Sequence record: PQ850594.1
Reading direction: 5' to 3' (one strand)
Source: Escherichia phage AnnaHegner_Bas87
DNA: 64,000 bases
In this document: positions 1 to 64,000 of the stretch, in pieces
How positions within the stretch are numbered: the first letter of the stretch is position 1
How the letters are laid out: each line of letters begins with the position of its first letter
Notes under the pieces: generated by a model
Told to the model about the DNA's origin: nothing
Seen by the model: the letters and a program-made list of their open reading frames with translations, nothing else
Databases searched by the model: none
Made by a program: the position numbers and the translations under genes

Positions 1-1542
1 ATGTCGTTAGATAAAGAAATTTATGAAGCTCTAACTGGAGACAAGTTGAGTATAGAGGAAAAGAAAGCTTTGCTCAATATGTTAAAAGAAAGGGACCAGT
101 GGAGAAAATATAACAAGATGTTGGCTTTTAAAGCTTACGACTTTCAGAAGAAATTCTATGCAGCAGGGTTGAAGCATCGCTTTCGATTCCTGTGCGCAGC
201 TAACCGTGTTGGTAAATCTTACAGCGAGGCATACGAGTTTGCTTGTCATGTCACAGGTCGCTATCCAACTTGGTGGACAGGTTACAGGTTTAATCGACCC
301 ATATTGGCTTGGGCAGTAGGGATTACAGGGGACTCTACAAGAAAGGTATTGCAAAAGGAGTTGTTTGGAACACCTATCGGAAAGGATATGAATCTAATAG
401 GAACAGGTGTTATTCCTCGTGATGCTATCGTATTGGACACGATAGAACGAGATGGGAACAAATTACAGATTGTACAAATTAAGCATCAAAACGCGAGAGG
501 CGAGTTTGACGGTTTAAGTACATTAGAGTTCCGTTCTACCCAACAGGGTGAACATACATTGATGGGTGCTACAGTTGATTATATTTGGCTGGACGAAGAA
601 GATCCATATGAATCTATGGCAATCTTCTCTCAGTGTGTAACACGTACGCTTACAACTAAAGGTTTAGTTACTATTACAGCTACACCAGAGAACGGTTTAA
701 CAGAGCTGGTGGATAAGTTTATGAAAGGTGAAGGAGATGAGAACACAGGTTCTCTGTATTTCCAGAATGCTTCTTGGTGGGATGCTCATGTAGATTTAGG
801 TGGACATATCACTGACCAAGATATTAAAGACATGACTGAAGGTATCCCAACATGGCAGTTAGAGATGCGTTCAAAAGGTATGCCGTTGCTTGGTTCTGGT
901 TTGATTTATGATGTATCAGATGACATGATTAAGTGCGATCCCTTTGAGATACCTGATACGTGGAAACGTGTTTGTGCTATTGATATTGGTATCGATCACC
1001 CGACAGCTGCTGTTTGGACAGCATATGATGCTAACACTGATACGATTTATGTTTATGACTGCTATAAAGAAGGTGGGTTTACTCCGGTGTACCATGCACC
1101 AGCTATTAATGGTCGTGGTCAGTGGATTCCAGTTATTCTTCCTCACGATGCCGATAATATTGAGAAGGGAAGTGGTTCGTCTGTTGCTCAATTCTATAAG
1201 AATGCAGGGGTTAATGTACAGAGTGAGACCTTCTACAACAAGATTGGAATGGATGGTAAGAAGAACTTCTTTGTAGAGCCGGGAATTACTGATATTCGTG
1301 AACGTATGATGTCAGGTCGTTTTAAAATCTTTAATATTGCTTCGTGTGCTAAACTCTTTGAAGAGAAAGCTCGCTATCACCGTAAGGTTGGCAAGATTGT
1401 TAAGGAACATGATGACTTGATGGATGCTATGCGATATTCAGCTTGTTCTGTAACACATCGTGGACGTAGTAAGCATGATGCTAGTTATGGTAGTTCATCG
1501 CTTTATCAAGACAATATTAACAGATGGAATCAGACCTACTAA
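1..1542 (+). CDS. terminase large subunit
   Basis: 513-aa ORF with Walker A-like AANRVGKS near N-terminus; first gene of structural block, immediately upstream of portal. Confidence 0.75.
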   Translation: MSLDKEIYEALTGDKLSIEEKKALLNMLKERDQWRKYNKMLAFKAYDFQKKFYAAGLKHRFRFLCAANRVGKSYSEAYEFACHVTGRYPTWWTGYRFNRPILAWAVGITGDSTRKVLQKELFGTPIGKDMNLIGTGVIPRDAIVLDTIERDGNKLQIVQIKHQNARGEFDGLSTLEFRSTQQGEHTLMGATVDYIWLDEEDPYESMAIFSQCVTRTLTTKGLVTITATPENGLTELVDKFMKGEGDENTGSLYFQNASWWDAHVDLGGHITDQDIKDMTEGIPTWQLEMRSKGMPLLGSGLIYDVSDDMIKCDPFEIPDTWKRVCAIDIGIDHPTAAVWTAYDANTDTIYVYDCYKEGGFTPVYHAPAINGRGQWIPVILPHDADNIEKGSGSSVAQFYKNAGVNVQSETFYNKIGMDGKKNFFVEPGITDIRERMMSGRFKIFNIASCAKLFEEKARYHRKVGKIVKEHDDLMDAMRYSACSVTHRGRSKHDASYGSSSLYQDNINRWNQTY

Positions 1543-1547
1543 AAATA

Positions 1548-1570
1548 GGGGAGGCTTTGTCCTCCCTTTA
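1548..1570 (+). terminator. stem-loop (GGGAGG/CCTCCC) followed by TTTA between terminase and portal; weak terminator or attenuator
   Basis: 6-bp GC stem at 1549-1566, short T tract. Confidence 0.3.
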
Positions 1571-1607
1571 GTAGTTCCTTCCAAGCTATCACCGAGGGAG
1601 AGATTAG

Positions 1608-3851
1608 ATGGCTAAGAAGAAATTTAGTGAAGATGTTTTGGATGAATTACGCGTTGACCTTCAACGTCGATTCAATTATGCTCAAGGCTATGTAGACTTA
1701 GCTGTAAAAGGCTATGCTCGTGAGGCTTGGGAATACTTCTATGGGAACCTTCCTGCTCCAGTTACTGCTGGTAGTTCTAGTTGGGTAGACCGTACAGTAT
1801 GGGAATCAGTGAATGGTACGCTCCAAGATATCATTAACGTGTTCTGTTCTGGTGACGAAGCGGTAACTTTCGTAGCCGATAACCAAGAAGATAGTGATGC
1901 TGCTGACGTAGCCACTAAACTTGTCAACCAAATTCTGTTACGTGATAATCCGGGATACAATATTATCTCTTCAGCGGCACAAGAGTGTCTGGTTACACGT
2001 AACTCTTTTATTAAATATTATTGGGATGAACAAACTTCTACCCAAACAGAAGAAGCAGAGGGTGTTCCTCCGGAAGCTTTGGCTGCATATGTCCAAGGTT
2101 TAGAAGCTGGTGGGCTTCAAGATTTAGAAATCTTTACCACTGACAACGAAGATGGTACAGTGGATGTTAAAGTAACTTACAAACAAACAGTAAAACGCGT
2201 TAAAGTAGAATATGTTCCTTCAGAACAGATTTTTGTTGACGAACATGCTACCTCTTTTGCAGATGCTCAGTATTTCTGTCATCGCACACGTAAATCTAAA
2301 GAAGATCTGGTTGCTATGGGCTTCCCTAAAGATGAAATTGAAGCTTTTAATGACTGGACTGATACAATGGACACTACTCAATCTACTGTTGCATGGTCAC
2401 GTACTGACTGGAGACAGGATACAGATGCTGATATTGGTGTTGACACTGAAGATATCGCAAGTATGGTATGGGTTTACGAGCATTACATTCGTACTGGTAC
2501 GCTCGATAAGAACAAAGAGTCAAAACTCTACCAAGTTATTCAAGCAGGCGAGCATATTCTCTCTTGTGAAGAAGTAACTAGCATTCCTTTTGTAACATTC
2601 TGCCCTTATCCTATTCCGGGTTCATTCTATGGACAGTCGGTTTATGATATTACTAAAGATATTCAGGATTTGCGTACCGCTTTGGTTCGTGGTTATATCG
2701 ATAACGTAAACAATGCTAACTATGGTCGATATAAGGCGCTTGTAGGCGCGTATGACCGTCGTTCTTTGCTAGACAACCGTCCGGGCGGTGTAGTAGAAAT
2801 GGAGCGTCAGGATGCGATTGATCTCTTCCCATACCATAATCTACCTCAAGGTATCGATGGCTTGCTGGGAATGTCTGATGAGTTGAAAGAAACTCGTACT
2901 GGTGTTACTAAACTCGGTATGGGTATTAACCCTGATGTGTTTAAGAATGATAACGCATATGCAACTGTTGGATTGATGATGAATGCTGCTCAGAACCGTC
3001 TCCGTATGGTCTGTCGTAACATTGCTCACAACGGTATGGTTGAATTGATGCGTGGTATTTATAATTTAGTCCGAGAAAATGGTGAGGTTCCTTTACAAGT
3101 ACAAACCCCTCGTGGTATGGTTCAGGTTCATCCTAAACAACTGCCTGCTCGTCACAATCTACAAGTTGTTGTAGCTATCTCTCCTAGCGAGAAATCAGAA
3201 CGTGCCCAGAAACTAATCAGCCTGAAGCAATTGATTGCTGCTGATGCTCAGTTAGCACCTCTGTTTACTCTGGAGCAAGATCGTTACATGACTGCACAGA
3301 TCTTCGAGTTGATGGGAATTAAAGATACTCACAAATACTTAATGCCTCTGGAACAATATCAACCGCCAGAACCTTCTCCGATGGAAATCCTCCAGCTTGA
3401 GATGACTAAAGCACAGGTTGAGAACGTACAGGCTTCTTCTCAGAAGATGATTGCTGATGCATTCGACCAGCGTGAACGCACTACGTTTGAACAGCAGAAA
3501 GCTGCGGACGAGTTCAGCTTACGTCAAGAAGAACTGCAATTTAAGCAAGAGAATGCTGCTGATCAGATGACTTTGGAGAATCGTAAAGAAGACAACAGTG
3601 CTACACTTGAACAGGCTAAGCACAAGTTGGCTCTGCTCCAGCAACAGGTCCGTCAGTATGAATCTGTACTTAAAGAATTGCAGATGACTCTTAATCATCA
3701 GGTCGATGTTGAGAAAGTTGCAAATCAGGCTAAAATTCAAGATAAGACTTTGGAACTCCAAAAGAAAGAAGCAAATGAAACTAAGAAAGAACAGCAAAGT
3801 TCAATCAAAGATTCACGGATTCCTAACCGTCGTCTTGGTAGTAGAAAATAA
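1608..3851 (+). CDS. portal protein (probable)
   Basis: 747-aa ORF directly after terminase with strong RBS (GAGGGAGAG); coiled-coil C-terminal region; position and size typical of portal. Confidence 0.6.
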   Translation: MAKKKFSEDVLDELRVDLQRRFNYAQGYVDLAVKGYAREAWEYFYGNLPAPVTAGSSSWVDRTVWESVNGTLQDIINVFCSGDEAVTFVADNQEDSDAADVATKLVNQILLRDNPGYNIISSAAQECLVTRNSFIKYYWDEQTSTQTEEAEGVPPEALAAYVQGLEAGGLQDLEIFTTDNEDGTVDVKVTYKQTVKRVKVEYVPSEQIFVDEHATSFADAQYFCHRTRKSKEDLVAMGFPKDEIEAFNDWTDTMDTTQSTVAWSRTDWRQDTDADIGVDTEDIASMVWVYEHYIRTGTLDKNKESKLYQVIQAGEHILSCEEVTSIPFVTFCPYPIPGSFYGQSVYDITKDIQDLRTALVRGYIDNVNNANYGRYKALVGAYDRRSLLDNRPGGVVEMERQDAIDLFPYHNLPQGIDGLLGMSDELKETRTGVTKLGMGINPDVFKNDNAYATVGLMMNAAQNRLRMVCRNIAHNGMVELMRGIYNLVRENGEVPLQVQTPRGMVQVHPKQLPARHNLQVVVAISPSEKSERAQKLISLKQLIAADAQLAPLFTLEQDRYMTAQIFELMGIKDTHKYLMPLEQYQPPEPSPMEILQLEMTKAQVENVQASSQKMIADAFDQRERTTFEQQKAADEFSLRQEELQFKQENAADQMTLENRKEDNSATLEQAKHKLALLQQQVRQYESVLKELQMTLNHQVDVEKVANQAKIQDKTLELQKKEANETKKEQQSSIKDSRIPNRRLGSRK

Positions 3852-3860
3852 GGATACTGA

Positions 3861-4097
3861 ATGAATACAAGACAGCAATTCAATAAAGAGCACGCCGCCG
3901 CTTTGGCGGCTCTCAATCACAACGGCATTCTTGACGCAGCATTAGAGGCATTAAAAGAAACCCTCATGAGAGATATTGTATTAACCGAGGCTCATGAGAA
4001 TAAGAAACGCGAAGAGTGTTATCAAAAGTATAAAATGGTTGGTAGCTTAAAAGAGGTCATAAAAGCTGCTATCAATAATGCAGGAGATATTTCCTAA
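3861..4097 (+). CDS. hypothetical small protein
   Basis: 78-aa ORF with RBS, abuts next gene (ATG overlaps stop). Confidence 0.4.
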   Translation: MNTRQQFNKEHAAALAALNHNGILDAALEALKETLMRDIVLTEAHENKKREECYQKYKMVGSLKEVIKAAINNAGDIS

Positions 4098-5179
4098 TGG
4101 CAAATGATTATATTGACCCGAACGATTTTAAATCTTTCCTCCAACTAGACGACTTAAAAGGCTCCTTTAAAGAAGAGCTTAGTCAATTAGAATCAGAACG
4201 TGAACCAGAAGTGAACATTGATGATGAATTCCCAGAACAGTCTGAGACTTTTGATCTTGATGCTTCCGACCTTCTCGGTGATGACGATACGTTAGCGTTC
4301 GAAGATGAAGATGGTTGGGAAGATCGTGAAGAGGAAGGCGAAGAAGAAGAGGAAGAGTCTGAGTTCTCTGATGAAGACGATGAAGAAGATGATTCCGGTG
4401 AAGCAGATCACGATGAAGCTGCTAACAGTGATGAAGATGGCGAAGAAGGTGAAGTCTTTGACGTAGATTATGAAACTGTTATCACCCTTCCTGATGGTCG
4501 TGAGATGACTATTGAAGAGTTGTCTAATGGCTATTTGACTGGTGCAGAAATGTCCGAACGTGAGACTACTTTGCAGCGTCATGTTGAAGCTTTTGAAGAA
4601 CGTGTTTCTGGCTTGGGTGATGTATTAGAACTAGCTGCCCTAGAAGCAGACCGAGTAATTGAAGATTACAACGGTTTTGATTGGGACAAACTCGCACAAG
4701 AAGATCCTCAAGCTTATGTAGAAAATAAACGTTTCTTAGAAAAATATACAGCTCGTCGCCAACAGCTTGAACAAGCTCAGCTTAAAATCAAGCAAGAAGC
4801 ACTAGCAAAAGAACAACAGCTCTTCCAAGCTAAATGTACTGAGTGTGTAAGCGTACTTAAACGTGAGATTCCTAATTGGGATGACAACTTGTATCAGAAC
4901 CTGATGCAGTATGCAATCGACTTAGGTGCTACAGAAGAAGAAGTGCTGAAAGAGAACCGTCCGTCAATCTTCCTAGCTCTACACAAAGCATACCAGTTTG
5001 ATAAAGGTAAGCAGCAGGTGATGGCTAAGATTAAACGTCCCGGCTCTCCACGCAAGGTTGTGAAGTCCGATGCTTCTAAGTCTCGTTCTTCCAATACGCC
5101 AGACAACGCTAAGGTTGCCAAGGCATTCTCAGAGGGTCGTATTCGTCACGAAGACGCATTTAAGTATCTCGTAGATTAA
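4097..5179 (+). CDS. scaffolding protein (probable)
   Basis: 360-aa highly acidic (E/D runs), helical/coiled-coil protein between portal and major capsid. Confidence 0.55.
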   Translation: MANDYIDPNDFKSFLQLDDLKGSFKEELSQLESEREPEVNIDDEFPEQSETFDLDASDLLGDDDTLAFEDEDGWEDREEEGEEEEEESEFSDEDDEEDDSGEADHDEAANSDEDGEEGEVFDVDYETVITLPDGREMTIEELSNGYLTGAEMSERETTLQRHVEAFEERVSGLGDVLELAALEADRVIEDYNGFDWDKLAQEDPQAYVENKRFLEKYTARRQQLEQAQLKIKQEALAKEQQLFQAKCTECVSVLKREIPNWDDNLYQNLMQYAIDLGATEEEVLKENRPSIFLALHKAYQFDKGKQQVMAKIKRPGSPRKVVKSDASKSRSSNTPDNAKVAKAFSEGRIRHEDAFKYLVD

Positions 5180-5219
5180 TCGACAAATTTATTTTTAATA
5201 GTATAGGAGCTAATATAAC

Positions 5220-6275
5220 ATGGCAAATCCAACTTTATTTGTATCTTACGACCAGAATGGTAAAAAACTTTCTTTTGCTAACTGGATTTCTGTCCTGTCT
5301 CCGCAAGACACTCCGTTTGTGTCTATGACTGGTAAAGAGTCTATCAATCAGACTATTTTCAGCTGGCAGACCGATGCTCTGGCGAGCGTAGATGCTAACA
5401 ACGCCCACGTCGAAGGCTCTCGTGCTGAAGATGGCGAAATGAAACCGACTGTAATCAAGTCCAACGTTACCCAAATTCTGCGTAAAGTTGTTCGTGTTTC
5501 TGATACTGCTAACACCACCGCTAACTACGGTCGTGGTCGTGAACTGATGTATCAGCTGGAGAAGAAAGGTAAAGAGATTAAACGTGACCTCGAGAAAATC
5601 TTGCTGTCCGGTCAGGCTCGTACCGATATTCTGGCAGACCAGTATCTGACCAACTCTGCAACTGATCCTGCTGTTGTAGGTCAGAATGATACCTCAGCTG
5701 CTCGTAAGACTGGTGCTTTCCAGTTCCTGTGTGCACACAATGGTGTTACTGGTGGTGTTGTTAAGAAAGAAGATGGTCCTGCTGACCCGGATACTGGTGC
5801 AGTAACTGTTAAAGTTGCACAGAATGCTTCTAACCCGACTACGAACATCGGTTTTGATGAAGCTGATATCTTTGATATGACTCTGCAACTGTATACCGCC
5901 GGTTCTGAAGCAGACATCATCATGATTAACCCTGCTCACGCTAGCATCTTTGCTAAGCTTCAGGAAAACTCTGTTGGTTCTCGTCAGCGTATCTTTGAGA
6001 ACACCAAACAGTTCATCTATGAAGTTAACAGCATCACTGACCCGCTGGGTCAGAGCTATAAAATCATCGTTAACCGTTGGATGCCTGCTGATGCAGTTTA
6101 CTTCTTCCGCAGCTCTGACTGGACTCAGATGGTTCTTCGTGCTCCGAAACGTACTGAACTGGCGAAAGATGGTTCTTACGAGAAATGGATGATCGAAATG
6201 GAAGTTGGTCTGCGTCACCGCAACCCATATGCTTCTGGTGTACTGTTCACCGCTGCGGGAAAGGTGGAGGCGTAA
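5220..6275 (+). CDS. major capsid protein (0-frame product)
   Basis: 351-aa ORF after scaffold with strong RBS; followed in -1 frame by an Ig-like extension. Confidence 0.7.
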   Translation: MANPTLFVSYDQNGKKLSFANWISVLSPQDTPFVSMTGKESINQTIFSWQTDALASVDANNAHVEGSRAEDGEMKPTVIKSNVTQILRKVVRVSDTANTTANYGRGRELMYQLEKKGKEIKRDLEKILLSGQARTDILADQYLTNSATDPAVVGQNDTSAARKTGAFQFLCAHNGVTGGVVKKEDGPADPDTGAVTVKVAQNASNPTTNIGFDEADIFDMTLQLYTAGSEADIIMINPAHASIFAKLQENSVGSRQRIFENTKQFIYEVNSITDPLGQSYKIIVNRWMPADAVYFFRSSDWTQMVLRAPKRTELAKDGSYEKWMIEMEVGLRHRNPYASGVLFTAAGKVEA

Positions 6276-6296
6276 CAGTTGACAGCGTAACTGTTA
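6257..6296 (+). promoter_or_regulatory. -1 programmed ribosomal frameshift signal: slippery heptamer G_GGA_AAG plus 9-nt spacer plus 8-bp stem-loop
   Basis: GGGAAAG at 6257-6263 in capsid 0-frame 10 nt before its TAA; perfect hairpin TAACAGTT (6273-6280) / AACTGTTA (6289-6296); -1 frame stays open to 7630. Confidence 0.6.
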
Positions 6297-7630
6297 GTCC
6301 CGCGTCAGTGGCTATTCTGCTGACCGGGGCTACCCAACAGTTTACAGCTGAAGCAGAACTAAGCGATGGCTCCACATCTACTACAGGCTTCGATTGGTCA
6401 GTAGCCGGTGGTGGGGCCATTTCTGTTTCTGGACTGTTCACTGCTCCGGGTTCGCCTCAAACCGCTGATATTGCAGTGACTGCTACTCTTAAAGGTGTAT
6501 CAGGTACTGCCGTTATCTCGGAAATTAAAGCTCCAATCCCTGACCCAGCTTCCATTGCCGTGACTGGTGGTGGTCTGACTGGTGACACTCTTACCTTAAC
6601 TGTTCCAGATGCTACCAACCTGACTGCTTCTGTATCTCCTGCTGGTGCACCTCAAGGCGTTACTTGGGAAATTGCAGATCAGACTAAGGCTACGGTAACA
6701 ACTGCTGGTCGTGTAACTGCTGTTGAAGCGGGCACTACTACTCTTACAGTTAAATCTTCTACTAAACCTTCTGTCACTAAAGTAATTAACCTTGTTGTTA
6801 ACCCCCAGCCTCCGACTATCGTAGCTAAAGCTGCTATTACTGGAAAATCTGGTGGAGATACCGTTGCTTTTACAGACATGTTTACCGTCCAACGCTCGGC
6901 TGCTAGTGATTATACTTTTGTAGTTACTCCAACTGCTGCTGGTACCGTGAATGCGTCCGGTCAGCTCTCTTTAGCTAGTACCGCTAGTGGTAACGTAACT
7001 GTTAAAGCTACTCACAAGACAGAAACATCTGTTACTGCAACTGCTAATATTAATGGTGTAACCCCTCTCCCAACGATTGAAGCGAAAGCTCCTATCACTG
7101 GTAAAGTAGGTGGTTCTACCACTGCATTCACCACCATGTTTACAGCAACCAATTCAGCTGCGTCTGACTACAATTTCGTAGTAACTCCAACTGAAGCAGG
7201 TACTGTAAGTGCTGCTGGTCTTCTGACCTTAGCTGACAGTGCTAGTGGAGATGTTACAGTAAAAGCTACTCATAAAACCCAGACTTCAGTAACTGCAACT
7301 TCTACCATAGAAGACGTAATACCTAAACTTACTGGTTTAGTTGTTTCAGCAGTGTCTGATGGGTCAGTAGCTGGTGATACTTTGACAATCTCAGACCCAA
7401 GCCAACCGGGAGTTTTTAACATAGCTTCTGTTCCTCAAGGTGCTCCACTAGGAACTATCGTATATGATGTAGAAGGCACAGATGCAGACAAATTGAGTAT
7501 TACCATTTCTGGTGATGCTTTAACAATTACGCTCTCTGGTGCTATCGCTAGTGAAGATACTAAAGTAACCCTGAGAACTGACCCAGGTTCTACAGTGTTC
7601 AAAACCTACACCGTTAAATCTGGTGCTTAA
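6257..7630 (+). CDS. -1 frame C-terminal extension of major capsid protein with Ig-like (Big_2-type) domains
   Basis: open -1 frame from slippery site; Big_2-like sequence (VTVSPASVAILLTGATQQF...) and internal repeats; no independent RBS at the in-frame Met 6185. Confidence 0.55.
   Translation, partial: GKGGGVTVDSVTVSPASVAILLTGATQQFTAEAELSDGSTSTTGFDWSVAGGGAISVSGLFTAPGSPQTADIAVTATLKGVSGTAVISEIKAPIPDPASIAVTGGGLTGDTLTLTVPDATNLTASVSPAGAPQGVTWEIADQTKATVTTAGRVTAVEAGTTTLTVKSSTKPSVTKVINLVVNPQPPTIVAKAAITGKSGGDTVAFTDMFTVQRSAASDYTFVVTPTAAGTVNASGQLSLASTASGNVTVKATHKTETSVTATANINGVTPLPTIEAKAPITGKVGGSTTAFTTMFTATNSAASDYNFVVTPTEAGTVSAAGLLTLADSASGDVTVKATHKTQTSVTATSTIEDVIPKLTGLVVSAVSDGSVAGDTLTISDPSQPGVFNIASVPQGAPLGTIVYDVEGTDADKLSITISGDALTITLSGAIASEDTKVTLRTDPGSTVFKTYTVKSGA
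6812..7327 (+). repeat. tandem duplication, 2 x 258 bp (86-aa units) within capsid Ig-like extension
   Basis: units starting PTIVAKAAITGKSGGDTVAFTDMFT... and PTIEAKAPITGKVGGSTTAFTTMFT... are clearly homologous. Confidence 0.6.
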
Positions 7631-7635
7631 AACTA

Positions 7636-7665
7636 AGGCTGCCTTCGGGTGGCCTTTTCTCATTT
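7636..7665 (+). terminator. rho-independent terminator after capsid gene
   Basis: hairpin AGGCTGCC-TTCG-GGTGGCCT followed by TTTCTCATTTT. Confidence 0.45.
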
Positions 7666-7688
7666 TAAGACCCTTATAAGGAGATATG

Positions 7689-7697
7689 TAATGTATT
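7689..7697 (+). promoter_or_regulatory. phage promoter-like motif TAATGTATT
   Basis: variant of TAATGTATA motif, ~35 nt upstream of ATG 7731. Confidence 0.35.
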
Positions 7698-7730
7698 CTC
7701 TTTGTCTATACACAACTAGGAGGACAAGTT

Positions 7731-8477
7731 ATGGCAATGCCTGACGTTCAATATCCCATCAATACCTACGGATGGCTCAAGAAAGCTGTGTCCCTCTGGG
7801 CTGACAGGGATGATGATGAATTTGTTAATCAGATTCCAAACTTTATTAACTTTGCAGAGAAAGAAATCTATCGTAACTTACGAATTCCTCCTCTGGAAAA
7901 AGAAGTATATTTAGATATTAAAGATGGTGTGGCTTTTATTCCACCAGACTACTTAGAAGCTCAGTGGATGATGAGAGCAAGTAATGGACATATGTTCCGA
8001 GTAACTTCTCCAGAAGAGTTAGATTGGCTGAAAAGAAATAACTCAGTAAACCCAACTAACTGGAATCAGGGAGAAGTGAGTTTTACTAGGTTGGGAAGTC
8101 GGTTCCTGTTCTACCCAGCCATCAACGCTGATACTCCGGTCTACCCTGATGATGGAAGCCCTCTTATTCCAGCGGAGAATTCGGTAATTCTTAGCTATTA
8201 TGCAGACCCTCCGGAGTTTCATGAGGATTCTGATACAAGTGCAATTTTAACAATAGCTCCAGAGCTTCTTCTATATTTCACATTACGTCATGCAAGCTTA
8301 TTTGTCCAAGATGATAATGGGGTTCAGAAGTGGTCTGCTTTAGGGAAAGCTATTCTAGATGAGGTAGTTGAGCAGAGTAAGAAAGCTGAATACTCAGGCT
8401 CTCCTCTAGTTATTCCTAGAACTATTGACCGTCTTCACAGCTCTCGTGAGTTGTATGGAATCAAACACTACAGTTAA
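7731..8477 (+). CDS. hypothetical virion structural protein
   Basis: 248-aa ORF with AGGAGG RBS in structural block. Confidence 0.5.
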   Translation: MAMPDVQYPINTYGWLKKAVSLWADRDDDEFVNQIPNFINFAEKEIYRNLRIPPLEKEVYLDIKDGVAFIPPDYLEAQWMMRASNGHMFRVTSPEELDWLKRNNSVNPTNWNQGEVSFTRLGSRFLFYPAINADTPVYPDDGSPLIPAENSVILSYYADPPEFHEDSDTSAILTIAPELLLYFTLRHASLFVQDDNGVQKWSALGKAILDEVVEQSKKAEYSGSPLVIPRTIDRLHSSRELYGIKHYS

Positions 8478-8486
8478 GGAGAGATT

Positions 8487-11264
8487 ATGATCGTTTATAA
8501 CAACCAAGCACCAGCTAATCCTAATAATGTTGGTCAGTTTGGTGCTACAGAAGGCTCTATCGGAGCCTATAAACAAGCAGCGGAATATGCTGCTGATTCT
8601 AAATATTGGGCACTTTTAGCAGAATCTAAGTTTGGGACAATTGATGATCTGATTGCACAGGTAGAGCGTCTATACCAACAAGGTGTTTTACTCCGAGAAG
8701 ATATTGAAGATTTGAAGCAGGATTTTGCTGCTCAAGACGTTCGCTTAATGAACCTGATTGCTCAAACAAACGCTGCTGTTGCAGATGCCAATAACTCAGT
8801 TGCACTTATTGATCAAAAGATTGTAGAAGTCCAGAAGCAATTGGATATTCTAATGGATATGAAGGTTACTGTCACTACCCTGCCTCCGGGTTCTCAAGCT
8901 ACTGGCTCTTTTGATAACCAAACTGGTGAGATTAAGCTGGGAATTCCTGAGGGTGAAAAAGGTGCAGATGGCTCTGTAACTGACTTATCAACAGTATCTT
9001 CTGGGGTTCCCGAGTTAGGGGATTTAGGTTTTTATGTAGACAAAGATGATAACACTGTACATAAAACCACCCTAGAAAACATTGCTAACCTGATCCCTTC
9101 TGTTCGCTCTATCTCTGTCAATGGTGGAGAGGCTCAGGATGGTGACGTTGCTTTGGATATTAATAAAACCACAGTAGGTTTAGGTAATGTTCTTAATGTA
9201 GCTCAGTACAGTCGCCAAGAGATTAATGATAAGTTTGACAAACCTATTAAGATTTATCAATCCAAAGCAGAAGCAGATGCAAATGCTCAATATCGTCAAG
9301 CCGGAGAATCTGTTTTAGTTTGGGAAGACACTCAGTATGTATTCTACACTGTTGCTGCTAATAAAACCTTAACTCCAGTTAAATCTGAAAGTCGTATATT
9401 GACAGTAAACTCAAGATCTCCCGACTCTACAGGTAATATTGATATTACAATACCTACAGGGAACCCTTCTCTATATTTGGGTGAAATGGTAATGTTTCCA
9501 TATGACCCTAACAAAACTGTAGCATACCCCGGTGTGTTGCCTGCTGATGGTAGATTAGTTTCTAAAGAAAACGCATCTGACTTAGGTCCATCTCTTGTTA
9601 GTGGACAGTTACCAGTAGTTAGCGAAACCGAGTGGCAAGCTGGTGCTAAACAATATTTCTCTTGGGGTAAGTTAGCTGATGGTATCACTGATGCAGACTC
9701 TACCAACTTCATTAATATTCGACTTCCAGACTGGACTGGTGGAGAAGCCATTCGTGCTCCAGATTCTATTAAAGACTCTAATTACAAAGGTCGTATCCAG
9801 AATCAGATTCCTTACATTGTGACCGTAAATGGTAAAGGTCCAGATGATGCTAATGGTAATGTGGTATTATCTGCCTCTAATATCGGAGCAGCTGCTTCTG
9901 GCGCTAACTCGGATATCACTTCACTCTCCGGTTTAACTACACCACTATCTCCAAGTCAAGGTGGTACAGGGGTAACCGATCTTGGAATGCTTCGTAGGGC
10001 TATTCTAGTTCAGGGTGTAGAGTGTAATGATCAAGCAGGTCCACAGTCTTATAACAGCTACAAATCCCCTAATGGGACATATACTTTTAAAGTTGATAAC
10101 TCTGGGTTAGTTGCTGCTATTAATACAGGCACAGAAGCAGTTGTTCCTTTTGCAGTAAGTGCAGGAGGTACAGGAGGCACTACTCCGGCTGAATCTCGTA
10201 GTAATTTAGGGCTTGACAGGGTTGATCAAAGAGAATTAGAGACTGTAATCTACTCTCCCGACAAGAACTCCTATATCTTTATGAACAACGGAGATTGGGG
10301 GTGCTTTAGTAATGTTTCAGGGACTATAGCTCTTTCTATTCCGCGTGGTGGTACAGGTGCACAAAGTGTTGAGGGAGCTAAAACTAATCTCGGAATCGAT
10401 AAGTTTGTACAAAGTTCTACGGATACTAAGGTGTTGGATGGTGAAGGGACTCATACATTCTTTGTAGCCGGAAATGATTGGGGGTATTTTAATAACGCTG
10501 ACTCTGTACGAGTTGCGCTTCCTGTAATAAGTGGCGGTACAGGAGGCACTACCCCAGCTCATTCATGCGAAAATCTATCTGCGCTACACACTCAATATGG
10601 AGCTGACACTTTTTATGGTAGTGAAGATTTACCTTCTGGAATAGGTTTTTATTCTGGTGACTCTTCTCCTTTTCCGGGAGGCAACGGGGCGCCTTACACT
10701 TACGCCGAAATTATGACTATCGCTGAAGGTGGTCGTGGTGGTAACTGGTCTCAGATTGGTTTCTCTACTATAACTAACCAAGCTCCTCGGTATCGTCAAA
10801 GAACTAATGACCCAGCTTTAATTACAAACTGGAGAGATTTCTTAATCCGAGATTTAAACACAACAGTAGATGTTAATGGTTTTGTCAAAATAGCGTCGCC
10901 TATTGTGAAAGTTAAGTCTGACGGCTCTTTTGAAGTTAACGATGCAGCGGTTGGTGCGACAGTAGAGAAGCTGGGGGTTGGTATTTATAAGGTTTCTGGT
11001 GTCTTAGGTTTTAACTCTGACCCTTCTTGGGGAGGGACTTCTGGTGGATTCTCAGTTCCTTACAACTCTAACGGATTGGCTCTGCTCTGGGTCGACTATG
11101 AGATTGAAGAAACTGGTGATATTATCCTGAAAACCTACCATCGTGTCCATGCTGATGCTCCTGTTTTTGCTAGAAATGAAATAGATGGATTAGCGGATGG
11201 GGATCCTGTAGATATTCCAGAAGGTCGGTGGATTGATCTTCGTGTCGAAATGCCATCCAAGTAA
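8487..11264 (+). CDS. tail fiber protein with repeated GGTGG-T motifs
   Basis: 925-aa ORF; N-terminal coiled coil; recurring ...SGGTGGTTPA.S..NLG.. segments typical of phage fiber repeats. Confidence 0.55.
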   Translation: MIVYNNQAPANPNNVGQFGATEGSIGAYKQAAEYAADSKYWALLAESKFGTIDDLIAQVERLYQQGVLLREDIEDLKQDFAAQDVRLMNLIAQTNAAVADANNSVALIDQKIVEVQKQLDILMDMKVTVTTLPPGSQATGSFDNQTGEIKLGIPEGEKGADGSVTDLSTVSSGVPELGDLGFYVDKDDNTVHKTTLENIANLIPSVRSISVNGGEAQDGDVALDINKTTVGLGNVLNVAQYSRQEINDKFDKPIKIYQSKAEADANAQYRQAGESVLVWEDTQYVFYTVAANKTLTPVKSESRILTVNSRSPDSTGNIDITIPTGNPSLYLGEMVMFPYDPNKTVAYPGVLPADGRLVSKENASDLGPSLVSGQLPVVSETEWQAGAKQYFSWGKLADGITDADSTNFINIRLPDWTGGEAIRAPDSIKDSNYKGRIQNQIPYIVTVNGKGPDDANGNVVLSASNIGAAASGANSDITSLSGLTTPLSPSQGGTGVTDLGMLRRAILVQGVECNDQAGPQSYNSYKSPNGTYTFKVDNSGLVAAINTGTEAVVPFAVSAGGTGGTTPAESRSNLGLDRVDQRELETVIYSPDKNSYIFMNNGDWGCFSNVSGTIALSIPRGGTGAQSVEGAKTNLGIDKFVQSSTDTKVLDGEGTHTFFVAGNDWGYFNNADSVRVALPVISGGTGGTTPAHSCENLSALHTQYGADTFYGSEDLPSGIGFYSGDSSPFPGGNGAPYTYAEIMTIAEGGRGGNWSQIGFSTITNQAPRYRQRTNDPALITNWRDFLIRDLNTTVDVNGFVKIASPIVKVKSDGSFEVNDAAVGATVEKLGVGIYKVSGVLGFNSDPSWGGTSGGFSVPYNSNGLALLWVDYEIEETGDIILKTYHRVHADAPVFARNEIDGLADGDPVDIPEGRWIDLRVEMPSK

Positions 11265-11274
11265 ATTTAAGAAT

Positions 11275-11295
11275 GCCCTCTTCGGAGGGCTTTAT
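11275..11295 (+). terminator. rho-independent terminator-like hairpin
   Basis: GCCCTC-TTCG-GAGGGC followed by TTTAT. Confidence 0.4.
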
Positions 11296-11307
11296 GGAGG
11301 ATTATAA

Positions 11308-13476
11308 ATGTCTAGAGAGTTAATGCCCAAATCTGGGATAATGATGCCTCACGTGGTAGTTACTAGAGATGCCGCAGTAGTGGGTGTATCTACTGTAGAT
11401 GGGGCCGCTGGTGCTATCAACTTAACAGAAAAATACCTTCAGAAGTCTGACGCTGAAGCAACCTATCAAACGAAAGCAGAAGGGGCTACTAAGCAATATG
11501 TAACCGACGCTATCAACCCCATTATGACAAATGCTCTTTTTAAAGATGACCCCTTTGTTAATAATGACACACCTATTCGCTCTGGCGGTGGTAATGGTGT
11601 TGAATCGGTAGATATGATTAAAGTCACCCCTGAGAACACCATCAAACTAGGGAGCTATGCTTCTTCTGTTCAGGGGGTTGAGATTCATTCTGCTGGTCGT
11701 CTTCAGGTTGTTGACCAGAACGACTCTGGGGTCGAAACTAAATACCCGGTATACTCTAAAAGATATCGCCCAGAAGTTGAGGATTTACCTTTCGCTTCAA
11801 TTGGTTCCTATGTTAAAGACTCCAAAGGACGCACAATTGGTGTAACTCGTACTGGCATCAACTCTGATATCAAACAACTCACCCAAAAGGTCACATTTAC
11901 CCAACCTGTAACCGTACCTGATGCTGTGGGTGATTATGATGCAGTTACTTTGAGACAGCTTCGTAATAGTGGTGGCGGTTCTGGTGGTCCTACCATGAGC
12001 GGTATCTCTAACTTCGGAATTGGCGACTTTCATTTACGTGACAGCCGTGCTTTCATCCCAGCTTTTGAGGTAGTGTCTGATGGGCAGCTTTTGAATCGTG
12101 CTGACTACCCAGATTTATGGGCTTATGCACAACTGCTATCTCCAATCGAAGACTCTCTTTGGTTGTCTAATATCTATCAGAGGGGTAGGTATTCTACCGG
12201 AAATGGTACAACAACTTTCCGTGTTCCTGACCGAAATGGTATCCAAGAGGGGTCACTGAGAGCTTTATATGGCCGTGGTGATGGTGGTAATTCTGCTGCA
12301 AATGGTCAAGTGTTTGATTCTGCTGCACCGAATATCACATATGCGTCCCCTCACACAATGGTAACACTAGCCTCCGCTCCGGGGCAGGTGGCGACTGACG
12401 GGGCACTTCAATCGATCACTTCTACAGACAATGTGGCTCCAGTGGGGACTGGAGGTAAATACATATCCACAAACTTTGACGCATCACGTTCTAGTCCTAT
12501 TTATGGCCGCTCCACTGAGGAGATTCTGACCCGTAACTTTGTAGGCGTTTGGACTATTCGTGCGCATGGTGGTTTTACTGCTGCTAATACTTCTTGGTCA
12601 GTTATTAATAGTGATGCAAACCGTCCTGCTGGTGGAACTCGAGCAACTAGTGGTTCTGTTGTTGCTGAATATAAAATTGGTTCAGAAGTAGAGGCTTCTA
12701 CTACGCTCCAAACTGATGCTTATATCGACGGAGTTTATTATGGGATTATCAATGTTTATAATAAAACCAAAGGAGTTACCAAGCAATTAGCTTTTGACGA
12801 TTCTGGAACCCTGAACTCTGATAGATATGCTGCTCGGTTTGGCACTTTGATGGCTTGGAGTGAAACAGGAACTAAGAGAGGCACCTTCTCTATGGACAAC
12901 CAAGGGATAGGGACTAACTTCCCCTTCAACTCCATACTAAGTGCTTCTCAAGCAACTAGTGGGGGGTACAAAACTACCACTCATGTTGGCATGATTCACA
13001 ACGATGCTGAGTCTTTTGCTGATTCATGCTGGCATGTTGCAGGGGATGAAGACAACAAATACGGTTGTCGTTTAACCCTTAGGCCAAGCAGGAATGAGAT
13101 TTATTACTACACTTGGCAGCCCGGCTCCACTGGAACTTACACTCTTGCTATGAATCCTGTGTCTGATGAAAAGTTGAAACATAACATCCAAGATATCTCG
13201 CCTGATGAAGCAATTCGTGCGATAAAAGGTTTGGATTTCAAATCGTTTGTGTACAACAATGATAATCAAGGAAGAACTCGTCGTGGTATCATTGCACAGC
13301 AGGCAGAGAAAGTTGAACCTCTTTATGTTAAAACTCGTAAATTCCATGACAACGATGGGGTAGAGCAGGAACAGAAAGAGTTGGATGCAACTCCAATGCT
13401 TTTAGATACCATGCAGGTTGTTCAAGATCTGCTGAAGCGTATTGAAGTTCTAGAAGCGAAGTTAGCAGAGAAGTGA
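11308..13476 (+). CDS. tail fiber/tailspike with C-terminal intramolecular chaperone (peptidase S74-like) domain
   Basis: 722-aa ORF; C-terminal ...NPVSDEKLKHNIQDISPDEAIRAIKGLDFKSFVYNN...GIIAQQAEKVEPLYV... resembles autocleaving chaperone domain of endosialidase-type fibers. Confidence 0.6.
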   Translation: MSRELMPKSGIMMPHVVVTRDAAVVGVSTVDGAAGAINLTEKYLQKSDAEATYQTKAEGATKQYVTDAINPIMTNALFKDDPFVNNDTPIRSGGGNGVESVDMIKVTPENTIKLGSYASSVQGVEIHSAGRLQVVDQNDSGVETKYPVYSKRYRPEVEDLPFASIGSYVKDSKGRTIGVTRTGINSDIKQLTQKVTFTQPVTVPDAVGDYDAVTLRQLRNSGGGSGGPTMSGISNFGIGDFHLRDSRAFIPAFEVVSDGQLLNRADYPDLWAYAQLLSPIEDSLWLSNIYQRGRYSTGNGTTTFRVPDRNGIQEGSLRALYGRGDGGNSAANGQVFDSAAPNITYASPHTMVTLASAPGQVATDGALQSITSTDNVAPVGTGGKYISTNFDASRSSPIYGRSTEEILTRNFVGVWTIRAHGGFTAANTSWSVINSDANRPAGGTRATSGSVVAEYKIGSEVEASTTLQTDAYIDGVYYGIINVYNKTKGVTKQLAFDDSGTLNSDRYAARFGTLMAWSETGTKRGTFSMDNQGIGTNFPFNSILSASQATSGGYKTTTHVGMIHNDAESFADSCWHVAGDEDNKYGCRLTLRPSRNEIYYYTWQPGSTGTYTLAMNPVSDEKLKHNIQDISPDEAIRAIKGLDFKSFVYNNDNQGRTRRGIIAQQAEKVEPLYVKTRKFHDNDGVEQEQKELDATPMLLDTMQVVQDLLKRIEVLEAKLAEK

Positions 13477-13479
13477 GAT

Positions 13480-13500
13480 AAGCCCCCTTCGGGGGCTTTT
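13480..13500 (+). terminator. rho-independent terminator
   Basis: AAGCCCCC-TTC-GGGGGCTT then TT. Confidence 0.45.
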
Positions 13501-13566
13501 AGGAGTGAAACTGGTGAATAAGTAATGAAACTACTATATCCAAAAGGAAAATGAAAGGAGAAGAAA

Positions 13567-13785
13567 ATGAAAATGATGAAACAGGTAACTTATGGTCTAG
13601 CTTGCTTAGGGACAGGTTTTGTGATTTCCACAGCAGTACCTGTAAATGCAGTAGGCTCTCATTCTATTATAGAAGCTCCTGTAGAGAAGCTTAGTTCTCA
13701 ATGTAAACAAAGGACCATTCAAAATAATTTGGTTGTTATTTGCCCAGACGCTCAATCTTCAGCTCTGAGAAAAATTCTTCCTTAA
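13567..13785 (+). CDS. small protein with N-terminal signal/TM segment (holin or secreted protein candidate)
   Basis: 72-aa ORF, strong RBS, hydrophobic N-terminus, immediately upstream of lysozyme. Confidence 0.35.
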   Translation: MKMMKQVTYGLACLGTGFVISTAVPVNAVGSHSIIEAPVEKLSSQCKQRTIQNNLVVICPDAQSSALRKILP

Positions 13786-13818
13786 TTGACCTAAAATAAC
13801 AACAAAAGGAGGTCAAAG

Positions 13819-14310
13819 ATGGACGCTATCGCATTGCCGCCTGTACAGATGAGCCTAAGTCCGGCTGGTATGGAGTTTATCATGAAGCATGAAGGCATGA
13901 GAACTAAAGCCTATAAAGACTCCGCTGGAATCTGGACTATATGTGTAGGGGCTACGCGCGATATGAATGGGTATCCAGTAAGACAAGGATTAACGTATTC
14001 TATAGAGGATTGTCTAGCTCTGCTAGATAGAGACACACAAGACTCTGTTCGTGCTACTCAGAAAAACATAAGAGTTCCTATGCTAGCTCATGAATTTGAT
14101 GCTGTCACTTCTTTCAACTTTAATGTTGGTGGTGGTGCTTTGTCAGCTTCAAAACTTAGGAAAGTGATCAACGGAGATGTGAAGGGTGATGTTTACTCAG
14201 AGTTCTTACGTTGGGATAAGATAACTGTTAAAGGTGTAAAGCAGCGGAGTCCGGGACTTCACAATCGCAGGGTTGCAGAAGCAAATCTATACACTACAGG
14301 AAAATATTAA
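13819..14310 (+). CDS. lysozyme (GH24, T4-lysozyme-like) endolysin
   Basis: E-x8-D-x5-T catalytic spacing in ...KHEGMRTKAYKDSAGIWTICVGAT... Confidence 0.75.
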   Translation: MDAIALPPVQMSLSPAGMEFIMKHEGMRTKAYKDSAGIWTICVGATRDMNGYPVRQGLTYSIEDCLALLDRDTQDSVRATQKNIRVPMLAHEFDAVTSFNFNVGGGALSASKLRKVINGDVKGDVYSEFLRWDKITVKGVKQRSPGLHNRRVAEANLYTTGKY

Positions 14311-14322
14311 TGGAGGTGCCTT

Positions 14323-15126
14323 TTGGCTATCGAAACAACTGCAGTAGTTACTACCGACTTAAACCCTCTGTACCCACGGGACAGGGATTATCTTTATGAA
14401 GGGGCTGCCCAGATACGACTGGTCAAACAAGTCTTAATTAACACTTTCCCTAACATCACAGAGCCGGTTCAACTTGATTCGGATTCTTTCAATATCCTAG
14501 CAAACAAGGTCTCTTTTACTGGAGACTCTATGGATGTTGGTGGTTTGATGATCAAAAACTTAACTCCGGGAACAGGAGACAAAGATGCTGTAACCAAGGG
14601 TCAGATGGAAGCTTTCATGTTAAACTGGATGCAGAATAAACTCTATCGTATTGGAGCTTACTATATCACTGAAGAAGATATCAACCCCGGAGATTCTAGC
14701 TCTCTTGGCTTCGGTTCTTGGGCTAAAGTAACTGGTGTTGTTATGGGTACTGGTGTTGTTAACCCTGACGGTTCGGTTCCTAACGCCCAGCGTGTGGAAT
14801 TCCAAGCAGGTGGCACAGGAGGTCGAGTATTCAACACAATCCGTGCTGACAATATGCCTCTTACTACAATCAATGGTTCCAGTTTTCAAGTTAGTTCTTA
14901 TTCTCACTCACATAATATCACGATGGGTCGTGGAGATGCTAGCGGTCACAACAGCAGTCCTAATTGGTACAGTCCGGGTGGTGGTTATACTCAGGTAACT
15001 GATACTAACACTCACTCTCACTCGATTACAGGTTCTGTTAGTTTTGGACGTGATGATGTATCGAGACAACCTATCAACACTTTGCCGCCTTTCAGAGCAG
15101 CGCATATCTGGAGACGTATTAGCTAA
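14323..15126 (+). CDS. tail fiber-like protein with His-x-His motifs
   Basis: 267-aa ORF (TTG start after GGAGGTG); HSHNIT and HSHSIT motifs and RGD near C-terminus. Confidence 0.45.
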   Translation: MAIETTAVVTTDLNPLYPRDRDYLYEGAAQIRLVKQVLINTFPNITEPVQLDSDSFNILANKVSFTGDSMDVGGLMIKNLTPGTGDKDAVTKGQMEAFMLNWMQNKLYRIGAYYITEEDINPGDSSSLGFGSWAKVTGVVMGTGVVNPDGSVPNAQRVEFQAGGTGGRVFNTIRADNMPLTTINGSSFQVSSYSHSHNITMGRGDASGHNSSPNWYSPGGGYTQVTDTNTHSHSITGSVSFGRDDVSRQPINTLPPFRAAHIWRRIS

Positions 15127-15135
15127 GGAGGAACT

Positions 15136-18100
15136 ATGGCGCTTTATCCAATAAAATCTTTAGGGGCTGTAGGGGTTATTGCTGACCAAGCTCCGACTGA
15201 TTTAGCACCTAATGCTTTCACTAATGCTATCAATGCCCGCTTTGTAGAGCAAAGAGTTTTTAAGACGGGGGGCAATGCCCCTCTTTCTTATGTAGAAGAA
15301 GATAAAGAGATTACACCACTTTCTTTTATATCAATGCCTTTTGACTACTATAGTGCAGGTAATAGCTTTCTGATTGTTGGTACAGACAAAAAGCTATACA
15401 AGCTAACAGATGAAAGTTTGACAGATATTAGCCGAAAGGTTGCTACTGTCACAAAAAGAGCTTCCGCTTCTATTAAGATATATCCGGTTGTTTCTCAGAT
15501 TGTTCCTAAAGAAACTTCTATTTCAATGAATTTCAATCAAACTAAAGCCTTGGAAGTTTCTATTCTTCCTGAAGATGCTAATAACACAGCTTTAGTTTGG
15601 GAGGTTAGTAATTCTTCTTATGGTAAAGTAGAAGCTGACACCGAGAACCCTAAAACTGCAACCTTGACGTCTTATGAAAAAGAAGGGAATTTAGTAGTTA
15701 CTGTATCAACAGCTGATAAATCTATTAGTGCTCAGATTGCAGTAAACATCATAGATGGTGATTCTGGTATCTTCTTAAGTCAGGATACAATAACTGTCCG
15801 CAAAGGTGGTAACACAACGCTAACTGCTGTTACTGGAAAAACTCCTGTAACTTGGGTCTCTAGTAATGCTTCTGTTGTGTCTGTAACACCTAATGCTAAT
15901 ACACTGACAGCTACTTTGTCTGCTAATGGTGAGGGTACTGTAACAATAACTGCTGATAACGGAACTAAGAGTGCTTCTTGTCAAGTTACTGTTATACCTC
16001 AGATAGATAGTATCACTCTGAGTCAGACAAGCGTTCAAATGAGCAGGGGTACTCAGTATGTTTTAACTGCTACGGTTAATCCTTCAGATGCTCCCAATAA
16101 AAGCATAACTTGGACTTCCTCTAATCCTACCATTGCCACAGTTTCTGGAAATAGTACAGAAGCGGTAATAACAGGGTTACTAGCTGGGTTTACTGAAATC
16201 ACAGCTGTTACTCAAGAGGGTGATAGATCAGCAACCTGTACAGTGAGAGTTGATTTAGCTGGGAGAATGATGCGAACTTCTGCAATGGCTTTATCAGAAC
16301 CTGTTGTAGATTCTATACAAGAAGAAGAAACCAATAATACTCCTATCGAATCAGAAGAGGTTTTATATTTTGTTAATGAGCCATCTGGAGTTGATACCTC
16401 AGGAATGTATGAAGGTAACAACTTCTATGATTACTCAAACGTCAACGATATGGAAGGTTTTGCACGAGCTGCACTCATGTCCAGCGATACTCCGTTGCAA
16501 TCTTTATCACTAGATATCATCGATGCCTCTCTTGATGTTGGGGAAGATATTGTAATCACAGCCAATGCTTTGCCTGAGGGAGAGTATTTCTATCAGTGGA
16601 CAGTGGACAAAGCAGGATATGTTTCAACCACATCTACTACCGGGAAATCTCTAAAACTGACAGCTATTCGTAAAGGTGAGATCAAAGTTACTTGTACTGC
16701 TAGTCAAATGACTCAGAAAGATTATGATGCTTTTGACGACTATCCTTGGTATCACACCATAATCTCTAACTGTGCAGTGGCTACCACTCACTATGAAACA
16801 CCACAGGTCAAAGAATTTGAATCTGAGTATTTCGTAGATCTTCCGGGATGGGGTGAGCAAACAGTCGTTGATAATGATGGCAACCCTTCTGTTAAGAAAT
16901 TTAACTGGAAGTGTGAGCGTATTCGTGCATTCAACAACAGACTTTTTGCTCTGAATATGAGGGAATCTAATGCATCTGGTGTAACTACTCACTACCCTCT
17001 AAGACTTCGGTGGTCGAATTTCGCTAACGAAAACAAAGCTCCATCTCTTTGGGATGATTATGCTTATGATCGTTTAACAACTTCAGACCTATCAGCAAAC
17101 ATTGTTGGTCAAACTGAGGCTTTGGAAAATGGGTACGCTGGGTATATAGATTTAGCAGATTCTAACGGAAGCTTGATTGATGTACTTCCTCTGAAAGATT
17201 ACCTTTTTGTTTACACGGAGTTCGAAACCTACATTGGCTCTCCAACCAATAACACATATCAGCCCCTTATGTTTAAGAAGCTGTTTAATGACTCTGGCAT
17301 ACTTGCTCCTGAGTGTGCAGTTGAAGTCGAAGGTGGACACTTCGTAGTAACTCAAAATGATGTGATCTTACATAATGGTGCATCTAAAAAATCTATAGCA
17401 TCTAACCGAGTCAAGAATCTTCTCATTAATGAGATCTGTCTAGTAAACCCTCTAGCTACTAGAGTTCACCTACACCAAGACAAGAAAGAGGTTTGGGTTT
17501 TATATGTAGGTCCGGGAGAGCCTAAAGAGAGTTTTGCTTGTAATAAAGCCGCTGTTTGGAATTATGAGTTTGACACTTGGTCTTTCCGTACAATACCATA
17601 TGCTCAGTGTATTGGGTTAGTCGATCCACCAGTTCTTGAGAGAGGTCCAATCTGGGCAGATTTTCAAGAGATCACTTGGGATGATCCCTCTATTAACCAA
17701 TTAGTCTGGAGAAAGGATGCTAATAACTTCCGTCAAAGGATTACAATAGTTGGCTCTTTCCTGAAGGGATTCTATCAAGTGGATGTTGGTGCTCTGGACT
17801 ACATCTACGATAGAACCAATGATAGGATTATAGAAAAACCTTTAGAAATGAGGCTAGAAAGAACTGGTATTGATTTTGATAATGTCACTAATGAGTGGAA
17901 TCAAAAACATATTAATAGATTTAGACCTCAAGTTACTGGTACAGGTACTTATACTTTTGAAGTCGGTGGAAGTCAATTCTCAAACGAGTATGGACACAAT
18001 CACTCAACTAAAGAGTTTAGGGTAGGCTCAGATCGTCATGTATCCGTGAGACTGAACCATCCATACCTATTCTATAATGTTATAGATAATGATGTTAACA

Positions 18101-18156
18101 GTAATGCTTCTATGAATGGTTTAACCATAGAGTTTAGTGTTGGCGGTCGAAGATAA
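15136..18156 (+). CDS. large virion protein with three Ig-like (Big_2-type) domains
   Basis: 1006-aa ORF; three ~80-aa segments with Big_2-like pattern (e.g. ITLSQTSVQMSRGTQYVLTATVNPSDAPNKSITWTSSNPTIATV...). Confidence 0.55.
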   Translation: MALYPIKSLGAVGVIADQAPTDLAPNAFTNAINARFVEQRVFKTGGNAPLSYVEEDKEITPLSFISMPFDYYSAGNSFLIVGTDKKLYKLTDESLTDISRKVATVTKRASASIKIYPVVSQIVPKETSISMNFNQTKALEVSILPEDANNTALVWEVSNSSYGKVEADTENPKTATLTSYEKEGNLVVTVSTADKSISAQIAVNIIDGDSGIFLSQDTITVRKGGNTTLTAVTGKTPVTWVSSNASVVSVTPNANTLTATLSANGEGTVTITADNGTKSASCQVTVIPQIDSITLSQTSVQMSRGTQYVLTATVNPSDAPNKSITWTSSNPTIATVSGNSTEAVITGLLAGFTEITAVTQEGDRSATCTVRVDLAGRMMRTSAMALSEPVVDSIQEEETNNTPIESEEVLYFVNEPSGVDTSGMYEGNNFYDYSNVNDMEGFARAALMSSDTPLQSLSLDIIDASLDVGEDIVITANALPEGEYFYQWTVDKAGYVSTTSTTGKSLKLTAIRKGEIKVTCTASQMTQKDYDAFDDYPWYHTIISNCAVATTHYETPQVKEFESEYFVDLPGWGEQTVVDNDGNPSVKKFNWKCERIRAFNNRLFALNMRESNASGVTTHYPLRLRWSNFANENKAPSLWDDYAYDRLTTSDLSANIVGQTEALENGYAGYIDLADSNGSLIDVLPLKDYLFVYTEFETYIGSPTNNTYQPLMFKKLFNDSGILAPECAVEVEGGHFVVTQNDVILHNGASKKSIASNRVKNLLINEICLVNPLATRVHLHQDKKEVWVLYVGPGEPKESFACNKAAVWNYEFDTWSFRTIPYAQCIGLVDPPVLERGPIWADFQEITWDDPSINQLVWRKDANNFRQRITIVGSFLKGFYQVDVGALDYIYDRTNDRIIEKPLEMRLERTGIDFDNVTNEWNQKHINRFRPQVTGTGTYTFEVGGSQFSNEYGHNHSTKEFRVGSDRHVSVRLNHPYLFYNVIDNDVNSNASMNGLTIEFSVGGRR

Positions 18157-18161
18157 CAAAT

Positions 18162-18189
18162 AGGGGCTTCGGCCCCTTTTATTGTTTTT
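18162..18189 (+). terminator. rho-independent terminator
   Basis: AGGGGC-TTCG-GCCCCT followed by TTTTATTGTTTTT. Confidence 0.5.
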
Positions 18190-18191
18190 AA

Positions 18192-19172
18192 TTGGAGGTA
18201 CTTATGGGTGCTGGAGGTTTTCGAAAGAATACTGGTAGAAACAACACCACACTTCCGTACAATGTTGGTTTTCTAAACAATGTGCAGGATACAGAAACTT
18301 ACAACGTTGCCGTCTATGATGAACTACAAAAAGTTAGTACAGCAACTAATCAGATGTTTCAAGCTATTGATGAAATACATGAAGAAATTGATGTTAGGAT
18401 TAAAGCTCTTAATGCAATGAATCTTCAATTTGATGAACTTGAAAACAGAATTACTACAGAGATCGAAACAGCTATTGCTGATATTCAAACACAGATGGGC
18501 AATCTGTCCACTGAAGATATTTGGGATAATTCAGTACAACCGCCAGTTAAGCTAGAAAGTTCTATGGCAGGGTTTAAAACTTCTATAGAAGGTAATGAGG
18601 TTAAGATACAATCTGTTGAGGGAATCGTAAACCAGCAGGGAGAGGAAATTGGCTTAGTTCAAACAGAGATCTCCAACATTAACAGCAGTCTATCTTCTTA
18701 TATGAAGCTATCTGACTACGAAGCTACGTGGGGAATTAACTCAAATGTCAACGGTAGGTATGCTGGTGTCAAACTAACTAACAACGGCACGAATAGTCAG
18801 TTCCAAGTTACAGCTGATAAGTTTGTTGTAGGTGATGGTAACTCGGGTAATACACCTTTTGTATTTGAAGGAGGTCGAGCTAAGATAGAGTTTGCTGATA
18901 TTAAGAACGTCAATATCACAACTGCTCAAATTGCTAATGCTCGTATTCAGTTTGCTCAAATAGATAACGTGTGGATTACTGATGGTCAGATTGCCAATCT
19001 TACAGCTAACAAGATCACTGCTGGCTCTATGAGTGGTTCAAACTGGAGACTTACTGTTGGTGGGGATTTTGTGATGGGTGGCACAGGTGGGGCACAGCTC
19101 TGGATGAATGGTAATAGAATTGATTTCTATGATGGGAGCGGTGCACTGAGAATCAGAATAGGGAGTTGGTAA
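18192..19172 (+). CDS. tail fiber-like protein (coiled-coil N-term, beta-rich C-term)
   Basis: 326-aa ORF; likely true start ATG at 18204 after GGAGGT. Confidence 0.4.
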   Translation: MEVLMGAGGFRKNTGRNNTTLPYNVGFLNNVQDTETYNVAVYDELQKVSTATNQMFQAIDEIHEEIDVRIKALNAMNLQFDELENRITTEIETAIADIQTQMGNLSTEDIWDNSVQPPVKLESSMAGFKTSIEGNEVKIQSVEGIVNQQGEEIGLVQTEISNINSSLSSYMKLSDYEATWGINSNVNGRYAGVKLTNNGTNSQFQVTADKFVVGDGNSGNTPFVFEGGRAKIEFADIKNVNITTAQIANARIQFAQIDNVWITDGQIANLTANKITAGSMSGSNWRLTVGGDFVMGGTGGAQLWMNGNRIDFYDGSGALRIRIGSW

Positions 19173-19173
19173 T

Positions 19174-20205
19174 ATGGCTTATGGAATATGGTGTCAACCT
19201 GTAGGACCGGGACCAGCTTCCCCAGCTCCTCTCTTTATTGATAGCGGAAGCACTTTTCCTCAAATAAAAAATTCAATAAGTGGGAGTTTCAACTTTAACG
19301 GGGCTGGTAGATCTTTTCCTATTAGTGGGTGGGATGGGAGTGGTCAAATAGTGATTGTACCAACAGGCTCTCTTTGTTGGCAATGGGAGGTTCCTCCTAA
19401 TTTAGTTCCTGATGTATATTGTGTCAACAATATCTATGTAGAGAATAACACATCATTCAGGGTTACATTAAACCAAAACCCGGGAAGCAACCCTTTGTTT
19501 GACTGTGGTTTCAATGTATATCAAATCTACCCAAGAGCTGATAGGAACTATGGAATAACCTTCTCTAATACAGCTGATTATTTCTCTATCTCAGATGCTG
19601 GGATTGTGGGTCAATGCATCTGGGCTTGGCAAGGAACTATAAACAACGCTCTACAGATACCTGATATTGGTGGTTTCTATATGCCTAATGCTGTAGTTTT
19701 TGCTAACTGGTCTGATGGTGGTGTTGGTTTATCTTATACATCAGGAGATAGGGTGATTCGAGTTTATCAAAACAGGTCTTATAACAATGGCAACACTAAT
19801 GAAGGTGGTTCTGTGTTTGCTAGGGTTGCTGTATTTTGTAATGGTGCTGGGGTTCCTGAACACAACGGCGGTTTAAATATATACTCTCCCGGAACTACTC
19901 AGTGCGTATTCTCTACTTATAGGTCTCCTTTTACAGTAGACACTTTCGTAGGCTCAGCAGGTGGAAATACTGGCTTAGCTTATCCTATGATTCCTCTGTC
20001 TTCTGGAGTTGGAGCTATCAGAGGAAGTGGGAGTGGTTGGTATTATCAACAAATGCGTTCTCATACCATGTCAGGGTCTTCAATAGGAACTGGATATGGT
20101 AGATATATGTTCCAATGGTCTAACAGTTATGACTTAGGTTCTAATGCTGCTGTTAATATCTCCATCCCTGTAATCAACGCTGCTAAGATTTTTGCAGGTT
20201 TATGA
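19174..20205 (+). CDS. hypothetical virion protein
   Basis: 343-aa ORF abutting previous gene. Confidence 0.4.
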   Translation: MAYGIWCQPVGPGPASPAPLFIDSGSTFPQIKNSISGSFNFNGAGRSFPISGWDGSGQIVIVPTGSLCWQWEVPPNLVPDVYCVNNIYVENNTSFRVTLNQNPGSNPLFDCGFNVYQIYPRADRNYGITFSNTADYFSISDAGIVGQCIWAWQGTINNALQIPDIGGFYMPNAVVFANWSDGGVGLSYTSGDRVIRVYQNRSYNNGNTNEGGSVFARVAVFCNGAGVPEHNGGLNIYSPGTTQCVFSTYRSPFTVDTFVGSAGGNTGLAYPMIPLSSGVGAIRGSGSGWYYQQMRSHTMSGSSIGTGYGRYMFQWSNSYDLGSNAAVNISIPVINAAKIFAGL

Positions 20206-20217
20206 TAAGGAGTTTTT

Positions 20218-21015
20218 ATGACAAAAATAATGGGAGTGTCAGAGCTTGACCCTTTGGTCCAACAAGCTTCTAAGAAATATGGCATTCCTGCTGCTCTTAT
20301 ACATGCAGTGATTCAGAGAGAGTCTAATGGAAGACCTTCTGTTGAATCTGGTACAGGACCAGTAGGTTTAATGCAAATCAGTAAGGGGTTGGCTAAAGAT
20401 TATGGATATAAACTTGAAGATAGGTTAGACCCTGCAAAGAATATTGACATGGGTGCTAGATATTTAAGAGATAACCTGAAAGCTTTTGATGGTGATGTGA
20501 GGAAGGCTTTGGTGGGGTATTCAGAAGGAACTGGTGGTGCTAAGCAAATGTTTGCTGGTAAGAGAGGGTTTACACCTCAAGCTTTAGATTCAATGAATAA
20601 TAAGCTGTTCCTACCATTCTTTGATAAGAACACAGCAGCGGCACAAGTGGCTAATCCTGTAGGTGCTTTGAAAGCAGTTCAGCCTGTGGACCAGTTTGAT
20701 TCTAATACGCTGACTAGAGAAGGTGCTGCAAACGCTCCTACTCAAGCAGAGATAGCTGCAAGCAAGGCTGGAGCTTTAGGTGGTCGTCCTGTAGAGTTTT
20801 ACTCTGATGAACAATCTACTGGGGAAAATCAAAAACCTCAACAGAACTTTGGAAATGCTGTATTGGCAGCTGCTTCTATGCTTGCAGGAAAACAGCCTAA
20901 CTCTCAAACCGTACAGAGAGCACATGCCCCTACTCAAGCAGGTTCTCGATACAGTCCACAAACACAAGCCGTGCTGAGACGTTTGTCTAGCATAGGTACT
21001 GATATTTACAGATAA
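20218..21015 (+). CDS. lytic transglycosylase (SLT domain) virion protein
   Basis: ...IQRESNGRPSVESGTGPVGLMQIS... matches SLT catalytic Glu region. Confidence 0.65.
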   Translation: MTKIMGVSELDPLVQQASKKYGIPAALIHAVIQRESNGRPSVESGTGPVGLMQISKGLAKDYGYKLEDRLDPAKNIDMGARYLRDNLKAFDGDVRKALVGYSEGTGGAKQMFAGKRGFTPQALDSMNNKLFLPFFDKNTAAAQVANPVGALKAVQPVDQFDSNTLTREGAANAPTQAEIAASKAGALGGRPVEFYSDEQSTGENQKPQQNFGNAVLAAASMLAGKQPNSQTVQRAHAPTQAGSRYSPQTQAVLRRLSSIGTDIYR

Positions 21016-21024
21016 GGAGGACGT

Positions 21025-22077
21025 ATGTCTCTTTTCGGTTCTGCTCCTAAATCTAAGACTACGGTAGCTCCGTCTTCTCAGGTTGATGCTCTTCTGAAAC
21101 AGATTGTAGCAAATGCTCAGGCTATGAATCAAAACGATCAAGGTTTTATTAATCGTAACATAGCAGGTTTTAATGAAAATCAAACAGCAGCTCTTTCTAA
21201 TTTAGCAAATTCTAACACACTCAACCAACTCAGTAAGATGTACACCCCTAGAACTCAACAAGGGTTGGACCAGATGAATGAGTTGGCTCAGAAATATCAA
21301 AACCTAGTTAATAAAGGTGGTATCACTGCTCAGGATGTTAATAATTTTAGCTCTGGATTGAATAGCTCTGCTTTAGCTAAGTCTACAGGTAAAGCTGCTG
21401 CTAATGTATCTCTTGGTAATGGTTCTGATTCAGGTTCTCTTAGACGTGCTGCTGCTCAAGGTGCTGCTCTCTCTTCAGCGAATACAAACCTTTCTCGTTC
21501 TATTCAAGGTAAAAACATGGGTGTTAGCAATCTTATGAATAACAACTCCTATCAGCAAGGTTTGCTCAATGCTCAATCGGGTCTAGCAAATCAGAATCTG
21601 AATCTAGGAGCTGCTGGGGTACAAGCTGGTCAACAGGCAATACAGAATCAGCTCACTGCTGGGAATCTTCAACAACAGCAAGATCAACTCCAAGCTAACA
21701 ACAATTGGGAGAATGCTATTGGCAATCAGCAGTATGGTTGGAATCAGCTTAACAACCAGCTTAATGTATTAAACTCAGTAAGCCCAATGGCTGGGTACAC
21801 CATTACTAACAAAGGTGCTGCCCCTAATGTTTCACAACAAATCCTTGGTGCTGGGGTTACTGGTCTTGGTATTGCTGGACGTCTAGGTGCTTTTACCCCT
21901 AATCAGCAAACTACTAATGCTTGGAACTCATACAATGCTTCTGGAGGTCAAGCTGGGATGGCTGGTCCTATGATTGGTGGCTCAAACCTGTCTCAACAGA
22001 ATGGTCAGAGCAACTGGTTATCTACCGCAGGAAGTAATATCTTAGGTGGTGTTCTAGGAGCCTTTGGAGCAAATTAA
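21025..22077 (+). CDS. Q/N/G-rich low-complexity virion protein
   Basis: 350-aa ORF; N-terminus MSLFGSAPKSKTT; poly-Q/N segments. Confidence 0.5.
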   Translation: MSLFGSAPKSKTTVAPSSQVDALLKQIVANAQAMNQNDQGFINRNIAGFNENQTAALSNLANSNTLNQLSKMYTPRTQQGLDQMNELAQKYQNLVNKGGITAQDVNNFSSGLNSSALAKSTGKAAANVSLGNGSDSGSLRRAAAQGAALSSANTNLSRSIQGKNMGVSNLMNNNSYQQGLLNAQSGLANQNLNLGAAGVQAGQQAIQNQLTAGNLQQQQDQLQANNNWENAIGNQQYGWNQLNNQLNVLNSVSPMAGYTITNKGAAPNVSQQILGAGVTGLGIAGRLGAFTPNQQTTNAWNSYNASGGQAGMAGPMIGGSNLSQQNGQSNWLSTAGSNILGGVLGAFGAN

Positions 22078-22086
22078 GGAGGAGCT

Positions 22087-23055
22087 ATGGCTTTATTTGG
22101 TAGTGGGAGTAGCAAGACTACTTCTAAAATGACAAGACCTGACTACATTCAGTCCTATATTGATCAGTTGGTCAATCAGGTTAATAACACTAGTTCAGGC
22201 GATTATGTGTATCGAGAAAATGTTGGACTTAATCAAAACCAGCAAGAAGCTCTGAACAATCTATCACAATCTGGTGCATTAGGTGCACTTTCTTCTCAGT
22301 ATATGGATGCTGCTCAATCTGGTTTAGGTTATCTAGATAATGCATACTCTGGATATAACAACCTGTCTAACTCTGGTCAAATCACTGGGGAACAGATTGG
22401 TGCTCTTGCAGGCCAGCTCTATGACGACGAGGCTGTGCAAGCAGCTATTGCAGCGAATAATGAACAAACCCAACAGAGTTTGGCTAGGAATGCACTTCCT
22501 CAAATCTCTCAGCAGTTTGCTGGTCAGCAAGGTTCTGGTGCACGTATGGCTAAATCTTTTGCTCAGGGTGATGCTCTGAACCAGATGCAGAACACAGCAA
22601 CTAATATTACTAACAGTGCTTATGACTCCGCTCTAACTCAAGCACAGAACATTCTTTCTGGTAATAGACAAACACAAGCATCTGCTTTGGGTGGTTTATC
22701 TAACATTGGCTCCAATCTTGCTAATCTAGGAAACCAAGCTGGTCAGTTATCACAACAGCAAATGATGAATCAGTGGAATGCAGGACTGCAACAGCAGCAA
22801 CAACAGCAGTCTGATTTGAACAATGCTTATGAGAATGCTCAGAATGCCGCTAATTGGGGTTGGCAGGATATTAACAATCAACTAGGTGCTGCCGGGGTTC
22901 TTAATGGAGCTTTAGGGACAACCACAACTACTAAAACATCTGGTGGTAGTGGAGGCTTCCTAGGTGGTGCTGCTAGCGGTGCTGCTGCTGGCTCAGCTTT
23001 TGGCCCTTGGGGTGCTTTAGCTGGCGGTGTTATCGGTGGCTTAGCTAGCTCTTAA
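22087..23055 (+). CDS. Q/N/G-rich low-complexity virion protein (paralog of 21025-22077)
   Basis: 322-aa ORF; N-terminus MALFGSGSSKTTSK; similar composition and motifs. Confidence 0.5.
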   Translation: MALFGSGSSKTTSKMTRPDYIQSYIDQLVNQVNNTSSGDYVYRENVGLNQNQQEALNNLSQSGALGALSSQYMDAAQSGLGYLDNAYSGYNNLSNSGQITGEQIGALAGQLYDDEAVQAAIAANNEQTQQSLARNALPQISQQFAGQQGSGARMAKSFAQGDALNQMQNTATNITNSAYDSALTQAQNILSGNRQTQASALGGLSNIGSNLANLGNQAGQLSQQQMMNQWNAGLQQQQQQQSDLNNAYENAQNAANWGWQDINNQLGAAGVLNGALGTTTTTKTSGGSGGFLGGAASGAAAGSAFGPWGALAGGVIGGLASS

Positions 23056-23069
23056 TTAGGAGAATAATT

Positions 23070-24737
23070 ATGCAACAAACTTCTTATGCGTATCTTCGCA
23101 GTCAAGACCCAAGAAATCAGATTTATGGTGTTAAACAAGGGGCCGCTTCGGCCTCTCCATACATGGCAAGACCTGCTTATCCAGCTGCTGATGTTTCTAT
23201 GTATAACCGGAGACCTCCTGCCTCTCCTGTAGGTTTATCCTCTCTTGTTGCTACTACTCAAGAAGACCAAGAAGCTATGTTAAATCCGGGATTTAGGCAG
23301 CGCCTTATGGAAGCAGAGAATCAAGGGACTCCTACAAGCCTTCAGGGTATTGATATTGGCGAACCAGCTCCTGCTATGAATAACCCAGATCTATCCTCTG
23401 ATGAGGGTCTACAAGCTGCTGGGTTGATGCCTAGTGACCCACTTCCTGTTACTCCTCCTCGTAAACCTCTGGAAGAAACAGATAAAGAGTTCTCTCCAGT
23501 TCAGGTGGAACAGGCTCAGAATGTTATTAACACTTTAGCTAATAGTAATCCAGCTCCTGAAGGTATGGCTGGTGCAACTCGTGCTAAAGACCAAGAACGT
23601 ATTAATAATGATATTATGGAAGTAGCTAAAGCTAAAGATCCAGCACAAGCTTGGAATGAGCTTCAGAAGCAACCGTTCTACCAGAAGTCTAGTTTCTATA
23701 CTGGCTTAATGGGTGTTGGTCTTTCTATCATGTCAGGTAAATCCCCTATTGAAGCTTTCCAGATTGGTTCTGGCTTAGCTGCTCAGGATGAAACTAAACA
23801 ACAACTAGAAGCCAACCGTGATGCTCTGTTAGAACAAGGCTATTCTCAAGATTCAGTTGCTGCTGCAATTGCTTCGGGAGATCCCTCCCTTCTCAAAATG
23901 CGTCAGATTAGTCCTCAGGAGAAGATGGCTCTTGCTGCTCAGGATGAAGAACGTGCTAATCGTGAGTGGGATAGACGTCAACAGATTCAAGAGAATTCGA
24001 TGCGGGAACGTGCTGCTGAAACTCGTCGTGCTGCTGAAGAACGTGCTAATGCTCAGTTCGAGAAACAGAAAGAACTTATTGGATATCGTGATCAAGTTAA
24101 AGCAGAGCGTGCAGAGAAGGCTGCTCAGAGCTTTACTTTCAACCCTAAAGAAGTTCGTCTGGCTCAGAACACAGCAGAAGGTACAGTTGCTAAGCAGTGG
24201 GCAGAGAAAGCAGGTCTGTTCAACCAGTCTCATAAGGACTTGGATTTAGCAGACAAAGCTGTTAAGGATAAGGATTACCAAACTGCTCGTTCTGCTTACA
24301 TGCAGGCTATTATGAACTCCGCAAGGGCAGAAATTGGTGCTAACCGTTCTCTCCAAGCTGATGACTTGGCTCACTTTGCAGAAGACCCGTCAATCTTCGT
24401 TAAGGTTGGTAATACTTGGTCCCTTAAAGCAGGCTATCGTCCTTCTGATGCTGCTCTGTCATATGCTCGTAAGCAGGCAACTGTTGGTGCTACTTCCGCT
24501 GAGAAAGGTGTGAAGGATGCTAAGAAAGCAACAATTGAGGCATATATCGGTTCTGGTATGGATAAGAAAAGAGCTACAGCTCTTGTCAACCGTGCTATCC
24601 CATCTGCTGGTTTCTATGACCCATTCGGTACGTTTGAGAGTGAAGCTGAAGCAGCTGTTGGTGGAGATACTACAAATCCTCGCTTAACAGGTGCTCTTTC
24701 TTCTTCAGCGGCAGATACGAGTTGGATGTTCCAGTAA
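23070..24737 (+). CDS. hypothetical internal virion protein
   Basis: 555-aa ORF with RBS in structural block. Confidence 0.45.
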   Translation: MQQTSYAYLRSQDPRNQIYGVKQGAASASPYMARPAYPAADVSMYNRRPPASPVGLSSLVATTQEDQEAMLNPGFRQRLMEAENQGTPTSLQGIDIGEPAPAMNNPDLSSDEGLQAAGLMPSDPLPVTPPRKPLEETDKEFSPVQVEQAQNVINTLANSNPAPEGMAGATRAKDQERINNDIMEVAKAKDPAQAWNELQKQPFYQKSSFYTGLMGVGLSIMSGKSPIEAFQIGSGLAAQDETKQQLEANRDALLEQGYSQDSVAAAIASGDPSLLKMRQISPQEKMALAAQDEERANREWDRRQQIQENSMRERAAETRRAAEERANAQFEKQKELIGYRDQVKAERAEKAAQSFTFNPKEVRLAQNTAEGTVAKQWAEKAGLFNQSHKDLDLADKAVKDKDYQTARSAYMQAIMNSARAEIGANRSLQADDLAHFAEDPSIFVKVGNTWSLKAGYRPSDAALSYARKQATVGATSAEKGVKDAKKATIEAYIGSGMDKKRATALVNRAIPSAGFYDPFGTFESEAEAAVGGDTTNPRLTGALSSSAADTSWMFQ

Positions 24738-24762
24738 TCTAAGACCTAAGTCCTATCTCTTA

Positions 24763-24771
24763 TAATGTATA
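24763..24771 (+). promoter_or_regulatory. phage promoter-like motif TAATGTATA
   Basis: exact 9-mer 37 nt upstream of ATG 24808; AAGGAG RBS between. Confidence 0.45.
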
Positions 24772-24807
24772 TAGGAGGTAGGACATTTTTATTTATAAGG
24801 AGACGTT

Positions 24808-27800
24808 ATGGCTAATTTAAAATCGTGGGAAGAAGCTTCCAAAGCTCCTGCGTATCTGAATGCCTCTCCAGAGCAACAGGCTCAAATGAGAGAACAATAC
24901 AAGGCAGCAGGGGGCACTATTCCTGAGACTCAACCACAAGAGCAACCACAACAAGAAGAACGAGGTGTTATTGGGGAGTTTGCTCAAGGTGTGTCTAACG
25001 CTCTTCAATCAGGTGGTGCTAACATTGCAGCTAGTGCTGCTAAAGGTTTAGGTGGGCTGGTAGAGATTGGTGAAAACCTAACTGGTTCGGAAACAAGCTA
25101 TGGTAAGCGCATTCAAGAGAACTCTAAGCAATTGCTGGAAGAACGCTTATCTAAGATAGAAGATGGTTTTGGTAAAACAGCTGGTCAGTATGCTGGTGTT
25201 GCTGCTGATATTGGTTTGACAGTTGCAAACCCTGCTGTTGCTGCTGCTGTTATCGCAGCTCGTGAAACAGGTCGTGCTTATGCTGATCAAACTCCTAAAG
25301 AAGATGAAGATAAGTCAATCTTAGATGCTGCTCTTGTTGGTGGTGCTAACTACGCTGCTCAGAAGATACTTCCGGGCATGACTGGTACAGCTTCTACTAC
25401 TCTAGGTCGTGTAGGACAAAGCGTAGCCTCTAACGCGGTTGCTGGTGCTAAGGGTGGTGCTATTGTTGGTGCTGCTGAAGCTCAGAACAAATATGGAGAT
25501 GATACTACTCTAGCTAATGTCTTAGAAGGGGCTATTGAAGAAGGTGCACTCGGTGCCGCTTATGGTGGGGCGATTGGTGGGGTTCATGGGTTAATAAGTC
25601 GTCCTAGTCCTCAAGTGTTTGATCGTACTCCTGAGCATGTTAAGACTGACATTGCTGCTGAAGATGAGGCTATTCGTAAAGCTGCTAACGCTGATGAACT
25701 TCGTGAAGCCTATGCTAAAGCTGAGAATGCTAATGCTGCCTCTGCTTTAAACCTTCTGGATGAAAATGGTTTCCGAATCACAGATGCAGTTGCTATGGAC
25801 TCTCCTGCTGTTCAACGTATATTAAATACAGATCAAAATCGTGCAGAGAAGGCTGCTACGGTTCAGAAAGATAGTTCTAACGTTCCCGGTCTTAATCCTT
25901 TAGCTTCTCCTAAGAAGACTCAAGGTAAAGCTTTTGCGGACAACGAGTACAACCAGAAACAAGCTGTGGCAATGAAAGATGCAATGGCTGACTACACTAA
26001 AGATAACACCAAAGCCCTTACTGATGTTCTAGACAACCTAGACCGAGAGTTAGTAGCTCTGAGAGCAAGTGGTGATTTTACTGGTAGTGCTATTGACATT
26101 AAAAACCGTACTCAAGCTGATCGTGATTTTATTGATGCTTATAAAACTTTTTACAGTGAAGCTAATCGTTTCAAAGCTCGTGATGGTGAAGACCTAAACA
26201 ACTTCATTGATAAAGCTACTCAGTTGCAGAAGCTCTCTGAAAATGTTTCTCCAGAAATGAAGAAGGCCATTGGTGGATTAAAGAAACTAAAAGGTATGCC
26301 TGAAGGTTTTAACCCTATCCAAGATGCTTTCACTCTGAATAATACAGCTAAGTTCATGAGTAACCAAGACCGTGGTTGGACCTCTCTGACTGATGACGGT
26401 TTTCGTGAAGCTCCGGCTCCTGTGTTAGTTAAGAATCCTCTCGGTGCAGCCAAGTATGTACTTAACCGCTTTACTTCCGATCGTGCTCGTGCTCAACGTG
26501 AGAAGCAACAGTCAGCTAATAGTGAAGCTATCCGCTCTTTGGCTAGGGCTGATTTAGAAGTACAACGAGCTAGAACTCAGGCTGAAGAAGCAAGAGCAAA
26601 AATGGAAGAAGAACCAACTACAGAAGATATCAAATTCCGTACTCAAAATGATGCACCTTCCGAACCGGTTCGTGAGGAGCCTTCTGCTACTACTGTGACG
26701 GAAGAAATTCCTTCCTCTCCAGCTCCAGCTGAAACACCTCTTACTGCGAGGGATTTGGTTGCTCAAAGACGTGCTCTCCAACAAGCAGAGCTTAGACGTC
26801 AAGAAGCTGAAGCTGCTCAGGCTCAAGAAAGTGCTACATCAGAACCTGAACCACAGCAAGAAGCTCTTACAGCTAGAGAATTAGTAGCTCAGCGTAGGGC
26901 TGTAGCAGAGGCTAAGAAACGTCAAGAGGCAGAGGAAGCAGAACGTGCTAAAGAAGCTCCTGAGGAGGCCGTAGAAGAGCCTAAAGAGAAACCTGAGCCA
27001 TTACCTGCTCGTGCTCCTAAAGCTCCTGAGAAGGCTCCTGAGCCTGTTAAACCATCACTCGGTGTAGAGCGTCTGGCTTCTATGTCAACTGCTGCCCGTC
27101 AGGCAACAAAAGATCGTGCTGACCGATTTGCTCGTTCTTTGTATTCGGCTGCTGCTAAAGCTAAAGCTACTGCGGAAAACTTCCTTTCTTATAAAGGAGA
27201 CCCTAAAGAGCTTATGCGTCGTATCCGTCAGGAAGACCAAGCAAACAACACACAGCGTCATGAAGAGATGGCTAGAAACCAACTAGCTTCACAGCAAGGC
27301 ATTGCTTCTGCTAAATCTCAACATGTTCGTGCTTCTTTTGCTGATTGGGTGAAAGAACGTGGGTTGCCTTCTGATATTGCTACTAAGGCTTTACGGGCTG
27401 AAGAGAAAGGTTTAGGTGGGAACGTCACAAGTCTAGATTCACTGAAGCGAAGAGCTGAGCGTTTATATCAGAAACAAAGAGATGATGAGTTTGACCGTCT
27501 CTATAGAGAGGCTCTGGAAGAGAATAAAGCTTTTGATAAGAGAGATGCTCCTAAACTGGTAGACCAGAAGAAAGAGCTTCAGGATGAAATTGGTGCGTTG
27601 CTTGATGCTGAACCGTTACGTCCTGCTCAGAAAGATGCTATGCGTAGGATTATGGAAGACTTCGTGGAGAGCAAGTTTAAATCTTCAGAGAAAGCTGGAA
27701 GGGTTGAGGCTTTGGAAGTTGGTCAGATGAAGGATGTGTGGGATGGGTTTATTAATACCTATAACCGAGAAGTTAACATGTTCAACAAGGCTAACAAGAA

Positions 27801-29253
27801 TTCTCAATACGAAGCAGCAGCTAAACACTTGCAAGCACGTCAAGAACGTCTTGAGACGCTCCGTAACAGAGCTAAGGCTCGCAGTGATGCTAAGGCAGCC
27901 ATGGAGGCTGAGAAGCAGTCCTTGGAGGCTATAGCGGCTCAGAAATCAGAGATAGAGAAGATGTTCAAAGAATTGCCTGAAAGTGTCAGAGAGGCTCAGG
28001 AAGGGCGTACTTTGAAACAGCTTGCTGCTCACCATGATAAGAACTCTCCAGTACCACCGGAGCGTTTCCGTAGTATTATTGAACGTATCCACAACGCTGA
28101 GAGTGATTACCTCGATCGCAAACGTCGTTTGACCGAAGCAGAGGAAGATGCTCGTGAAGCTAAGTGGAACAGGATGTATGAACAGGCTGAGGAAATGAAC
28201 CGTAGGTTTGATATCGATGCTAGAGTGAAGAGAGATAAAGCTCTAAAGGAAGCTCAAGAACGAGAGAATGACTTAATGGCAGTTCAACGTCAGCGTGATG
28301 ACATTCATAAGCGTTTAGTCAATACTCTGGAAGAGAAGGGAGTTTCTAGGGAAGATGCTGAAGCGTATGCTGGGTCTTACATGGATAATCGGTATGCTTT
28401 GTTAGAGAAACCAATGACTCCAGTGGAACACCAGAATGCTCGTGCTCGTATTGAATCTGACGTAGAGAAGTTTGTTAAGAAATACGAAACAGCTACTCCA
28501 ATCGAAAGAGAGATCGCTAAAGCAACTGGTGATGTAGATGGGAAACCTTCTGACTTAGATGCAGAAACATTAAAAGCTATCGAAGATGCTCGTAAAGTTG
28601 ATTCCGATTTTAAGAAACTCTTAGATGAAGAGAAGGAAATGGAGAAGATTCGTTCAGCTCTACCTGAAGATGAAAGATCTCAGGCGAACTCTGATATTCT
28701 GGAAAGTATCAAGAAACAGGAAGATGATTTTGCTAGCAAAGCAGAGAAAGCTTTTATTGAAGGGAAGGATTTGCAGGAGTTAGCGAGTGTTGCAGAAGTT
28801 CTAGATAGGGTTCATGGTGCAGACAAGGCTGGTAACAACCGTCGATTTGTACGTGCTCTACAGACTGCTGCCGAGAACAAGAAACGTTATGGGGATAATC
28901 CAGTGGCTTGGTTTAGTGCTGATGATTACTCTGCTATTGCGAAACTTGGTGCTGCTTCGGCAGGTGGTAACAAATCTCGAGCACTTGAGAAAATCTTTGG
29001 TTCTACAGCAGAACAAGCTAAAGGGAAACTTTTAGGGCGGGATGATGTAGCTAAGATTAGGCGTGTGATTGAAGCGAATCCTAATGTTAAGATTCCTTCT
29101 TACAAGACAACTACTCGACAAGAGTACATGCAGTTCTTGGAGAAGTATAATGACGAGGGAGAGTTGAAAGTCAAACGTGGTTCTCTGTCTGACAAGTTGG
29201 AGAGAGGTAAGCGTCAAGCCAAACTCCGTGTTAGAGTTCGAGCTAAAGAGTAA
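24808..29253 (+). CDS. giant internal virion/ejection protein
   Basis: 1481-aa Ala- and charge-rich ORF with long helical regions; last gene of structural module. Confidence 0.55.
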   Translation: MANLKSWEEASKAPAYLNASPEQQAQMREQYKAAGGTIPETQPQEQPQQEERGVIGEFAQGVSNALQSGGANIAASAAKGLGGLVEIGENLTGSETSYGKRIQENSKQLLEERLSKIEDGFGKTAGQYAGVAADIGLTVANPAVAAAVIAARETGRAYADQTPKEDEDKSILDAALVGGANYAAQKILPGMTGTASTTLGRVGQSVASNAVAGAKGGAIVGAAEAQNKYGDDTTLANVLEGAIEEGALGAAYGGAIGGVHGLISRPSPQVFDRTPEHVKTDIAAEDEAIRKAANADELREAYAKAENANAASALNLLDENGFRITDAVAMDSPAVQRILNTDQNRAEKAATVQKDSSNVPGLNPLASPKKTQGKAFADNEYNQKQAVAMKDAMADYTKDNTKALTDVLDNLDRELVALRASGDFTGSAIDIKNRTQADRDFIDAYKTFYSEANRFKARDGEDLNNFIDKATQLQKLSENVSPEMKKAIGGLKKLKGMPEGFNPIQDAFTLNNTAKFMSNQDRGWTSLTDDGFREAPAPVLVKNPLGAAKYVLNRFTSDRARAQREKQQSANSEAIRSLARADLEVQRARTQAEEARAKMEEEPTTEDIKFRTQNDAPSEPVREEPSATTVTEEIPSSPAPAETPLTARDLVAQRRALQQAELRRQEAEAAQAQESATSEPEPQQEALTARELVAQRRAVAEAKKRQEAEEAERAKEAPEEAVEEPKEKPEPLPARAPKAPEKAPEPVKPSLGVERLASMSTAARQATKDRADRFARSLYSAAAKAKATAENFLSYKGDPKELMRRIRQEDQANNTQRHEEMARNQLASQQGIASAKSQHVRASFADWVKERGLPSDIATKALRAEEKGLGGNVTSLDSLKRRAERLYQKQRDDEFDRLYREALEENKAFDKRDAPKLVDQKKELQDEIGALLDAEPLRPAQKDAMRRIMEDFVESKFKSSEKAGRVEALEVGQMKDVWDGFINTYNREVNMFNKANKNSQYEAAAKHLQARQERLETLRNRAKARSDAKAAMEAEKQSLEAIAAQKSEIEKMFKELPESVREAQEGRTLKQLAAHHDKNSPVPPERFRSIIERIHNAESDYLDRKRRLTEAEEDAREAKWNRMYEQAEEMNRRFDIDARVKRDKALKEAQERENDLMAVQRQRDDIHKRLVNTLEEKGVSREDAEAYAGSYMDNRYALLEKPMTPVEHQNARARIESDVEKFVKKYETATPIEREIAKATGDVDGKPSDLDAETLKAIEDARKVDSDFKKLLDEEKEMEKIRSALPEDERSQANSDILESIKKQEDDFASKAEKAFIEGKDLQELASVAEVLDRVHGADKAGNNRRFVRALQTAAENKKRYGDNPVAWFSADDYSAIAKLGAASAGGNKSRALEKIFGSTAEQAKGKLLGRDDVAKIRRVIEANPNVKIPSYKTTTRQEYMQFLEKYNDEGELKVKRGSLSDKLERGKRQAKLRVRVRAKE
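26740..26991 (+). repeat. tandem 126-bp (42-aa) repeat inside giant protein gene
   Basis: LTARDLVAQRRALQQAE... / LTARELVAQRRAVAEAK... Confidence 0.4.
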
Positions 29254-29300
29254 ACAAAAAAAGCCCCCAACCTGTAAAAAGGAAGGGGGCTTCTTTATTT
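29254..29300. terminator. bidirectional rho-independent terminator at convergent junction
   Basis: AAGCCCCC...GGGGGCTT hairpin flanked by A7 upstream and CTTTATTT downstream. Confidence 0.55.
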
Positions 29301-29358
29301 CTAGATGTTAGAATCCATCGAATTCATCACACATCCCAATTTTCTTCTTCGAAGTCAA

Positions 29359-29625
29359 TCATAAGACCTCCCAATCATCTGCAAATAAATCACCCTGAGA
29401 TGGAACCCATCCGGGTTGCATAATACCCTGAGCATTCTTTAAGTCTAAATGAGGGGCGATAGTGAATCGACCTGTGATGCCAGCTTTTTCATAATCAGAA
29501 CCCGGTCGAGCTTCTTCTACTTCATATCCACCTGCTTTGATGACGAACTGATTTGCACCATTCCAACCAGAACGAGCAATCTTCTTACCTTCTTTTACTT
29601 TAATAAGTGCTGAACTAAAATCCAT
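29359..29625 (-). CDS. DUF2829-like protein (Tad2-like anti-defense candidate)
   Basis: 88 aa; ...EGKKIARSGWNG... and C-terminal ...WVPSQGDLFADDWEVL match my recollection of DUF2829. Confidence 0.5.
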   Translation of the reverse strand: MDFSSALIKVKEGKKIARSGWNGANQFVIKAGGYEVEEARPGSDYEKAGITGRFTIAPHLDLKNAQGIMQPGWVPSQGDLFADDWEVL

Positions 29626-29633
29626 TTGTTCTC

Positions 29634-29936
29634 CTAGATTAAATCATAATACTTAATAATATCGGAGAGCTTAAACTCTCGAATGTCATTCTTGTCGTTG
29701 TCCCAAGCGGTCATTATCCAACAAGGTTTGCCCCCATTATGATAGCGGGAAGAAGCAACTGAGGTTCGTAAAGGAATAACGGAGCGGTCTGCAACTTCAC
29801 CTCTCCAATTACGATAGCTAAAGCGAAGAACTTGTTTCGTAGATACTTGATCATGTGTGTTTTCCTTGTTCATAGATTCAAAGACTTCTCTTTCTTCAGG
29901 AGTCTCTAGATTTTTTAAATTCACGTCTTGCATCAT
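29634..29936 (-). CDS. hypothetical protein
   Basis: 100-aa ORF. Confidence 0.4.
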   Translation of the reverse strand: MMQDVNLKNLETPEEREVFESMNKENTHDQVSTKQVLRFSYRNWRGEVADRSVIPLRTSVASSRYHNGGKPCWIMTAWDNDKNDIREFKLSDIIKYYDLI

Positions 29937-30300
29937 TCTCTTCCTTAGTTTTTATCTTATGGCAAGGCTCTTTGCATAAGACTTGAAAACCATCTTTCTC
30001 AACTAAAGCCCTCTCGATGATTTCATCCCAAGTAGCTTCATGGTCCACTGGAACAATAGGCTCTACATGGTCTACTGCTACGTCTTTAAGAGGAGAATCA
30101 TTACCACACATGGCGCATTTGTAATGCATTGCCAGTTTGCCAGTTTTAGGGTTGATTTTACGTTCTGTCTGAGCCTCTTTGAGAGAATCAAACATAGGTT
30201 TCCATTTCCTAGTCAGAGAACGAATCCCTGACTTAATGAAGGAGTTATAACGTGCTTCAGTCCACTGACCAGAGCATCTTGTCTTCTCAGCTTTCGCCAT
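29896..30300 (-). CDS. HNH endonuclease
   Basis: ...CAMCGNDSPLKDVAVDHVEPIVP... HNH motif. Confidence 0.6.
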   Translation of the reverse strand: MAKAEKTRCSGQWTEARYNSFIKSGIRSLTRKWKPMFDSLKEAQTERKINPKTGKLAMHYKCAMCGNDSPLKDVAVDHVEPIVPVDHEATWDEIIERALVEKDGFQVLCKEPCHKIKTKEENDARREFKKSRDS

Positions 30301-30478
30301 AACCTACATCCATATCAGCGTCTTCCCAAATGCGTTTATTGACTCGGTGTGATTCTTTATCAGCACGAGGGATACGACCTGTGCGACGATCAAATGCTTG
30401 GTGCTTAATCTTTTGATCTTTACGAGATTCACGAGTAGAGAAGTTTTCATCATACGAACGATAGTCAAATTTACCCAT
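30287..30478 (-). CDS. hypothetical small basic protein
   Basis: 63-aa ORF. Confidence 0.3.
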   Translation of the reverse strand: MGKFDYRSYDENFSTRESRKDQKIKHQAFDRRTGRIPRADKESHRVNKRIWEDADMDVGYGES

Positions 30479-30488
30479 TATAATATCC

Positions 30489-31334
30489 TTATTCCCAAGT
30501 TTTATCTAACCATGACCAATCAAAGAGGTCACCTTCAGCTTGTCCAACGAAGAGCAATCGAGCGTTTTCTAACATCTTATCTTCTGCTTCTTCCTCGAAC
30601 CTCTTATAGTATTCCATTCGTATAATATGATAAAGAGTCCACTTATCGAATACCTTCTCAATAAGTTTGATTGCAGCCTTGCTACCAATGCCTTTACGAC
30701 GCATTACTAGATTGCCACCCCACATCATTTCAACCTTCTCACCACATCCGGGAATGTTATCTGTGCTATCCCCGATCAGCATCTGGTAGAAGAAGTTCTG
30801 CCATGCTACTTCCTCTGGTACATAGTGGGGAGGTACTTCTTTCTGTCTCTCCCCGCAAGCCCAACGGTAATGCCATCCGGGGGTGATTAACAAATCTTTA
30901 TCACGGGTGCAAATGATAGTGTTCTTATCACGTCTCTGTCTTTCAGCTAAGGCATCATCTGCCTCTCTCCCAAAAACTTCAACGAATTCATAATTCTCTT
31001 TAATGTAATCACTGACATTTTGCCAGTGGTGAGGTCTTTCTCCCGGTGGTCGATTAGCTTTATAACCTTGCTGCTTAGCAATATCAAACCGAAAATTACC
31101 ACCTTCGCTGAAGTAAAAGATTGTTTTCTCGCAACCAGACCTTGCAATGATTACATCTATTTTATGTTGAAGTCGTTCAATCAAGAATCCATAATCAACT
31201 GGAACACGACCTGTGTCTAGAAAAGGATGCTCTTGTGTAAGAGCACCGACTTCATATCGCAGAACATCTGCATCCACAATTGCTACTTCAGGATAGATTA
31301 CATCAGACATAGAGACCTCTCCGTGTCCCTTCAA
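30489..31334 (-). CDS. 5'-3' exonuclease / flap endonuclease
   Basis: ...LIGDSTDNIPGCG... motif characteristic of FEN / T5 D15-type exonucleases. Confidence 0.7.
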   Translation of the reverse strand: MKGHGEVSMSDVIYPEVAIVDADVLRYEVGALTQEHPFLDTGRVPVDYGFLIERLQHKIDVIIARSGCEKTIFYFSEGGNFRFDIAKQQGYKANRPPGERPHHWQNVSDYIKENYEFVEVFGREADDALAERQRRDKNTIICTRDKDLLITPGWHYRWACGERQKEVPPHYVPEEVAWQNFFYQMLIGDSTDNIPGCGEKVEMMWGGNLVMRRKGIGSKAAIKLIEKVFDKWTLYHIIRMEYYKRFEEEAEDKMLENARLLFVGQAEGDLFDWSWLDKTWE

Positions 31335-31899
31335 TAATCCACTCTAAATCCTCAACTGCCTCTTCTACAGAACGGTCATTAAAGAGGAGGTAGGTTGGTA
31401 GGTTTGTTCCTTCAATATAAGAACGGGAGTCTCCTTCAAAGGAGCAGCCATCGCGGAGAATCTGAACTACTCGAACATGGAAGTGTTTCTCTAGTTCTTC
31501 AACTTCTGCTTTAAATCCACCATCAGAGAAGACGATAACATCATTCTGTGATGGGATACGTTGTTGAATACTGCTAACAGCAAGTTTACCCATGCAGGTC
31601 TCACCAAACATAGGCTTCAGGTAATTCTCGCTAGTTGCAATCATCAAGTCTCGAACTGACTTACCGTCCCATTCAGGACGGCTATGTTCTTTCCACTCAC
31701 GGTCGTTGTACAGCTCCATGAACTCGTAAAGAGGTAGACCTAATGCAGCAGCAGCCACTCGATACATAGGCTCCTTAAAAGCCTTTACATGCGGCCTAAA
31801 CTCGGTGTTACCAAGTGTTTTCTCTAACCAAGAATTAGCGATTGTATCTTTACCACAACCCGGTGGTCCATTCAGAATTACTACTAATGGTTTACTCAT
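31303..31899 (-). CDS. P-loop nucleotide kinase (dNMP kinase candidate)
   Basis: Walker A GPPGCGKDT at N-terminus; 198 aa. Confidence 0.5.
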   Translation of the reverse strand: MSKPLVVILNGPPGCGKDTIANSWLEKTLGNTEFRPHVKAFKEPMYRVAAAALGLPLYEFMELYNDREWKEHSRPEWDGKSVRDLMIATSENYLKPMFGETCMGKLAVSSIQQRIPSQNDVIVFSDGGFKAEVEELEKHFHVRVVQILRDGCSFEGDSRSYIEGTNLPTYLLFNDRSVEEAVEDLEWIIEGTRRGLYV

Positions 31900-32549
31900 T
31901 ATTGAATCATCCCTTGAAGATCTTCTTTATCAAAGTGCTTCTCTACTACCGCTTCATACAGATCACGATTCTCTGAATAACGACGATAGAAGGTTCCGTG
32001 TGAAATTCCCAACTCTTGCTGGATGTGATCATGTGGGATGCCGAGAAAGAGCATTGAGAACATGCTTGCCATCTTACGGTTTTCCATAATGTCACTCAGG
32101 TCTTGGAAGAAGAAAAAGATTCTAGATTCCAAGAACGGGTCTCCAGTAGAATCATGCTTATCCATCGCAATCTCTAAAGGACTTTCCCATGAATTCATCT
32201 CAGGAGGTCTAAACATATCAGCCTCTGGAATAGAGTAGATACGTCGGTCTCCAACTGTCTGACGATTAGAACGAATCGACCAGATGATATTCTTGACACG
32301 ATAAGTCATGTGCTCAATATCTTTTTCATCAGTGAGCAGAAGTTCTTCTTGCTTTGCAAATACAAAACGCCAAGCGTTCAGTAACACTTCCTGAGCAACA
32401 TCCTCTGCCTCGTGATAATCTTTAATGTCATACATAAAATACTTATGCACAACTTTCCAGTTCTCTCGATAAAATTCATCGAAGGTTGGATAATATTTAA
32501 TAGGAATGCCATGAATACGATAGCGTGTGGGTGTTGTCTTCTTCTTCAT
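31899..32549 (-). CDS. phage-encoded sigma factor (sigma-70 family, ECF-like)
   Basis: region-2-like ...[15 protein letters not shown]... and C-terminal HTH-like ...[17 protein letters not shown]... Confidence 0.55.
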
Positions 32550-32573
32550 AAGTCGTCCTTAACTTACTTTATA

Positions 32574-32798
32574 TTAAACTACACAGAACAAATATATTGC
32601 TGTGTCAGGACAAGGGATGTGATCACTAGGTTGCCTAATTCTATCCCATTCATCATCTTCTGCTATATAATAAGCCCAATAAGACTCACCATCGTTGATG
32701 AAGAATTTGAATGTTCGTCCCCAAATCTGATTATTATGTTCCCATACTGCATGAAATTGAGTAACACCTTCTGGTATTGTAAGTTCCGCTCTGATCAT
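32574..32798 (-). CDS. hypothetical protein
   Basis: 74-aa ORF. Confidence 0.3.
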   Translation of the reverse strand: MIRAELTIPEGVTQFHAVWEHNNQIWGRTFKFFINDGESYWAYYIAEDDEWDRIRQPSDHIPCPDTAIYLFCVV

Positions 32799-33094
32799 TG
32801 TATTCCTCTCTCCTTGAGAGCTTTAAGTAAACCATTATGGTTAGCAGCACAGGTTGTATAATTATCCTGATACCACTCAAGTGTTGTTGCAAATGCCACT
32901 CCCTGTGCACTCTGAAGTAAAGGGAGGTCTACATCACATTCAGCTTTTAGGTTTGTTGGTAAGGGCATTAGCTGCCTGCTGTTGTCGCTCATTGAACAAG
33001 CCATCAAACTAGAAGCGAGCAAAATCACCAAACAACTCTTTTGCTTTTTCTTTGTAAGCATTTTCTGCACCTTCTTGAGTGCTATGATAACCAA
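32795..33094 (-). CDS. lipoprotein, outer-membrane spanin (Rz1-like) candidate
   Basis: signal peptide with lipobox LMAC; likely start at internal Met (33061); overlaps 3' end of HNH gene. Confidence 0.4.
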   Translation of the reverse strand: MVIIALKKVQKMLTKKKQKSCLVILLASSLMACSMSDNSRQLMPLPTNLKAECDVDLPLLQSAQGVAFATTLEWYQDNYTTCAANHNGLLKALKERGIQ

Positions 33095-33533
33095 GCCAAA
33101 TTACTTTGTTTTGATATCCGATACGAGCACTCCATTTATTAATATCTGACCTGTATCCTACACCTTTTATTCCAGTTAAAGAGTTCTTTTGAACTATTTT
33201 ATTGGCATTGTTGAGGACAGGTGTTGCTTTTCTTAGATTGCTCCAAGAGTTATTAGACTTATCTAAATCTTTATGGTCTATTTGGAAATCGGGAATTTCT
33301 CCAGTTTTTATATACCAAGCAACTCGGTGAGCTTTGTATGTCTTTCTCTGAAAATTCAATGTTACATAACCAGCTTTTGTTTTACACCCTGCAACCTTTC
33401 CTGCGAGTCTTGAGTTCCACTGAGCGCTCTTATCTTTAGAATGTTTCCAGTACAGAAGACCGGAAGCCTCGTCATAAGACAGATATTTAATTAATTCTTT
33501 AATTTCAGTGCCTCCGCTGCTTGTTGTTGTCGT
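33009..33533 (-). CDS. HNH-AP2 homing endonuclease; N-terminal region lacks a canonical start codon
   Basis: open frame reads ...LSYDEASGLLYWKHS...AGYVT-NFQRKTYKAHRVAWYIKTGEIP...IDHKDLDKSNNSWSNLR... then AP2-like domain; only in-frame ATG/GTG/TTG is TTG at 33359. Confidence 0.55.
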   Translation of the reverse strand, partial: TTTTSSGGTEIKELIKYLSYDEASGLLYWKHSKDKSAQWNSRLAGKVAGCKTKAGYVTLNFQRKTYKAHRVAWYIKTGEIPDFQIDHKDLDKSNNSWSNLRKATPVLNNANKIVQKNSLTGIKGVGYRSDINKWSARIGYQNKVIWLGYHSTQEGAENAYKEKAKELFGDFARF

Positions 33534-33856
33534 TCATTGAAAAGTCCTACATACTCATCGCTAGCACACACATTGTAAAAAACTGGCTTAGTCTTTTCAT
33601 AATGCATCTCTTTGTAAATAGTTTCCGTGTTCTTCTTCCAGTTTGATAAACCAGTTAGAACTTTCTGAGCCACTTCATCAGCAGCCCTAGCCCTCTCAAT
33701 CTCTATCTCGTGCTGCTTCTTCTCTTGGTCAAGAGTGTTGCTATCATTTCGATATTGCTCAAACTTCATTCCACCAAAGAAAATAAGAGCTGTGAAAATA
33801 AGAAAGCCTATATTGTTTTGAAGCTTTTCCATTTTAACTCCAACGAAAAAAGCCAC
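33491..33856 (-). CDS. inner-membrane spanin (Rz-like) candidate
   Basis: N-terminal TM helix then charged coiled coil; 121 aa. Confidence 0.4.
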   Translation of the reverse strand: MAFFVGVKMEKLQNNIGFLIFTALIFFGGMKFEQYRNDSNTLDQEKKQHEIEIERARAADEVAQKVLTGLSNWKKNTETIYKEMHYEKTKPVFYNVCASDEYVGLFNERQQQAAEALKLKN

Positions 33857-33868
33857 CCAAAGGTGGCT
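33843..33868 (-). terminator. rho-independent terminator (minus strand)
   Basis: AGCCACC-CAAA-GGTGGCT hairpin followed on minus strand by TTTTT. Confidence 0.45.
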
Positions 33869-33890
33869 AAGCTATTACAAGGAGAGATTC

Positions 33891-34631
33891 TTAGAATGGA
33901 GAGTCATCCTCTTCAAAGGTTGATTGCGGCTCTTCATTAATGGTAGGGATGCTTGGAGTAGCATCTTTCTGTTCAGTGTCAGAAGCTTTAGTAACTTCAC
34001 GACCAGCCAGAGGGATATTCTTAGCATCGTTAGCTTGAGTCAAGAGGCTACGTTGGAATGGGAAGATTGCTTGATAAGCAGCTAAGTTAGCGTCAGTCTC
34101 AGCATACGGTTCGAAGAAGATCAACTCACTACGAGGAGCACCTACCGCGTCACGATATTTAGTCGGGATTGGAGTGATGCTTTTAATGGAGTTTTTCTTC
34201 TCACCAGCTTTGTTTACATAGGAATTAACCAGAATGTTAACAGGCTGACCTAACAGCATATCTTTAAACCAACCCAAATCACCTTTCAGTGCTTGAACAC
34301 TTGGGTCGATCATTTTAATCAGATTTAGAATACCAGAGTTCTTAGCTCGTGGATTTACATCGAAAGATTTAAACTGGCAAGCAGGACGAGGGTCCAGAGG
34401 TTTGCCTTCATTATCAGTCCCTGTTGCATCTACGCCAATCAGCTCAAAAGCTAAGTCCATACGGAAAGCTGGATTCTTAGGAGTAACTGCTTTGGTTTTA
34501 GGGTCAATCCAAGGGTCACGATTGTGAACACCCAAACCTACAACACGAACAATACGTGCTTCGTACTCACCATCAGGGATTACATCGTAGTTGGATTTAC
34601 GGGATACAGACAGTTCAGGGATCATAGACAT
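33891..34631 (-). CDS. ssDNA-binding protein candidate (acidic C-terminal tail ending in Phe)
   Basis: 246 aa; C-terminus ...STFEEDDSPF resembles SSB/gp2.5-type tails; otherwise unverified. Confidence 0.4.
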   Translation of the reverse strand: MSMIPELSVSRKSNYDVIPDGEYEARIVRVVGLGVHNRDPWIDPKTKAVTPKNPAFRMDLAFELIGVDATGTDNEGKPLDPRPACQFKSFDVNPRAKNSGILNLIKMIDPSVQALKGDLGWFKDMLLGQPVNILVNSYVNKAGEKKNSIKSITPIPTKYRDAVGAPRSELIFFEPYAETDANLAAYQAIFPFQRSLLTQANDAKNIPLAGREVTKASDTEQKDATPSIPTINEEPQSTFEEDDSPF

Positions 34632-34690
34632 ATTAATATTTCCTTATATAGATTTAAGATTGTTGCTCTCTTTGAGCGGTTTGTATACTA

Positions 34691-34699
34691 TATACATTA
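34691..34699 (-). promoter_or_regulatory. phage promoter-like motif TAATGTATA (minus strand)
   Basis: ~60 nt upstream of start 34631. Confidence 0.4.
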
Positions 34700-34761
34700 C
34701 ACTTATACAGATAAGGTTCTATTATACTATAACCTTTTTGGTAGTAGATAATGACAAGTAG

Positions 34762-34770
34762 TAATGTATA
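34762..34770 (+). promoter_or_regulatory. orphan plus-strand copy of TAATGTATA motif in ORF-free region
   Basis: no plus-strand ORF downstream; faces antisense to phosphatase gene. Confidence 0.3.
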
Positions 34771-34964
34771 TATGGTATAGCTAGTAAAGCTATTGCAGGC
34801 TTGTATATTGGGCAATCATTGTAACCCTTGCAAGTACCGAAGGGCAGGAGACACCTGCGAGATAAAAATAGAGAATTAAGGAAATCCTTGATTTAGGTTG
34901 AGGACTCCTAGGACTTTGATTCTCTATTAAAATCAAAAGAAAACTTAACTTAAAACAATAACTT

Positions 34965-35603
34965 CTACCATTCTAAAAGACCTTTAAAACTAGTTTGTTC
35001 TACTGTTCTCTGATAAGGTAAGTTAGATTCTGCTTGTTTGCTTAACATCTCTTGTACTTTATCAGTAATTGGATAATCTTTTTGTAATAAAGAAGCTATC
35101 CACTCTTTCCTACTTTCCAGTTCTTTTCTAATCTCTTGCAGAGACACAGCTTTGTAATCAATTTGTTCCATAGAGGTACAAAAATATCTCCAATCTTTGA
35201 TAGTAGAGTTATGAGTATGAGCATAGATATTATACTTTCCTCTCATTTCATCAGAGTGAATAGGAATATGAGTTACCCAAAATTCTTTGTATTTATAATC
35301 ACCACTGATGTGTCTAAAGACTTTCATCATATCAGGGAGAAGTTCTAATCTGTCATGATTTCCTAAGACAAGATGTTTCTCTCCCTTTACTTCAGCGATA
35401 ATATCAAGTGCATATTTCTCAAACACCCAATCACCTGTAAAGAAAGTTTTATCACGTTTAGTAACATGGTCGAACGCTGCTAAGATAGCTTTGTCATGTT
35501 CTTCAATACTACTAAACTTCTTTCTAAAATTACAGATGTTACGATGGCCTAGGTGACCATCACCTGCAAAATAAACTTCAGCCATTCTCGTATGTGTCCT
35601 CAT
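34965..35603 (-). CDS. metallophosphoesterase (Ser/Thr phosphatase-like)
   Basis: GDGHLGH and LVLGNHD motifs of calcineurin-like phosphoesterases. Confidence 0.65.
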   Translation of the reverse strand: MRTHTRMAEVYFAGDGHLGHRNICNFRKKFSSIEEHDKAILAAFDHVTKRDKTFFTGDWVFEKYALDIIAEVKGEKHLVLGNHDRLELLPDMMKVFRHISGDYKYKEFWVTHIPIHSDEMRGKYNIYAHTHNSTIKDWRYFCTSMEQIDYKAVSLQEIRKELESRKEWIASLLQKDYPITDKVQEMLSKQAESNLPYQRTVEQTSFKGLLEW

Positions 35604-35763
35604 AATATGAGTAGTTGAAGGATTCAGCTTTCGTTTCAGCCTCCTCCATATCGTCTGTTTCCAGAATCACTTTCCAGCCAGAACCTTCAGGATACTCAGC
35701 CCCTTCGTCTAGCCAGACTTTATACCGTTTAGATAGTGCAACCATCGCAGATATAATCTCCAC
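35578..35763 (-). CDS. small acidic protein (paralog of 36313-36492)
   Basis: shared pattern Y.VW..E..E....GW..IL.TDD.EEAE...N..YYE. Confidence 0.45.
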   Translation of the reverse strand: MEIISAMVALSKRYKVWLDEGAEYPEGSGWKVILETDDMEEAETKAESFNYSYYEDTYENG

Positions 35764-35932
35764 TCAAGGATTCTTGTAAGAGACGAGATTGCTCATCGGC
35801 ATACAAAGCATCAATTTCTTCCTTGAGCTTTGCAAGCTCTACAAAGTTGATAAGTTGCCCATAATCTGTCGCATCTGTGATAAATTGAAACAAACCTGTC
35901 GCATCATTTTTAATAATATATTCATTAGACAT
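35729..35932 (-). CDS. hypothetical small protein
   Basis: 67-aa ORF. Confidence 0.35.
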   Translation of the reverse strand: MSNEYIIKNDATGLFQFITDATDYGQLINFVELAKLKEEIDALYADEQSRLLQESLSGDYICDGCTI

Positions 35933-36156
35933 TATAGCAACTCCCTTTGTTTACTGTTGATAACAGTCATCGCTGTTACTGGGTTGTTTGTTCCAAGATA
36001 TTCTAGAACAGAGACACCCTTAGTCGGTTTATCAGCCTCTATGTAATTCTTAACCTTGCCACCAAGAACCGCTAGAGAAGCCTGAGCTTCTGCTTCATCA
36101 GTATGAACTCGGTCAACTGTTTTCTTTCCAATCGTGTAAGTGTGAACGTAAATCAT
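35932..36156 (-). CDS. hypothetical small protein
   Basis: 74-aa ORF. Confidence 0.35.
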   Translation of the reverse strand: MIYVHTYTIGKKTVDRVHTDEAEAQASLAVLGGKVKNYIEADKPTKGVSVLEYLGTNNPVTAMTVINSKQRELL

Positions 36157-36359
36157 TTAACTTCCTCAATATTGACTAATTCAAAACTTCCTATTTCTTC
36201 AAGTTTGATAATCTCTTTAACCTTCTCAACAGCTTTAATAGGGTTTTCTTCTTCTACAACTTTACACCCTGACACTTCAAGACTTCCTGTTCCACGAAGG
36301 TATAAATTTAACTTATAAACTACTTTGTAGTATTTCATCGTGCTCCCAATTTCTTTCAT
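36153..36359 (-). CDS. hypothetical small protein
   Basis: 68-aa ORF. Confidence 0.35.
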   Translation of the reverse strand: MKEIGSTMKYYKVVYKLNLYLRGTGSLEVSGCKVVEEENPIKAVEKVKEIIKLEEIGSFELVNIEEVK

Positions 36360-36492
36360 AATATCCAGAGTTGTAGTTTAGGGCGCATTTCTCGGCCTCT
36401 TCTATGTCGTCTGTGTTTAGGATATTAACCCAACCACCAACTTCATCAAAACCCTCTTCTTCTTCATTAAACCATACGCTGTATTTCTTCAT
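36313..36492 (-). CDS. small acidic protein (paralog of 35578-35763)
   Basis: likely ATG start at 36492 (MKKYSVWFNEEEE...). Confidence 0.45.
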   Translation of the reverse strand: MKKYSVWFNEEEEGFDEVGGWVNILNTDDIEEAEKCALNYNSGYYERNWEHDEILQSSL

Positions 36493-36664
36493 CTTGATAA
36501 GACTCTCCCCCAATCCTTGATGTAACAGCGACCGTCAACCCACTTGGTCTCTGATTTAAACTCTTTTGAGATTCGAGTCTCGCAATCTTCTTTACTGTAA
36601 TCTCCAAGAGCATCCATCGCCCAAAGAAACAGAGCAATTACAATAGACCAGATTAGAAACTTCT

Positions 36665-37057
36665 TCATCGTATCACCAGAGGCTCTTCAGAGTATACAGG
36701 AGAGGCTATTTCTACCGGAGGTGCTGCTCTAAGGTCATTAAGCCTTACGCCCTTCAGCATACCATCTAGGTGGTCCATTTTAGGGATACCTACAGGGAAG
36801 TCATCAATCCAAACATCCACAAAGAAACCCAAGCTCTGAGTGACGGAATCCTTCTGAACACCGTTGCAAAAGATAACAGGAATATCTAGACTTGCTGCAT
36901 CTGCTAGAAGCTCCTCATTTGAATACCCATTGGGTTGAGCAAAACGATAGGTGACAATACGTACGTCATGTCCACGAGATTTCATAAGACCTACAATGTG
37001 GGTCCACATCTCTTTGTCCACTGTAAAAGTATCATCATAATCTAAACCAATATTCAT
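36665..37057 (-). CDS. HAD-superfamily phosphatase (nucleotidase candidate)
   Basis: N-terminal MNIGLDYDDTFT = HAD motif I DxDxT. Confidence 0.5.
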   Translation of the reverse strand: MNIGLDYDDTFTVDKEMWTHIVGLMKSRGHDVRIVTYRFAQPNGYSNEELLADAASLDIPVIFCNGVQKDSVTQSLGFFVDVWIDDFPVGIPKMDHLDGMLKGVRLNDLRAAPPVEIASPVYSEEPLVIR

Positions 37058-37095
37058 ATTAGCCTCTTAGACAAGAAAAGCCACCCGAAGGTAGC

Positions 37096-37338
37096 TTATT
37101 TATTCTGTGTTTCCAGTTCGCTGATACGAACTTTCAAACCATTGATTTCAGCCTGAGCGGCTTCTAGCTTAATTAGAGCTTCTTCAGCGTCAGCTTCTGT
37201 TTGAAGAACCGCAGTAGTTAGTTCATACAAAGCCTGACGTAGTGAATCTTTGCCCATAGAATGAATCTGTGCAACAAAGAATTGCTTACCTTCAGTTGTT
37301 TCTAGAGTCTCTTTCAATTCTTTAGATGTTAAAGTCAT
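37096..37338 (-). CDS. hypothetical coiled-coil protein
   Basis: 80-aa ORF. Confidence 0.4.
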   Translation of the reverse strand: MTLTSKELKETLETTEGKQFFVAQIHSMGKDSLRQALYELTTAVLQTEADAEEALIKLEAAQAEINGLKVRISELETQNK

Positions 37339-37340
37339 TA

Positions 37341-37508
37341 TTACTCCCTTTCATAAATTTTGAGAACTGTACCACCATCTGCTTTAATCTGAGCAGCGAC
37401 TTCATCGCGTTCTTCATCAGAATAAACCAGTTGGTTGTGAAATTTTCCTGTAGCATCTTGGAAATATACATTCCATTTTGGAGCAGGTTTACGAATCAAA
37501 TCCATCAT
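37341..37508 (-). CDS. unlisted small ORF (55 aa)
   Basis: ATG start, TAA stop overlapping next start (TAATG); MMDLIRKPAPKWNVYFQDATGKF... Confidence 0.35.
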   Translation of the reverse strand: MMDLIRKPAPKWNVYFQDATGKFHNQLVYSDEERDEVAAQIKADGGTVLKIYERE

Positions 37509-37639
37509 TGATCTTTCTCCTCTCGTTCAACCCATGTACGGAAAAGCTCCCCATACACTTTGGCATCATCAAAACGTCCTTCTTCCTGTGCGAGTTTTTG
37601 TTGCTTCAAGCACCATTCAGAACTTTTTACTTCTTCCAC
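37505..37639 (-). CDS. unlisted small ORF (44 aa, GTG start)
   Basis: AAGGAGACAAGGAA RBS; stop overlaps next ATG (ATGATG). Confidence 0.3.
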   Translation of the reverse strand: MEEVKSSEWCLKQQKLAQEEGRFDDAKVYGELFRTWVEREEKDQ

Positions 37640-37696
37640 TTCCTTGTCTCCTTAAAAAGAACTAATCAATAAGACTAGTTCATTTCGTAATACGAT

Positions 37697-37888
37697 TCAG
37701 CTCTTCCACGGGAGGTTGATGGTTAAATTCTTAATGGAGAAATCTTTATCAGGAAACTCTTCCATTAACTCAGCCGCTTCTTGAATAGCTTTTCTTTCTG
37801 TGTTATAGATGCAGAAATGTCCATTACAGCAAACAATTGCATCTTTTGCTCCCGTAATGGCCCATGTTTCATGTACATGTCTAGTCAT
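37697..37888 (-). CDS. hypothetical small protein
   Basis: 63-aa ORF abutting DNA polymerase gene. Confidence 0.35.
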   Translation of the reverse strand: MTRHVHETWAITGAKDAIVCCNGHFCIYNTERKAIQEAAELMEEFPDKDFSIKNLTINLPWKS

Positions 37889-37905
37889 TATTCCTCCACT
37901 ACAAA

Positions 37906-39753
37906 TTAGTGAGTGTGATTCCAGTTTAACCCAATCTTACAGTCAGATGCCAGAGGGCATTCCATTTTGAGATACTCACCTGCTTTACGAACACACTCTT
38001 CAGTGAGGGTACGAAGTTTGTTAACATCGTCACGATGTACAGTGAACTGGCCTTCATCATGCATGTCAATAACCTTCGCACAACGAACACCATCACGCTC
38101 AATCCATTTATTAAGGAATAGCATTGCATACTTCATAACAATCGCCCCAGCGCTCTGTAAGAGAGTATTTAAGGCTTTATGAACCATAACCTTTCCAGTT
38201 GCATCTCTTCTCATTGTAATACGACGTCCATCCACACCGTAGATGTATCCACTTTGTGCTTTCTCTGTCATACGTTCAATAAGAATTGCAATACAAGGAT
38301 TCTCTGCTAAGAATCTTGCCCTCATGACAGCTCCTTCATCAGAGCCACCGCCTACGATGCTTCCTAACTTAGCGTCACCAGCTCCGTAGTTGAATGCGTA
38401 GATAAATGTTTTAGCATTATCACGAGTAGGAAGGCCAGCAAGTTTTTGGTTATGTGAGTGAATATCTCCTTCTAAAAGAATATCTCTGTACATAACAGCA
38501 GAAGCTAGACCGCGTTCAGCTTCTCGTTTCTTAGCCGGGTTGTTTTCTCGCTCTGCTTCAGCGAGCATCTCACGACACTCTTTAATAAGGTAGTGAGCTA
38601 GCATCCTCAGCTCAAGACCAGAGCCATCGTAACCTAAGAAGATTTCACGACCAGCAGGAACATAGAACTTATAGGCACCTACAGGTTTGTCTTTCTTGCC
38701 CGGTTTTCCCACTTCGTAGATAGTGTTAGTACCCTTTCGTACGTAACACCCATCAGGGATATGGTTGGTAATGGTGAAAGGATGGTTATGACTATCGTCT
38801 GAGGAATAGTCAGATTGAAAAAGACTGCGGCACTCGTGACCAAACAAACCGCGAGAAGGAATATTAACAACAATGCGATGTTTAAAACGAAATGTCGGAG
38901 TAGCGCAGCTATTAGCTTCGGCGGACAACTTACCATCTTTACGTTCCTTGTCGATAAGCCCGCTAATCAAACCTAGCCTGTGAGCCGCTACAACGCGTCT
39001 CTTAAGCAAACTTCCTACACCCCCTAGCTCACCCCCAAGCCCTTCTTCAAGAGTCTCCTCAAGGTTTGTAGGGGCTGTAGGCCACTTGTTTGATGTAGCC
39101 AAAGCTTTTTTGATTTCATCAAAGGTTACAGGCTTCTTCCTATTAGGGTTAAGACCTAAACCGCTGACATAGGCTTTCATATAATTGACAGTGTGATAAC
39201 GGAAGTGCTTATCCAAAAACCTTCGGATATCAGCATCTATCATCTCTGCTGTCTGTTTCTCTTTAGCGTTACCTCGAATCCAAGCAGAATACCATGCAGA
39301 GTATGTACCATACTTCTTCATAGCTTTACGAATTTCAAAAGTATTCCAAGGTTTCTTAGAATAATTCCACTCTGGAGGTATAAAACCTTCATCCATCAAG
39401 GCTTCTTTAATACGTGCATCTTTTGATGGGTCAAAATCTACATACTCAACGCAAGTAAACGCCCCACCGATATCTTCTCTTTTAAGACCAACCCTATCGC
39501 AATAGAGCTGAGGCCACTTCTGTAAAGCACCTGACTTCTTAAAAGGCTTAGCATAAGTTGAACCATCCACCCGCATTTTAGGGAGGAGAGGAATCAGTTC
39601 TTTATCAATATTGACAATAATCTCTTTGAGAAGGTGAACAAACCACCGAGCGTTTCTTCTGTTGAAGTTGACTCCATGCTTCGCTTGTTTTGAGATTATA
39701 TCAGCGACTGTCATCTCCGTTATGAAAGGTAACTTATCAGGGTTATCCATCAC
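37906..39753 (-). CDS. DNA polymerase, family A (polymerase domain)
   Basis: motif A YDGSGLELRMLAH, motif B RDNAKTFIYAFNYGAG, motif C MHDEGQF. Confidence 0.8.
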   Translation of the reverse strand: MMDNPDKLPFITEMTVADIISKQAKHGVNFNRRNARWFVHLLKEIIVNIDKELIPLLPKMRVDGSTYAKPFKKSGALQKWPQLYCDRVGLKREDIGGAFTCVEYVDFDPSKDARIKEALMDEGFIPPEWNYSKKPWNTFEIRKAMKKYGTYSAWYSAWIRGNAKEKQTAEMIDADIRRFLDKHFRYHTVNYMKAYVSGLGLNPNRKKPVTFDEIKKALATSNKWPTAPTNLEETLEEGLGGELGGVGSLLKRRVVAAHRLGLISGLIDKERKDGKLSAEANSCATPTFRFKHRIVVNIPSRGLFGHECRSLFQSDYSSDDSHNHPFTITNHIPDGCYVRKGTNTIYEVGKPGKKDKPVGAYKFYVPAGREIFLGYDGSGLELRMLAHYLIKECREMLAEAERENNPAKKREAERGLASAVMYRDILLEGDIHSHNQKLAGLPTRDNAKTFIYAFNYGAGDAKLGSIVGGGSDEGAVMRARFLAENPCIAILIERMTEKAQSGYIYGVDGRRITMRRDATGKVMVHKALNTLLQSAGAIVMKYAMLFLNKWIERDGVRCAKVIDMHDEGQFTVHRDDVNKLRTLTEECVRKAGEYLKMECPLASDCKIGLNWNHTH

Positions 39754-39766
39754 CCACTCCTTATAG

Positions 39767-40120
39767 TTATTGGTATATTAAATCTGTGAATGCTTGGTTG
39801 TCTTCAACAATATCTAAAGCTTCATATGAATCAGCCAATTCATCCACATAAAAGACTGCTGGAATATCTTCTGCTCGTTGTCTACGAGCTTCTCTCCGTT
39901 CGTTGCTGTTTCTCTGAACCTGTGCAAGTTTCATACCCCACACCTGCTCATATAACTCTGGATACTTGTCACTAACCACTACATAGTTTCGAGCTGGTTG
40001 GTTTCTATTAATCTTCGCTGTCAACTCAATAAACTGGCGAAACTCTTGAATAGAGAGGTTGTCATGAATATTATCCCACTTGAGAACGCAGTGACGTTCT
40101 AGGCGTTGAGGTACTGGCAT
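39767..40120 (-). CDS. hypothetical protein
   Basis: 117-aa ORF. Confidence 0.4.
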   Translation of the reverse strand: MPVPQRLERHCVLKWDNIHDNLSIQEFRQFIELTAKINRNQPARNYVVVSDKYPELYEQVWGMKLAQVQRNSNERREARRQRAEDIPAVFYVDELADSYEALDIVEDNQAFTDLIYQ

Positions 40121-40123
40121 AAC

Positions 40124-40393
40124 TTACTCCACTGTAGGGAATGGTTTTAGGTTGTTCATGGCTGTACGAACATCAGCACAGACTTCAGGGTCACGATAAG
40201 AGAGGAATTTACCATCCTTACCACGAATCATTACATTAGTCCGTGCTGTTTTATTAGGCAATAAAGAAATCCCTCCAATCAGGTGATTGGTAGGGTGTTG
40301 TCCTTGATTAACCTTGTAGTCATGAGTCTGAGCGTCACCATTAAAGAGATGATCACGAATTTGGATTAAGCTGATCTTCATATTATGCACCAA
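40124..40393 (-). CDS. hypothetical protein (tandem paralog A)
   Basis: shares TARTNV.(I/L)RG.DGKF(L/I)S(Y/F)RD...NLKPFP with next ORF. Confidence 0.45.
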   Translation of the reverse strand: MVHNMKISLIQIRDHLFNGDAQTHDYKVNQGQHPTNHLIGGISLLPNKTARTNVMIRGKDGKFLSYRDPEVCADVRTAMNNLKPFPTVE

Positions 40394-40634
40394 AGTTAGG
40401 GAAAGGTTTCAGATTTTCAATAGACTTAGCAATACGCTTAGGAACAATCTTATCACGGAAGGAGATGAACTTGCCATCAGGGCCACGAAGGGCTACATTA
40501 GTACGAGCTGTTGTTTTGTTAAACTGAATCATCTCAACAGAGCTTGTAACATTTTCTACAGGAAAAGTATAACTCTCAGTTGTGTTCAGAGAAGGAAGGA
40601 AATCAGTTACAGTGATATAAGTTACTTTAGACAT
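40383..40634 (-). CDS. hypothetical protein (tandem paralog B)
   Basis: see paralog A. Confidence 0.45.
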   Translation of the reverse strand: MSKVTYITVTDFLPSLNTTESYTFPVENVTSSVEMIQFNKTTARTNVALRGPDGKFISFRDKIVPKRIAKSIENLKPFPNFGA

Positions 40635-40653
40635 ATTTATTACCTTAGGTTAC

Positions 40654-40687
40654 ATAAAAGAAAAGGCCACCCGAAATGGGTAGCCTT
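40654..40687 (-). terminator. rho-independent terminator (minus strand)
   Basis: AGGCCACCC-GAAAT-GGGTAGCCT hairpin (one G-U pair) followed on minus strand by TTTTCTTTTAT. Confidence 0.45.
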
Positions 40688-40690
40688 ATA

Positions 40691-41008
40691 TTAACTTGAG
40701 CTTAAAGCTCCTTTTCGACCGCCTGCTGATTTTCCAGCACGATCTCCACTTTTGCCGCCGTTCGAGCGATTTCGAGAGACTGATTCAACACGTAAGTTAC
40801 TTGACGCATTAGAACCTCCCGACTTGATTGATCGTTTGTGTCCAACATCTTTACCTCGGACAGCAGCTTTTCCATCGCGCTTTTCAACGATGCGACGTGC
40901 ACGGTGGCGCTGAGCATCTCCGCTCTTGCTACCAACGCCGGTCTCACCCCTTGCGATTGCAGTTCTTCGTTCTTGTGCATAATCACGTTTCGCCTTATCG
41001 GTCATCAC
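40691..41008 (-). CDS. basic Gly/Lys/Arg-rich low-complexity protein (frame uncertain)
   Basis: ATG directly downstream of promoter motif; overlapping alternative frame 40702-40986 also open. Confidence 0.3.
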   Translation of the reverse strand: MMTDKAKRDYAQERRTAIARGETGVGSKSGDAQRHRARRIVEKRDGKAAVRGKDVGHKRSIKSGGSNASSNLRVESVSRNRSNGGKSGDRAGKSAGGRKGALSSS

Positions 41009-41030
41009 AACTCCTTAACATATCAGTGTA

Positions 41031-41039
41031 CACTAAGGA
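41031..41039 (-). promoter_or_regulatory. phage promoter-like motif TAATGTATA (minus strand)
   Basis: exact 9-mer ~22 nt upstream of ATG 41008. Confidence 0.4.
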
Positions 41040-41052
41040 GTATACATTATGT

Positions 41053-41790
41053 TTATGATTTTTCAGATTCCATTGCTTTAACAATAGCTTTACAGAAACC
41101 TGAACGAACAATATCGTCTGATTCACCATCTACTAGAGCGGCAAATTCAAATAACTGGTGACGGTAGATGAAATCAGTAGCCCAATCCAGACCACTCTCA
41201 CCACGCATATCATGCTGATTAGTATCTCCCATGCAGAACATCTGAGAGGTTTCACCAAGACGTGTCATGATTGAATATGCTTCATCAGGAGTAGTATTCT
41301 GGAACTCATCAACAATCACGATGGCGTCATTGAATGATCGACCACGCAGATATTCCAGAGGTACGAACTCAATGTTACCATTACCTACTTGACATTCGTA
41401 GAAACCTTTACCGTAGCGCTGAGTAATAACATCAACGATTGGCATCAGGTATGGTTCAAACTTCTCACGAAGCCCACCGGGAAGTAGTCCAAGACTGTTA
41501 CCCATACCAACAGCAGGTCGGCTTAGGATAATCTTCTCAATCTTCCCACTCTTCAGAGCATCGATCACTGTAGAAGTGATTACGAATGTCTTACCACAGC
41601 CAGCAGGAGCATCTGTGAATACAACCTGTTTGGTTTTAATTGCATCAAGCAGCTCACTCTGGAATTGGTTCTGAGGTACTACCGGCTTAGCAAGAACTAC
41701 TTCTTCAAATTCCCGCTTTCCTTTCTTGGTGACGAGAGCTTCACGACGTAATTCTCTCCGTGATGCTTTCCGAGATTCTCTACGACTCAT
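41053..41790 (-). CDS. phoH: PhoH-like ATPase
   Basis: Walker A ...DAPAGCGKTF...; 245 aa. Confidence 0.75.
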   Translation of the reverse strand: MSRRESRKASRRELRREALVTKKGKREFEEVVLAKPVVPQNQFQSELLDAIKTKQVVFTDAPAGCGKTFVITSTVIDALKSGKIEKIILSRPAVGMGNSLGLLPGGLREKFEPYLMPIVDVITQRYGKGFYECQVGNGNIEFVPLEYLRGRSFNDAIVIVDEFQNTTPDEAYSIMTRLGETSQMFCMGDTNQHDMRGESGLDWATDFIYRHQLFEFAALVDGESDDIVRSGFCKAIVKAMESEKS

Positions 41791-41968
41791 TTCCTACCTC
41801 CGTGTTCTTCATATAAGAAGCTACAGGATTTACACTCTGAGCAATGGATACCTATAACCTTAATTTCGACAAACTTCTTATTCTTCCCTTTAGTCGGGGA
41901 GCCTTTGGCAAGCTCCCGTATTACTTTCGAGTCCAAATGGAGAAGAGTTGATTCACATTTAAAACATT

Positions 41969-42289
41969 TCAGATTGATTTGTCCTTATGTAAACGGTATA
42001 CTTCAGTAGCCATACAAGCTATACGCTCGTCATGAGGAAGATGCATACCAGTGGAGCCATTCCATCCATTGAACTCTGAATCGAAGAATCCAATAGGCTC
42101 AGGATACATCTCTTGCAAGGTGGTTAAGTCATCAGCCACTTGTTGCCACTTATCGTCAGACCAGATTGGGTCATCCAACCAATAATACAAATAGGAGTGG
42201 ATAAGCATCTGTGTTCTGTGTCGTTTAATCACTTCAGCAGGACTGATTTCATTTCCGTTACCAGTCCTAAATGTATTATTGTTGATCAT
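41969..42289 (-). CDS. hypothetical protein (motif resembling NAD-ligase domain Ia)
   Basis: ...LIHSYLYYWLDDPIWSDDKWQQVADDLTTLQEMYPE... ; weak. Confidence 0.35.
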   Translation of the reverse strand: MINNNTFRTGNGNEISPAEVIKRHRTQMLIHSYLYYWLDDPIWSDDKWQQVADDLTTLQEMYPEPIGFFDSEFNGWNGSTGMHLPHDERIACMATEVYRLHKDKSI

Positions 42290-42765
42290 TCCAAAACCCT
42301 TTCTTCTAAATCATAAAAGATTTGATTTGTCCCATTATTCTCAACAAGCACTGTTCCATTATCTAACAGGGTAGCAACTTGGGAATAAGGAATGTTCTTT
42401 AACATCAGAGAGTTGGTGGTTGGCTTCTTTTTGAAGTAAGCGACAGGCTCAACGTAGAAGGAAATCCCACGACTCCCTTTGATTGGAGTACTCGAAGACA
42501 ATACCCAAATTGTTTCTGGATTGCCTACTCCTTTTTCAACACCGACCTCAACAAGAGAGTCAGCAGCGAAACCTACAGGACGCCTAGAAGAACCAAGCAA
42601 CCGAATATATCCCGGTAGTTTTGACATATTAGACCAACTGCCAGTGTTTTCATTAAACATAGGTCGTGTATTTCCATATGCCCAAACCTGATTATCACAA
42701 TCGCGGGCTATGTATTTGGTCCACTCAGGAACATCATATTCTCTTCCTTCAAAAATAGCTTTCAT
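42286..42765 (-). CDS. hypothetical protein
   Basis: 159-aa ORF. Confidence 0.4.
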   Translation of the reverse strand: MKAIFEGREYDVPEWTKYIARDCDNQVWAYGNTRPMFNENTGSWSNMSKLPGYIRLLGSSRRPVGFAADSLVEVGVEKGVGNPETIWVLSSSTPIKGSRGISFYVEPVAYFKKKPTTNSLMLKNIPYSQVATLLDNGTVLVENNGTNQIFYDLEERVLE

Positions 42766-43074
42766 TTAGATAACCTTGTGCTTGTAGGTGTTAGGTTTGT
42801 AGTAATGCAACCAGTTTATGTGTTGCTTCTGTTCAAGGTAGTGCCTGCAATCATGACAAAAAGCATGACCCAAACCTGTTTCCTCGTTCAGCTTGAAATT
42901 GATAAGAAGCTTCTTCTTTTGACAGAAGCTACATACTTTAGTGGGCTTCACGTAGTGCGTCCCATGAGATTGGGAAAAGTTTACGAAGCTCTTCATCAAC
43001 AGTTGATGCGAATAAACGCACTTCGTATTGAGCATGGTCTGACAGACGTTGACGACACAACTCTGACCAACCAA
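42766..43074 (-). CDS. Cys-rich zinc-ribbon-like protein
   Basis: CSFCQ...CHDCRH motifs; 5' end overlaps ThyX gene in another frame, start uncertain. Confidence 0.3.
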   Translation of the reverse strand: MVGQSCVVNVCQTMLNTKCVYSHQLLMKSFVNFSQSHGTHYVKPTKVCSFCQKKKLLINFKLNEETGLGHAFCHDCRHYLEQKQHINWLHYYKPNTYKHKVI

Positions 43075-43588
43075 ATAAAGACCCTGTCCACACCCACTCA
43101 GTGATCATGCCCTGAGGCAATACGAATCGAGCTTGCTCTGGAGCGATAAACTTAATCAATTCATCATACGACTCAAGAGCTGTTTCGTATGCCCGATTAA
43201 TCAGAACTAGTGCAGAGTTTTGTGCTCCTGTGGTGAGGAGATTCCCCGCACCTGCATGGAGGTCCGAAGGTCTTTCAAAAATCTCTTTAGGGATGAAGAG
43301 TTCAACTGCTCCATCTTTATACCGCCGGGACATTTCGTTCCATGAGAATCCAACTTGGTGTTTATTGAGTTGTCTAGCAATTGCAATGGGAGCCTTACAC
43401 CGAAAGGTGATTTGAGGGTGTCGAAAAGGAGTCACATGACGTTCCCGAGCTAAGAATTTAATCAACCGCTCGTCACGTTCGTTCAGATCACCATCTCGTG
43501 TCACACCAAAGGAAACCCTTGCTGCATTGACCACAGATTTGTCGGAACCCATGTGCTCTACCAGTGTTGCTTTTAAAAAATCAGACAT
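42938..43588 (-). CDS. thyX: flavin-dependent thymidylate synthase (ThyX)
   Basis: ...TPFRHPQITFR...ARQL.KH....SWNEMSRRY ThyX-like signature. Confidence 0.65.
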   Translation of the reverse strand: MSDFLKATLVEHMGSDKSVVNAARVSFGVTRDGDLNERDERLIKFLARERHVTPFRHPQITFRCKAPIAIARQLNKHQVGFSWNEMSRRYKDGAVELFIPKEIFERPSDLHAGAGNLLTTGAQNSALVLINRAYETALESYDELIKFIAPEQARFVLPQGMITEWVWTGSLFGWSELCRQRLSDHAQYEVRLFASTVDEELRKLFPISWDALREAH

Positions 43589-44048
43589 ACTTCAACTTCT
43601 CCTTGTTGTAAACTTCTTCTGCCTCTTCGCAAGAAGCAAAAGTCCCTAAATGTATATTCTTACCTTTGACGCCAATGATGGCTCGGTATCTATCACCAGA
43701 AGTTGTCTTACGAAGATACACACCCCTAGGAAGATTTCCTATCTTGCTATCAACATCATACTGCTTTCTGTTATGGCAGTTAGTGGATGGATTTACATCT
43801 CTTAGGTTATCAATCGAATCATTAAGTTTGTTCTGGTCGATGTGGTCAATTTCAAACTCAGGAAACTTTCCATGAACAAAGAACCAAGCAAGGCGACAAG
43901 CTCTGTAGCTTTTCCCTTCATACTCAATATAACGATAACCTAGAGAAGATACATATCCAGCTTGATTCCCTTTAACCCTTCGACCTTTTGTGTTCTTCCA
44001 GAAGAAGGCTCCAGTCTTAGGGTTATATTCCAAGTCATCTTGTATCAT
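43581..44048 (-). CDS. HNH-AP2 homing endonuclease
   Basis: N-terminal ...YNPKTGAFFWK...AGYV..LGYRYIEYEGKSYRACRLAWFFVHG...IDHID... plus AP2-like ...DRYRAIIGVKGKNIHLGTFASCEEAE... Confidence 0.65.
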   Translation of the reverse strand: MIQDDLEYNPKTGAFFWKNTKGRRVKGNQAGYVSSLGYRYIEYEGKSYRACRLAWFFVHGKFPEFEIDHIDQNKLNDSIDNLRDVNPSTNCHNRKQYDVDSKIGNLPRGVYLRKTTSGDRYRAIIGVKGKNIHLGTFASCEEAEEVYNKEKLKYV

Positions 44049-44055
44049 CTCTTCC

Positions 44056-44268
44056 TTAATAATAAACTTTTGGTACTACTACAATGAAACCCGCTGCTGT
44101 CATATATGCACGGTGGATTGAAATCTTCGAATCACGACCCATCTTCTTGAGGGCACGTTTAGTGCATCGTGCAGTTTTACGAGTAGCACACGTGTTAACC
44201 CTTGGATACTCCATCTCTGGATATTCAGAAACAACAGCCCAAAAATACACATCTTTTCCTTGAGTCAT
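44056..44268 (-). CDS. small protein, paralog family member 1 of 4 (C-terminal K-V/I-Y/H-Y)
   Basis: 70 aa; shared TR.EAR..K.. and C-terminal PKVYY. Confidence 0.45.
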   Translation of the reverse strand: MTQGKDVYFWAVVSEYPEMEYPRVNTCATRKTARCTKRALKKMGRDSKISIHRAYMTAAGFIVVVPKVYY

Positions 44269-44283
44269 AATAGCACCTATTCT

Positions 44284-44499
44284 TTAATAGTAAATCTTTT
44301 TATAAATCAGGTTGCTTCCACTTTCTGTTTCAATCCCTTTCTGGATTGTAATCTTAGAAGCACCGGTATTAGCAATTTTTAAAGCTCGTTTAAAGCGGCG
44401 AGCCTCTCTCCGTGTTGTGTATGAGGAGAAGCTAGGGATTGTACTATCAAAATTAAACCACTTAACTACCCAAAAAGTAATCCAAGGTTTCTTTTCCAT
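44284..44499 (-). CDS. small protein, paralog family member 2 of 4
   Basis: 71 aa; TRREARRFKRALK ... KKIYY. Confidence 0.45.
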   Translation of the reverse strand: MEKKPWITFWVVKWFNFDSTIPSFSSYTTRREARRFKRALKIANTGASKITIQKGIETESGSNLIYKKIYY

Positions 44500-44500
44500 A

Positions 44501-44776
44501 TTAAATACCTTTCAGAGCTGTATCTAAAAACGCACGGAGGTTTGATTCAGTTTGCATACCGGACAAGCTGTAGTGAGCACCACTGTTCATGTTAGGAACC
44601 ACAAAGGCTGGGATACTGCGAACACCATATTCAATGGCTCGCTCTCGACCATCACCTTCAGAGATATTTACTTCTTCAACTTCTACGTTGTAATCAGCTA
44701 CAACTTTCTTAAACACAGGAGCCATAGCTGCACATGGAGCACAGGAATTACTATAAAACTTAATTACTTTACTCAT
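44501..44776 (-). CDS. thioredoxin-fold (thioredoxin/glutaredoxin-like) protein
   Basis: CAPC active-site-like motif after beta strand (KFYSNSCAPCAAM); likely start MSKVIKF with AAGGAA RBS. Confidence 0.55.
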   Translation of the reverse strand: MSKVIKFYSNSCAPCAAMAPVFKKVVADYNVEVEEVNISEGDGRERAIEYGVRSIPAFVVPNMNSGAHYSLSGMQTESNLRAFLDTALKGI

Positions 44777-44777
44777 T

Positions 44778-44954
44778 TTATTCCTTGTTAATAAACAGAT
44801 TGATATGACGCTGGGTAGCAGGAACAACAATAAAAGATTTATACTGACCTTTTGCTAAGTCATGAGCAATCTTCTTTGTCTGACCAAGACCCATCACACA
44901 GCCACTAACGATAATGGCATGTGCTTGTAATTCTTCAGGTAGGTTTAGTTTCAC
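44778..44954 (-). CDS. unlisted small ORF (58 aa, GTG start)
   Basis: AAGGAA RBS; stop overlaps thioredoxin ATG (TAAAATG). Confidence 0.3.
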   Translation of the reverse strand: MKLNLPEELQAHAIIVSGCVMGLGQTKKIAHDLAKGQYKSFIVVPATQRHINLFINKE

Positions 44955-44966
44955 TCTTTGGATTCC

Positions 44967-45152
44967 TTATAGCATACAAAGAATAATAACAAGAGGTAGT
45001 GTTATAGCAAAATGTACCAGAACAACACTACCTAGCTTGATAGCTTTAACATCCTCTTCTGCTGGGTTTTCTTTAATTGCTAAATTTCGAGCTTTATATA
45101 TAACAGTACCAACTATTAACGACCACACGGCCCACACAATCAGTGAAATCAT
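44967..45152 (-). CDS. small membrane protein (2 TM), tandem paralog
   Basis: shared K.NP...K.IK.GS.ALV.F pattern with next ORF. Confidence 0.45.
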   Translation of the reverse strand: MISLIVWAVWSLIVGTVIYKARNLAIKENPAEEDVKAIKLGSVVLVHFAITLPLVIILCML

Positions 45153-45161
45153 ATCAAACCC

Positions 45162-45383
45162 TTATGCAGTCAACAGGTGGAGAAGGAAAGGAATGACAAC
45201 AGAGAAAACTACCAGAGCAATGCTACCATGTTTAATAGGTTTGGCATCATTTGGATTTTCTTTAAGCATCTGCTTCTGAGCCAGATAAACGATACCACCA
45301 ACAAGGATTGCCCATACAGACCATACGATTGCTGAAAACATACTCATATCCTTATAAAGAAGTTCGCCCCACCTCTTGAACAA
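45162..45383 (-). CDS. small membrane protein (2 TM), tandem paralog
   Basis: see above. Confidence 0.45.
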   Translation of the reverse strand: MFKRWGELLYKDMSMFSAIVWSVWAILVGGIVYLAQKQMLKENPNDAKPIKHGSIALVVFSVVIPFLLHLLTA

Positions 45384-45404
45384 AGAGACAGGGCGGAGGT
45401 TTGA

Positions 45405-45980
45405 TTAGTAAGACACATCACCACTGGAGTGGGACATGTTGCTCTTGACGAAGTAACAGAACTTGCCAAGACCTTCATTAATTTCTTGAAGCATACTCTG
45501 GTCCACTGGATAGGTGCACAAGTCTGAATCAAACTCATCCATCTTCTCAATGATACACATAAGAGTCATGCACATGTCGGAAAGCATACCGTCCATGTCG
45601 AGATCAGCGTTACCTTCTCGGAACCAAGCATGGCCTAAATAATTACTAGCAGTAGCATCCACTTTAACACAATGAAAGCGCATACGCTCTGCTATTCGGT
45701 CGCCTGCCTCACGAGCATAATCTTCTAGTTCATCGAACATACCATGAACACCTTGGAAACCAGCTCCAGAGACGTTCCAGTGGTAGTTCTTTGCTTTGAT
45801 GTGTAGAAGTTCAAGGTTAGCTTGCACACCACACAAGATGTGTTCTAAGCTGTTACCGCTAATCAGTTTATTCATTCCCTCAAGACGAGAGATAGAAGAG
45901 TCAGTAGTAGAGAATGGGTTGCTAGAACCCACTCGTGTTAGTTCTGGTAAGTCGAAGACATTATTATGCATTAGGTGCAT
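45405..45980 (-). CDS. Dps/ferritin-like protein
   Basis: ...KAKNYHWNVSGAGFQGVHGMFDELEDYAREAGDRIAERM... matches Dps ferroxidase region. Confidence 0.6.
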   Translation of the reverse strand: MHLMHNNVFDLPELTRVGSSNPFSTTDSSISRLEGMNKLISGNSLEHILCGVQANLELLHIKAKNYHWNVSGAGFQGVHGMFDELEDYAREAGDRIAERMRFHCVKVDATASNYLGHAWFREGNADLDMDGMLSDMCMTLMCIIEKMDEFDSDLCTYPVDQSMLQEINEGLGKFCYFVKSNMSHSSGDVSY

Positions 45981-46311
45981 CCCCTTCTAAGTTAGTTGAA
46001 TTAGCTACATTACGAGCAATGTTATCCATGACCTGCTGGGTAATAACAATGCAATTCTGTGGGTCTACAGACTTAGAACGCCCCATTTCAGGGTCATAAA
46101 CCTTAACACGCTTGGCTGTTGAGCCAGTAACTTGCAACACTTTGAGAAGATAACCTTGGTTTCCAATAGACCATGCAACAACATCACGATTCTTGATATA
46201 ACGACCAAGCATATCACGATGATAGAACTGCTGCATAACTTTAGCTTTGCTAATCTCTTCAGATGGCGGGGCCACTTTACTCAAATCTAACATAACTCTC
46301 TCCTGTTTCAT
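45964..46311 (-). CDS. hypothetical protein
   Basis: 115-aa ORF. Confidence 0.4.
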   Translation of the reverse strand: MKQERVMLDLSKVAPPSEEISKAKVMQQFYHRDMLGRYIKNRDVVAWSIGNQGYLLKVLQVTGSTAKRVKVYDPEMGRSKSVDPQNCIVITQQVMDNIARNVANSTNLEGDAPNA

Positions 46312-46330
46312 ACAATATTCTTATACTGTA

Positions 46331-46339
46331 TATACATTT
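46331..46339 (-). promoter_or_regulatory. phage promoter-like motif (AAATGTATA, minus strand)
   Basis: ~20 nt upstream of start 46311. Confidence 0.3.
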
Positions 46340-46363
46340 GAGAGTTATCATATCTACTACCAA

Positions 46364-46579
46364 CTAGTAATAAACCTTGCTGGATATGAATCCAGCACTG
46401 TTATGGATATTTTCAATCCAACGATGAATCTCCACCTTTTCAGCGATTCCTAAAGCTTTTGTAGCTTTTATAGTTTTCTTAGCAAGACGAGCCTCTTGTC
46501 TTGTGTTGAATAATTGAATACAATCACCACCAAGAGCTTTGTTAGCCCATTTAGTACGAACTGCCCATAATTTATCCAT
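46364..46579 (-). CDS. small protein, paralog family member 3 of 4
   Basis: 71 aa; TRQEARLAKK ... SKVYY. Confidence 0.45.
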   Translation of the reverse strand: MDKLWAVRTKWANKALGGDCIQLFNTRQEARLAKKTIKATKALGIAEKVEIHRWIENIHNSAGFISSKVYY

Positions 46580-46791
46580 TAGTAATGTACCTTTCCGCTG
46601 ATATAGAAACGACCTGATTTAAAGTCTTGAGCTTTGTGGATAGTGATCTTATTAATTGTGCTTTCACAACTTAACAAGAACTTCTTATGAGCGCGAGCTT
46701 CTTGACGGGTATTCCTAATACCCATTGACTCTGTACCACTGCTCCAGTGAATACGAACTACCCAACGTCTTTTCATTGTTCCAAACTCCAT
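46579..46791 (-). CDS. small protein, paralog family member 4 of 4
   Basis: 70 aa; TRQEARAHKK ... GKVHY. Confidence 0.45.
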   Translation of the reverse strand: MEFGTMKRRWVVRIHWSSGTESMGIRNTRQEARAHKKFLLSCESTINKITIHKAQDFKSGRFYISGKVHY

Positions 46792-46982
46792 TATCTGTCA
46801 ACCAATTTAGGGACAAACTGCATTACACAGACCTGACTACGAGGGAGATTTATTTCACAAGCGGCTCTTCTCGTCTCAATCTTAACGCTAGAATCTGGAC
46901 CAACGTTAGATATAAATACTCCCATAGCAAATGCCCCAACTACAAAACCAATAGCTAAGTAAGTAGCTTTTTCTTCTTTCAT
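46791..46982 (-). CDS. small membrane protein
   Basis: 63 aa with one TM segment. Confidence 0.35.
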   Translation of the reverse strand: MKEEKATYLAIGFVVGAFAMGVFISNVGPDSSVKIETRRAACEINLPRSQVCVMQFVPKLVDR

Positions 46983-46987
46983 CTTGG

Positions 46988-47521
46988 TTATACACCTTTA
47001 GATGCAACTACCCCATTGCTGCCATTGTAACGACCCTTCACTGCATAGGAATCATCACCAGCGTGAGAGTGTTCAAACATAACCATCTGACCAACACGCA
47101 TCCCAGCACGAACTCGTAAGCTGTGGTTGTGGGTAACGTTATGGAATTCAAAGGTCAGCTTACTGCTGTTAAACCCTGCATCAGCCCAACCAGCATGTAA
47201 GTGGTTCAAACCACAACGAGCCATTGAGGAGCGAAGTACAAACAGACTTGAGATGTTATCTGGAAGGTTAAACTCTTCCATTGAGTGCGCTAAGAAGAAT
47301 TGTCCCGGAGTGATGACAATACCATCTTCAGGGATTTTCACCTCTTTCCACTTGAGGTTTTCTTTAGCATCAATGTCAACAATGCCGTCAGCCTGTTCTT
47401 CAACAAGGATAGTATCACCAATACGGATATCCACACTAGCAGCGTTAACATATTTATGCTCCGCATCTAAAAAGCCATTATCAATAACACTGTGTAATTC
47501 TTGAGAACCTAAAAGACTCAT
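46988..47521 (-). CDS. dCTP deaminase / dUTPase-family enzyme
   Basis: ...NAASVDIRIGDTILV... and downstream motifs typical of dCTP deaminase. Confidence 0.6.
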   Translation of the reverse strand: MSLLGSQELHSVIDNGFLDAEHKYVNAASVDIRIGDTILVEEQADGIVDIDAKENLKWKEVKIPEDGIVITPGQFFLAHSMEEFNLPDNISSLFVLRSSMARCGLNHLHAGWADAGFNSSKLTFEFHNVTHNHSLRVRAGMRVGQMVMFEHSHAGDDSYAVKGRYNGSNGVVASKGV

Positions 47522-48966
47522 GAGTTTCTGTTTCCTTGTACAGATGATGCCAAATTGTTAATCATGTTACGAGCTGTTTCACGAGTCAGCGTAACACCTG
47601 CTAAGTTACTATCAAGTTCACCAACTAATTCACGAGCTGTTGCTCGGAGTTCTGCACCAAGTGTAGTGTTAGAATGAGCCAGACCATTACGACGACCGAC
47701 AGGTCGAGGAGTATTGTTAGCATCATTAGCTAAAGATGCAAAACCAATACGAGCAGCTTCACGAGCGGCTATAGCTGCTACCCGATCTTCCGTAGGGGTT
47801 GGCAAATCACCAACTTCTACACGTTCTATATCACTAGAACGTAGACCCTGAACAACAGAGCTAACTGTTTCCCATGAACGACGGGAGCGCTGCAAATCAC
47901 CCATAGATGGAGAAGAAGCAGGTCGAACAGTTACTCCACCTGTATCATGAGTGACGTGCCATGTACGAGTACCCATTCCAGAAGAACGGGCACTACCAAA
48001 ACTACCAGTGAAAGTATCACGAGGTGACTCTGTAGCAGGTGCTGCGAATCTTGTCTGTTGCCAAGAGTCACGTCTGTCAGTTCCCGGAGTCCAAGGCTGC
48101 GTAATTGCTTCAGCACCTATAGTGGTTAATCCGCTAGACCATTCTGTCTGTAGATTAACTTCCTCGTCCAGATAACTACGACCCCTTTCCTGAGGAATGT
48201 TTAATATAGTTTCCATCATCTTCAGGGTATAATGACGACGCTGATTCTGATATAAATTTACACCAGCCATAGGTCCAACTAAATCACTAATCAGGTGAAC
48301 TTCTGGCTCACCGAAAGCTCCCATTGCAAGGTGCATGTATTCAGTAGAACTGCTATAAACTGCAACAGTTGCTTCAGGCCACTTCTTGTGAACATACTTC
48401 ATTTCACGACTAGATACCACAGGAATGTCACGAGTGTATGACATTGCAAACAAACCTTCGTTTGACACATACAGATTACCAAGAGTCATAAACCCTTGAC
48501 AGATCATAGGAAAGCGACGGCTTAAAGTATCCATATCCAAAGGTAGATTAATCATCATCTGGATTTTAACTTGATCAATCTCAATTTCCAGAATCTCTTG
48601 GAAAGTGAAAAGCGCTTCAGCATAGGTTGTCCCGTTAACAGGCTGAATTAGTCGAGATGTAACCTGAAGCCCCTTACTTTCTGTCCAAGATAAGAAGTTG
48701 TCAAGGAATAGTGCAGCATTACCTACGTTAGCAGGGCTGTTTTCTTGACGAGTGTTCCAACGAAGCCCTCCTTGAACTAGGAAGATATCAACATCATTCG
48801 GAGTTCTATTTTGAAAGAACGTATCACGGATAGCACCACCTGCAATAACAGGATAGATGCCATCAGGGACTACGTTATCTCTGATCAAATTACGAATCAG
48901 GTCAAGCCCTACACTGAGGGCTTCTCCTTCTTGAAGGTTCAATTCAGATAGTGGAATCTTAATCAT
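47518..48966 (-). CDS. Pol-beta-superfamily nucleotidyltransferase (CCA-adding/poly(A) polymerase head-like) with low-complexity C-terminal half
   Basis: ...VIAGGAIRDTFFQNRTPNDVDIFL... (GG..RD...DxD); C-terminal ~230 aa rich in R/S/T/G/A. Confidence 0.55.
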   Translation of the reverse strand: MIKIPLSELNLQEGEALSVGLDLIRNLIRDNVVPDGIYPVIAGGAIRDTFFQNRTPNDVDIFLVQGGLRWNTRQENSPANVGNAALFLDNFLSWTESKGLQVTSRLIQPVNGTTYAEALFTFQEILEIEIDQVKIQMMINLPLDMDTLSRRFPMICQGFMTLGNLYVSNEGLFAMSYTRDIPVVSSREMKYVHKKWPEATVAVYSSSTEYMHLAMGAFGEPEVHLISDLVGPMAGVNLYQNQRRHYTLKMMETILNIPQERGRSYLDEEVNLQTEWSSGLTTIGAEAITQPWTPGTDRRDSWQQTRFAAPATESPRDTFTGSFGSARSSGMGTRTWHVTHDTGGVTVRPASSPSMGDLQRSRRSWETVSSVVQGLRSSDIERVEVGDLPTPTEDRVAAIAAREAARIGFASLANDANNTPRPVGRRNGLAHSNTTLGAELRATARELVGELDSNLAGVTLTRETARNMINNLASSVQGNRNS

Positions 48967-48968
48967 TT

Positions 48969-49517
48969 CTACATTTTCCAGTTGAGAGATGGGGGATTCT
49001 TATAATCAAATCCAGCCATTTGGCAAAGACACATGTAAACCTTAACTGTCAAGTTAACGTCTTGTTCACAATACGTGAACATGTCTTCAGTGAAAGCATC
49101 CCATGCTTCTTCCTGTTCACCATAGTCACCCTTCAGCTCTCCCAGAAATTCGCCCCATTGCTTGAGGCCATGACCGCGAGGTCCGTGTCTAGGGTCGCCT
49201 TTGGGATATTCTGGACTGTCACCAATACGGTCAGGCTTGAGGTATCGACTCAGGCACAGGGTATCAAAGACATTAAAACGAAAAGGTATCACATGAGAGT
49301 AGAATTTAAACAAAGCAGGAAGGTCAAAATCAATAATATTGTGACCTATTACTACATCAGCTTCTTTCAGTTTGTGTAGTGCTTCTTCAATTTGGTGAGG
49401 GCGATACCCCCACCGTTCTCCAGACAGTACATCAAATATCCATATACACCAGACATTCTGAATACCATCATAGAGGTTATCACCTTCAATATCAAACGCA
49501 TACAGTTTCTTTACCAC
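48969..49517 (-). CDS. DEDD-family 3'-5' exonuclease (DnaQ-like)
   Basis: Exo I YAFDIEGD, Exo [16 protein letters not shown], Exo III YCEQDV. Confidence 0.6.
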
Positions 49518-51301
49518 GGACGTGCCTCCCCTTCTTGTGAAAGTAAGGAAGCTGCATCTTCTCCGTTGGTGACTGTAAACGGATTATCTTCATCAACTTC
49601 ATGATCTTCTCGTTCCACAAGACGACCTGTTTCGTTAATGTATTTGGTATAGCAAACCCCTGTCTGTCCATAGTTACGCTCTTTGAGCAGACGTATGATT
49701 GACAAGTTTTTACCTAACCCATCCGCTTGTTTATTACGTTCGAAACCGATAATACATTGACACCAGCGCATTAATGAACGTGAGCCAGTAAACTGTACTT
49801 CTTTAACCTGACCACCTTCTTCGTGAGGGGCACCGCCCGCCGGAGCATTCAAGTGAGATAACACAAAAGCAGTGAAGTCTAATTCCTTACACATACCAGC
49901 AAGCTCTGAAGCAATCTTACTGATTTCTGTATTCACTTCGGATGGAGTTAAGTGAGATACCAATGCAGTGATGTTATCAAGAATGATAAATTTACACTGA
50001 TTCTCAACTACCCAAAAGCGAATACACTGCTTAATGTCTTCCCATTCGTTCTGCCCAAAGTTGTCATACAAGAAAAACTTATCAGCGTATCGAAGTGCTT
50101 CATCTCGTAGCTGGCTTTCTTCGTACTCAACATCTGGTCGGTGGAAAGGTACAGATGCTGACTTACCTGCAATGTTCTTAACAGACATGCCTACCTTCTC
50201 TTCCAAGAAGAAGCCACCACCATTAAAACCATGCTCAAGGCAAAGCCATGCTACCAGTTCGTGTGCGATTAAGGTTTTACCTGAACCAACACCACCGCCG
50301 ATTGCAACCATCTCTCCCCAACGAATACCGAAAGTCATGTCGTTAAGAGTTTTCCACGGATAAGGGATACCCCACTCCGCTTTCTTCAGAGCATCTTCAA
50401 GGCAATCAAAAACTGTAACAGCGCCGGCAGGAGATTCCCGCTTAGCTGAATATTTCAGATTGTTGAAAAGCTCTTGACCTCTCCCTGCAAGTAACATGTC
50501 GTTTGCATCTTTGATTTCCTTTTCTTGTCCGTTATAAGTGAACGTACCTTTTGGAATTCTTGCAAACTTGACATGTGGGTACAGAGAACGACCTTTAGTC
50601 AATGCAATCTCTCCTGCATCATCATTGTCCATGCAGAGTACAATCTCCTCGAAACCATTAATAAAATCACGATTTCTTGACAACACAGAAGAGATTGAAC
50701 CTGCACCGAACGGAAGAGAGACACAAGCAGGTTTGATATTAGTTGCGTTTGTGAACGCAGTAAGTACGTGGAATCCAGACATACAAGAGAGTGGGTCTTC
50801 GAAGATGAAGAGCTTCTTATTGTAAACATCGCCACGTTGTGCTTGAGCCATACCAAATAAGTCGGCTTCTTTCACATTACCTACATAATAGAACTTCTTG
50901 CTGTCTAGAAGTTTTACTTCATATCCAACAATATTCCCATCACGTTCACGAGGGAAGAAGTAGCTGTCAGGAGTTTGACCATCTGTTTGGCTTAAACCGA
51001 TACGGCATCCATAACGTTCAGATACAGCTTTAGGAATTAAGCGACGAGTCAACTCTCCCTGAGGAAGCTCTAAGCAATCGTCTAAGACTTCTCGGAGTTC
51101 TTCAGGGGACAGCTCTTTCTTTTCATTAGGAGTGGGCGTCGTTCCTTTCTCGAAGATTTCATACGCACCACATCTGTTACATGAACCCCACTCCTCACCG
51201 GACTCTTCATTTCGGAAGAGAATCATGTGATTGCGGGTCTTATCACGACCATGAGAGATACACTCTTTACAGCCTGTGTCTCCCAAAATGATCTTTGACA
51301 T
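49511..51301 (-). CDS. primase-helicase (T7 gp4-like)
   Basis: N-terminal Cys4 zinc ribbon, central primase region, C-terminal DnaB-like helicase with Walker [10 protein letters not shown]. Confidence 0.8.
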
Positions 51302-51336
51302 GCTCTATCCTCCTTGGAATTCCTTGAGCAATCTTC

Positions 51337-51594
51337 TTAATAAAACGATCGTATTTCTTCCCACACGTCATCTTGCAAGTTTCGGAAACCCTGCAAGGTT
51401 TGCTTTGTTCTGTGAATAAATTCTTCAGAGTGCTTATCAGGTGTGAGCATACTGACAAACTTTTCATAGCGATTAATCTTCCACCGCATCTTTAAGTAGT
51501 CAGATTCAAGCTTTCTTAATTTCTGCCTGTCAGTTACTGTCATCCTTCTCACCTGCCAGATATGCTGTCCAGTCACCCGATTCAACCAGAACAT
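51337..51594 (-). CDS. hypothetical protein
   Basis: 85-aa ORF; likely shorter true start. Confidence 0.35.
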   Translation of the reverse strand: MFWLNRVTGQHIWQVRRMTVTDRQKLRKLESDYLKMRWKINRYEKFVSMLTPDKHSEEFIHRTKQTLQGFRNLQDDVWEEIRSFY

Positions 51595-51961
51595 CTTGTT
51601 CTTCGTCGATGTGATAAATCCACGCTTCCACAGTTTCGCCGCTGTCCAATAATACTGGAATCAGCGTACGCTTATAAAAGGTGTATGGGTTATCATTGCC
51701 ACGGTGACCTTCCAGACCGTCATATGGGCCTTCCAGACCAGCTTGGGTTGTTTCAAAGACTTCTACACGAACAGGCTTACCATTGCTGTCATGCTCCAAA
51801 GATACACTTGGGAAGTATGCTGTGCAATACTGATACAGGTTACAGTTGTTTACTGTCCACCCTTCACCAATAGACACACCACCTGCACGAGCATTGATAG
51901 CATGGTTGTGTTGACCTTTTCTCAAGCTTCCGTAAGTTGCAACTAGTACTTTATCAGACAT
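51530..51961 (-). CDS. GGCT/AIG2-like protein (gamma-glutamyl cyclotransferase fold)
   Basis: N-terminal VLVATYGSLRKG motif; 143 aa. Confidence 0.5.
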   Translation of the reverse strand: MSDKVLVATYGSLRKGQHNHAINARAGGVSIGEGWTVNNCNLYQYCTAYFPSVSLEHDSNGKPVRVEVFETTQAGLEGPYDGLEGHRGNDNPYTFYKRTLIPVLLDSGETVEAWIYHIDEEQDVLVESGDWTAYLAGEKDDSN

Positions 51962-52027
51962 TATATTACCTTTTAGTGTTTCAGTTAAATTCGAACTAGC
52001 CTCCTCTTTCGAAGAGGCTAAAGCAAA

Positions 52028-52213
52028 TCATTCTACTTCGAAGTGTTTGATCACACCAGTCAACACATCAGATTGGAATGTACCCACTAGCTCTGTACCT
52101 CGGAAGAAGTTAACACTTGTTCCAAGTGATTCAAAGCGATCTGCTTGAATGTCCAGAGATTGAATATTTCCTTCTGCTGACATTGTACGAAACATGATTG
52201 TGTATTTATTCAC
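52028..52213 (-). CDS. hypothetical small protein
   Basis: 61-aa ORF in cassette. Confidence 0.35.
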   Translation of the reverse strand: MNKYTIMFRTMSAEGNIQSLDIQADRFESLGTSVNFFRGTELVGTFQSDVLTGVIKHFEVE

Positions 52214-52452
52214 AGACTTGTTACTCCCTTATCTGCTTGTGCAATTGCGATGATACGCTCAGCACATTCCATTGAATATTTATCACCTCGTTTGAGGAAG
52301 GTGATGATTGCAGAGAACTGATTACCAATCATTCTCTTATTTGTGATACCGAACTCTTCACAGAGTTGGTTGATAGCTTTACGAGAGCCTACAATCAGAG
52401 GCTCTTTTTCTTCGGTCATTCCACGGCTGATCAAATCTTCGATAGACAACAT
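52210..52452 (-). CDS. hypothetical small protein
   Basis: 80-aa ORF in cassette. Confidence 0.35.
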   Translation of the reverse strand: MLSIEDLISRGMTEEKEPLIVGSRKAINQLCEEFGITNKRMIGNQFSAIITFLKRGDKYSMECAERIIAIAQADKGVTSL

Positions 52453-52478
52453 TACAAATTCCTTTTTGTTTAATTTAA

Positions 52479-53714
52479 TTACAGAGTTACTGCTACTTCG
52501 CTACCTTCAACATTGACAGACTCTAACTTGCGAGGGTTATGAATCTGTACCGGATTAACCGGAACGTTCCAACCACTACGGTAGAAGTTACGACCATCAC
52601 AGAACAAAATGACATTGGCAGACATTGCATTCGGTTGCAGGTTGTTATGGACATGACGGATATCTGCAATCCAATAACCACGAGACAAAGTGTAACCAGT
52701 AGGTGCATTACGAATAGTTTGAGTATTCATCTGACCTTCCAGTTGCATCTCTTCAGGAACTACATCTACCGAATCAACTGGCTGTGCTACCTGATCTTCC
52801 AGTGCAAAGTTTTCATCATTAGCGCTTTCGCTGTCATCTACCAACTCACCGTCTCCATCTTCAATCGGAGTCTGGTAAACCACTTTATACTGAGGAGTAT
52901 AGAGAGGGTTCTGAGCTTTAACAAACTCAAGGATGTTATGGCGGTAGGTATCCAGAGTTGTACCAGTCAGGCCCGGTGCTGTATTAACTTCCAGTACCCA
53001 CGCTTCTTGACCTTTGGTGATAATATCAACTGCACCGAAATCCAGACCCATTGATTCAACAGCTTTCACCGCATTGATCAGAGAGGCGTCATTCGGAGCA
53101 TCTGTGAAGGAGCTTGAGTAAACCCAGCCAGTGTGGTGATTACGAATATCTTCACGATAGTTAGGGTCTTCGCGATAACCATTGCGACGAATCTTCTTCT
53201 GAACATAGGTGATTACACCTTTGAACACATGGACACGCCACTCACGACGTGGGCCTTGAATGCCTTTAGTGTACAGTTCAGCTCGACCAAGACCATCACC
53301 CGGTTCTACAACAACAATACCCGAACCAGAGTGACCAGTCAGCTCATGGCGCTCATACACAATATTACCAGTGTTTGACCACTCCTGAGCAGTCTCTTGA
53401 ACATCTGTGTATTCCACAGTTTTAACACCTGCTTGGTCCATCACACTGAAAGCACGACGTTTGTTCGCTGCCATATATAAGGCTGCGGTACGGTTAAGGA
53501 CGGTTGCAGAACCAAAGAATGATTCAGGATAGCGACGGTTCCCGTAGTTAACAACCACATCACCTTCACGAGAACGCCAGCGGCTATTCTCTGAAAGAAG
53601 ACCCATCACGTTAGCATTGATGCGTTCATCACGGATAGTATCACTGATAGCAGATACTAGAGCGTTAACAGAATCAGACGGGCCATACGGAAGAACACGG
53701 ATACGAGTAGTCAT
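52479..53714 (-). CDS. ATP-grasp ligase (RimK-like)
   Basis: ...DFGAVDIITKGQEAWVLEVNTAPGL... ATP-grasp signature; ~130-aa C-terminal extension. Confidence 0.6.
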   Translation of the reverse strand: MTTRIRVLPYGPSDSVNALVSAISDTIRDERINANVMGLLSENSRWRSREGDVVVNYGNRRYPESFFGSATVLNRTAALYMAANKRRAFSVMDQAGVKTVEYTDVQETAQEWSNTGNIVYERHELTGHSGSGIVVVEPGDGLGRAELYTKGIQGPRREWRVHVFKGVITYVQKKIRRNGYREDPNYREDIRNHHTGWVYSSSFTDAPNDASLINAVKAVESMGLDFGAVDIITKGQEAWVLEVNTAPGLTGTTLDTYRHNILEFVKAQNPLYTPQYKVVYQTPIEDGDGELVDDSESANDENFALEDQVAQPVDSVDVVPEEMQLEGQMNTQTIRNAPTGYTLSRGYWIADIRHVHNNLQPNAMSANVILFCDGRNFYRSGWNVPVNPVQIHNPRKLESVNVEGSEVAVTL

Positions 53715-53716
53715 TT

Positions 53717-53947
53717 TTAGATACCTTTTAGTTTAAGAATTTCGTTACGACAGGATTGAATTTTAGCTTCGATTGCCCAATACTCAGCGAACATTTCGTC
53801 TTCTTGGGCATCGCTTGGAGAGTCAATTAAGTTAAAAGCAAACGGATACAGCTTTCGCTGCTCCGTTACCAGTTGTTGAAGTCGGAGTTGTTGATACTCC
53901 AGCATTGTCAGGTGAGGCTTAGCTCCCTTGCTTGACATGAGGCTCAA
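53717..53947 (-). CDS. hypothetical small protein
   Basis: 76-aa ORF. Confidence 0.35.
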   Translation of the reverse strand: MSLMSSKGAKPHLTMLEYQQLRLQQLVTEQRKLYPFAFNLIDSPSDAQEDEMFAEYWAIEAKIQSCRNEILKLKGI

Positions 53948-54152
53948 CTTTAATCCCCTTCATTTTAACATAGTCAGCCAACACGTTATTGATAACGGTT
54001 GGAAAAGGGATTTCTACTGGAGAGTCAACCAGCTTCCCAATACCTTCTTGCATCCACTTCTGGATTGCTCGGAGGTTATCACATCCTGTGCTTGTCATCG
54101 GAATACGGCGGGTAGTTACCACGTTATCCAACATCAGTTTACGAACTTCCAT
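53919..54152 (-). CDS. hypothetical small protein
   Basis: 77-aa ORF. Confidence 0.35.
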   Translation of the reverse strand: MEVRKLMLDNVVTTRRIPMTSTGCDNLRAIQKWMQEGIGKLVDSPVEIPFPTVINNVLADYVKMKGIKVEPHVKQGS

Positions 54153-54163
54153 AACTATACCTC

Positions 54164-56197
54164 TTAGTGTTTACCTTTACAGTAATCTGAATTACAGATC
54201 ACCCTGTTTTCTTTGTTCAGTGAGCAAGTTTCTGCATCACGCCACGGAATTTGTTTATAACAGACTGCACAAAACCCAATTGAAGTCCAGAGGGCTTTTG
54301 TAAACTCAGCTGTTCGTTGTCCATCGTAACTGACAACTGTTTTTCGGAGAGAGGTTGACTTTTCTGGAAATGTCTCCGCTTTCTCAGCGGGTACCTCCTT
54401 TGGGGCATTCTTTGGACCATAAACAGAGATGGCATAAGTATCACCACCACGTTTTTCCAAATACGAATTAGGAACATCTGCAAGTGTGATGTCCCCTGAA
54501 CGTTTTGCTGAGCTGACCATTACAATCATACGGCTAAGCATACGTTCATCAACACGAACAGCTACTTCAGGACGACGTGGGTTGGTTGTGTCTACTGCTT
54601 TAGTCCAAATATAACCTTCAGATAGAGTAACATTCTTTACTTTATCTTTGATTTCTTTGGAGCAGATATAACAAACGTCTTCACCACGAAGTTTACTCAT
54701 TTCGTTGTCAAACTCGAAATCAGTCTTGACTTCACCACAGATAGCACATACACCCAAAGGCACATCTTCTTCCTCTTCAGAGGTTTTAGATAACGCTTCG
54801 AAGCATTCTGGATGCCAGTATGCCTGATAAGCAAACACAGCCTTACGAGCATCTTTCCAGTCAATGTGCTTATCACAACCACCACAGTCACCATGAGAGT
54901 GAGATTCCCAGAACTTACGAGTGACTTCTACACCATTCTTAGTGATGAAGGAGTCCTCTGCATCAAAAGGGATATCATCATCAAAATCAGCAGTAGTGCT
55001 TTGAGGCTCCTTATCTGTAGCATCAACAAACAGCCCTGAAGTTAGTACGAGGCGAATCATACTGTCCACTTCGGAGATACAAGCGATTGTCCCGCGATAT
55101 ACTACCTTTGGGTTTTCAAGAGCCTTAAGATATTCATCTTTGGCTACGTTGTGAACATCCCCTTCGACATACTCTTGGGCTTTATCATCGTAGATGTAAC
55201 CAACCATCTTACCACGATCTGTGTTGTTATAAGCATGGAACTCGTGAGGAATAATATCCACACGACCATCACGACGATAAGGAAGACCACGATCGGCAGC
55301 CAGTTTGTTCTGGTCTTCAATCGCTTTACGACGACGAATGTCTCCGCTTGTCACGCCGGGCTTGTCGTCTTTGTTTCCGTAAATGTCGCTTGTGCTGCTG
55401 CTTGGTTTGTTTGTCTGTTGGTTCTGATAAAGAGAGGAGTTCGAGTAATAGCCGCCCCAGCGACTCGTTACCGTAAAAACCGGAAGCTTGTGCTCCACCT
55501 CTTGAACCAGAGTCATACGACTGTTAGACACATCAAAGATATACTCAGTTCCCACTTTACACTCGAAGTGGTCATTGATACGGTTCTTGTGGGATTTAGA
55601 ACGCTCTAAAATCCACATAAGCATAGCTTCTTCAGAAGCCCCAAACCAATCCAAACCACAGCGGGCTAGGTGGAAAGGACGCTCATCATTACGGATAATG
55701 TGAAGCGTGTTGTCTTTAGCATCATGCCAAATCAAAGTGAATGCACCATCCAGTTTTTGGATAGTCTCTGCTGCTCCAATGGTGTTAATTGAGTGGCAGA
55801 TGTTTTCACTATCAACTTCGAAACGCTTACTGTCAGGAAGGAGATCTTGATCTAACAGGGTTCCATTATGAACCAGAGTAATATCCCCGTGAGTAAATGG
55901 GTGAGCATTTCGAGCATTGACAGCCCCACGAGTGGCATGTCGGCTGTGACCAACAATCCACGAAGGAGGAACTACGTAGTTCGTAAGCCCTTTGGTAATA
56001 TTTGTATATTCTGTCTGGAGCATAAAAGCATAAGAAGGAAGAGCTTCTTTATAAGAGAAGACTTGCTTTTCACCTTTACGCTGACCAAACACACCAGTTG
56101 AGTGCTGTCCACGGAAAACACCAGCATACAGAAGTTGGTTGAAAATGTCCAAATCTGCTGAGGTCATGTTGCCGCCAGCTAATACGATACCACAAAT
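54164..56197 (-). CDS. class-II (Ntn) glutamine amidotransferase domain fused to Cys-rich zinc-ribbon region; probable AUU start directly before catalytic Cys
   Basis: in-frame ...TAG AAA ATT TGT GGT ATC GTA... gives (I)CGIVLAGGNMTSADL...FRGQHSTGVFG matching GAT-II N-termini; AGGTGG 8 nt upstream of ATT; no asparagine-synthetase PP-loop seen. Confidence 0.55.
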   Translation of the reverse strand: MCGIVLAGGNMTSADLDIFNQLLYAGVFRGQHSTGVFGQRKGEKQVFSYKEALPSYAFMLQTEYTNITKGLTNYVVPPSWIVGHSRHATRGAVNARNAHPFTHGDITLVHNGTLLDQDLLPDSKRFEVDSENICHSINTIGAAETIQKLDGAFTLIWHDAKDNTLHIIRNDERPFHLARCGLDWFGASEEAMLMWILERSKSHKNRINDHFECKVGTEYIFDVSNSRMTLVQEVEHKLPVFTVTSRWGGYYSNSSLYQNQQTNKPSSSTSDIYGNKDDKPGVTSGDIRRRKAIEDQNKLAADRGLPYRRDGRVDIIPHEFHAYNNTDRGKMVGYIYDDKAQEYVEGDVHNVAKDEYLKALENPKVVYRGTIACISEVDSMIRLVLTSGLFVDATDKEPQSTTADFDDDIPFDAEDSFITKNGVEVTRKFWESHSHGDCGGCDKHIDWKDARKAVFAYQAYWHPECFEALSKTSEEEEDVPLGVCAICGEVKTDFEFDNEMSKLRGEDVCYICSKEIKDKVKNVTLSEGYIWTKAVDTTNPRRPEVAVRVDERMLSRMIVMVSSAKRSGDITLADVPNSYLEKRGGDTYAISVYGPKNAPKEVPAEKAETFPEKSTSLRKTVVSYDGQRTAEFTKALWTSIGFCAVCYKQIPWRDAETCSLNKENRVICNSDYCKGKH

Positions 56198-56274
56198 TTT
56201 CTAATCCACCTGAAGGGTAAACCCTTTCATCTAATTAACCTTTAAATGCGCCCTGTATAAGAGCGCCCGTTGTG

Positions 56275-57375
56275 TTACAGTAGTCGTTCTAATTGCATTT
56301 CCAGATGGTCTGGAATATAACCAGTGACGTTATCATCACTGCTACCTGATTCACGCATCAATGCAAACATGTGACGAATTTCACGAACCGTTGCGATTCG
56401 AGTGCTTTCAATCTGAGGGGTGTAGTAGGTCATGATCTCTTCGTAGACACTGTTGGCATTACCGCGCACATATCCCAAGAAACCATAGAAGTCATTCATA
56501 TCACGTAAGTTGATAAGGACTTCACCATCAGGGCCAGTCTGTTGCACACGAACACGACCAACCAAAGTCACAGATTGCTCACGACAGAAGAGAATATCAC
56601 GAGCAAGACGATACCCTTCAGTGAGATCACTGTCTCTTGGAGTATAGTCTAGGGGTAGATGTTGAATCATAGGAGCGAAGCGCAGCTCATTCAACTTCTC
56701 AACATAAGCTTCATTGTCTAAATCTGCATATTCAACAGCCAGTTTCTTGAGAACCAAGAAGCGGTTGACCAGATTCAGAAGTTGGCTCTTTTTCCACTTC
56801 GGCTCTGAGATACGGAACTCAACAGAACCAAATTGAGATAGAGGCAAAAGATTAAGGGAGGTATATTTATCCCAGCTATTAACAAGAGAGTGGAAGAAAG
56901 CTTCCCCGTCTCGGTTGAACGCTGACGAAGCATTCATAACTTGTGCTTGAACGACAGCAAAAGCTGGACAGAAGTTGCTACGATAGCGATGGTATCCAGA
57001 ACATTTGAACATCATCTTTTCATAGAACGTCCATCCAAGAATAACTTTCTTAAGGATGTTACTATCAGCGTCACGCATATCCATATGAACATGAGTGGAG
57101 CAGCGCCAAGTTCCCTCGGCTCCAGAATCCTGTACTGCTTCACTCAGATTGTTAATAGCACGAAGTAATTCTTCACCGTTGTAAGGTCGTGCACATACTA
57201 ATTCACAACCATCACGAAGAGAGCCATCTTCAGTACAAACCCACATATCAGCGTCAATGTCAGTTGTACCTTCGACTTCTAACTCAATACCAACACCACA
57301 CTGAAAAGCAATACTTGGATGCGGTTCAGATAAGCGAGGGTTACGGTATCCAAAAACTTGTGCTACGGTTGTCAT
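56275..57375 (-). CDS. GS-like carboxylate-amine ligase (amidoligase) candidate
   Basis: 366 aa with ...WRCSTHVHMDMRD... (HVH motif); adjacent to second such gene. Confidence 0.45.
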   Translation of the reverse strand: MTTVAQVFGYRNPRLSEPHPSIAFQCGVGIELEVEGTTDIDADMWVCTEDGSLRDGCELVCARPYNGEELLRAINNLSEAVQDSGAEGTWRCSTHVHMDMRDADSNILKKVILGWTFYEKMMFKCSGYHRYRSNFCPAFAVVQAQVMNASSAFNRDGEAFFHSLVNSWDKYTSLNLLPLSQFGSVEFRISEPKWKKSQLLNLVNRFLVLKKLAVEYADLDNEAYVEKLNELRFAPMIQHLPLDYTPRDSDLTEGYRLARDILFCREQSVTLVGRVRVQQTGPDGEVLINLRDMNDFYGFLGYVRGNANSVYEEIMTYYTPQIESTRIATVREIRHMFALMRESGSSDDNVTGYIPDHLEMQLERLL

Positions 57376-57998
57376 AATGATTCCACCAACTCTACATTAT
57401 ATGATGACAGGTCTGAAGAAATATGCTTGAACTTCTCCAGAAGGTTTAAAGATTGACGACCATTGTCGCCATAACCAGCTTCAAGAAGCACGTTTCCAAC
57501 GTAAGCCCCTTTGTAATAAACTTTTCCATCGACAGGATTGATATAGATGAAACGAGTAACCAACCCTTCAAACTCTGGATTAAACAGGTTGTACACCAAA
57601 TCACCCGGAATCGAACGTCCGAGAGAAGGTGGAGTACCACGAAGTTTATTCCCCATCAAGCCTTTAGCTCGCTGACGAACAGGGTTGATATGGGTCCAGC
57701 TCACCATGTTATTACCATGCTGAAGGTATCCTACATCTGGAGACTCCAGAATGAGGCTGTGATCAAACACTGGGATATTACTAACAATCTGACGTTCAAA
57801 CTGACCTTCGGAGTTTTTAGTCCAGCGTTCCGCCTCAAACACTAAAGACATTTCAGCGTCGTGTGAGTAGTCGTCAATATCAAAGTTACCTTGCTGACGA
57901 ACATCAAGCACATATAGAGGGAGGTTTTTACCATCAGGTGATCGCTGGGCAATCCATGTTCCACAATAATAGTGTTGAAAATCTCTTAACAAGCTCAC
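57372..57998 (-). CDS. hypothetical protein (cassette member)
   Basis: 208-aa ORF overlapping neighbours by 4 nt. Confidence 0.45.
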   Translation of the reverse strand: MSLLRDFQHYYCGTWIAQRSPDGKNLPLYVLDVRQQGNFDIDDYSHDAEMSLVFEAERWTKNSEGQFERQIVSNIPVFDHSLILESPDVGYLQHGNNMVSWTHINPVRQRAKGLMGNKLRGTPPSLGRSIPGDLVYNLFNPEFEGLVTRFIYINPVDGKVYYKGAYVGNVLLEAGYGDNGRQSLNLLEKFKHISSDLSSYNVELVESL

Positions 57999-58007
57999 AA
58001 TATCACC

Positions 58008-58859
58008 TTATACAATCTGGAGTTTAGAGGAGAATTTATCCGCTTCTTTAACATCGTTACTGTTGATGATGTTGTGAAGCTTTTCAATTGGAAGGCGAGA
58101 ATGAAGTGACATCAATACTTCCATATCACAGCCTTGAACAACCTTATCAACTTGCTCATAAACAAACTTGCGGGTTGACTTCTCGCCAATCCAGAAGTTA
58201 GAAAGAGAACGATATTCAATACCGTAATCTTTGTAGCGAATGGCAGAAGCCTTTCCGTATAACTCTTTACGACGAGTGTCTTTATCCATGATCACAGCTG
58301 GCAAGGACAGGAAGTAATCACACAACACACCCAACATCATTTGAGTCTGACGACTAATTTCCAGCGTACCAGTGACGCCAAGGTGAACATGACCGCCAGC
58401 AGTACGCAGACCTTTGTCTGTCGCTACTGGAGATGGGTTTTTCTGACCAGTGAAGGCGTTGAAATCAGGAGTACAACCAAATACAAAAGCTGACGGGTGG
58501 AATGATTCAAGCTCTTCTGAAGTGAACACATGAGAGCTAATCCCAAGCGCTGCTTCCAGACCACGATCATTCAGGATTTTGTTAGTCAGATCAATACCAC
58601 GCTGAATATTATCATCAAACGCTTCAAATCCTTTCTGTGGGTTAATATCGAATTCAGCCAGAACGTTGTCTTCTTGAAGACGAACATCAGGGGCCAGATC
58701 AATTTTGTTGTCTTTAGAGCAGCCCAGCTTACCAGCCACAGAGGTGATAATACCAGAAGCAGTACGAACAAACATTTCAGGGTCAGAACCAATAAGGAAA
58801 GCACGCTTAGTCATTGTAATACTCCACGAGTTCATCAAAAAGGGAAACAACACGAGCAC
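58008..58859 (-). CDS. GS-like carboxylate-amine ligase (amidoligase) candidate
   Basis: ...RTAGGHVHLGV... motif; probable start MTKRAFLIG at 58814 overlapping upstream stop (AATGACTAA). Confidence 0.45.
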   Translation of the reverse strand: MLVLFPFLMNSWSITMTKRAFLIGSDPEMFVRTASGIITSVAGKLGCSKDNKIDLAPDVRLQEDNVLAEFDINPQKGFEAFDDNIQRGIDLTNKILNDRGLEAALGISSHVFTSEELESFHPSAFVFGCTPDFNAFTGQKNPSPVATDKGLRTAGGHVHLGVTGTLEISRQTQMMLGVLCDYFLSLPAVIMDKDTRRKELYGKASAIRYKDYGIEYRSLSNFWIGEKSTRKFVYEQVDKVVQGCDMEVLMSLHSRLPIEKLHNIINSNDVKEADKFSSKLQIV

Positions 58860-59757
58860 CAGCTTCTTCTGGTGTCATTGAGGAAGGTACTGCTTGCATC
58901 AGTCGTTCGATAAAACTGCGAACAGTGATTCTGTCCATACGCTGATCTAATACTTCTCGCTTGTGACCTGCACAAGTTGACCAGAGACGCAACCACTCAC
59001 TCATACTTTCATAATGGTCAGGGTCTTGGTCACGACGGCGTGCCATACGACGGAGAACTCCATCATTATGGTTTCGTACATAACCATCTCGGTTATCATC
59101 AACACCGAACACATTCTGAACCCATACGTTTTCAGAAAATTCATCAGTGGTGCAAATTAGTGGCAGAAATGCAATTGCACTCATGTCACCATCAAAATAA
59201 GTCGCTGCTGACTCATCGGTTGAGTCTACGTCATTACTATAACACCAGCGACCAAAGAAGTTACGACTTAAACCAGCTAAGCGTAGAGCTAAACCGATTC
59301 GTTGTCGCTTAAGCAACTCTTCCTTGTCTTGTACGCCTTCCTGAAGGAACTCCATTCCATTAAAATCACCATCCAAATAACTACGGATGGTCATTAGTCC
59401 AGTAAACACCTTGTCTGCTGGATGGTTTCGAAGGTTCACGGCAATGGAGTTCACCGAAGTGACAGAGAACATATCTTTATAGCAAGACATTGAGTTAAAA
59501 ATGTCTGTTGCTTCAACTAAAGCTCTTTCGATATCTTTAGCCGGCACGCCATAAAAATTGTGAGGCCAGAAGTTAATAACTTCAATTTCTGAAGTTCTGT
59601 CACGAAGGCTTGTTCGGTTACGACTTTCACCGTTAATGTCTGTAACAGAATACATGTGCATACAGTTAAAAGTACCAAAGCAAGCTCTTCCTTTGAACAC
59701 TGACTCACCGAAATCCTCTGCCGGTGTTACCGGAGCAATCGATGCGGAGATTGACAT
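58807..59757 (-). CDS. hypothetical protein (cassette member)
   Basis: 316-aa ORF. Confidence 0.45.
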   Translation of the reverse strand: MSISASIAPVTPAEDFGESVFKGRACFGTFNCMHMYSVTDINGESRNRTSLRDRTSEIEVINFWPHNFYGVPAKDIERALVEATDIFNSMSCYKDMFSVTSVNSIAVNLRNHPADKVFTGLMTIRSYLDGDFNGMEFLQEGVQDKEELLKRQRIGLALRLAGLSRNFFGRWCYSNDVDSTDESAATYFDGDMSAIAFLPLICTTDEFSENVWVQNVFGVDDNRDGYVRNHNDGVLRRMARRRDQDPDHYESMSEWLRLWSTCAGHKREVLDQRMDRITVRSFIERLMQAVPSSMTPEEAGARVVSLFDELVEYYND

Positions 59758-59765
59758 ATTCGCCT

Positions 59766-60983
59766 CTATTTATTAAAGAATAATTTTTCCATAATGGTTT
59801 CCCACTCTTCTGAGGGGAGGGTTGAGAACCCGTTTCCGTGAAGCCTGTTTGTCATGCAACTAATAATATTGTACATGTTGTAGCTTCGGGTGGATTCTGT
59901 TCCATTGTTCCAGTTATAACCGAAAACAATTTTATCGAAGGAGGTTTTATCCGTAGTTACTTCTCGGATGAACTCAACCAAGAGCGATTTCTCTGTGATG
60001 ACCGCACGTTCACCATCTGGCAGATTACAATACTGAGGAAGAAGGATTGGTAAGAACATCGAATTGTTCACTCGACAATCGCGCACACCTTCACTGCGAT
60101 AGATTAGGCTTGAGAAGTCTTCATCACGCAGGTGTCCTTCACCTTCAGTGTATTCACACTGTCGCCATTTGGTCTGGCGAGGTTTAACCATTGTACTACC
60201 AACGCCTACTGTATACAGAGACGCTTGGAAGATACATGAATCGTAATCATTCCCTGTTAAAGCAACTTGCTCATTGCCGAACACATCCACTGAAGAGTTG
60301 ATCAGTCGGCTGAATGCAAGAGAGGCTAAAGGGGACCAACCTTTCTTATACATCTTGTTCAACATTTCATACACAGCAGATTTTTCATCATCTGTATAGA
60401 ATGTACGATTCAGCATCAGATAGAACAGAGCGCGATCAGCAGGACAACCATCAGTACAAACACCCATGAATCCTACTTCATGCCATACCAGACATGAGTC
60501 AGAATCCTTATCCATGAATGCTTCAAAGGCTTCCATTACAGCCCTGTCAGTAACATCAGGACGGTTGTTTTCTTCTGCCCATGTTTCTACATGAGAAGGA
60601 GGACGAGGGTCTCCATTCTCCACCCCTTCGCGGAAATATTGAGTGGTAATAGGCTTTTTATCACCATAACGTTTTACACCATAAGCGGGAAGGTGTGTAC
60701 CAGAGTTCCAGATGTACTTAATTTCGGACATAGGCATCATGTTTTCAAGAACGTTCTCTTCAGCAGTGCCTTGACGAACCATCATATTTTCACTCCACAC
60801 CTTAATGCGGATATTCCAGCCGTAGTTGCTGTCATACGTGTTATAATAATCAGGATCACCATCTTCATCTTCATCATAATCACCACCCTGATAGTAACCT
60901 GCTTTCAGGAAACCATAACAAGGAGGCCAGATGGTTACAACATCATCTGATTCTTTCCAGCTTTGAAGTGTTACAGGGAACAT
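59766..60983 (-). CDS. hypothetical protein (cassette member)
   Basis: 405-aa ORF, first long gene of cassette. Confidence 0.45.
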   Translation of the reverse strand: MFPVTLQSWKESDDVVTIWPPCYGFLKAGYYQGGDYDEDEDGDPDYYNTYDSNYGWNIRIKVWSENMMVRQGTAEENVLENMMPMSEIKYIWNSGTHLPAYGVKRYGDKKPITTQYFREGVENGDPRPPSHVETWAEENNRPDVTDRAVMEAFEAFMDKDSDSCLVWHEVGFMGVCTDGCPADRALFYLMLNRTFYTDDEKSAVYEMLNKMYKKGWSPLASLAFSRLINSSVDVFGNEQVALTGNDYDSCIFQASLYTVGVGSTMVKPRQTKWRQCEYTEGEGHLRDEDFSSLIYRSEGVRDCRVNNSMFLPILLPQYCNLPDGERAVITEKSLLVEFIREVTTDKTSFDKIVFGYNWNNGTESTRSYNMYNIISCMTNRLHGNGFSTLPSEEWETIMEKLFFNK

Positions 60984-60994
60984 CTTTTACCTCT

Positions 60995-61357
60995 TTACTC
61001 TGCTACCAAAAGGCTCAGAGATTTGCGAATGTAGTCAATACTACGGAAGTTTCGATAGTTCTCTTGGAAGCGCATTTTTTCAAACTCTGCTTCCTGAAGC
61101 TCTACCTCTGCTGCTTTATATCCTGATAAAGCTAAACTTACCACATCCTGAGGTAAGGTATTACGACGGCGAATAAGATATTTATTCGCTTTTAGTTTAC
61201 CTTGTGCACGAGCCATTTTGGCCTTTGCCGCCTTGATACCATGAGAAATCCAAAGCAGTTGCTGTTTCAGATCTTCCTCATCCATACCACCTAAATCATT
61301 TGCTACTTTATGAAGCGTAGACAGGTTCACATGGCCTTTAATGGGGCGTAGGTTCAT
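60995..61357 (-). CDS. hypothetical protein
   Basis: 120-aa ORF. Confidence 0.4.
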   Translation of the reverse strand: MNLRPIKGHVNLSTLHKVANDLGGMDEEDLKQQLLWISHGIKAAKAKMARAQGKLKANKYLIRRRNTLPQDVVSLALSGYKAAEVELQEAEFEKMRFQENYRNFRSIDYIRKSLSLLVAE

Positions 61358-61521
61358 AACTTCTCCTGTTTGTCACATTGATTGGTTAGCCAGTTGTAAG
61401 ACCCTCTGTTATTCTTGCTTAACTCGCAAGATGCAAAAGAGTACATCCTGACAAACCCCACAGTGGCTAAGCAAATAAAGATTGCTGCCAATAAGAATTT
61501 AGCTTTCAACTTATTATCCAT
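61354..61521 (-). CDS. unlisted small membrane protein ORF (55 aa)
   Basis: MDNKLKAKFLLAAIFICLATVGFV...; stop overlaps next ATG (ATGA). Confidence 0.3.
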   Translation of the reverse strand: MDNKLKAKFLLAAIFICLATVGFVRMYSFASCELSKNNRGSYNWLTNQCDKQEKL

Positions 61522-61762
61522 ACAACCTCTTCTTTGAACTTAAAAAAGGACTCTCATAAGAGAGCCAAGCTTTAAGGCCAATTAAATAGATATCACCCAA
61601 TATCTGTGGATAACCTGCTCTTAAAATATTCTATCCGACGGATGTTCGAGGATTATTCCTCTCCCTAGCATCGGCCCCATACGGGAAAGATTAAATTAAG
61701 ATTAGGTTAGTTGAGCCAGAATAGCTCACATAGCCCTCTGATACTCACGAGGGCTATAGATG

Positions 61763-62014
61763 TTACTCTGTATCTCCGTCGAAGCGGAGGATTGCTGTCG
61801 GAACAGGAATAACTGCCATGTCAATCTCTAAACGGAAGAGATGACCTGTGCTCAACTGAACTGCTGTTACCGGCTTAGCGATACCAGCAACAGAGGCAGA
61901 AGGGATTCGGATAAAGAATTCCCCCGGATATTCAACCGAACGAAACACATCTCCCGGTGTCATATCTTTTACTTGAACAGTAGGCTCAGGAGGTGTTTTA
62001 TTGGAAATTTGCAT
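61763..62014 (-). CDS. hypothetical protein
   Basis: 83-aa ORF. Confidence 0.4.
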   Translation of the reverse strand: MQISNKTPPEPTVQVKDMTPGDVFRSVEYPGEFFIRIPSASVAGIAKPVTAVQLSTGHLFRLEIDMAVIPVPTAILRFDGDTE

Positions 62015-62247
62015 TACAAACCTTTCTTAGCACGATCTTTGGCAGTCTTGCCAGTGCGAATACGGTGGGAAACATTAACCAGTTCGCCGCCTTCGACGAT
62101 GGTTACGCTTTTATTTTTCGCAATATCGAATACAGTCTTCTCTGTACCGCCCAGACGAATCTGTTTAGGTTCGCTGTGGGTCTGAGTTGATTTAGACTGG
62201 AACTGGAACGGCTGACGGATGGCATCAATTGCGCTAACTTTAGACAT
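62014..62247 (-). CDS. hypothetical protein
   Basis: 77-aa ORF with AAGGTAA RBS. Confidence 0.4.
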   Translation of the reverse strand: MSKVSAIDAIRQPFQFQSKSTQTHSEPKQIRLGGTEKTVFDIAKNKSVTIVEGGELVNVSHRIRTGKTAKDRAKKGL

Positions 62248-62274
62248 GCTTTATTACCTTACATTAAAGAGAGA

Positions 62275-62703
62275 TTAAACAACAAATTGGAACGCTTCGT
62301 ATCCAAACTTGTATGAGAAGTCATGCTTGAATTTCACTACACGACCACGATCACGGAAAGATTTCAGACGACTAATAAAGCCAGCCATCGGCTCAGGGTC
62401 AATAGGGCTACGAATCTTCATAGCTACAGAGTGCAGCTTGAAGCGTTTACCAGTGCTACAGGCCATCATCACATACTCCATACGAGTAGTCCAGATGTTG
62501 AGCACCATGCTTGTTTTCTCCGCTGACCAACCAGTCTTGCGGGCGATTTCTTTATGGACATTAAGCTCCAAAGGAAGAGGGAATTGCTTGTTGAATGAAG
62601 CCGGATATAGCTTGACCAGAAGGTCAATGTTTTCTTTATACGTTAAGTAAGCCAATTTCTTGCTTACGTTAGGGAATTTCCCAGACATTTTTTGAAGCTC
62701 CAA
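62275..62703 (-). CDS. hypothetical protein, possible ProQ/FinO-like RNA-binding domain
   Basis: ...LYPASFNKQFPLPLELNVHKEIARKTGWSAEKTSMVLNIWTTRMEYV... loosely fits FinO/ProQ pattern. Confidence 0.35.
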   Translation of the reverse strand: MELQKMSGKFPNVSKKLAYLTYKENIDLLVKLYPASFNKQFPLPLELNVHKEIARKTGWSAEKTSMVLNIWTTRMEYVMMACSTGKRFKLHSVAMKIRSPIDPEPMAGFISRLKSFRDRGRVVKFKHDFSYKFGYEAFQFVV

Positions 62704-62887
62704 AACAGCGCCGAAAAGAGAGGCGTCATAGTAGCTAAAGGGAGGAGAGAAGAGGGATTATTTACTTACCTTTTTCTGTCCATTGATATACCAGATAACT
62801 GAACCGTCAGGCTGTCGTTGACCGAAGCCTTTCAAGTTAACCATTTCTTCTTCAGAGTAGGCACGTTTTCTCACTGAGTTTCTCCTG

Positions 62888-63145
62888 TCAATAGAAGGTG
62901 TGTGTAGAGTCATCGTTCATACATAACCAAACGAAGAAGACAATCACACAGAAAGCAATAACACCGAGAACTGCAAGGATTATAGTGTTAGCTAATGTGG
63001 TATCTAACACGCTTTGCAGGTACATAAAGAATTGTACGATACCACATAACCCTAGCACGACCCCAACGACAATGAGGAGCCAATATGTGCAGAGAAGGAC
63101 TGCATCTAATAGTGATACATACTTTGGATGATCTTTATGTCTCAC
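62888..63145 (-). CDS. small membrane protein (2 TM)
   Basis: 85 aa, two hydrophobic helices. Confidence 0.4.
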   Translation of the reverse strand: MRHKDHPKYVSLLDAVLLCTYWLLIVVGVVLGLCGIVQFFMYLQSVLDTTLANTIILAVLGVIAFCVIVFFVWLCMNDDSTHTFY

Positions 63146-63401
63146 TGATCTTTTCCACTAAATCCAGAGTTGCTGATTCAAATACAACACCAACTACCAT
63201 ATTAGGTGCCATATTACGAACGTATCCGCTCTGCATAGACACGGCCCGAGAGTATTCAGAACCGTTAGAACTTTTGTTTACCTTCATGTAAAGGGTTTGC
63301 TCTTTATCTTCTTTCAGAGTAAAGAAAGAGCCGGGAAGAAGCCTCTGAACAGTCAGAGGGATATCTGCAACATGAGTCTTATTGATAGTAAGAACTGTCA
63401 T
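63135..63401 (-). CDS. hypothetical protein
   Basis: 88-aa ORF. Confidence 0.35.
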   Translation of the reverse strand: MTVLTINKTHVADIPLTVQRLLPGSFFTLKEDKEQTLYMKVNKSSNGSEYSRAVSMQSGYVRNMAPNMVVGVVFESATLDLVEKISET

Positions 63402-63404
63402 TGC

Positions 63405-63659
63405 TTATTCCTTAATAGTTGCTTCAGCTTTAATAGGAATAACAGCAACATCTTTACGAGGTGCGGTCGCTCGACCTGTGTTAAGGCAGGCTACAAGTCT
63501 GTGCTCATCCGCACCTTTAATACACAGTCGAGTTGAGAACTCGGTAGATAGTAAGATGTACAAATCGTCATCTTCACTGTTAGGATACATGAAGCAATCC
63601 CCAAGACGCAGAGCGCTGAGTGGTATTGCGTTCTTACTGGCTGGTTTATTAACTTTCAT
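63405..63659 (-). CDS. hypothetical protein
   Basis: 84-aa ORF; most upstream minus-strand gene in window. Confidence 0.35.
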   Translation of the reverse strand: MKVNKPASKNAIPLSALRLGDCFMYPNSEDDDLYILLSTEFSTRLCIKGADEHRLVACLNTGRATAPRKDVAVIPIKAEATIKE

Positions 63660-64000
63660 TTTACCACCTTTAGTTATGGACCAATTTATGAGAGAACTCT
63701 CGGAAGAATGCTTTCATAAATAGGGGGAGGGGACGAATCCTCCCATATCCTATTAATTAATGTTGCATGTAAGACCTAACAATCCGATGCTGTAGTGGAT
63801 AGCGTAAAACGCTTACCGGCATTAAACCCAGCCCATGAGGGGCTTATGTGATTAAAATGCTCAACATTGAGCGGTTAGTTGATAGGAGATCTGAAGTCCT
63901 ATCTCAAAGGACTCTCGTAAGAATCCTTCACGATATCACTTAGTAAGAAAGATTATCAACTTATCCGCTACCCAGCCTATTAACATAAGGACAGGTAAGA

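Follow-up and report, generated by a model that had tools for sequence, protein, structure and literature searches.

A gp36-type sigma factor and its probable transcription switch in a phiEco32-like coliphage, with a candidate seventh promoter facing a conserved non-coding element

Phage-encoded sigma factors and the phage analysed

Coliphage phiEco32 encodes its own sigma factor, gp36, which forms a holoenzyme with the E. coli core RNA polymerase (PMC8948821; PMC12276001, structure 9m7y). PMC8948821 credits the description of the system to Pavlova et al. 2012, and the structure was resolved by cryo-EM (PMC12276001; PDB 9m7y and 9m7z). Six middle and late promoters dependent on gp36 have been mapped, ahead of genes 6, 13, 26, 40, 58 and 68 (PMC8948821). 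They share the consensus tAATGTAtA, with transcription starting 6-8 bp downstream (PMC8948821; PMC12276001), and in vitro the gp36 holoenzyme transcribes from the P26 promoter (PMC12276001). A second phage protein, gp79, displaces region 4 of sigma-70 and stabilises the gp36 open complex/holoenzyme (PMC12276001).

The sequence studied here, referred to as the window, is a stretch of 64,000 nucleotides of Escherichia phage AnnaHegner_Bas87 (PQ850594.1). Megablast searches and synteny identified it as part of a phiEco32-like podophage of the Gordonclarkvirinae. The megablast search matched 98 phage records, of which Escherichia phage Bas86 was the closest (96% DNA identity), followed by PAS59 and SU7 (94% each). 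SU7, EK010 and ECBP2 are placed in the genus Suseptimavirus of the Gordonclarkvirinae, and the sister genus, Kuravirus, has phiEco32 as its type member; the window phage belongs to a genus-level lineage (SU7/ECBP2-like, Suseptimavirus) other than that of phiEco32. The window starts with the ATG of the large terminase gene and follows the phiEco32 gene layout: late structural genes are read rightward, to about 29.3 kb, and beyond this point first the middle genes (replication, nucleotide metabolism) and then the early genes are read leftward.

A more distant relative is gp47 of Salmonella phage 7-11, whose gene lies in the same neighbourhood (gene 40 homologue, sigma, exonuclease) and which drives late genes at similar genome positions (PMC8948821). 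However, gp47 is only about 15% identical and uses a bipartite promoter, GTAAtg-(16)-aCTA (PMC8948821). Moreover, in phage 7-11 there is neither a gp79 homologue nor a middle class, and the host is not shut off (PMC8948821); it also lacks the long spacer upstream of gene 40, which in the window phage bears a candidate promoter (Px) and a conserved non-coding element (see below).

Bacterial group IV (ECF) sigma factors resemble gp36 in being small and in having only sigma-2-like and sigma-4-like domains, as judged from the structure (PMC12276001). On the other hand, the C-terminal domain of gp36 binds the flap-tip helix differently (PMC12276001), and the best bacterial ECF structure, SigL (6dv9), matched the window sigma with an E value of only 0.43. 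No anti-sigma factor is evident for the window sigma.

The late sigma factor gp55 of phage T4 is highly diverged and, together with a small co-activator, redirects the host core enzyme to a short late -10-like element. T4 late promoters (TATAAATA) are not contacted at -35 and require the sliding clamp, via gp33. In contrast, the -35 region is among the contacts of phiEco32 gp36, whose helper gp79 has the additional task of evicting sigma-70.

The sigma factor and its partner gp79

The first-pass annotation of the window had noted a sigma-like protein of 216 aa, and the corresponding ORF was found exactly at positions 31899-32549 of the minus strand, with an ATG start. Homology assigns its product to the phiEco32 gp36 orthologues. 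The protein matched PDB entry 9m7y_F (phiEco32 gp36, described there as 'RNA polymerase ECF sigma factor') with E = 1e-117 and 80% identity over residues 1-215, and the two align end to end with one two-residue insertion, located after residue 118. A tblastn search against the phiEco32 genome (EU330206) likewise gave 80% identity at 100% coverage, and the PHROG family phrog_1740 'RNA polymerase sigma factor' was matched with E = 1e-43. The protein is present in 98 of the 98 related phage records. Several deposited phages encode a protein 100% identical to the window sigma, and many records describe it only as 'hypothetical protein'.

Profile searches gave a different picture. The Pfam model Sigma70_r2 scored 19.1 bits (E = 0.0011), below its cut-off of 24 bits and for residues 26-61 only, and Sigma70_r4 had no match in the ORF. 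The Pfam cut-offs for regions 2 and 4 therefore do not place the protein encoded at 31899-32549 in the sigma-70 family, and its place among sigma factors follows from the solved structure of its orthologue gp36, not from profiles. Of the segments resembling sigma-70 regions 2 and 4 that had been noted earlier, that of region 2 is thus backed by the profiles weakly, below the cut-off, and that of region 4 found no counterpart in the profile search. The identity of the protein is nevertheless settled by the PHROG match, the end-to-end alignment with 9m7y_F and the 100% identical deposited proteins. In many GenBank records this protein bears the label 'ECF'; as sequence profiles do not assign it to the sigma-70 family, we regard this label as nominal only.

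The 2025 cryo-EM study named the functional residues of gp36 (PMC12276001), and of its 24 published contact residues the window sigma shares 23. The acidic residues that contact the clamp helices (D44, E47, E49, D50 and E54) are all conserved (5/5), as are those that stack on or form hydrogen bonds with the -10 bases (E79, H80, Y83, R84, W90, S91, S94 and N95; 8/8), the two -35 contacts Y186 and R187 (Y188 and R189 in the numbering of the window sigma) and the gp79-binding groove (F146, M164, L167 and I169; 4/4). The sole exception lies in the flap-tip-helix groove (M138, I142, F166, L167 and F204), where four of the five residues are identical and M138 is replaced by L.

An orthologue of phiEco32 gp79 was found as well. 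The ORF at 52210-52452 (minus strand) encodes a protein of 80 aa that is 76% identical to phi32_79 and matches PDB chain 9m7y_G with E = 5e-37. Residues L6, L9, V10 and M14 of the hydrophobic N-terminal helix of gp79 correspond to I, L, I and M in the window orthologue. The requirement of the switch for gp79 had been absent from the first-pass annotation.

As judged from the sequence, every defining feature of the gp36/gp79 system that can be tested in this way is present in the window phage. The likeness to phiEco32 covers the full-length sigma (80%), its near-identical DNA and core contacts (with M138L), gp79 (76%), the genome layout, and the occurrence of the same motif at the syntenic P13, P26, P40, P58 and P68 sites. 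Besides the lineage, the differences comprise the two-residue insertion after residue 118, the M138L replacement and a P13 motif that reads TAATGTATT.

Promoter motifs and the proposed transcription switch

The six mapped promoters are located in the phiEco32 record at 1677+, 9101+, 26014+, 36632-, 42937- and 46862-. All five positions that fall within the window (genes 13, 26, 40, 58 and 68) carry the motif at syntenic sites and at matching distances from the start codons, and the P6 equivalent lies beyond the window, where it belongs upstream of the small-terminase region. The same six promoters have already been predicted for ECBP2, a phage of the same genus (PMC8948821, Table S3). For the description of the sites we followed the numbering of PMC12276001, in which AATGTA occupies positions -14 to -9. 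This register is confirmed by the P68 equivalent, whose bases at -37 (G) and -34 (A) then match the contacts reported there.

Two of the sites are late promoters on the plus strand. The P13 equivalent (TAATGTATT, 7689-7697) is intergenic, has a predicted start at about 7704 and lies 33 nt from the ATG at 7731 (34 nt in phiEco32); as in phiEco32 P13, positions -37 to -34 read AAGA. The P26 equivalent, an exact TAATGTATA at 24763-24771, precedes the 1481-aa gene at 24808-29253 by 36 nt (39 nt in phiEco32) and also shows AAGA at -37 to -34.

The three middle promoters are on the minus strand. The P40 equivalent is an exact TAATGTATA at 34691-34699, 59 nt from the start codon (60 nt in phiEco32), and it heads the operon that runs from the gene at 33891-34631 through to the sigma gene itself. 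The P58 equivalent, again an exact TAATGTATA (41041-41049), is placed within the 44 nt that separate a phoH-like gene from the gene 58 homologue, has GGAA at -37 to -34 and shows a start-codon distance similar to that in phiEco32. The P68 equivalent spans 46331-46363 and consists of AAATGTATA at 46331-46339 and an upstream box, TTGGTAGTAGATA, at 46351-46363. Its G (-37) and A (-34) coincide with the positions at which R187 and Y186 were found to contact P68 (PMC12276001), and about 38 nt (40 nt in phiEco32) separate it from the ATG at 46293, which bears a Shine-Dalgarno sequence.

A window-wide motif search with a background model, proposed as a check in the first-pass annotation, found exact copies enriched about 5-fold, all of them intergenic. 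There are four copies of the exact TAATGTATA (24763+, 34691-, 34762+ and 41041-) versus 0.73 expected, and none of 100 dinucleotide shuffles reached four. The 8-mer AATGTATA has eight copies in the window versus 2.17 expected. With intergenic DNA defined as the approximately 4% of the window without an ORF on the coding strand, the intergenic placement of 4/4 exact TAATGTATA copies has a binomial P of about 2e-6, and that of five of the eight AATGTATA copies a P of about 5e-6. When one mismatch was allowed, 26 copies were counted versus 17.9 expected, a number reached by 3 of the 100 shuffles and not above chance. As the one-mismatch count is at chance level, the signal consists of the exact copies and their placement.

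The six intergenic sites (Px included) all have A at -34 together with G at -35, -36 or -37, a pattern shared by no more than 2 of the 33 AATGTA words elsewhere; since it was defined after seeing the data, we treat it as supportive only.

The remaining candidate sites were rejected. The one-mismatch copies within genes (1212+, 8851+, 19410+, 21402+ and others) are attributed to chance; they are as numerous as expected, and all except 21762+ are devoid of the -37 to -34 signature. Another copy, TAATGTAGA at 57391 on the minus strand, lies 15 nt ahead of a start codon and has TTTC at -37 to -34; the ATG is too near, and we consider this copy a chance occurrence as well. The sequence at 5197 (TAATaGTATA) has at least three mismatches in any 9-mer register and does not contain the contiguous AATG read by gp36. 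The equivalent position of phiEco32 shows this same sequence, equally at odds with the motif, and no promoter has been mapped there.

This bears on the six motif sites listed in the first-pass annotation, of which those at 7689+, 24763+, 34691- and 46331- stand. The one given as 41031 is really 41041-41049, shifted by a slip of 10 nt, and the 5197 site has to be abandoned. A plus-strand copy of the exact TAATGTATA, at 34762-34770, had been overlooked. As for the recognition element, the phage sigma system with its TAATGTATA-type -10 element is as described in the first-pass annotation; what does not hold is the view of these promoters as -10-only, because the 2025 structure revealed essential contacts at -37 and -34 (PMC12276001).

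Could the motif copies be chance AT-rich words, or host sigma-70 promoters, with the ORF uninvolved in their recognition? The one-mismatch count is indeed within the range of chance, and for some of these spacers sigma-70 promoters were predicted in the genome paper on SU10 (PMC4281155). Against this, the exact copies exceed expectation 5-fold and are all intergenic, they are syntenic with experimentally mapped phiEco32 promoters (PMC8948821), and the window sigma has the identical set of AATGTA-reading residues. We therefore regard such an explanation as highly improbable.

Instead, we think it very probable that the ORF at 31899-32549 (minus strand) encodes the gp36-type sigma factor of a phiEco32-like coliphage and that the window phage employs a gp36/gp79-type transcription switch; for this reading, mechanism included, we estimate a probability of about 0.93. 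Early genes would be transcribed by the host sigma-70 holoenzyme, after which the middle products gp36 and gp79 would take over the core enzyme. The sigma protein is predicted to bind the E. coli core RNA polymerase by means of an acidic helix within its sigma-2-like N-terminal domain, to read AATGTA (-14 to -9) by its AAT, in double-stranded form, and its flipped G, and to contact the bases at -37 and -34 through its compact sigma-4-like C-terminal domain, so that transcription would start 6-8 bp downstream of the 9-mer. Core binding and the start sites are transferred here from phiEco32, whereas the identity of the protein, its contacts, synteny and motif placement are read from the DNA itself. 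The gp79 orthologue would dislodge region 4 of sigma-70 from the polymerase and clamp the phage sigma on, turning host and early transcription off and middle and late transcription up. In this way the sigma factor would serve the two late plus-strand promoters (7689 and 24763) and the three middle minus-strand promoters (34691, 41041 and 46331).

As the sigma gene is located downstream of the P40 equivalent, its expression, once started, is likely to be self-reinforcing. A sigma-70 promoter has been reported just upstream of the sigma gene of SU10; it has no convincing counterpart in the window phage, in which no convincing sigma-70-type promoter was found directly upstream of this gene. The first sigma molecules would presumably be produced by read-through of upstream transcripts. 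The redirection of the host RNA polymerase by a sigma factor of the phage's own, as originally proposed for this DNA, is supported by orthology, contact residues, syntenic motifs and gp79.

A candidate seventh promoter and the conserved non-coding element

The overlooked exact TAATGTATA copy (34762-34770, plus strand) is part of a candidate seventh gp36-type promoter, Px, which extends over 34738-34770 and is composed of TTGGTAGTAGATA, an 11-nt spacer and the 9-mer. Px is situated in the 333-bp spacer 34632-34964, back to back with P40, and is directed at no ORF. The 13-mer TTGGTAGTAGATA has exactly two copies in the window, in Px and in P68, each 11 nt before the 9-mer, and the bases of Px at -37 and -34 are G and A, as in P68. 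The same arrangement is present in phiEco32 (36704+, about 36680-36712). Both Px boxes are kept throughout 17 distinct sequences, taken from phage records and metagenomes, and the length of the 11-nt spacer is constant while its sequence varies; in one metagenome contig the Px region reads TAATATATA. The ES17 lineage retains the Px arrangement despite a rearranged P40 side.

Px is absent from the six-promoter lists of PMC8948821 (Table S3), PMC4331800 and PMC4281155, later papers that restate the six. In one of these three studies the promoter search covered the coding-direction strand only. Px and the element downstream of it are the only part of our results that may be new.

The element starts at the predicted Px start, 34777, and ends at 34927 (plus strand; 151 nt, 154-182 nt in relatives). 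It is 92% identical to phiEco32, compared with 76% for the sigma gene, 80% for gene 40 and 73% for a late gene, and its 3' part of about 95 nt is almost invariant in the 17 distinct sequences. We found no protein-coding capacity: no ORF of at least 25 aa is common to the relatives, phiEco32 has none in any frame, and single-nucleotide indels separate relatives within the element.

Several observations indicate that the element is a candidate structured RNA. At its very 5' end there is a hairpin, ATAGCT-AGTAA-AGCTAT, in which two pairs show compensatory double changes and in which 8 of the 17 sequences have a G.U pair, valid on the plus strand only. The middle module occurs in short and long versions among relatives, and minimum-energy folds computed independently for the short and long variants gave the same three-domain architecture: the 5' hairpin; a long-range helix, UUGCAGG/CCUGCGA, around the variable module; and, after an A-rich linker, a long 3' hairpin. 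The z-scores of the fold are modest (-1.9 to -3.3). The covariation in the 5' hairpin and the fold shared by the length variants suggest selection on RNA structure.

The element does not resemble any of the RNA classes searched. Rfam 15 gave no match at the gathering threshold in the whole window, the best hit of a permissive scan of 34400-35300 having E = 1.5 and 18.7 bits against a cut-off of 41.2 bits, and with ARAGORN neither tRNA nor tmRNA genes were found. The idea that the element mimics host DNA was rejected, as blastn against 5,426 E. coli genomes returned no match. Pattern scans of viral and metagenome sequences for distant copies yielded only the same phage group and a chance match, L029, and the syntenic spacer in phage 7-11, GAP52, and Proteus and Aeromonas phages measures 50-100 bp only. 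A role as a CsrA sponge was also considered, but the four AGGA/AGGGA motifs amount to a weak post hoc enrichment (P = 0.03-0.13), which does not support it. Complementarity to possible antisense targets in trans within the window was not beyond chance, the longest matches being two 12-mers, both to non-sense strands.

We tentatively suggest, with somewhat less than even confidence, that phiEco32-like phages have in Px a seventh gp36-dependent promoter, a near twin of P68, which would produce a structured RNA of 150-180 nt restricted to the Gordonclarkvirinae, and no protein. A non-coding RNA driven by gp36 is the most likely reading of the element. Such an RNA could possibly be regulatory, serve as a replication primer, or act as an antisense partner in the processing of read-through mRNA of the minus strand.

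The element might also be a terminator or processing signal of the minus strand, located ahead of P40 and acting on upstream middle and early transcripts, with the TAATGTATA at 34762+ being incidental. A scan with the intrinsic-terminator consensus found none on either strand of the element. By eye, the minus strand shows an A/U-rich 10-bp stem, AUAGAGAAUU/GAUUCUCUAU, followed directly by UUUUUAU (fold z = -2.6 for this strand), which could terminate or process incoming transcripts before P40, and on the plus strand the stem is followed only by UAUU(U)AAAA, with nothing terminator-like after the element. However, the stem has only two G-C pairs and encloses an insert of 43 nt, and the plus strand folds better (z = -3.3 vs -2.6). 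The G.U pairs provide an argument against a purely minus-strand role, since on the minus strand they become A.C mismatches, both in the 5' hairpin of the 8/17 sequences and likewise in one sequence of helix 4 and at the invariant U.G of the long stem. Moreover, a terminator would leave unexplained the approximately 95 invariant nucleotides and the retention of the promoter boxes while the spacer between them drifts. We consider this explanation unlikely.

Still less likely, in our opinion, is that Px and the AT-rich stretch 34928-34964 form a transcription-primed origin of replication, in which the conserved sequence would be a DNA or R-loop element and not a free RNA. The primary origin of T7 consists of a phage promoter and an AT-rich tract, and T4 has R-loop origins. 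The arrangement in the window phage is similar inasmuch as a phage-specific promoter is directed into a stretch without ORFs and then into an AT-rich tract, which differs in sequence between relatives but is AT-rich in each; the phage also has its own DNA polymerase and primase-helicase genes. On the other hand, the covariation of the 5' hairpin and the fold common to the two length variants suggest selection on RNA structure, and GC skew here simply tracks the direction of transcription.

The sigma factor itself was already known, as the system, its promoters and its structure have been published and identical proteins deposited. Our analysis re-identifies a known takeover switch in another isolate of a group whose phages serve in therapy and in phage-defence screens, and its practical value lies in correct annotation, as many deposited relatives are described as 'hypothetical'. 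The by-product of this work, Px, may matter more than the re-identification of the sigma factor. If Px is active, the transcription map of phiEco32 would be incomplete, and these phages would possess a conserved non-coding RNA under the control of a phage sigma factor. With a known sigma factor, a known activator and a product of about 150 nt, it would then offer an easy experimental entry to the little-known RNAs of phages.

A candidate promoter facing a non-coding element

The lists of the six gp36-dependent promoters of phiEco32 given in PMC8948821 (Table S3), PMC4331800 and PMC4281155 do not include the candidate site Px (34738-34770, plus strand), which carries an exact TAATGTATA at 34762+. 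Its 13-nt upstream box and the spacing are identical to those of P68 in the window. Px is divergent from P40 and is directed into a 151-nt non-coding element, together with which it occupies positions 34738-34927 (plus strand). The element is 92% conserved and has a covarying hairpin at its 5' end; an Rfam search of the element returned no match.

One metagenome-assembled relative, a contig from ERZ1034915 (L023), has TAATATATA at the position of Px in place of TAATGTATA, with the downstream element otherwise intact. In the numbering that places AATGTA at -14 to -9, this variant has lost the G at -11, a base read by gp36, the phage sigma factor. The change is either a down-mutation that arose naturally or an error in the assembly.

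Motif copies in coding sequence

A motif copy, TAATGTATT, is located within the late gene 21025-22077 (21739-21770, plus strand), in the sense orientation and with GGAA at -37 to -34. Both phiEco32 (at 23028) and Bas86 carry the identical sequence at the corresponding codon position. Between -37 and -7 this copy differs from phiEco32 at 2 of 31 nt, compared with 73% identity over the whole gene. The site may act as an internal promoter that serves the ejection-protein genes further downstream; alternatively, only the encoded peptide, YGWNQLNNQLNVLNS, may be conserved.

The TAATGTAGA copy at 57391-57399 (minus strand) is the same as the variant found in P6 of phiEco32. It is contained in the 3'-terminal part of the preceding ORF, and gene 56275-57375 starts 15 nt further on. 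The bases at -37 to -34, TTTC, do not form a -35 signature. As it lacks this signature and is too near the ATG, it is probably a chance occurrence.

The sigma locus and its neighbors

An HNH endonuclease ORF (33009-33359, minus strand) located among spanin-like genes looks like a mobile insertion. In megablast comparisons of the 4-kb region around it, many close relatives align in two pieces, with approximately 15% missing, and the Bas86 annotation joins an Rz-like spanin from two pieces flanking the HNH gene. A whole-window Rfam search found no group I intron.

Orthologues of the sigma factor (31899-32549, minus strand) are annotated inconsistently in the relatives, despite the solved structure of the phiEco32 orthologue. 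In many deposited genomes, e.g. SU7, IME267, PAS59 and ECBP2 (JX415536), the label is 'hypothetical protein'. The names 'RNA polymerase sigma-H factor' and 'chromosome segregation protein' are used in other records.

The gene 40 homologue (33891-34631) belongs to the family phrog_6599. In distant Grimontviridae and Lahexavirus relatives (phages 7-11, GAP52, J3S, LAh_8 and PKM.Lu.22.1; L030-L034 among the compared genomes), a gene 40 homologue is found directly upstream of the sigma gene, which is followed by an exonuclease gene. Gene 40 and sigma were therefore paired before the system formed by gp36 and its partner protein gp79 arose.

Follow-up and report, generated by a model that had tools for sequence, protein, structure and literature searches.

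An HNH-AP2 homing endonuclease cassette in the Rz/Rz1 overlap of phiEco32-like coliphages brings replacement spanin gene ends and probably uses an AUU start

Escherichia phage AnnaHegner_Bas87 (PQ850594.1), a phiEco32-like (Gordonclarkvirinae) coliphage, has an HNH endonuclease frame without a canonical start codon lodged between two spanin candidates, which raises the questions of what this gene is, how it could be translated and how the spanin genes accommodate it. An earlier annotation, called here the sequence-only reading, suggested either a homing endonuclease recently inserted into the spanin locus and expressed by non-canonical initiation or coupling, or a decaying pseudogene. We analysed the whole stretch of 64,000 nucleotides (the window) around this locus. 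The explanation that we favour, with a probability of roughly 0.6, is a free-standing HNH-AP2 homing cassette that sits in the overlap of the Rz and Rz1 genes, provides replacement ends for both and encodes an endonuclease starting at AUU.

The open frame itself is as it had been described. It follows a stop at 33536-33534, is open from 33533 until the TAG at 33011-33009 on the minus strand, and contains no ATG, GTG or TTG ahead of the TTG at 33359, which is codon index 58 of the open frame. The conserved N-terminal region encoded before this TTG contains LSYDEASGLLYWKHS...AGYVT; the frame overlaps the 3' end of Rz (stop 33493-33491) and its own 3' end overlaps the lipoprotein ORF. The second HNH-AP2 gene at 43581-44048 is also present, starts with ATG and is 33% identical. 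The features of the endonuclease gene and of the insertion are:

33002..33548 (-), mobile cassette of 547 nt, delimited by aligning 4E8 and IME267, which have the empty site
33009..33503 (-), HNH-AP2 homing endonuclease coding sequence, 164 aa if counted from ATT (HNH_3, AP2, PHROG_99, AF2, Foldseek)
33360..33503 (-), N-terminal part of 48 codons ahead of TTG 33359, the first canonical start (dN/dS, pLDDT, motif)

To set the boundaries of the insertion, as had been advised, the locus was compared with those of about 85 insertion-free relatives, and a presence/absence polymorphism was found at one exact site, the Rz/Rz1 overlap. At the empty site, GATGAGTATGT^CA^GCTTGTTCAA, the cassette takes the place of the dinucleotide CA, which lengthens the locus by 545 nt. 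Exactly 547 nt stand for CA, with identical junctions, in 8/8 filled genomes in which both junctions were compared, across three lineages, and the ninth filled genome (L011, lineage B) has the same 5' junction as the other eight. These junctions come from an anchored comparison; a MAFFT alignment of filled and empty loci misplaced the gap. An imperfect direct repeat (33507-33566 and 32962-33021, spacing 545, identity 70%) is present. The event is probably an insertion rather than a deletion, a direction that is not strictly provable from sequence alone.

Among 50,697 records, the flanks were found in 95 phage records and the insert in only six distinct genomes, at a single site. Matches to the insert amounted to 10 records, eight being filled genomes or their duplicates and two a weak partial Salmonella phage match. 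A metagenome scan added one same-site copy (L011) and 79 distant homologues at other places, and a search of IMG/VR for further examples gave one unrelated locus only (29% identity). The carriers are scattered sporadically across genera. The locus is mentioned neither in the SU7 genome paper nor in the BASEL paper.

An insertion at this overlap would destroy both genes, and the cassette brings replacements. Besides the HNH-AP2 gene, it contains a recoded tail to replace that of Rz and a new Rz1 lipoprotein signal peptide, and between filled and empty genomes the Rz tails and Rz1 signal peptides differ only within the cassette. The spanin features are:

33491..33832 (-), Rz-like i-spanin coding sequence, 113 aa (PHROG_1152 Rz-like spanin, E 1.3e-33)
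33491..33548 (-), replacement Rz 3' end ..VGLFNERQQQAAEALKLKN*, which copies the native tail ..VSLFNERQQQAASALTNKPKS* in recoded form
32795..33061 (-), Rz1-like o-spanin coding sequence, 88 aa (PHROG_2425, E 1.6e-22)
32940..33008 (-), native Rz tail relic FDGLFNERQQQAANALTNKPKS*, directly after the HNH stop, from the comparison of filled and empty loci
33547..33600 (-), native Rz1 signal-peptide ORF relic MKRLSQFFTMCVLAMSM*, from the comparison with empty-site Rz1

By their profile matches, Rz and Rz1 would constitute a two-component spanin pair, that is, outer-membrane lysis genes. Rz had been placed at 33491-33856 and the lipoprotein ORF at 32795-33094; the Rz stop and the lipoprotein ORF stand, but the starts are likely ATG 33832 rather than GTG 33856, and ATG 33061 rather than TTG 33094. 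Indeed, GTG 33856 sits within a terminator-like hairpin, and a 342-nt Rz coding sequence is annotated in SU7, PAS59, E20-1 and EK010. An N-terminal membrane anchor of Rz is readable in the hydrophobic stretch IGFLIFTALIFFGG.

The last 19 Rz codons (33548 onward) come from the cassette, whose 5' end would thus supply recoded last codons with a new stop. At the other end, Rz1 would take a whole new lipoprotein signal peptide, lipobox included, from the +1 frame of the final 17 HNH codons, so that an overlapped spanin pair would have become a separated pair with the endonuclease gene between. This signal peptide, MLTKKKQKSCLVILLASSLMAC, is encoded by 33061-32996 within the cassette, where the 3' end of HNH is read in the +1 frame, and comes with a Shine-Dalgarno sequence (SD); its predicted lipobox Cys is at 32998-32996, where the window reads MLTKKKQKSCLVILLASSLMAC|S. 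Its counterpart at the empty site is MKRLSQFFTMCVLAMSMSAC; in the other filled lineages it reads MHIKKKLLSCTGILLAFSLSAC and MLIEKKQKSCLVILLAASLAAC, with predicted lipoboxes LSAC or LAAC. The native Rz tail relic is retained because the same DNA encodes mature Rz1, and the Rz1 signal-peptide relic ends at a TAG created by the 5' junction. The sequence-only reading had missed the replacement ends carried by the insertion for both spanin genes.

With such a layout, the insert could be imagined as a self-splicing intron with an intron-encoded HNH protein, mature Rz being joined from exon 1 and the downstream tail. Removing 545 nt (33548-33004) does restore an in-frame Rz together with the intact old Rz1 signal peptide, the Bas86 record flags its Rz-like spanin as joined from two pieces spanning HNH, and I-HmuI, the closest solved structure, is intron-encoded. 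However, coding sequence of the Rz tail and HNH takes up 540 of the 547 nt, so that a ribozyme core would have no space; the upstream Rz ORF ends in a tail and stop of its own, of a type conserved across three lineages; and splicing would make both replacement ends needless, including the new Rz1 signal peptide with its SD. We consider an intron highly improbable. An Rfam scan of 32700-33950 with E up to 10 gave no group I or group II intron family, only weak unrelated sRNA matches, and with about 7 non-coding nt left the intron was dropped as a candidate.

The proposal of a decaying pseudogene is rejected. The HNH ORF is intact in nine genomes, free of stops and frameshifts, in three cassette lineages diverged by a dS of at least 0.5, and dN/dS is 0.05-0.16 in the extension (codons 7-48) and 0.06-0.09 in the core: both parts are under purifying selection. 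A sequencing error that removed a start codon, which had also been raised, is excluded since the start-less layout recurs in eight other independent assemblies. In a related form, the gene might survive as a remnant, decaying or domesticated, that has lost its mobility or expression. Its lack of a canonical start fits this idea, as does the dependence of both spanins on the cassette, which makes loss hard and could let it persist without nuclease activity. Against it stand the nine copies free of stops and frameshifts despite a dS above 1 between lineages, a dN/dS of about 0.1 along the whole gene, the intact catalytic residues, and an identical cassette found in divergent backgrounds and scattered across genera, and we hold a remnant to be very unlikely.

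The encoded protein has the build of a homing endonuclease. Pfam HNH_3 was detected with 51.7 bits (cut-off 24.8 bits, E 6.6e-14), and a PHROG_99 match spans residues 2-163 (E 3.7e-58). Across 24 sequences, the catalytic residues D86, H87 and N99 do not vary and N108/N111 are at least 90% conserved; the L.YD..G..W motif of the N-terminal part is conserved across the family. The Pfam score for AP2 is sub-threshold (27.9 bits under a cut-off of 33.3 bits, E 2.9e-6), but the AP2 domain is supported both by a search of PDB with the family profile, which matched the WRI1 AP2 domain (E 9.7e-11), and by Foldseek, which matched the AP2 domains of TEM1 and ERF1 (rmsd 1.3-1.7).

In the AF2 model (pLDDT 92.6 overall), the extension is predicted to fold confidently, with pLDDT 96-98, and resembles the N-terminal half of I-HmuI (PDB 1u3e): Foldseek aligned 108 columns at 28% identity (E 6.9e-4, probability 1.00) and the family profile matched I-HmuI with E 2.8e-8. 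The enzyme would consist of an I-HmuI-like N-terminal sheet, the HNH motif and a C-terminal AP2 DNA-binding domain. I-HmuI, an HNH nicking homing endonuclease of Bacillus phage SPO1, matches in the N-terminal sheet and the HNH motif, but its gene lies within a group I intron and its C-terminal DNA-binding part is helical/HTH, whereas the window protein is free-standing and has AP2 instead. The same architecture, HNH then AP2, is reportedly that of the endonucleases of phages and cyanobacteria described by Magnani and colleagues, a likeness of architecture.

We infer that the endonuclease would be made from the full-length frame, most likely from the AUU at 33503-33501. The two elements concerned are:

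33511..33515 (-), Shine-Dalgarno sequence GGAGG, 7 nt 5' of ATT, as read in the DNA
33501..33503 (-), ATT, the proposed non-canonical HNH start (conservation and alignment with Met1 of the homologue P0004)

The relatives had been named beforehand as the place where non-canonical initiation could fail. In the nine filled genomes of the three lineages, a canonical start is absent upstream of the conserved N-terminus; the same codon is ATT in five genomes (lineages A and C) and ATC in four (lineage B). An SD followed by 7 nt and ATT or ATC is kept in 9/9, being GGAGG in lineages A and C and AGAGGG in lineage B. In addition, P0004, the closest full-length homologue, has its Met1 at this codon in the alignment. 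Distant metagenome homologues served as a control: among those with an evaluable N-terminus, 69/72 have an ATG 4-20 codons ahead of the motif, 1/72 has only a non-ATG canonical start and 2/72 are cut by the contig end. The ATT overlaps Rz codons, so dual coding accounts for part of its conservation. Translation of HNH thus probably starts at this AUU, and the proposal of a homing endonuclease in the spanin locus with non-canonical initiation or coupling gained from the site polymorphism, from the identity to the Bas86 copy reported below and from the conserved SD with ATT or ATC.

Initiation at a canonical codon further downstream (TTG 33359 here, GTG in SU7 and PAS59, GTG/ATG in lineage B), the upstream frame staying untranslated, is what the GenBank and metagenome gene calls adopt (116, 128, 152 and 100 aa). 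In lineage B the protein would lose only 12 residues, and use of the only GTG/ATG there, 12 codons into the protein, is possible. As a general explanation we find it unlikely: the canonical codons stand at four non-homologous positions (16, 46, 56 and 58 of the open frame), and the supposedly untranslated region has a dN/dS of 0.05-0.16 in the HNH frame, a pLDDT of 96-98 and a motif conserved in all homologues. The PHROG_99 alignment begins at residue 2, and a start at 33359 would delete part of the I-HmuI-like sheet.

A start codon would be unnecessary if a -1 ribosomal frameshift from Rz produced an Rz-HNH fusion. The geometry is right, HNH being -1 relative to Rz with an overlap window of 8-14 codons. 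U_UUA_AAA occurs in the Rz frame in lineage B, and A_AAG occurs 10 nt after GGAGG in lineages A and C, a spacing like that of dnaX. Yet the slippery heptamer is not conserved between lineages, U_UUA_AAA being confined to B and A_AAG to A and C; given the established spanin topology, the Rz membrane anchor of a fusion would put the nuclease in the periplasm, away from DNA; and the homologues are free-standing with their own Met at the matching position. Frameshifting thus seems to us a doubtful solution with little chance of being right.

To return to the AUU, initiation there may be aided by ribosomes that end translation of Rz at its stop 10 nt further on, and such a start would mean a deliberately low yield of endonuclease. 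In E. coli, AUU and AUC initiate at 1-2% of AUG, and AUU starts are confirmed for infC and pcnB only (Hecht et al., bioRxiv 10.1101/063800). The HNH gene would resemble infC and pcnB in having an SD and then AUU as start, with low or regulated expression; it differs in that lineage B would use AUC and in that the start is deduced from sequence. Our search of the literature returned no paper connecting homing endonucleases with AUU starts. A regulatory hairpin at the start was not supported when about 106 nt were folded in four genomes (z -0.38 to +1.45 versus shuffled); the SD falls in a stem in some of the four, in a pairing that is not conserved. Hairpin control is reportedly known from mobE of Aeromonas phage Aeh1, said to have been studied by Friedrich, Gibb, Edgell and colleagues, which splits nrdA. 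Like the window gene, mobE is a free-standing HNH gene in an essential gene that keeps its function, with endonuclease translation held down. There, one gene becomes two polypeptides and an RBS-sequestering hairpin is the restraint; here, two overlapping genes are parted and re-ended, with a weak start codon as the restraint that we propose.

We propose that the cassette reached the Rz/Rz1 overlap of phiEco32-like coliphages by homing, Rz being the i-spanin gene and Rz1 the o-spanin gene. When a carrier and a cassette-free phage infect the same cell, the enzyme would nick or cut the intact overlap of the latter, putatively near GATGAGTATGTCAGCTTGTTCAATGAG, and repair of this empty allele would copy the cassette in. 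The carrier would be protected because its own target is split and the duplicated half is recoded.

Lateral movement is visible in the window. Its cassette is 100% identical to that of phage Bas86 (0/547 mismatches), while the first flank mismatches appear at -12 and +11. Flank divergence from Bas86 is 5.9%, from which about 32 mismatches would be expected in 547 nt, and over 600 nt of right flank there are 57 mismatches to Bas86 and only 13 to the empty phage 4E8. A cassette identical to the Bas86 copy between differing flanks indicates recent movement. The term "recently inserted" thus holds for the copy of this genome but not for the cassette itself, which is old, with three lineages at a dS of at least 0.5.

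The closest precedent is found in T5-like phages: in Shivani and phiR201 a GIY-YIG gene lies between the spanin genes, which overlap in T5 (Kongari et al. 2018, PMC6139136). [quoted passage not shown] The present case differs in its enzyme (HNH_3 and AP2), its hosts (Gordonclarkvirinae podophages) and its size (insert of 545 nt versus about 700 bp). Compared with the T5-like case, we also find that the signal peptide lies inside the endonuclease ORF in another frame, that the Rz tail is a recoded duplicate and that a canonical start is absent. A spanin-splitting insertion is thus of a known kind; the conserved absence of a start codon is unusual.

The locus is a clean natural example of a selfish endonuclease entering two overlapping essential genes, the phage surviving through substitute ends, and it explains one route from overlapped to separated spanin architecture, a question raised by Kongari et al. 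for T5-like phages. An AUU/AUC start, if true, would be a conserved phage example among the very few non-canonical starts documented in E. coli systems and a new way to restrain the expression of a homing endonuclease. We give even odds to the combined picture in which this start has been held across three lineages (dS at least 0.5), perhaps coupled to Rz and possibly as a throttle on a toxic nuclease, while a de novo signal peptide overprints the conserved C-terminal helix of AP2 and both spanins have come to depend on a selfish element. Were the cassette lost by a simple repeat-mediated event, Rz1 would be stripped of its signal peptide.

All three genes of the locus are mis-annotated in current records: four different false starts shorten HNH, the Rz1 calls leave out the lipobox, and in one record, that of Bas86, Rz is joined across the insert in an intron-like manner.

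Records matching the region number 95 and come from podophages of E. coli and Shigella that belong to the phiEco32-like group (Gordonclarkvirinae: Kuravirus, Suseptimavirus). Bas86 matches best, with 95.6% over 2.3 kb. All the genes of the spanin/HNH block lie on the minus strand. As proposed in the sequence-only reading, the HNH frame lacks an early canonical start: no ATG, GTG or TTG occurs in it before TTG 33359, which has codon index 58 in the open frame, and the part upstream of it does encode an HNH-like N-terminal region (..GGTEIKELIKYLSYDEASGLLYWKHS..AGYVT..). The overlaps described there are also present, the 5' part of the HNH frame with the end of Rz (i-spanin, stop at 33493-33491) and its 3' end with the lipoprotein ORF (Rz1, o-spanin). 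Both spanin genes were found again, but with other starts. Rz most likely starts at ATG 33832 and not at GTG 33856, since this GTG sits in a terminator-like hairpin and relatives annotate Rz as 342 nt; the start of Rz1 is moved from 33094, most likely to ATG 33061.

Most relatives cover just 78% of the query because about 545 nt are missing there. To locate the junctions, we aligned the empty-site phages 4E8 and IME267 with filled ones and then anchored them by script. The empty site is GATGAGTATGT-CA-GCTTGTTCAA, and this comparison with insertion-free relatives set the boundaries: in 8/8 filled genomes analysed the CA is replaced by exactly 547 nt, at 33548-33002 in the window. In empty phages, the C-terminus of Rz is ..DEYVSLFNERQQQAASALTNKPKS* and Rz1 begins within Rz, in the +1 frame, as MKRLSQFFTMCVLAMSMSAC|SMSDN.., which makes an overlapped spanin pair. 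The insertion point is two codons before the lipobox cysteine and insertion would therefore destroy both Rz and Rz1; they are not destroyed because the cassette supplies substitute ends.

Features around the insertion
33600-33547, minus strand: relic of the old Rz1 signal-peptide ORF, inside Rz, with a TAG that arose at the junction as its stop
33536-33534 (upstream TGA) to 33011-33009 (stop TAG), minus strand: HNH open frame, from frame translation
33008-32940, minus strand: relic of the native Rz tail, immediately following the HNH stop

Rz takes its new end, ..VGLFNERQQQAAEALKLKN*, from the first 58 nt of the cassette. The LFNERQQQAA stretch of this end copies the native sequence, from which it differs mostly by synonymous changes; in a repeat search the two tail copies were placed at 33507-33566 and 32962-33021, 545 apart and 70% identical. 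The last 17 codons of HNH encode in the +1 frame the replacement Rz1 signal peptide MLTKKKQKSCLVILLASSLMAC. This peptide combines a positively charged start with a hydrophobic core and a lipobox, is preceded by GAAGG and runs into the unchanged mature Rz1. The C-terminus of HNH, ..AYKEKAKELFGDFARF, agrees with the family consensus AY..KAKELFGEFA, so the endonuclease frame is the ancestral one and the signal peptide has been overprinted on the AP2 helix. In most related records (L001, which is Bas86, L003, L004, L005-L008) the annotation gives the o-spanin as a hypothetical protein of 57 aa that begins after the lipobox cysteine and therefore has no signal peptide; only SU7 annotates an 88-aa form, as O-spanin, equivalent to 32795-33061 in the window.

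It is extremely unlikely that the insert is an intron. The Bas86 record (PQ850622.1, 1169-2061) joins the Rz CDS from two pieces across HNH, and excising 545 nt (33548-33004) would restore both native reading frames, but intron models gave no match with E up to 10, the insert is coding except for about 7 nt, and conserved replacement ends would be pointless if the RNA were spliced.

Three lineages of the cassette were distinguished, which have in common the junctions, a gapless 164-codon ORF, the replacement Rz tail and the replacement Rz1 signal peptide (MHIKKKLLSCTGILLAFSLSAC, starting at GTG, in lineage B; MLIEKKQKSCLVILLAASLAAC in lineage C).

Cassette lineages and HNH identity to the window
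Lineage A: window, Bas86, SU7, PAS59; 100-90%
Lineage B: E20-1, EK010, KM01 and metagenome contig L011; 66%
Lineage C: Logan contig L010; 86%

The HNH product matches Pfam HNH_3 (E 6.6e-14), PHROG_99 (HNH endonuclease) aligns with residues 2-163 (E 3.7e-58) and the catalytic D-H...N...N residues show little or no variation. Pfam AP2 is sub-threshold (27.9 vs 33.3 bits); the AP2 assignment is confirmed by the family profile, which matches plant AP2 structures (E 9.7e-11), and by Foldseek, where AP2 domains match the C-terminal third of the model. The mean pLDDT of this AlphaFold model, for which 24 sequences were used, is 92.6, with 96-98 in the extension upstream of TTG 33359, and disorder in the model is confined to the first four residues of the open frame. 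Its top structural match is I-HmuI (1u3e) over 108 columns, a longer span than the 65-column HNH-motif match found by sequence. No stop or frameshift was observed in the HNH ORF in any cassette copy. By the Nei-Gojobori method, dN/dS is 0.05-0.16 at codons 7-48, a stretch that precedes the first canonical start and does not overlap Rz, and 0.06-0.09 in the HNH core (dS 0.5 to >1.6). The intact ORFs, low dN/dS, retained catalytic residues and confident fold rule out a decaying pseudogene, the alternative that the sequence-only reading had offered. A start of HNH at a downstream canonical codon is unlikely, being contradicted by the selection, fold and conservation of the upstream part.

Upstream of the conserved N-terminus, a canonical start is absent in 9/9 filled genomes, relatives included. 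The first canonical codon inside the domain is number 16 in lineage B, 46 in SU7 and PAS59, 56 in lineage C and 58 in the window and Bas86, and gene callers used each of these four starts (proteins of 152, 128, 100 and 116 aa). What is conserved is a Shine-Dalgarno sequence, which is GGAGG in A and C and AGAGGG in B, and after a further 7 nt an ATT (A, C) or ATC (B). This ATT or ATC codon keeps one position throughout, seven residues ahead of the L in LSYD.

Proposed HNH start, as read in the window sequence
33515-33511, minus strand: Shine-Dalgarno GGAGG
33503-33501, minus strand: ATT, proposed start of HNH

The ATT codon aligns with the initiator Met of P0004, the closest full-length homologue (47% identity, 165 aa). 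As a control, we considered 80 metagenomic loci encoding HNH relatives, of which one (L011) was a lineage-B copy at the same site and seven aligned too late to judge. An ATG is present 4-20 codons upstream of the motif in 69 of the 72 evaluable loci; one other has only a non-ATG canonical start and two are cut by the contig end. The missing start is therefore peculiar to the spanin-locus lineage and not to the family.

We infer from this conserved layout that HNH is probably translated from an AUU/AUC start. Non-canonical initiation or coupling had been suggested; the layout fits the former, while coupling to Rz is conjectural: ribosomes that terminate at the Rz stop, 10 nt downstream of the ATT, could assist reinitiation. 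In E. coli, AUU and AUC initiate at 1-2% of AUG, and the only confirmed AUU genes are infC and pcnB (Hecht et al., bioRxiv 10.1101/063800). Such a low yield would suit a nuclease. Homing endonuclease translation is restrained in other ways too, in mobE for example by hairpin sequestration. Some of the conservation of the ATT is explained by dual coding, as two Rz codons share its bases, and in lineage B the GTG/ATG lying 12 codons further in could serve as the start. In the minimum-energy fold of 33455-33520 (minus strand), GGAGG pairs with GCUUCC about 50 nt downstream, in codons for ..EASG.., with comparable pairings in SU7 and L010; the start-region folds are no more stable than shuffled sequence and the pairing may therefore be due to chance. 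Entry into the HNH frame by a -1 frameshift from Rz is quite unlikely: the two frames fit, but a slippery heptamer common to the lineages was not found, and an Rz-HNH fusion would bear the Rz membrane anchor, sending the nuclease to the periplasm.

We compared the cassette of the window with that of Bas86 and observed 0 mismatches in 547 nt, where about 32 would be expected at the 5.9% divergence of the flanks (44/1100 and 57/600 positions); the nearest differences are 12 nt upstream and 11 nt downstream of the cassette. The right flank is far nearer to that of the empty phage 4E8 (13/600 mismatches), and each of lineages A and B is found in phages classified in different genera. Such a pattern is what one expects of a homing element moving with very short co-conversion tracts. 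A non-mobile remnant is very unlikely, as the identical cassette occurs in different backgrounds. The homing-endonuclease interpretation of the sequence-only reading is supported. The idea of a recent insertion holds for the copy in the window, but not for the cassette as such, which is old. In the right flank, +266 to +400 from the junction (about 32600-32735), the identity falls to 75-83% for Bas86, SU7 and PAS59 while it is still 97-100% for 4E8, marking a mosaic boundary inside or beside the small gene 32574-32798.

The architecture has a published precedent. The T5 spanins are overlapped and T5-like phages show the same situation as here, their i-spanins differing only at the extreme C-terminus and their o-spanins only in the lipoylation signal, with the remark that the insertion event must leave a working signal sequence (Kongari et al. 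2018, PMC6139136). The present locus is an independent example, with another nuclease family and in another phage group; the SU7 genome paper and the BASEL paper do not mention it. Added here are the precise layout (the tail duplicated in recoded form, the signal peptide overprinted on the AP2 helix), evidence that the transfer was recent, and the conserved absence of a canonical start, with a Shine-Dalgarno sequence and AUU/AUC instead. If confirmed, both the near-cognate start conserved in these genomes and the overprinted signal peptide would be noteworthy.

The paralog noticed at 43581-44048 (minus strand) is present: this second HNH_3 gene begins with ATG, encodes 155 aa with 33% identity to the first, and has 8 nt in common with the start of a ThyX-like thymidylate synthase gene (42938-43588). 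It is patchy, at least 80% of the 1.6-kb query being covered only in ECBP2, EK010 and E20-1 and about 56% in most others, and probably represents another homing cassette. A hairpin resembling a terminator, with its T run (AGCCACCTTTGGGTGGCT TTTTT, 33851-33868, minus strand), separates the preceding 246-aa gene from the Rz start, so that the lysis genes and HNH would need read-through or a phage-specific promoter missed by the sigma-70 scan. In relatives, the ORF just downstream of the spanin block, 31899-32549 (minus strand), carries the annotation RNA polymerase (ECF-type) sigma factor, which fits phiEco32-like transcription control.

Follow-up and report, generated by a model that had tools for sequence, protein, structure and literature searches.

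The stretch of DNA analysed here (the window, 64 kb) comes from a phiEco32-like coliphage (Kuravirus) with 99.8% identity to phage NC-B. The interval of interest, 34632-34964 (333 bp), is located between the start of a gene encoding a 246-aa protein and the stop codon (34965-34967) of a metallophosphoesterase gene, both on the minus strand (Table 1). Its GC content in 100-nt windows was 0.29-0.40. An earlier note on this DNA had called the interval ORF-free and AT-rich; it is AT-rich, whereas "ORF-free" does not hold literally, with two minus-strand ORFs of 53 aa (34654-34815) and 48 aa (34790-34936) called mechanically from TTG starts. No reading frame is conserved in the region, since relatives differ by indels of 1, 2 and 1 nt, and a hidden small protein was rejected because these indels break the frames of the minus-strand ORFs.

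The 246-aa product showed 83% identity with phiEco32 gp40. It has no Pfam or PDB match and belongs to PHROG 6599, whose function is listed as unknown, and a single-sequence AlphaFold model (pLDDT 35) was unusable. The only hints of an SSB were the acidic end of the protein (C-terminal tail ...FEEDDSPF) and the label given in a few GenBank records. A canonical terminator after gene 40 was marked by the annotators of phages SU10, 4E8 and Paul. On the other side of the interval, most relatives carry a gene other than the phosphoesterase at the convergent position.

Table 1. Features of the gene 40-phosphoesterase interval and its flanking genes (positions in the window; a point in the strand column means no strand assigned).
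Feature	Position	Strand	Basis or remark
phi32_40 homologue (246 aa, "SSB-like")	33891-34631	-	Gene served by P40; ORF list
5' UTR of gene 40, from predicted P40 start to ATG	34632-34684	-	Alignment of 19 relatives
TAATGTATA, -10-like element of P40	34691-34699	-	Published gp36 middle promoter; invariant in relatives
Variable spacer between the back-to-back promoters	34700-34737	.	Least conserved stretch of the region
-35-type block TTGGTAGTAGATA; G-37 = 34740, A-34 = 34743	34738-34750	+	Identical to the block of the P68 homologue
TAATGTATA, -10-like element of the predicted promoter	34762-34770	+	Exact gp36 element; AATGTA at -14 to -9
Predicted start and 5' hairpin H1 (ATAGCT-AGTAA-AGCTAT)	34777-34793	+	Compensatory changes; first base of H1 is the predicted +1
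Hairpin domain H2 ("module A"), holding palindrome CTTGCAAG	34799-34835	+	Alignment of relatives
Linker ACCGRAAGG; H3 GCAGG-AGNCA-CCTGC (34844-34858); A-rich linker GAGATAAAA	34836-34866	+	20 sequences
Long irregular hairpin H4, about 22 bp with U-G and G-U pairs, holding palindrome TCCTAGGA	34867-34928	+	Folding and conservation
A/T-rich tail, from H4 to the phosphoesterase stop codon	34929-34964	.	Family-wide conservation stops at about 34932
Metallophosphoesterase gene	34965-35603	-	Pfam Metallophos and PHROG 547; convergent to the predicted RNA

The motif TAATGTATA corresponds to the published promoter element (tAATGTAtA) recognised by the phage sigma factor gp36, in which AATGTA occupies -14 to -9, and the published transcription starts of gp36 promoters lie 6-8 nt 3' of the element. 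Six gp36 promoters have been published; P40 is listed in PMC4331800 and in the supplement of PMC8948821, and Table S2 for SU10 places it "between CDS37 and CDS38". The exact motif occurs four times in the 64 kb against 0.73 expected, and none of 100 shuffles reached four. Two copies are located at 24763 (+) and 41041 (-). The other two lie in the interval, on the strands and at the positions that had been reported earlier, within a perfect 12-nt inverted repeat (TATATACATTAC / GTAATGTATATA) whose arms are 60 nt apart. The minus-strand copy had been assigned to the "SSB-like" gene downstream; the assignment agrees with the published P40, while the label is not borne out by the Pfam, PDB and PHROG results.

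The 5' UTR of gene 40 contains a near-invariant hairpin (GCTC-AAAGA-GAGC), and the stretch 34641-34670 has 24 invariant columns out of 30. The inter-promoter DNA is free to vary among relatives and takes a 120-nt insertion: only 3 of 30 columns are invariant in 34701-34730 and 10 of 30 in 34731-34760, and the two motifs lie 53, 63-64 or 182-184 nt apart. A sigma-70 scan returned a single weak plus-strand site (9/12, 34696-34725), which relatives do not conserve.

The plus-strand copy has no gene to serve. All neighbouring genes are on the minus strand, and, in agreement with the earlier reading, no plus-strand ORF of at least 30 aa starts downstream of it before 35136. Upstream of this copy we found the -35-type block of Table 1, and the same 13 nt occur with the same 11-nt spacing at the P68 homologue (block at 46351-46363, minus strand), so that the two sites share the pattern TTGGTAGTAGATA-N11-(T/A)AATGTATA. 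This bipartite pattern occurs twice in the 64 kb, with none expected. In the cryo-EM structure of P68 the C-terminal domain of gp36 contacts G-37 and A-34, and structure and mutagenesis together identified G-37, A-34, A-14, A-13, T-12 and G-11 as critical (PMC12276001). All six bases are found at matching positions in the plus site, which carries the -35 contacts that P40 does not have.

Both halves of the site are conserved. The GGTAGTA block is invariant in all 25 distinct relatives, and the spacer is 11 nt in 25 of 25, yet at least nine sequence variants of it occur. Of the 25 relatives, 24 have an intact -10 element, the exception being one metagenome contig with -11G>A, which creates TATAAT. 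The plus site is absent from the published lists of six gp36 promoters, although the primary mapping (Pavlova 2012) may mention it. From these comparisons, the plus-strand TAATGTATA is very probably part of a genuine, unlisted seventh gp36 promoter, a near-duplicate of the middle promoter P68. It resembles the known gp36 promoters in its -10-like element and in having the upstream block of P68 at the P68 spacing; it differs from them in that it precedes no gene and is oriented opposite to the entire middle gene cluster, and its activity is a prediction. The published 6-8 nt distance and the P68 numbering place the predicted transcription start at A34777 (range 34776-34778).

Downstream of the predicted start we found a non-coding block of about 155 nt (34777-34932), present once in each of the 98 kuravirus records. 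It carries no RNA annotation in any of these 98 public genomes, where the place is blank or mis-annotated; in phage 4E8 a CDS was called across it. The block is the best-conserved stretch locally, with 27-28 invariant columns in every 30, compared with about 20 in the flanking gene, and about 95 nt are near-invariant, loops and linkers included. It is predicted to fold into four hairpins (H1-H4).

In H1, two pairs showed compensatory double changes (UA/GC; CG/UA/AU). Covariation reached 7 cells against 0.9 in shuffles, to be read with the closeness of the relatives (effective sequence number 1.14). A G-U pair is present in 9 of 20 sequences, where the minus strand would have A-C, and H1 of phiEco32 folds on the plus strand only. 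The middle domain is exchangeable: in the ECBP2, ES17 and MN05-type phages, module A is replaced by an unrelated longer hairpin (module B), which itself showed a compensatory change between ECBP2 and ES17 (CCG/CGG versus CUG/CAG), and the H1 type common to MN05 and SR02 is combined with a different middle module in each. The following segment, 34836-34866, varies at only one loop base and one linker base among 20 sequences. Of these hairpins only H1 covaries; H3 and H4 are invariant, and their pairing therefore gains no covariation information.

Several features favour the plus strand as the RNA strand. The folding energy of H4 was -21.7/-23.5 kcal/mol on the plus strand against -15.7/-19.0 kcal/mol on the minus strand, and the RNAalifold consensus energies were -39.2 versus -29.2 and -46.3 versus -40.5 kcal/mol. 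The G-U pairs of H1 and H4 would, in a minus-strand RNA, be A-C mismatches. GC skew at the locus is positive, like that of sense strands elsewhere in the source phage.

The two short palindromes described earlier were confirmed: CTTGCAAG spans 34827-34834 and TCCTAGGA spans 34906-34913. They lie in the 3' arm of H2 and in the upper part of H4, respectively, and the suggestion that they bind a protein is not needed to account for them.

Searches for known families gave no assignment. Rfam 15 returned no match at the gathering threshold with the window and an ES17-type variant, the best sub-threshold hits (E of at least 0.5) being to unrelated families, and ARAGORN found no tRNA or tmRNA. A host origin or mimicry was rejected, as blastn against 5,426 complete E. 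coli genomes gave no match, and an exact-pattern scan of 185,579 GTDB genomes gave no match to the element. In seven Grimontviridae relatives (7-11, GAP52, Privateer-like, Aeromonas and Vibrio phages) there are about 50-100 bp upstream of the gp40 homologue; Vibrio phage Vp_R1 has 243 bp there, and GAP52 has none, as an HNH gene abuts. A covariance model found no copy at these seven syntenic loci and no second copy in the window.

Because this promoter points into a conserved, folded, non-coding stretch that is found in all of them, phiEco32-like phages probably make an unannotated small RNA. The earlier proposal of a small noncoding RNA thereby gains comparative support, from a full and conserved P68-type promoter and, after it, a structured block with a plus-strand preference and without a conserved ORF. 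The antisense action on the 3' end of the phosphatase gene proposed with it fares poorly: conservation ends at about 34932, 33 nt before the convergent stop codon, and most relatives have another gene there.

On balance, we lean to the reading that the block encodes a new gp36-dependent non-coding RNA, transcribed from the seventh promoter, with an insulating regulatory role at an operon boundary. Host RNA polymerase with gp36, assisted by gp79, would bind GGTA (-37 to -34) and AATGTA (-14 to -9), initiate at about A34777 and transcribe rightwards, opposing every neighbouring gene. The product would be a non-coding RNA of about 155 nt, or up to about 180 nt in relatives with the longer middle module, and from 5' to 3' it would consist of a hairpin starting at +1, an exchangeable hairpin domain in the middle, a short GC hairpin and the long H4. 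Leftward transcription of the P58 operon would converge on H4, which has a U-run after it on the minus strand. This hairpin would therefore be the meeting point of two transcription units, just upstream of the independent P40. The RNA might then be a stable middle-phase regulator at the operon boundary, fully complementary to leftward read-through RNA, and together with the convergent polymerase traffic it may insulate the P40 unit (gene 40, spanins and the sigma gene) from upstream transcription. Sequence and comparison show that the promoter is complete, that it and the block are conserved, that the block is non-coding, that H1 covaries and that the plus strand is favoured; the transcription of the RNA, the position of its 3' end and its function are what we infer from these features. 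The near-invariance of about 95 nt exceeds what a cis-antisense role needs, and could instead reflect a protein-level or DNA-level function, or frequent recombination at a module boundary.

A broader alternative, which we regard as less likely than not, is that the kuravirus RNA represents a new structured small-RNA family made by a phage sigma factor and acts in trans or primes replication, its role going beyond transcription at an operon boundary. Action in trans, by sequestering a host or phage protein, pairing with mRNAs by short seeds or serving as a decoy for a host defence system, seems somewhat unlikely. The near-invariant 95 nt would be more easily explained by a partner protein or ribonucleoprotein than by cis-antisense action alone, a 5' hairpin at +1 with a long 3' hairpin is typical of stable small RNAs, and in and around H3 and H4 GGA occurs four times and (G)GGACU is repeated. 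However, the GGA count (4 versus about 2 expected) is not significant, the U-rich 3' tail of Hfq-dependent sRNAs is missing, and the RNA has neither similarity to E. coli genomes nor an Rfam family. Perfect complementary 10-mers within the phage were as frequent as in shuffles (22 observed, 22 expected). RNAduplex against the translation-initiation regions of the phage returned long duplexes that were uninterpretable.

In a further reading, which we consider unlikely, the block would function mainly on the leftward transcripts, as a terminator or RNase III-type processing hairpin ending the P58 operon, and the plus promoter would act only by convergent transcription or occupancy (roadblock, insulator) or by supercoiling help for P40, with the RNA product irrelevant. 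An invariant run, TTTTTATCT, directly follows H4 on the minus strand, where the tail UUUUUAUCU is a U-run, while the plus-strand tail is TTAAAAT (UUAAAAU in RNA). On the plus strand, neither a terminator scan nor reading of the sequence revealed a convincing terminator beyond H4. The stop codon of the upstream gene 41 is followed by H4 after about 10 nt in phiEco32-type phages, and mutual effects are plausible because P40 and the new promoter stand back to back. As a Rho-independent terminator, however, H4 would be a 62-nt hairpin with an AT-rich stem and long interior loops; the terminator scan gave no call, and the annotators of SU10, 4E8 and Paul did not mark it. H1-H3 would lie downstream of such a terminator, with no reason for conservation or covariation, and both the G-U pairs and the folding energies speak for the plus strand. 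In ES17-type phages, moreover, a small minus-strand ORF is located downstream of H4.

A replication origin, already suggested in the earlier note, seems quite improbable. The RNA from the orphan promoter would form an R-loop or primer in the A/T-rich DNA beyond H4. The proposal would explain a phage-specific promoter that serves no gene and is aimed against transcription, with an A/T-rich stretch (GC about 0.28-0.33) after the structured RNA; the region sits among replication genes, with the DNA polymerase gene at 37906-39753 and the putative SSB gene adjoining, and no origin is described for kuraviruses in the literature examined. Against it, we found no iterons or conserved direct repeats in the region and no skew inflection at 34.7 kb, the cumulative GC skew turning only near 29-30 kb at a gene-orientation switch. 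The A/T-rich segment is itself unconserved (36 bp here, a 108-bp small ORF in most relatives), and the syntenic regions of distant relatives lack any such element.

Very improbable is a non-functional plus copy left by an inverted duplication of the P40/P68 motif, with conservation marking a recombination boundary of exchangeable gene modules: the two motifs do form a perfect 12-nt inverted repeat, family-wide similarity does stop abruptly at about 34932 where gene content differs, and modules are reshuffled within the region (MN05 versus SR02), but a by-product would neither hold both promoter halves invariant at 11 nt while the spacer and inter-promoter DNA diverge nor carry -35 contacts that P40 lacks, and the compensatory changes in H1 point to selection on the fold.

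The gp36-driven insulating RNA that we prefer has partial parallels in known systems. OOP of phage lambda, and similarly sar of P22, is a short structured RNA transcribed from an orphan promoter inside an operon, against the main flow; OOP terminates at a stem-loop close to where the convergent gene ends, overlaps the end of the cII coding sequence and works via RNase III. The predicted kuravirus RNA is also short and structured, with an orphan promoter directed against the main flow. However, its conserved part stops before the convergent ORF, which differs among relatives, its promoter would be read by a phage sigma factor instead of sigma-70, and there is no sequence or Rfam relationship.

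The primary origin of T7, oriF and oriG of T4 and RNA II of ColE1 represent transcript-primed origins, and the ColE1 primer RNA is itself structured. They share with our locus a gene-less phage-specific or middle-mode promoter followed by A/T-rich DNA; the kuravirus site differs in having no conserved unwinding element or skew signal. H4 resembles bidirectional intrinsic terminators in being flanked by an A-tract and, opposite, a T-tract at a place where opposing units would meet, and departs from them in its AT-rich stem, in its length of about 62 nt and its interior loops, in having a good U-run on the minus strand only and in being missed by the scan. In the type I toxin-antitoxin system Fst/RNA II (par locus), a hydrophobic peptide gene and an sRNA converge at a shared terminator. 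Similarly, the 35-aa hydrophobic ORF phi32_41 of phiEco32-type phages ends about 10 nt from H4, convergent with the predicted RNA; the RNA cannot depend on it, because the ORF is absent from the window and from several relatives in which the block is unchanged.

With its start site specified to the base and single-base changes that would disable the promoter but spare P40, the prediction is cheap to test. Kuraviruses are widely used, in the BASEL collection and as several therapy candidates, and phiEco32 is the reference system for the phage-encoded sigma factor gp36 and its partner gp79, with a map quoted as six gp36 promoters. A conserved seventh promoter in the wrong direction, if true, would change the gp36 transcription map, and a conserved RNA product, if true, would add a non-coding player to the model of host RNA polymerase takeover.

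The 64-kb window contains four exact copies of the 9-mer TAATGTATA; 0.73 would be expected, and every shuffle gave fewer than four. Two of the copies lie on opposite strands in a 333-bp interval (GC content 0.29-0.40) between two minus-strand genes, which encode a 246-aa protein and a metallophosphoesterase, and both are enclosed by a perfect 12-nt inverted repeat with arms 60 nt apart. The earlier note had located both 9-mers correctly in position and strand, and the two palindromes it claimed, CTTGCAAG and TCCTAGGA, were found as well. Its only inaccuracy was to call the interval ORF-free: the minus strand contains two mechanical ORFs with a TTG start, though indels of 1, 2 and 1 nt among relatives leave them no conserved frame.

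The window belongs to a phiEco32-like podovirus (Kuravirus, Gordonclarkvirinae) with 99.8% identity to phage NC-B. The phage sigma factor of phiEco32, gp36, sends host RNA polymerase to six mapped middle/late promoters (P6, P13, P26, P40, P58 and P68), which share a single common element, tAATGTAtA, with the transcription start 6-8 nt downstream (PMC8948821, PMC4331800, PMC4281155). Because this element was mapped in phiEco32 and the window encodes a gp36 homologue, the minus copy is the known promoter P40, and the earlier note assigned it rightly to the gene downstream. The plus copy is absent from the published promoter lists, for which the search was confined to regions upstream of genes, on the gene's own strand (PMC8948821, PMC4331800, PMC4281155).

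Table. Positions of the motifs, genes, palindromes and predicted hairpins in the window
Feature	Position	Strand	Remark
HNH endonuclease gene	33009-33359	minus	free-standing
gp36 homologue gene	31899-32549		
246-aa protein gene (gene 40)	33891-34631	minus	"SSB-like"
Gene 40 5' UTR	34632-34684	minus	downstream of P40
TAATGTATA (P40)	34691-34699	minus	exact match
TAATGTATA (plus copy)	34762-34770	plus	exact match
H1	34777-34793	plus	starts at +1
H2	34799-34835	plus	includes CTTGCAAG
Palindrome CTTGCAAG	34827-34834		
H3	34844-34858	plus	GCAGG-AGACA-CCTGC
H4	34867-34928	plus	about 22 bp, interrupted; includes TCCTAGGA
Palindrome TCCTAGGA	34906-34913		
Metallophosphoesterase gene	34965-35603	minus	212 aa
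P68 homologue	46331-46363	minus	directly upstream of gene

All AATGTA sites of the window were tabulated with their flanks. The plus site reads TTGGTAGTAGATA-N11-TAATGTATA and the P68 homologue TTGGTAGTAGATA-N11-AAATGTATA; these two are the only matches in the window to the bipartite pattern GGTAGTA-N(14-20)-AATGTAT, for which none was expected. P68, a middle promoter, is the one on which the cryo-EM structure of the open complex of gp36, its partner gp79 and RNA polymerase was determined in 2025. There, G-37 and A-34 are recognised by the C-terminal domain of gp36, and A-14, A-13, T-12 and G-11 by its N-terminal domain; transcription was impaired or lost when these bases were mutated (PMC12276001). 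If AATGTA is set at -14 to -9, positions 34740 and 34743 of the plus site become G-37 and A-34, and the predicted start is A34777. P40 lacks G-37, and therefore the orphan copy is closer than P40 to the best-characterised gp36 promoter. The plus site shows every sequence-defined feature of the gp36 family and departs from it in context, as no gene lies downstream. We consider this candidate very probably a gp36 promoter. The -35 block TTGGTAGTAGATA of the P68 homologue starts one base past the stop codon that ends the upstream ORF (46364-46579). Its TTGGTA was read by the SU10 authors as a sigma-70 -35 box, and weak sigma-70 activity is therefore possible for both P68 and the new promoter.

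The intergenic region was collected from 19 GenBank or IMG/VR phages and six metagenome contigs, giving 25 distinct sequences. GGTAGTA is unchanged and the spacer is exactly 11 nt in all 25, with at least nine different spacer sequences, and the -10 element of the plus-strand promoter is intact in 24. The exception is a metagenome contig (ERZ1034915 NODE-75, ~8940-8960), where TAATGTATA became TAATATATA by a G-11 to A change; there the gp36 contact is lost and a perfect sigma-70 TATAAT hexamer gained. Within the neighbourhood, conservation is lowest between the two promoters (3/30 and 10/30 invariant columns), and the distance between the motifs is 53, 63-64 or 182-184 nt. Such a pattern, a spacer of constant length but free sequence next to freely evolving DNA, is what selection on a two-part promoter leaves. 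In ES17-type phages, an insertion of ~120 nt separates the back-to-back promoters (ES17 locus L011, 1300-1443, minus strand; likewise SDYTW1 and metagenome loci L027-L031). It holds a 47-aa basic ORF whose ATG adjoins the -35 block of the new promoter and for which no separate promoter or Shine-Dalgarno sequence is obvious.

Every relative has a conserved block that extends from the predicted start to ~34932. Blast located a single copy of its 96-nt core in each of 98 kuravirus records, under no annotated feature, and at 34851-34910 27-28 of 30 columns are invariant versus ~20/30 in adjacent coding sequence. The plus strand of the block is predicted to form four hairpins, H1 to H4. ECBP2, ES17 and MN05-type phages carry a longer, unrelated hairpin module in place of H2, beside which the linkers TTGCA and ACCGRAAGG stay fixed. 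The palindromes, in a region that the earlier note had read as a possible protein-binding hub, are thus parts of the arms of H2 and H4, and a protein-binding explanation is unneeded. In phage 4E8, GenBank annotates a 195-bp "hypothetical protein" CDS, g037c (L001, 1352-1546, minus strand), over P40, H1-H2 and the new promoter; relatives do not keep its frame, and therefore it is probably a spurious gene call.

The small noncoding RNA proposed earlier gains comparative support from this conservation, from compensatory changes and from strand-specific folding. Two pairs of H1 show compensatory double changes (UA/GC; CG/UA/AU), with seven compensatory cells versus 0.9 in shuffles in a shallow sequence set (effective number 1.14), and slid controls collapse. 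A mid-H1 G-U pair occurs in 9/20 sequences, its minus-strand equivalent being A-C, and H1 of phiEco32 folds on the plus strand only (-3.4 vs 0 kcal/mol). H3 and H4 are without variation, so covariation is uninformative for them; H4 does have U-G and G-U pairs that are invariant, and a single A-to-G change in it keeps pairing on the plus strand only. RNAalifold consensus energies are better on the plus strand for both module types, at -39.2 vs -29.2 and -46.3 vs -40.5 kcal/mol (plus vs minus), and H4 alone gives -21.7/-23.5 vs -15.7/-19.0 kcal/mol. GC skew is positive over 34700-34900, like the sense strand of the genes of this phage and unlike the flanking minus-strand genes, which weakly favours a plus-strand RNA. 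Overall, a plus-strand RNA product appears moderately probable.

The block matched no curated family in Rfam at gathering or permissive thresholds, and no tRNA or tmRNA was found. Nothing similar was detected in 5,426 complete E. coli genomes, nor by exact-pattern search in 185,579 reference genomes, nor as a second copy in the window. Seven Grimontviridae relatives lack the block in their syntenic regions: upstream of the gp40 homologue, five have only ~50-100 bp of intergenic space, Vibrio phage Vp_R1 has 243 bp, and GAP52 has none, an HNH gene adjoining. Complementary 10-mers elsewhere in the phage are not above chance.

Among the neighbouring genes, the gene 40 5' UTR is nearly invariant among relatives and has a small hairpin (GCTC-AAAGA-GAGC) just 5' of the ribosome-binding site, which could be a translational operator on the model of T4 gene 32 if the protein is truly an SSB; Rfam gave only a non-significant DUF2815-RNA match (E = 8.3). 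Sequence searches of Pfam and PDB gave no match for the protein, it falls in a PHROG family of unassigned function, and its AlphaFold single-sequence model is unusable (pLDDT 35); the C-terminal end, ...STFEEDDSPF, is similar to the acidic tail of bacterial SSBs. The phosphoesterase appears to be a fusion: PHROG 547 (phosphoesterase) matches residues 3-177, and the C-terminal part of PHROG 14248 matches residues 178-212. In 4E8, SU7, MN05, ES17 and others, the two parts are overlapping ORFs (504 and 165 bp), which suggests a frameshift difference or programmed frameshifting. The HNH gene (PHROG 99, E = 1.7e-44) is found a few genes further downstream, and relatives carry HNH genes elsewhere around the locus (Bas89_0037; GAP52_044, immediately upstream of the gp40 homologue); these varying positions are consistent with a hotspot of insertions and module exchange.

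Leftward transcripts from P58 would cross the phosphoesterase gene (in phiEco32, gene 41) and reach H4, behind which the minus strand has the invariant run TTTTTATCT. From the new promoter, transcription would go rightward to yield H1 to H4, reaching the same H4 from the opposite side, and P40, back to back with the new promoter, would restart leftward transcription. From this convergent fit we propose a gp36-dependent RNA of ~155 nt, predicted to be produced at middle times. The weakest point of this proposal is that no U-run follows H4 on the plus strand, so that the 3' end is putative. The most probable role of the RNA would be local, marking and insulating the boundary of the P58 and P40 units through convergent transcription plus pairing with read-through RNA; constraint on both strands of H4 would help account for the unusual conservation.

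A trans-acting or protein-binding RNA, favoured by the invariant loops and linkers, is a less probable alternative to this local role. Next, the conserved block may serve purely as a terminator or processing element of the minus strand, in which case the promoter would act by interference alone. A further, improbable rival is a non-functional duplication at a recombination boundary; similarity across the family stops at ~34932, and gene content past that point differs between phages. A transcript-primed replication origin is a less probable, unsupported rival, as the region has no iterons and no skew inflection at its position, and likeness to the T7, T4 and ColE1 origins is limited to a gene-less promoter followed by A/T-rich DNA.

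For the proposed local RNA, the closest analogue in function is lambda OOP, which is short and structured and runs from an orphan promoter against an operon; unlike OOP, the conserved part here stops short of the convergent ORF. The layout in phiEco32-type relatives is also similar to a type I toxin-antitoxin pair, with a strongly hydrophobic 35-aa ORF (phi32_41 in phiEco32, L009 1530-1637, minus strand; L011 1676-1783 in ES17, MVTYILYFLAFLGIIFLSILIEFGLSKLVNYLGNK) that converges on the predicted RNA and ends ~10 nt from H4. This ORF is missing from the window, where the RNA block is unchanged.

Two candidates are new here, a seventh promoter for gp36 and a phage small RNA that lacks annotation. 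They belong to a well-studied model system, in which both may be tested directly by single-base mutants and existing RNA-seq (PRJNA1225266).

Follow-up and report, generated by a model that had tools for sequence, protein, structure and literature searches.

In family A DNA polymerases, to our knowledge, the proofreading domain is nearly always part of the polymerase polypeptide itself. Phage T7 gene 5, whose product (gp5) is one 704-aa chain, sits just after the primase-helicase gene. E. coli Pol III divides polymerase and proofreading exonuclease between two polypeptides that act as one enzyme (alpha-epsilon; DnaE and DnaQ). However, this polymerase belongs to family C rather than A and its exonuclease to the DEDDh rather than the DEDDy type, and it shares no homology with the polymerase of Escherichia phage AnnaHegner_Bas87 studied here.

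A division of a T7-like family A polymerase has been described for cyanophage S-SBP1, in which the exonuclease and polymerase domains are encoded by two genes (Czernecki et al., NAR 2023, PMC10201439). AlphaFold2 predicts that the two S-SBP1 proteins still associate, in a complex reported to superpose on the unsplit enzyme of Syn5 (PMC10201439). A split was noted in 2012 for the LUZ24 group, with phiEco32 organised alike (PMC3517423, citing 2008 work), and in 2023 for all Kuravirus-like phages (PMC9965538). In Bas88 the small gene is already annotated as 'DNA polymerase exonuclease subunit'. For this phage group, the arrangement is thus on record both in annotations and in print, and what we report for AnnaHegner_Bas87 confirms existing knowledge.

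The window analysed here comprises 64,000 nucleotides of AnnaHegner_Bas87 (PQ850594.1). Its 11.6-kb region spanning the two genes, positions 37906 to 49517, is 94–96% identical at the DNA level to known Kuravirus phages. Gene order is identical in the phiEco32-like phages (Kuravirus, Gordonclarkvirinae) ECBP2, EK010, 101114UKE3, IME267, Bas88 and YF01, and the exonuclease protein of EK010 is 100% identical to that of AnnaHegner_Bas87. An HNH endonuclease ORF beside thyX (43581–44048) is absent from the named features of Bas88; otherwise these relatives show no substantive difference from the window.

Organization of the locus

The features on which the analysis is based are listed by position; all lie on the minus strand.

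37906..39750 (-), predicted polymerase subunit, 614 aa, T7 gp5-like DNA polymerase of family A that comprises only thumb, palm and fingers
39767..48966 (-), intervening block of ~25 same-strand genes (ORF list, Pfam, PHROG, annotations of Bas88 and SU7)
40663..40687 (-), terminator-like hairpin between the two genes, 10-bp stem and T run (consensus scan, pattern match only)
44501..44776 (-), phage-encoded thioredoxin, 91 aa, CAPC motif (Pfam Thioredoxin, E 4e-12; PHROG 22)
45365..45395 (-), terminator-like hairpin between the two genes, 13-bp stem (consensus scan, pattern match only)
48969..49517 (-), predicted exonuclease subunit, 182 aa, DEDDy 3'-5' exonuclease that stands alone and is homologous to the T7 gp5 N-terminal domain
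49511..51301 (-), T7 gp4-like primase-helicase (Pfam DnaB_C, E 2.8e-10)

The initial annotation had placed the exonuclease next to the primase-helicase and about 9 kb away from the polymerase. Indeed, the GTG start codon of the exonuclease gene, which is preceded by a GGGGAGG ribosome-binding site, overlaps the stop codon of the primase-helicase gene (GTGGTAA), and the distance from the end of the exonuclease gene to the start of the polymerase gene measures 9.2 kb. Because of the start/stop overlap, exonuclease and primase-helicase are probably translationally coupled. The primase-helicase additionally gave a weak match to Toprim_2 (17.6 bits, under the Pfam cutoff of 22.1) and ends in an acidic C-terminal tail with Trp as last residue.

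The genes between exonuclease and polymerase encode, besides thioredoxin and the HNH endonuclease, PhoH, a stand-alone Nlig-Ia domain, ThyX, a DNA-binding protein, a dCTP deaminase and a 482-aa nucleotidyltransferase. At the place corresponding to the hairpin at 40663..40687, the annotation of SU7 has a terminator. Given the two terminator-like hairpins in this interval, the two proteins may differ in amount or in timing of synthesis. Apart from the exonuclease, the replication module showed no domain of the proofreading type.

The longest ORF of the polymerase gene (37906–39753, minus strand) begins with GTG. However, the ATG at 39750, which has an AAGGAG ribosome-binding site 6 bases upstream, is the likely start; it gives a protein of 614 aa and matches the annotation in relatives.

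Exonuclease and polymerase compared with T7 gp5

All three motifs that the initial annotation had assigned to a separate 182-aa DEDD exonuclease at 48969–49517 are present: Exo I as DIE (residues 9–11; D9, E11), Exo II as NIIDFD (residues 60–65; N60, D65) and Exo III as YCEQD (residues 149–153; Y149, D153). The catalytic residues D9, E11, N60, D65, Y149 and D153, and H116 as well, are invariant across 16 exonuclease homologues, and in the alignment with T7 gp5 the residues D9, E11, D65, H116, Y149 and D153 correspond to D5, E7, D65, H123, Y170 and D174. In BLASTP the exonuclease matched residues 5–178 of T7 gp5 (E 4e-15), while the Pfam family PF01612 (DNA_pol_A_exo1) was passed marginally with 24.2 bits at a cutoff of 23.6. 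Strong matches were obtained with two PHROGs bearing the name 'DNA polymerase exonuclease subunit', PHROG 403 (E 3e-37) and PHROG 38876 (E 3e-67). The only solved structures matching the exonuclease by sequence are T7 DNA polymerase chains. A DnaQ/epsilon-like DEDDh (RNase_T) identity was rejected: Exo III reads Y-x3-D instead of H-x4-D, and the Pfam search, taken to E 0.01, gave no RNase_T/DnaQ match.

The polymerase, likewise, fits its earlier description as a family A enzyme with motifs A, B and C, with a length of 614 aa from the likely ATG. DNA_pol_A (Pfam) covers residues 363–612 (E 3.7e-24), and BLASTP aligned the protein with residues 283–704 of T7 gp5 (E 1e-38). Motif A is represented by D375 (aligned with T7 D475), motif B by R443, K447 and Y451 (T7 R518, K522 and Y526) and motif C by D565 and E566 (T7 D654 and E655); E380, H431, Y455 and the C-terminal H614, which aligns with T7 H704, are further catalytic residues conserved with T7. 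Y451 occupies the third conserved position of motif B, at which Tyr is listed for the T7-like cluster (PMC10201439).

That the N-terminal part of the polymerase lacks Exo motifs was likewise corroborated. Neither an exonuclease family of Pfam nor a profile built from the 16 stand-alone exonuclease sequences, run with all HMMER filters off at E up to 100, found an exonuclease domain in the polymerase; the same profile recovered residues 2–191 of T7 gp5 with E 3e-34. Instead, the N-terminus of the polymerase aligns with the T7 thumb region, its first residue falling at about T7 residue 203. Compared with solved structures, the first 360 residues gave no sequence match at E up to 0.01, and the assignment of this part as T7-like is based on the global alignment and on the structural model described below. 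The exonuclease domain that a polymerase of the T7 gp5 type has on the same polypeptide is thus encoded here by a separate gene 9.2 kb upstream.

Placed end to end, exonuclease and polymerase are collinear with all of T7 gp5, with 35% identity over 618 aligned columns, and all 16 T7 functional residues that were checked are conserved in the joined sequence, including the catalytic residues, the Tyr of motif B and the C-terminal His. On PHROG 17, a single polymerase profile, the exonuclease covers positions 670–826 and the polymerase positions 837–1233. The last residue of the exonuclease and the first of the polymerase flank T7 residues ~195–205; this alignment puts the break in the linker that joins the exonuclease domain to the thumb. 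MAFFT alignments that lacked fused or paired guide rows were left out, as exonuclease homologues were misplaced in them and query identity was 23–37%. Relative to T7, the polymerase contains three insertions, at about residues 140–238, 315–363 and 395–418.

An AlphaFold2 model of the direct concatenation reached a pLDDT of 90.7 and a pTM of 0.85, values that have to be read with a bias of the model towards T7-like docking, since the input was covalently joined, fused homologues were present in the alignment and T7 polymerase structures were part of the AlphaFold2 training. The pLDDT dropped below 50 only at residues 180–184, i.e. at the artificial junction. The best 27 matches of the model in the PDB were T7 DNA polymerase chains throughout (target-normalised TM-scores 0.69–0.79), and the joined sequence is accordingly predicted to resemble T7 gp5 in fold and domain arrangement. 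The region aligned to T7 residues 258–337, where T7 has its thioredoxin-binding loop, is shorter than in T7 and was modelled as an ordered sub-domain.

Split and fused genes among relatives

At the DNA level, the same split arrangement was matched in 98 phage records. Split relatives also comprised 12 viral contigs (loci L004–L015), whose exonucleases are 42–95% identical. In 12 of the 12 the stand-alone exonuclease gene directly follows the primase-helicase gene, and in every one that is long enough the polymerase gene is found 6.8–9.6 kb downstream on the same strand. These longer contigs (e.g. L004–L008, L010, L013 and L015) thus combine a stand-alone exonuclease with a polymerase lacking the exonuclease domain. 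Close homologues of the exonuclease are stand-alone throughout (36/36), and at least 106 polymerase homologues, among the matches listed and down to ~36% identity, measure 437–618 aa, leaving no room for an exonuclease domain.

Most of 68 more distant contigs have one fused open frame, typically of 574–591 aa, at the exonuclease position, and this fused gene adjoins the primase-helicase gene in nearly all fused loci in which the upstream region is present. The N-terminal domains of these fused T7-like polymerases, encoded at the same genomic position, are the nearest relatives of the exonuclease outside the split group.

A split also occurs in the LUZ24-like Pseudomonas phages (Bruynoghevirus: LUZ24, PaP3, tf and TL), whose polymerases are ~41% identical to that of AnnaHegner_Bas87 over the full length and lack the exonuclease domain. 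In phage TL, the primase/helicase gene is followed by the 3'-5' exonuclease gene, 1.9 kb of small genes and the polymerase gene; the gap is thus far smaller than the 9.2 kb of AnnaHegner_Bas87, and an endonuclease or intron divides the polymerase gene once more in both TL and LUZ24. Across relatives, the distance between exonuclease and polymerase genes spans 1.9–9.6 kb, so that those examined range from a fused gene via a gap of 1.9 kb to gaps of 6.8–9.6 kb. In S-SBP1, by contrast, the two genes are adjacent and overlapping as a result of a recent frameshift, whereas 9.2 kb and ~25 genes separate them in AnnaHegner_Bas87. This gap, and the fact that the split is common to far more divergent phages, make it probable that the AnnaHegner_Bas87-type split is older than, and separate from, the S-SBP1 event.

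A probable two-subunit polymerase and its alternatives

The initial annotation had left two options, a split DNA polymerase with a trans-acting proofreading subunit or an independent DnaQ-like nuclease. The former is favoured by homology, collinearity with T7 gp5, the break at a domain boundary, gene order and modelling, whereas the latter lost ground with the DEDDy-type Exo III and the missing RNase_T/DnaQ match. From sequence comparison and modelling we infer, with a probability of roughly 78%, that exonuclease and polymerase are the halves of one T7 gp5-type polymerase which was split by gene fission and acts as a two-subunit proofreading enzyme. The gene of a T7 gp5-type replicative polymerase would have undergone fission at the exonuclease-thumb linker. 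The exonuclease half would have kept its ancestral place right after the primase-helicase gene, while the polymerase half would have moved 9.2 kb downstream, behind nucleotide-metabolism and small genes. The 182-aa exonuclease is envisaged to bind the 614-aa polymerase non-covalently through an interface equivalent to the inter-domain interface of T7 gp5, and the rebuilt two-subunit enzyme would polymerise and proofread within a T7-like replisome. Physical association and proofreading activity are inferred, and any role of thioredoxin would be hypothetical. In the searchable literature, split phage family A polymerases are covered by genomic and modelling papers only, and biochemical evidence of binding or joint proofreading was not found there.

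Proofreading could also be transient, the exonuclease editing 3' ends released by the polymerase after misincorporation without a stable complex of the two. With 9.2 kb and two terminator-like hairpins between the genes, a 1:1 ratio of the proteins is not guaranteed, as would suit such a mode. However, the split coincides exactly with the domain linker, the joined sequence yields a confident model of a compact, T7-like enzyme, and the exonuclease domain is reportedly needed for the stability of family A polymerases (PMC10201439); we therefore regard transient editing as unlikely. Slightly less likely still is that the 182-aa protein is an independent nuclease that serves, for example, in recombination, in the processing of ends or in breaking down host DNA, with a polymerase that does not proofread at all. 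Stand-alone DEDD nucleases with other roles are known, and the exonuclease gene is co-transcribed with the primase-helicase gene rather than with the polymerase gene. Yet, outside the split group, the exonuclease is most closely related to the N-terminal domains of fused T7-like polymerases encoded at this position, it is of the DEDDy type with T7 polymerase chains as its only solved sequence relatives, and the replication module revealed no other domain that could proofread. Moreover, the exonuclease is accompanied by an exonuclease-less polymerase in the sufficiently long split contigs and in phage TL.

It is hardly credible that the split is an artefact, whether through errors in sequencing or assembly, through a pseudogene, or because an intein, intron or ribosomal frameshift rejoins the halves, even though homing endonucleases or introns do at times interrupt the polymerase genes of related phages. 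The arrangement recurs in the 98 phage records, in metagenomic contigs and in another phage genus; ~25 intact genes separate the halves, and both have a start codon and a ribosome-binding site of their own. These comparative data rule out an assembly artefact or pseudogene. Protein trans-splicing by a split intein was rejected as well, as Pfam shows no intein or Hint domain and exonuclease and polymerase together cover T7 gp5 without extra residues where they meet.

If the two-subunit reading holds, the natural separation provides a useful system for studies of the exonuclease-polymerase interface, and it might be used for engineering polymerases with switchable proofreading and for tracing gene fission in phage replication modules. 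More speculatively, and with low confidence, placement of the halves in different transcription units may set the ratio or timing of exonuclease and polymerase and thereby adjust proofreading in the course of infection, or the exonuclease may have kept its place beside the primase-helicase because of an additional function as replisome adaptor; neither idea is raised in the papers found on this phage group. Hypothetically, and by analogy with host thioredoxin for T7 gp5, the thioredoxin encoded by the phage itself might be a processivity partner of the polymerase, as has been suggested for the related phage Privateer (PMC7881722).

Two separate genes collinear with T7 gp5

The initial annotation had placed a family A DNA polymerase and a DEDD exonuclease in separate genes, the latter adjoining the primase-helicase gene. 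Both open reading frames were found exactly as described:

49511-51301, minus strand: primase-helicase gene, stop codon overlapped by the exonuclease start
48969-49517, minus strand: exonuclease, 182 aa, GTG start
37906-39753, minus strand: polymerase open reading frame, opening with GTG

The exonuclease start and the primase-helicase stop share the sequence GTGGTAA, which is preceded by a GGGGAGG ribosome-binding site. In the polymerase frame, an ATG at 39750 is located six bases past an AAGGAG ribosome-binding site, and translation from this codon yields 614 aa, as in the annotations of relatives. Pfam assigned DNA_pol_A to residues 363-612 (E 3.7e-24) and detected no exonuclease family in the polymerase. 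Initially, no exonuclease motifs had been found in its N-terminal region, and this was confirmed using a profile of 16 stand-alone exonucleases, run at E up to 100 with every HMMER filter disabled: this profile recovered residues 2-191 of gp5, the 704-aa single-chain polymerase of phage T7 (E 3e-34), and no exonuclease domain hidden in the window polymerase.

The exonuclease barely passed the Pfam cutoff for DNA_pol_A_exo1 (24.2 versus 23.6 bits). Far stronger matches were obtained with PHROG 403 (E 3e-37) and PHROG 38876 (E 3e-67), both named "DNA polymerase exonuclease subunit", as is the gene in the record of the close phiEco32-like relative Bas88. Its Exo III motif, YCEQD, marks it as DEDDy, the type seen in family A polymerases, rather than DEDDh, the type of DnaQ, and T7 polymerase chains are its only relatives of solved structure detectable by sequence. 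The DnaQ-like nuclease initially considered as one of two readings is hence not supported.

In pairwise comparisons with T7 gp5 (NC_001604), the exonuclease matched residues 5-178 at E 4e-15, and the polymerase matched residues 283-704 at E 1e-38. When joined end to end, the two proteins are collinear with all 704 gp5 residues (35% identity, global alignment) and both active sites are intact: exonuclease residues D9, E11, D65, H116, Y149 and D153 match T7 D5, E7, D65, H123, Y170 and D174, while polymerase residues D375, E380, H431, R443, K447, Y451, Y455, D565, E566 and H614 match T7 D475, E480, H506, R518, K522, Y526, Y530, D654, E655 and the C-terminal H704. The last residue of the exonuclease and the first of the polymerase flank T7 residues about 195-205; in the T7 structure, this stretch links the exonuclease domain (about 1-187) to the thumb. 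Likewise, the exonuclease occupies positions 670-826 and the polymerase positions 837-1233 of the PHROG 17 polymerase profile. Taken together, the alignments, the break position, the PHROG 17 tiling and the DEDDy type indicate at the sequence level that the pair is a T7-type polymerase split at a domain boundary, in agreement with the other initial reading.

Split and fused polymerases in relatives

This arrangement is already on record for phiEco32-like and Kuravirus-like phages. According to PMC3517423 (2012), every LUZ24-group phage encodes its polymerase and its 3'-exonuclease in different genes, and the same paper mentions a report by Savalia et al. 2008 of a similar organisation in phiEco32. 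All Kuravirus-like phages have the two genes apart, as do 7-11, Privateer, Vp_R1 and BUCT695 (PMC9965538, 2023). A split of the same kind occurs in S-SBP1, whose genes, however, are adjacent and of recent frameshift origin (NAR 2023, PMC10201439).

In a DNA-level search, 98 phage records matched the 11.6-kb region, the best being phiEco32-like E. coli podophages (Kuravirus/Gordonclarkvirinae; ECBP2, 101114UKE3, IME267, EK010 and others) with 94-96% identity and 90-98% query cover; the EK010 exonuclease is 100% identical to that of the window. All 36 close exonuclease homologues stand alone (105-208 aa, mostly 163-193 aa). The first 106 polymerase homologues listed (identity down to about 36%) comprise 437-618 aa, too short for an exonuclease domain; one of them is the "DNA polymerase part II" found in LUZ24-like Pseudomonas phages (41% identity). 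When 1.84 billion representative proteins were searched with a profile, 4,665 exonuclease relatives were retrieved; of the best 150, 47 stand alone (at most 235 aa) and 79 have at least 550 aa with the domain at the N-terminus.

Gene order was compared in 80 viral contigs. In the 12 whose exonuclease is most similar (42-95% identity), the stand-alone gene abuts the primase-helicase gene and, wherever the contig is long enough, a polymerase on the same strand follows 6.8-9.6 kb downstream. Of the remaining 68 contigs (at most 43% identity), most carry one fused exonuclease-polymerase frame, typically of 574-591 aa, right after the primase-helicase gene; in a few, the frame is interrupted or cut by the contig end. 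In Pseudomonas phage TL (Bruynoghevirus), primase/helicase and 3'-5' exonuclease are followed by seven small genes (1.9 kb) and polymerase part II. The simplest history would be a T7-like gp4-gp5 gene pair of which gene 5 was split, the exonuclease half keeping its place and the gap ahead of the polymerase half being filled later with other genes.

Several relatives show a second break in the polymerase gene, which is intact in the window. In phage SU7 (L002 3001-5452), a homing endonuclease separates polymerase pieces of 570 and 51 aa; in TL (L084 11411-13717), endonuclease VII lies between parts II and III; other relatives (P0050-P0053) have products of about 450 aa ending near motif B.

Structure model and proposed working

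AlphaFold2 was run on the directly concatenated halves with a 49-sequence alignment including fused relatives. The model is confident (mean pLDDT 90.7, pTM 0.85), with pLDDT below 50 only at residues 180-184, the artificial junction. Foldseek against the PDB returned T7 DNA polymerase chains as all top 27 matches (target-normalised TM-scores 0.69-0.79), followed by Klenow-type and Bst-type enzymes. The model supports a T7-like arrangement of the halves, towards which it is biased by the covalently joined chain, the fused homologues in the alignment and the presence of T7 polymerase in the AlphaFold2 training. Compared to gp5, the polymerase has three insertions modelled with high confidence (residues about 140-238, 315-363 and 395-418), one of which is a beta-rich segment directly ahead of motif A.

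Exonuclease and primase-helicase are probably synthesised together, and the exonuclease probably binds the polymerase non-covalently via the ancestral inter-domain interface; the resulting two-subunit enzyme would replicate and proofread within a T7-like replisome. The analysis shows homology, collinearity, a break at the domain linker, intact active sites, a conserved gene order and a confident T7-like model, from which we infer binding, proofreading activity and stoichiometry. Indirect support comes from Czernecki et al. (PMC10201439), who report for a split cyanophage enzyme an AlphaFold2 complex that superposes on an unsplit relative, and who note that the stability of family A polymerases depends on the exonuclease domain. 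Proofreading in trans through transient contacts and an independent role for the nuclease are both less likely than the two-subunit enzyme. Artefact, intein and frameshift were each excluded as the source of the split.

The C-terminus of the primase-helicase is an acidic tail whose last residue is Trp (window 49511-49600, minus strand; ...EGEARPW, 11 preceding protein letters not shown). It resembles the gp5-binding tail of T7 gp4, likewise acidic and ending in Phe.

Genes between the halves

All genes between exonuclease and polymerase lie on the same strand and include a dCTP deaminase, a DNA-binding protein, PhoH, many small frames and the following features:

47518-48966, minus strand: 482-aa protein, PHROG 12715 'nucleotidyltransferase', starting two bases past the exonuclease stop codon
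46579-46791, 46364-46579, 44284-44499 and 44056-44268, all minus strand: four of the small frames, paralogous and each about 70 aa long (PHROG 4939, a family of unknown function)
45395-45365, minus strand: terminator-like hairpin (pattern match only)
44501-44776, minus strand: phage-encoded thioredoxin, 91 aa, CAPC motif
43581-44048, minus strand: HNH_3 endonuclease frame, 155 aa, overlapping the thyX start
42938-43588, minus strand: thyX (ThyX)
41969-42289, minus strand: Nlig-Ia-only protein, 106 aa (Pfam E 1e-33)
40687-40663, minus strand: terminator-like hairpin (pattern match only); SU7 annotates a terminator here

The two hairpins suggest that a shared transcript for both halves is not obligatory. 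While T7 borrows host thioredoxin as processivity factor, this phage encodes its own, which may act likewise, an idea raised for the related phage Privateer (PMC7881722); the region corresponding to the gp5 thioredoxin-binding loop is shorter in the window polymerase. The HNH_3 frame looks like a mobile homing-endonuclease insertion, since Bas88 has no annotated feature of that name at the corresponding position. NAD-dependent ligase binds NAD+ through its N-terminal domain, Nlig-Ia, and at 106 aa the Nlig-Ia-only protein is far too short for the 'DNA ligase' of relatives' annotations. The 482-aa protein had no Pfam match, and its Ser/Thr/Arg/Gly-rich C-terminal half looks disordered. ARAGORN found no tRNA or tmRNA genes in window 1-64000. 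Minus-strand genes extend from about 30 kb up to the window end, and the sign of the GC skew (window 1-64000) flips near 30 kb, marking the point at which gene orientation changes from the plus to the minus strand. The paralogues of about 70 aa form two tandem pairs with a common TRxEAR...K...KI.I motif and a C-terminal K[VI][YH]Y.
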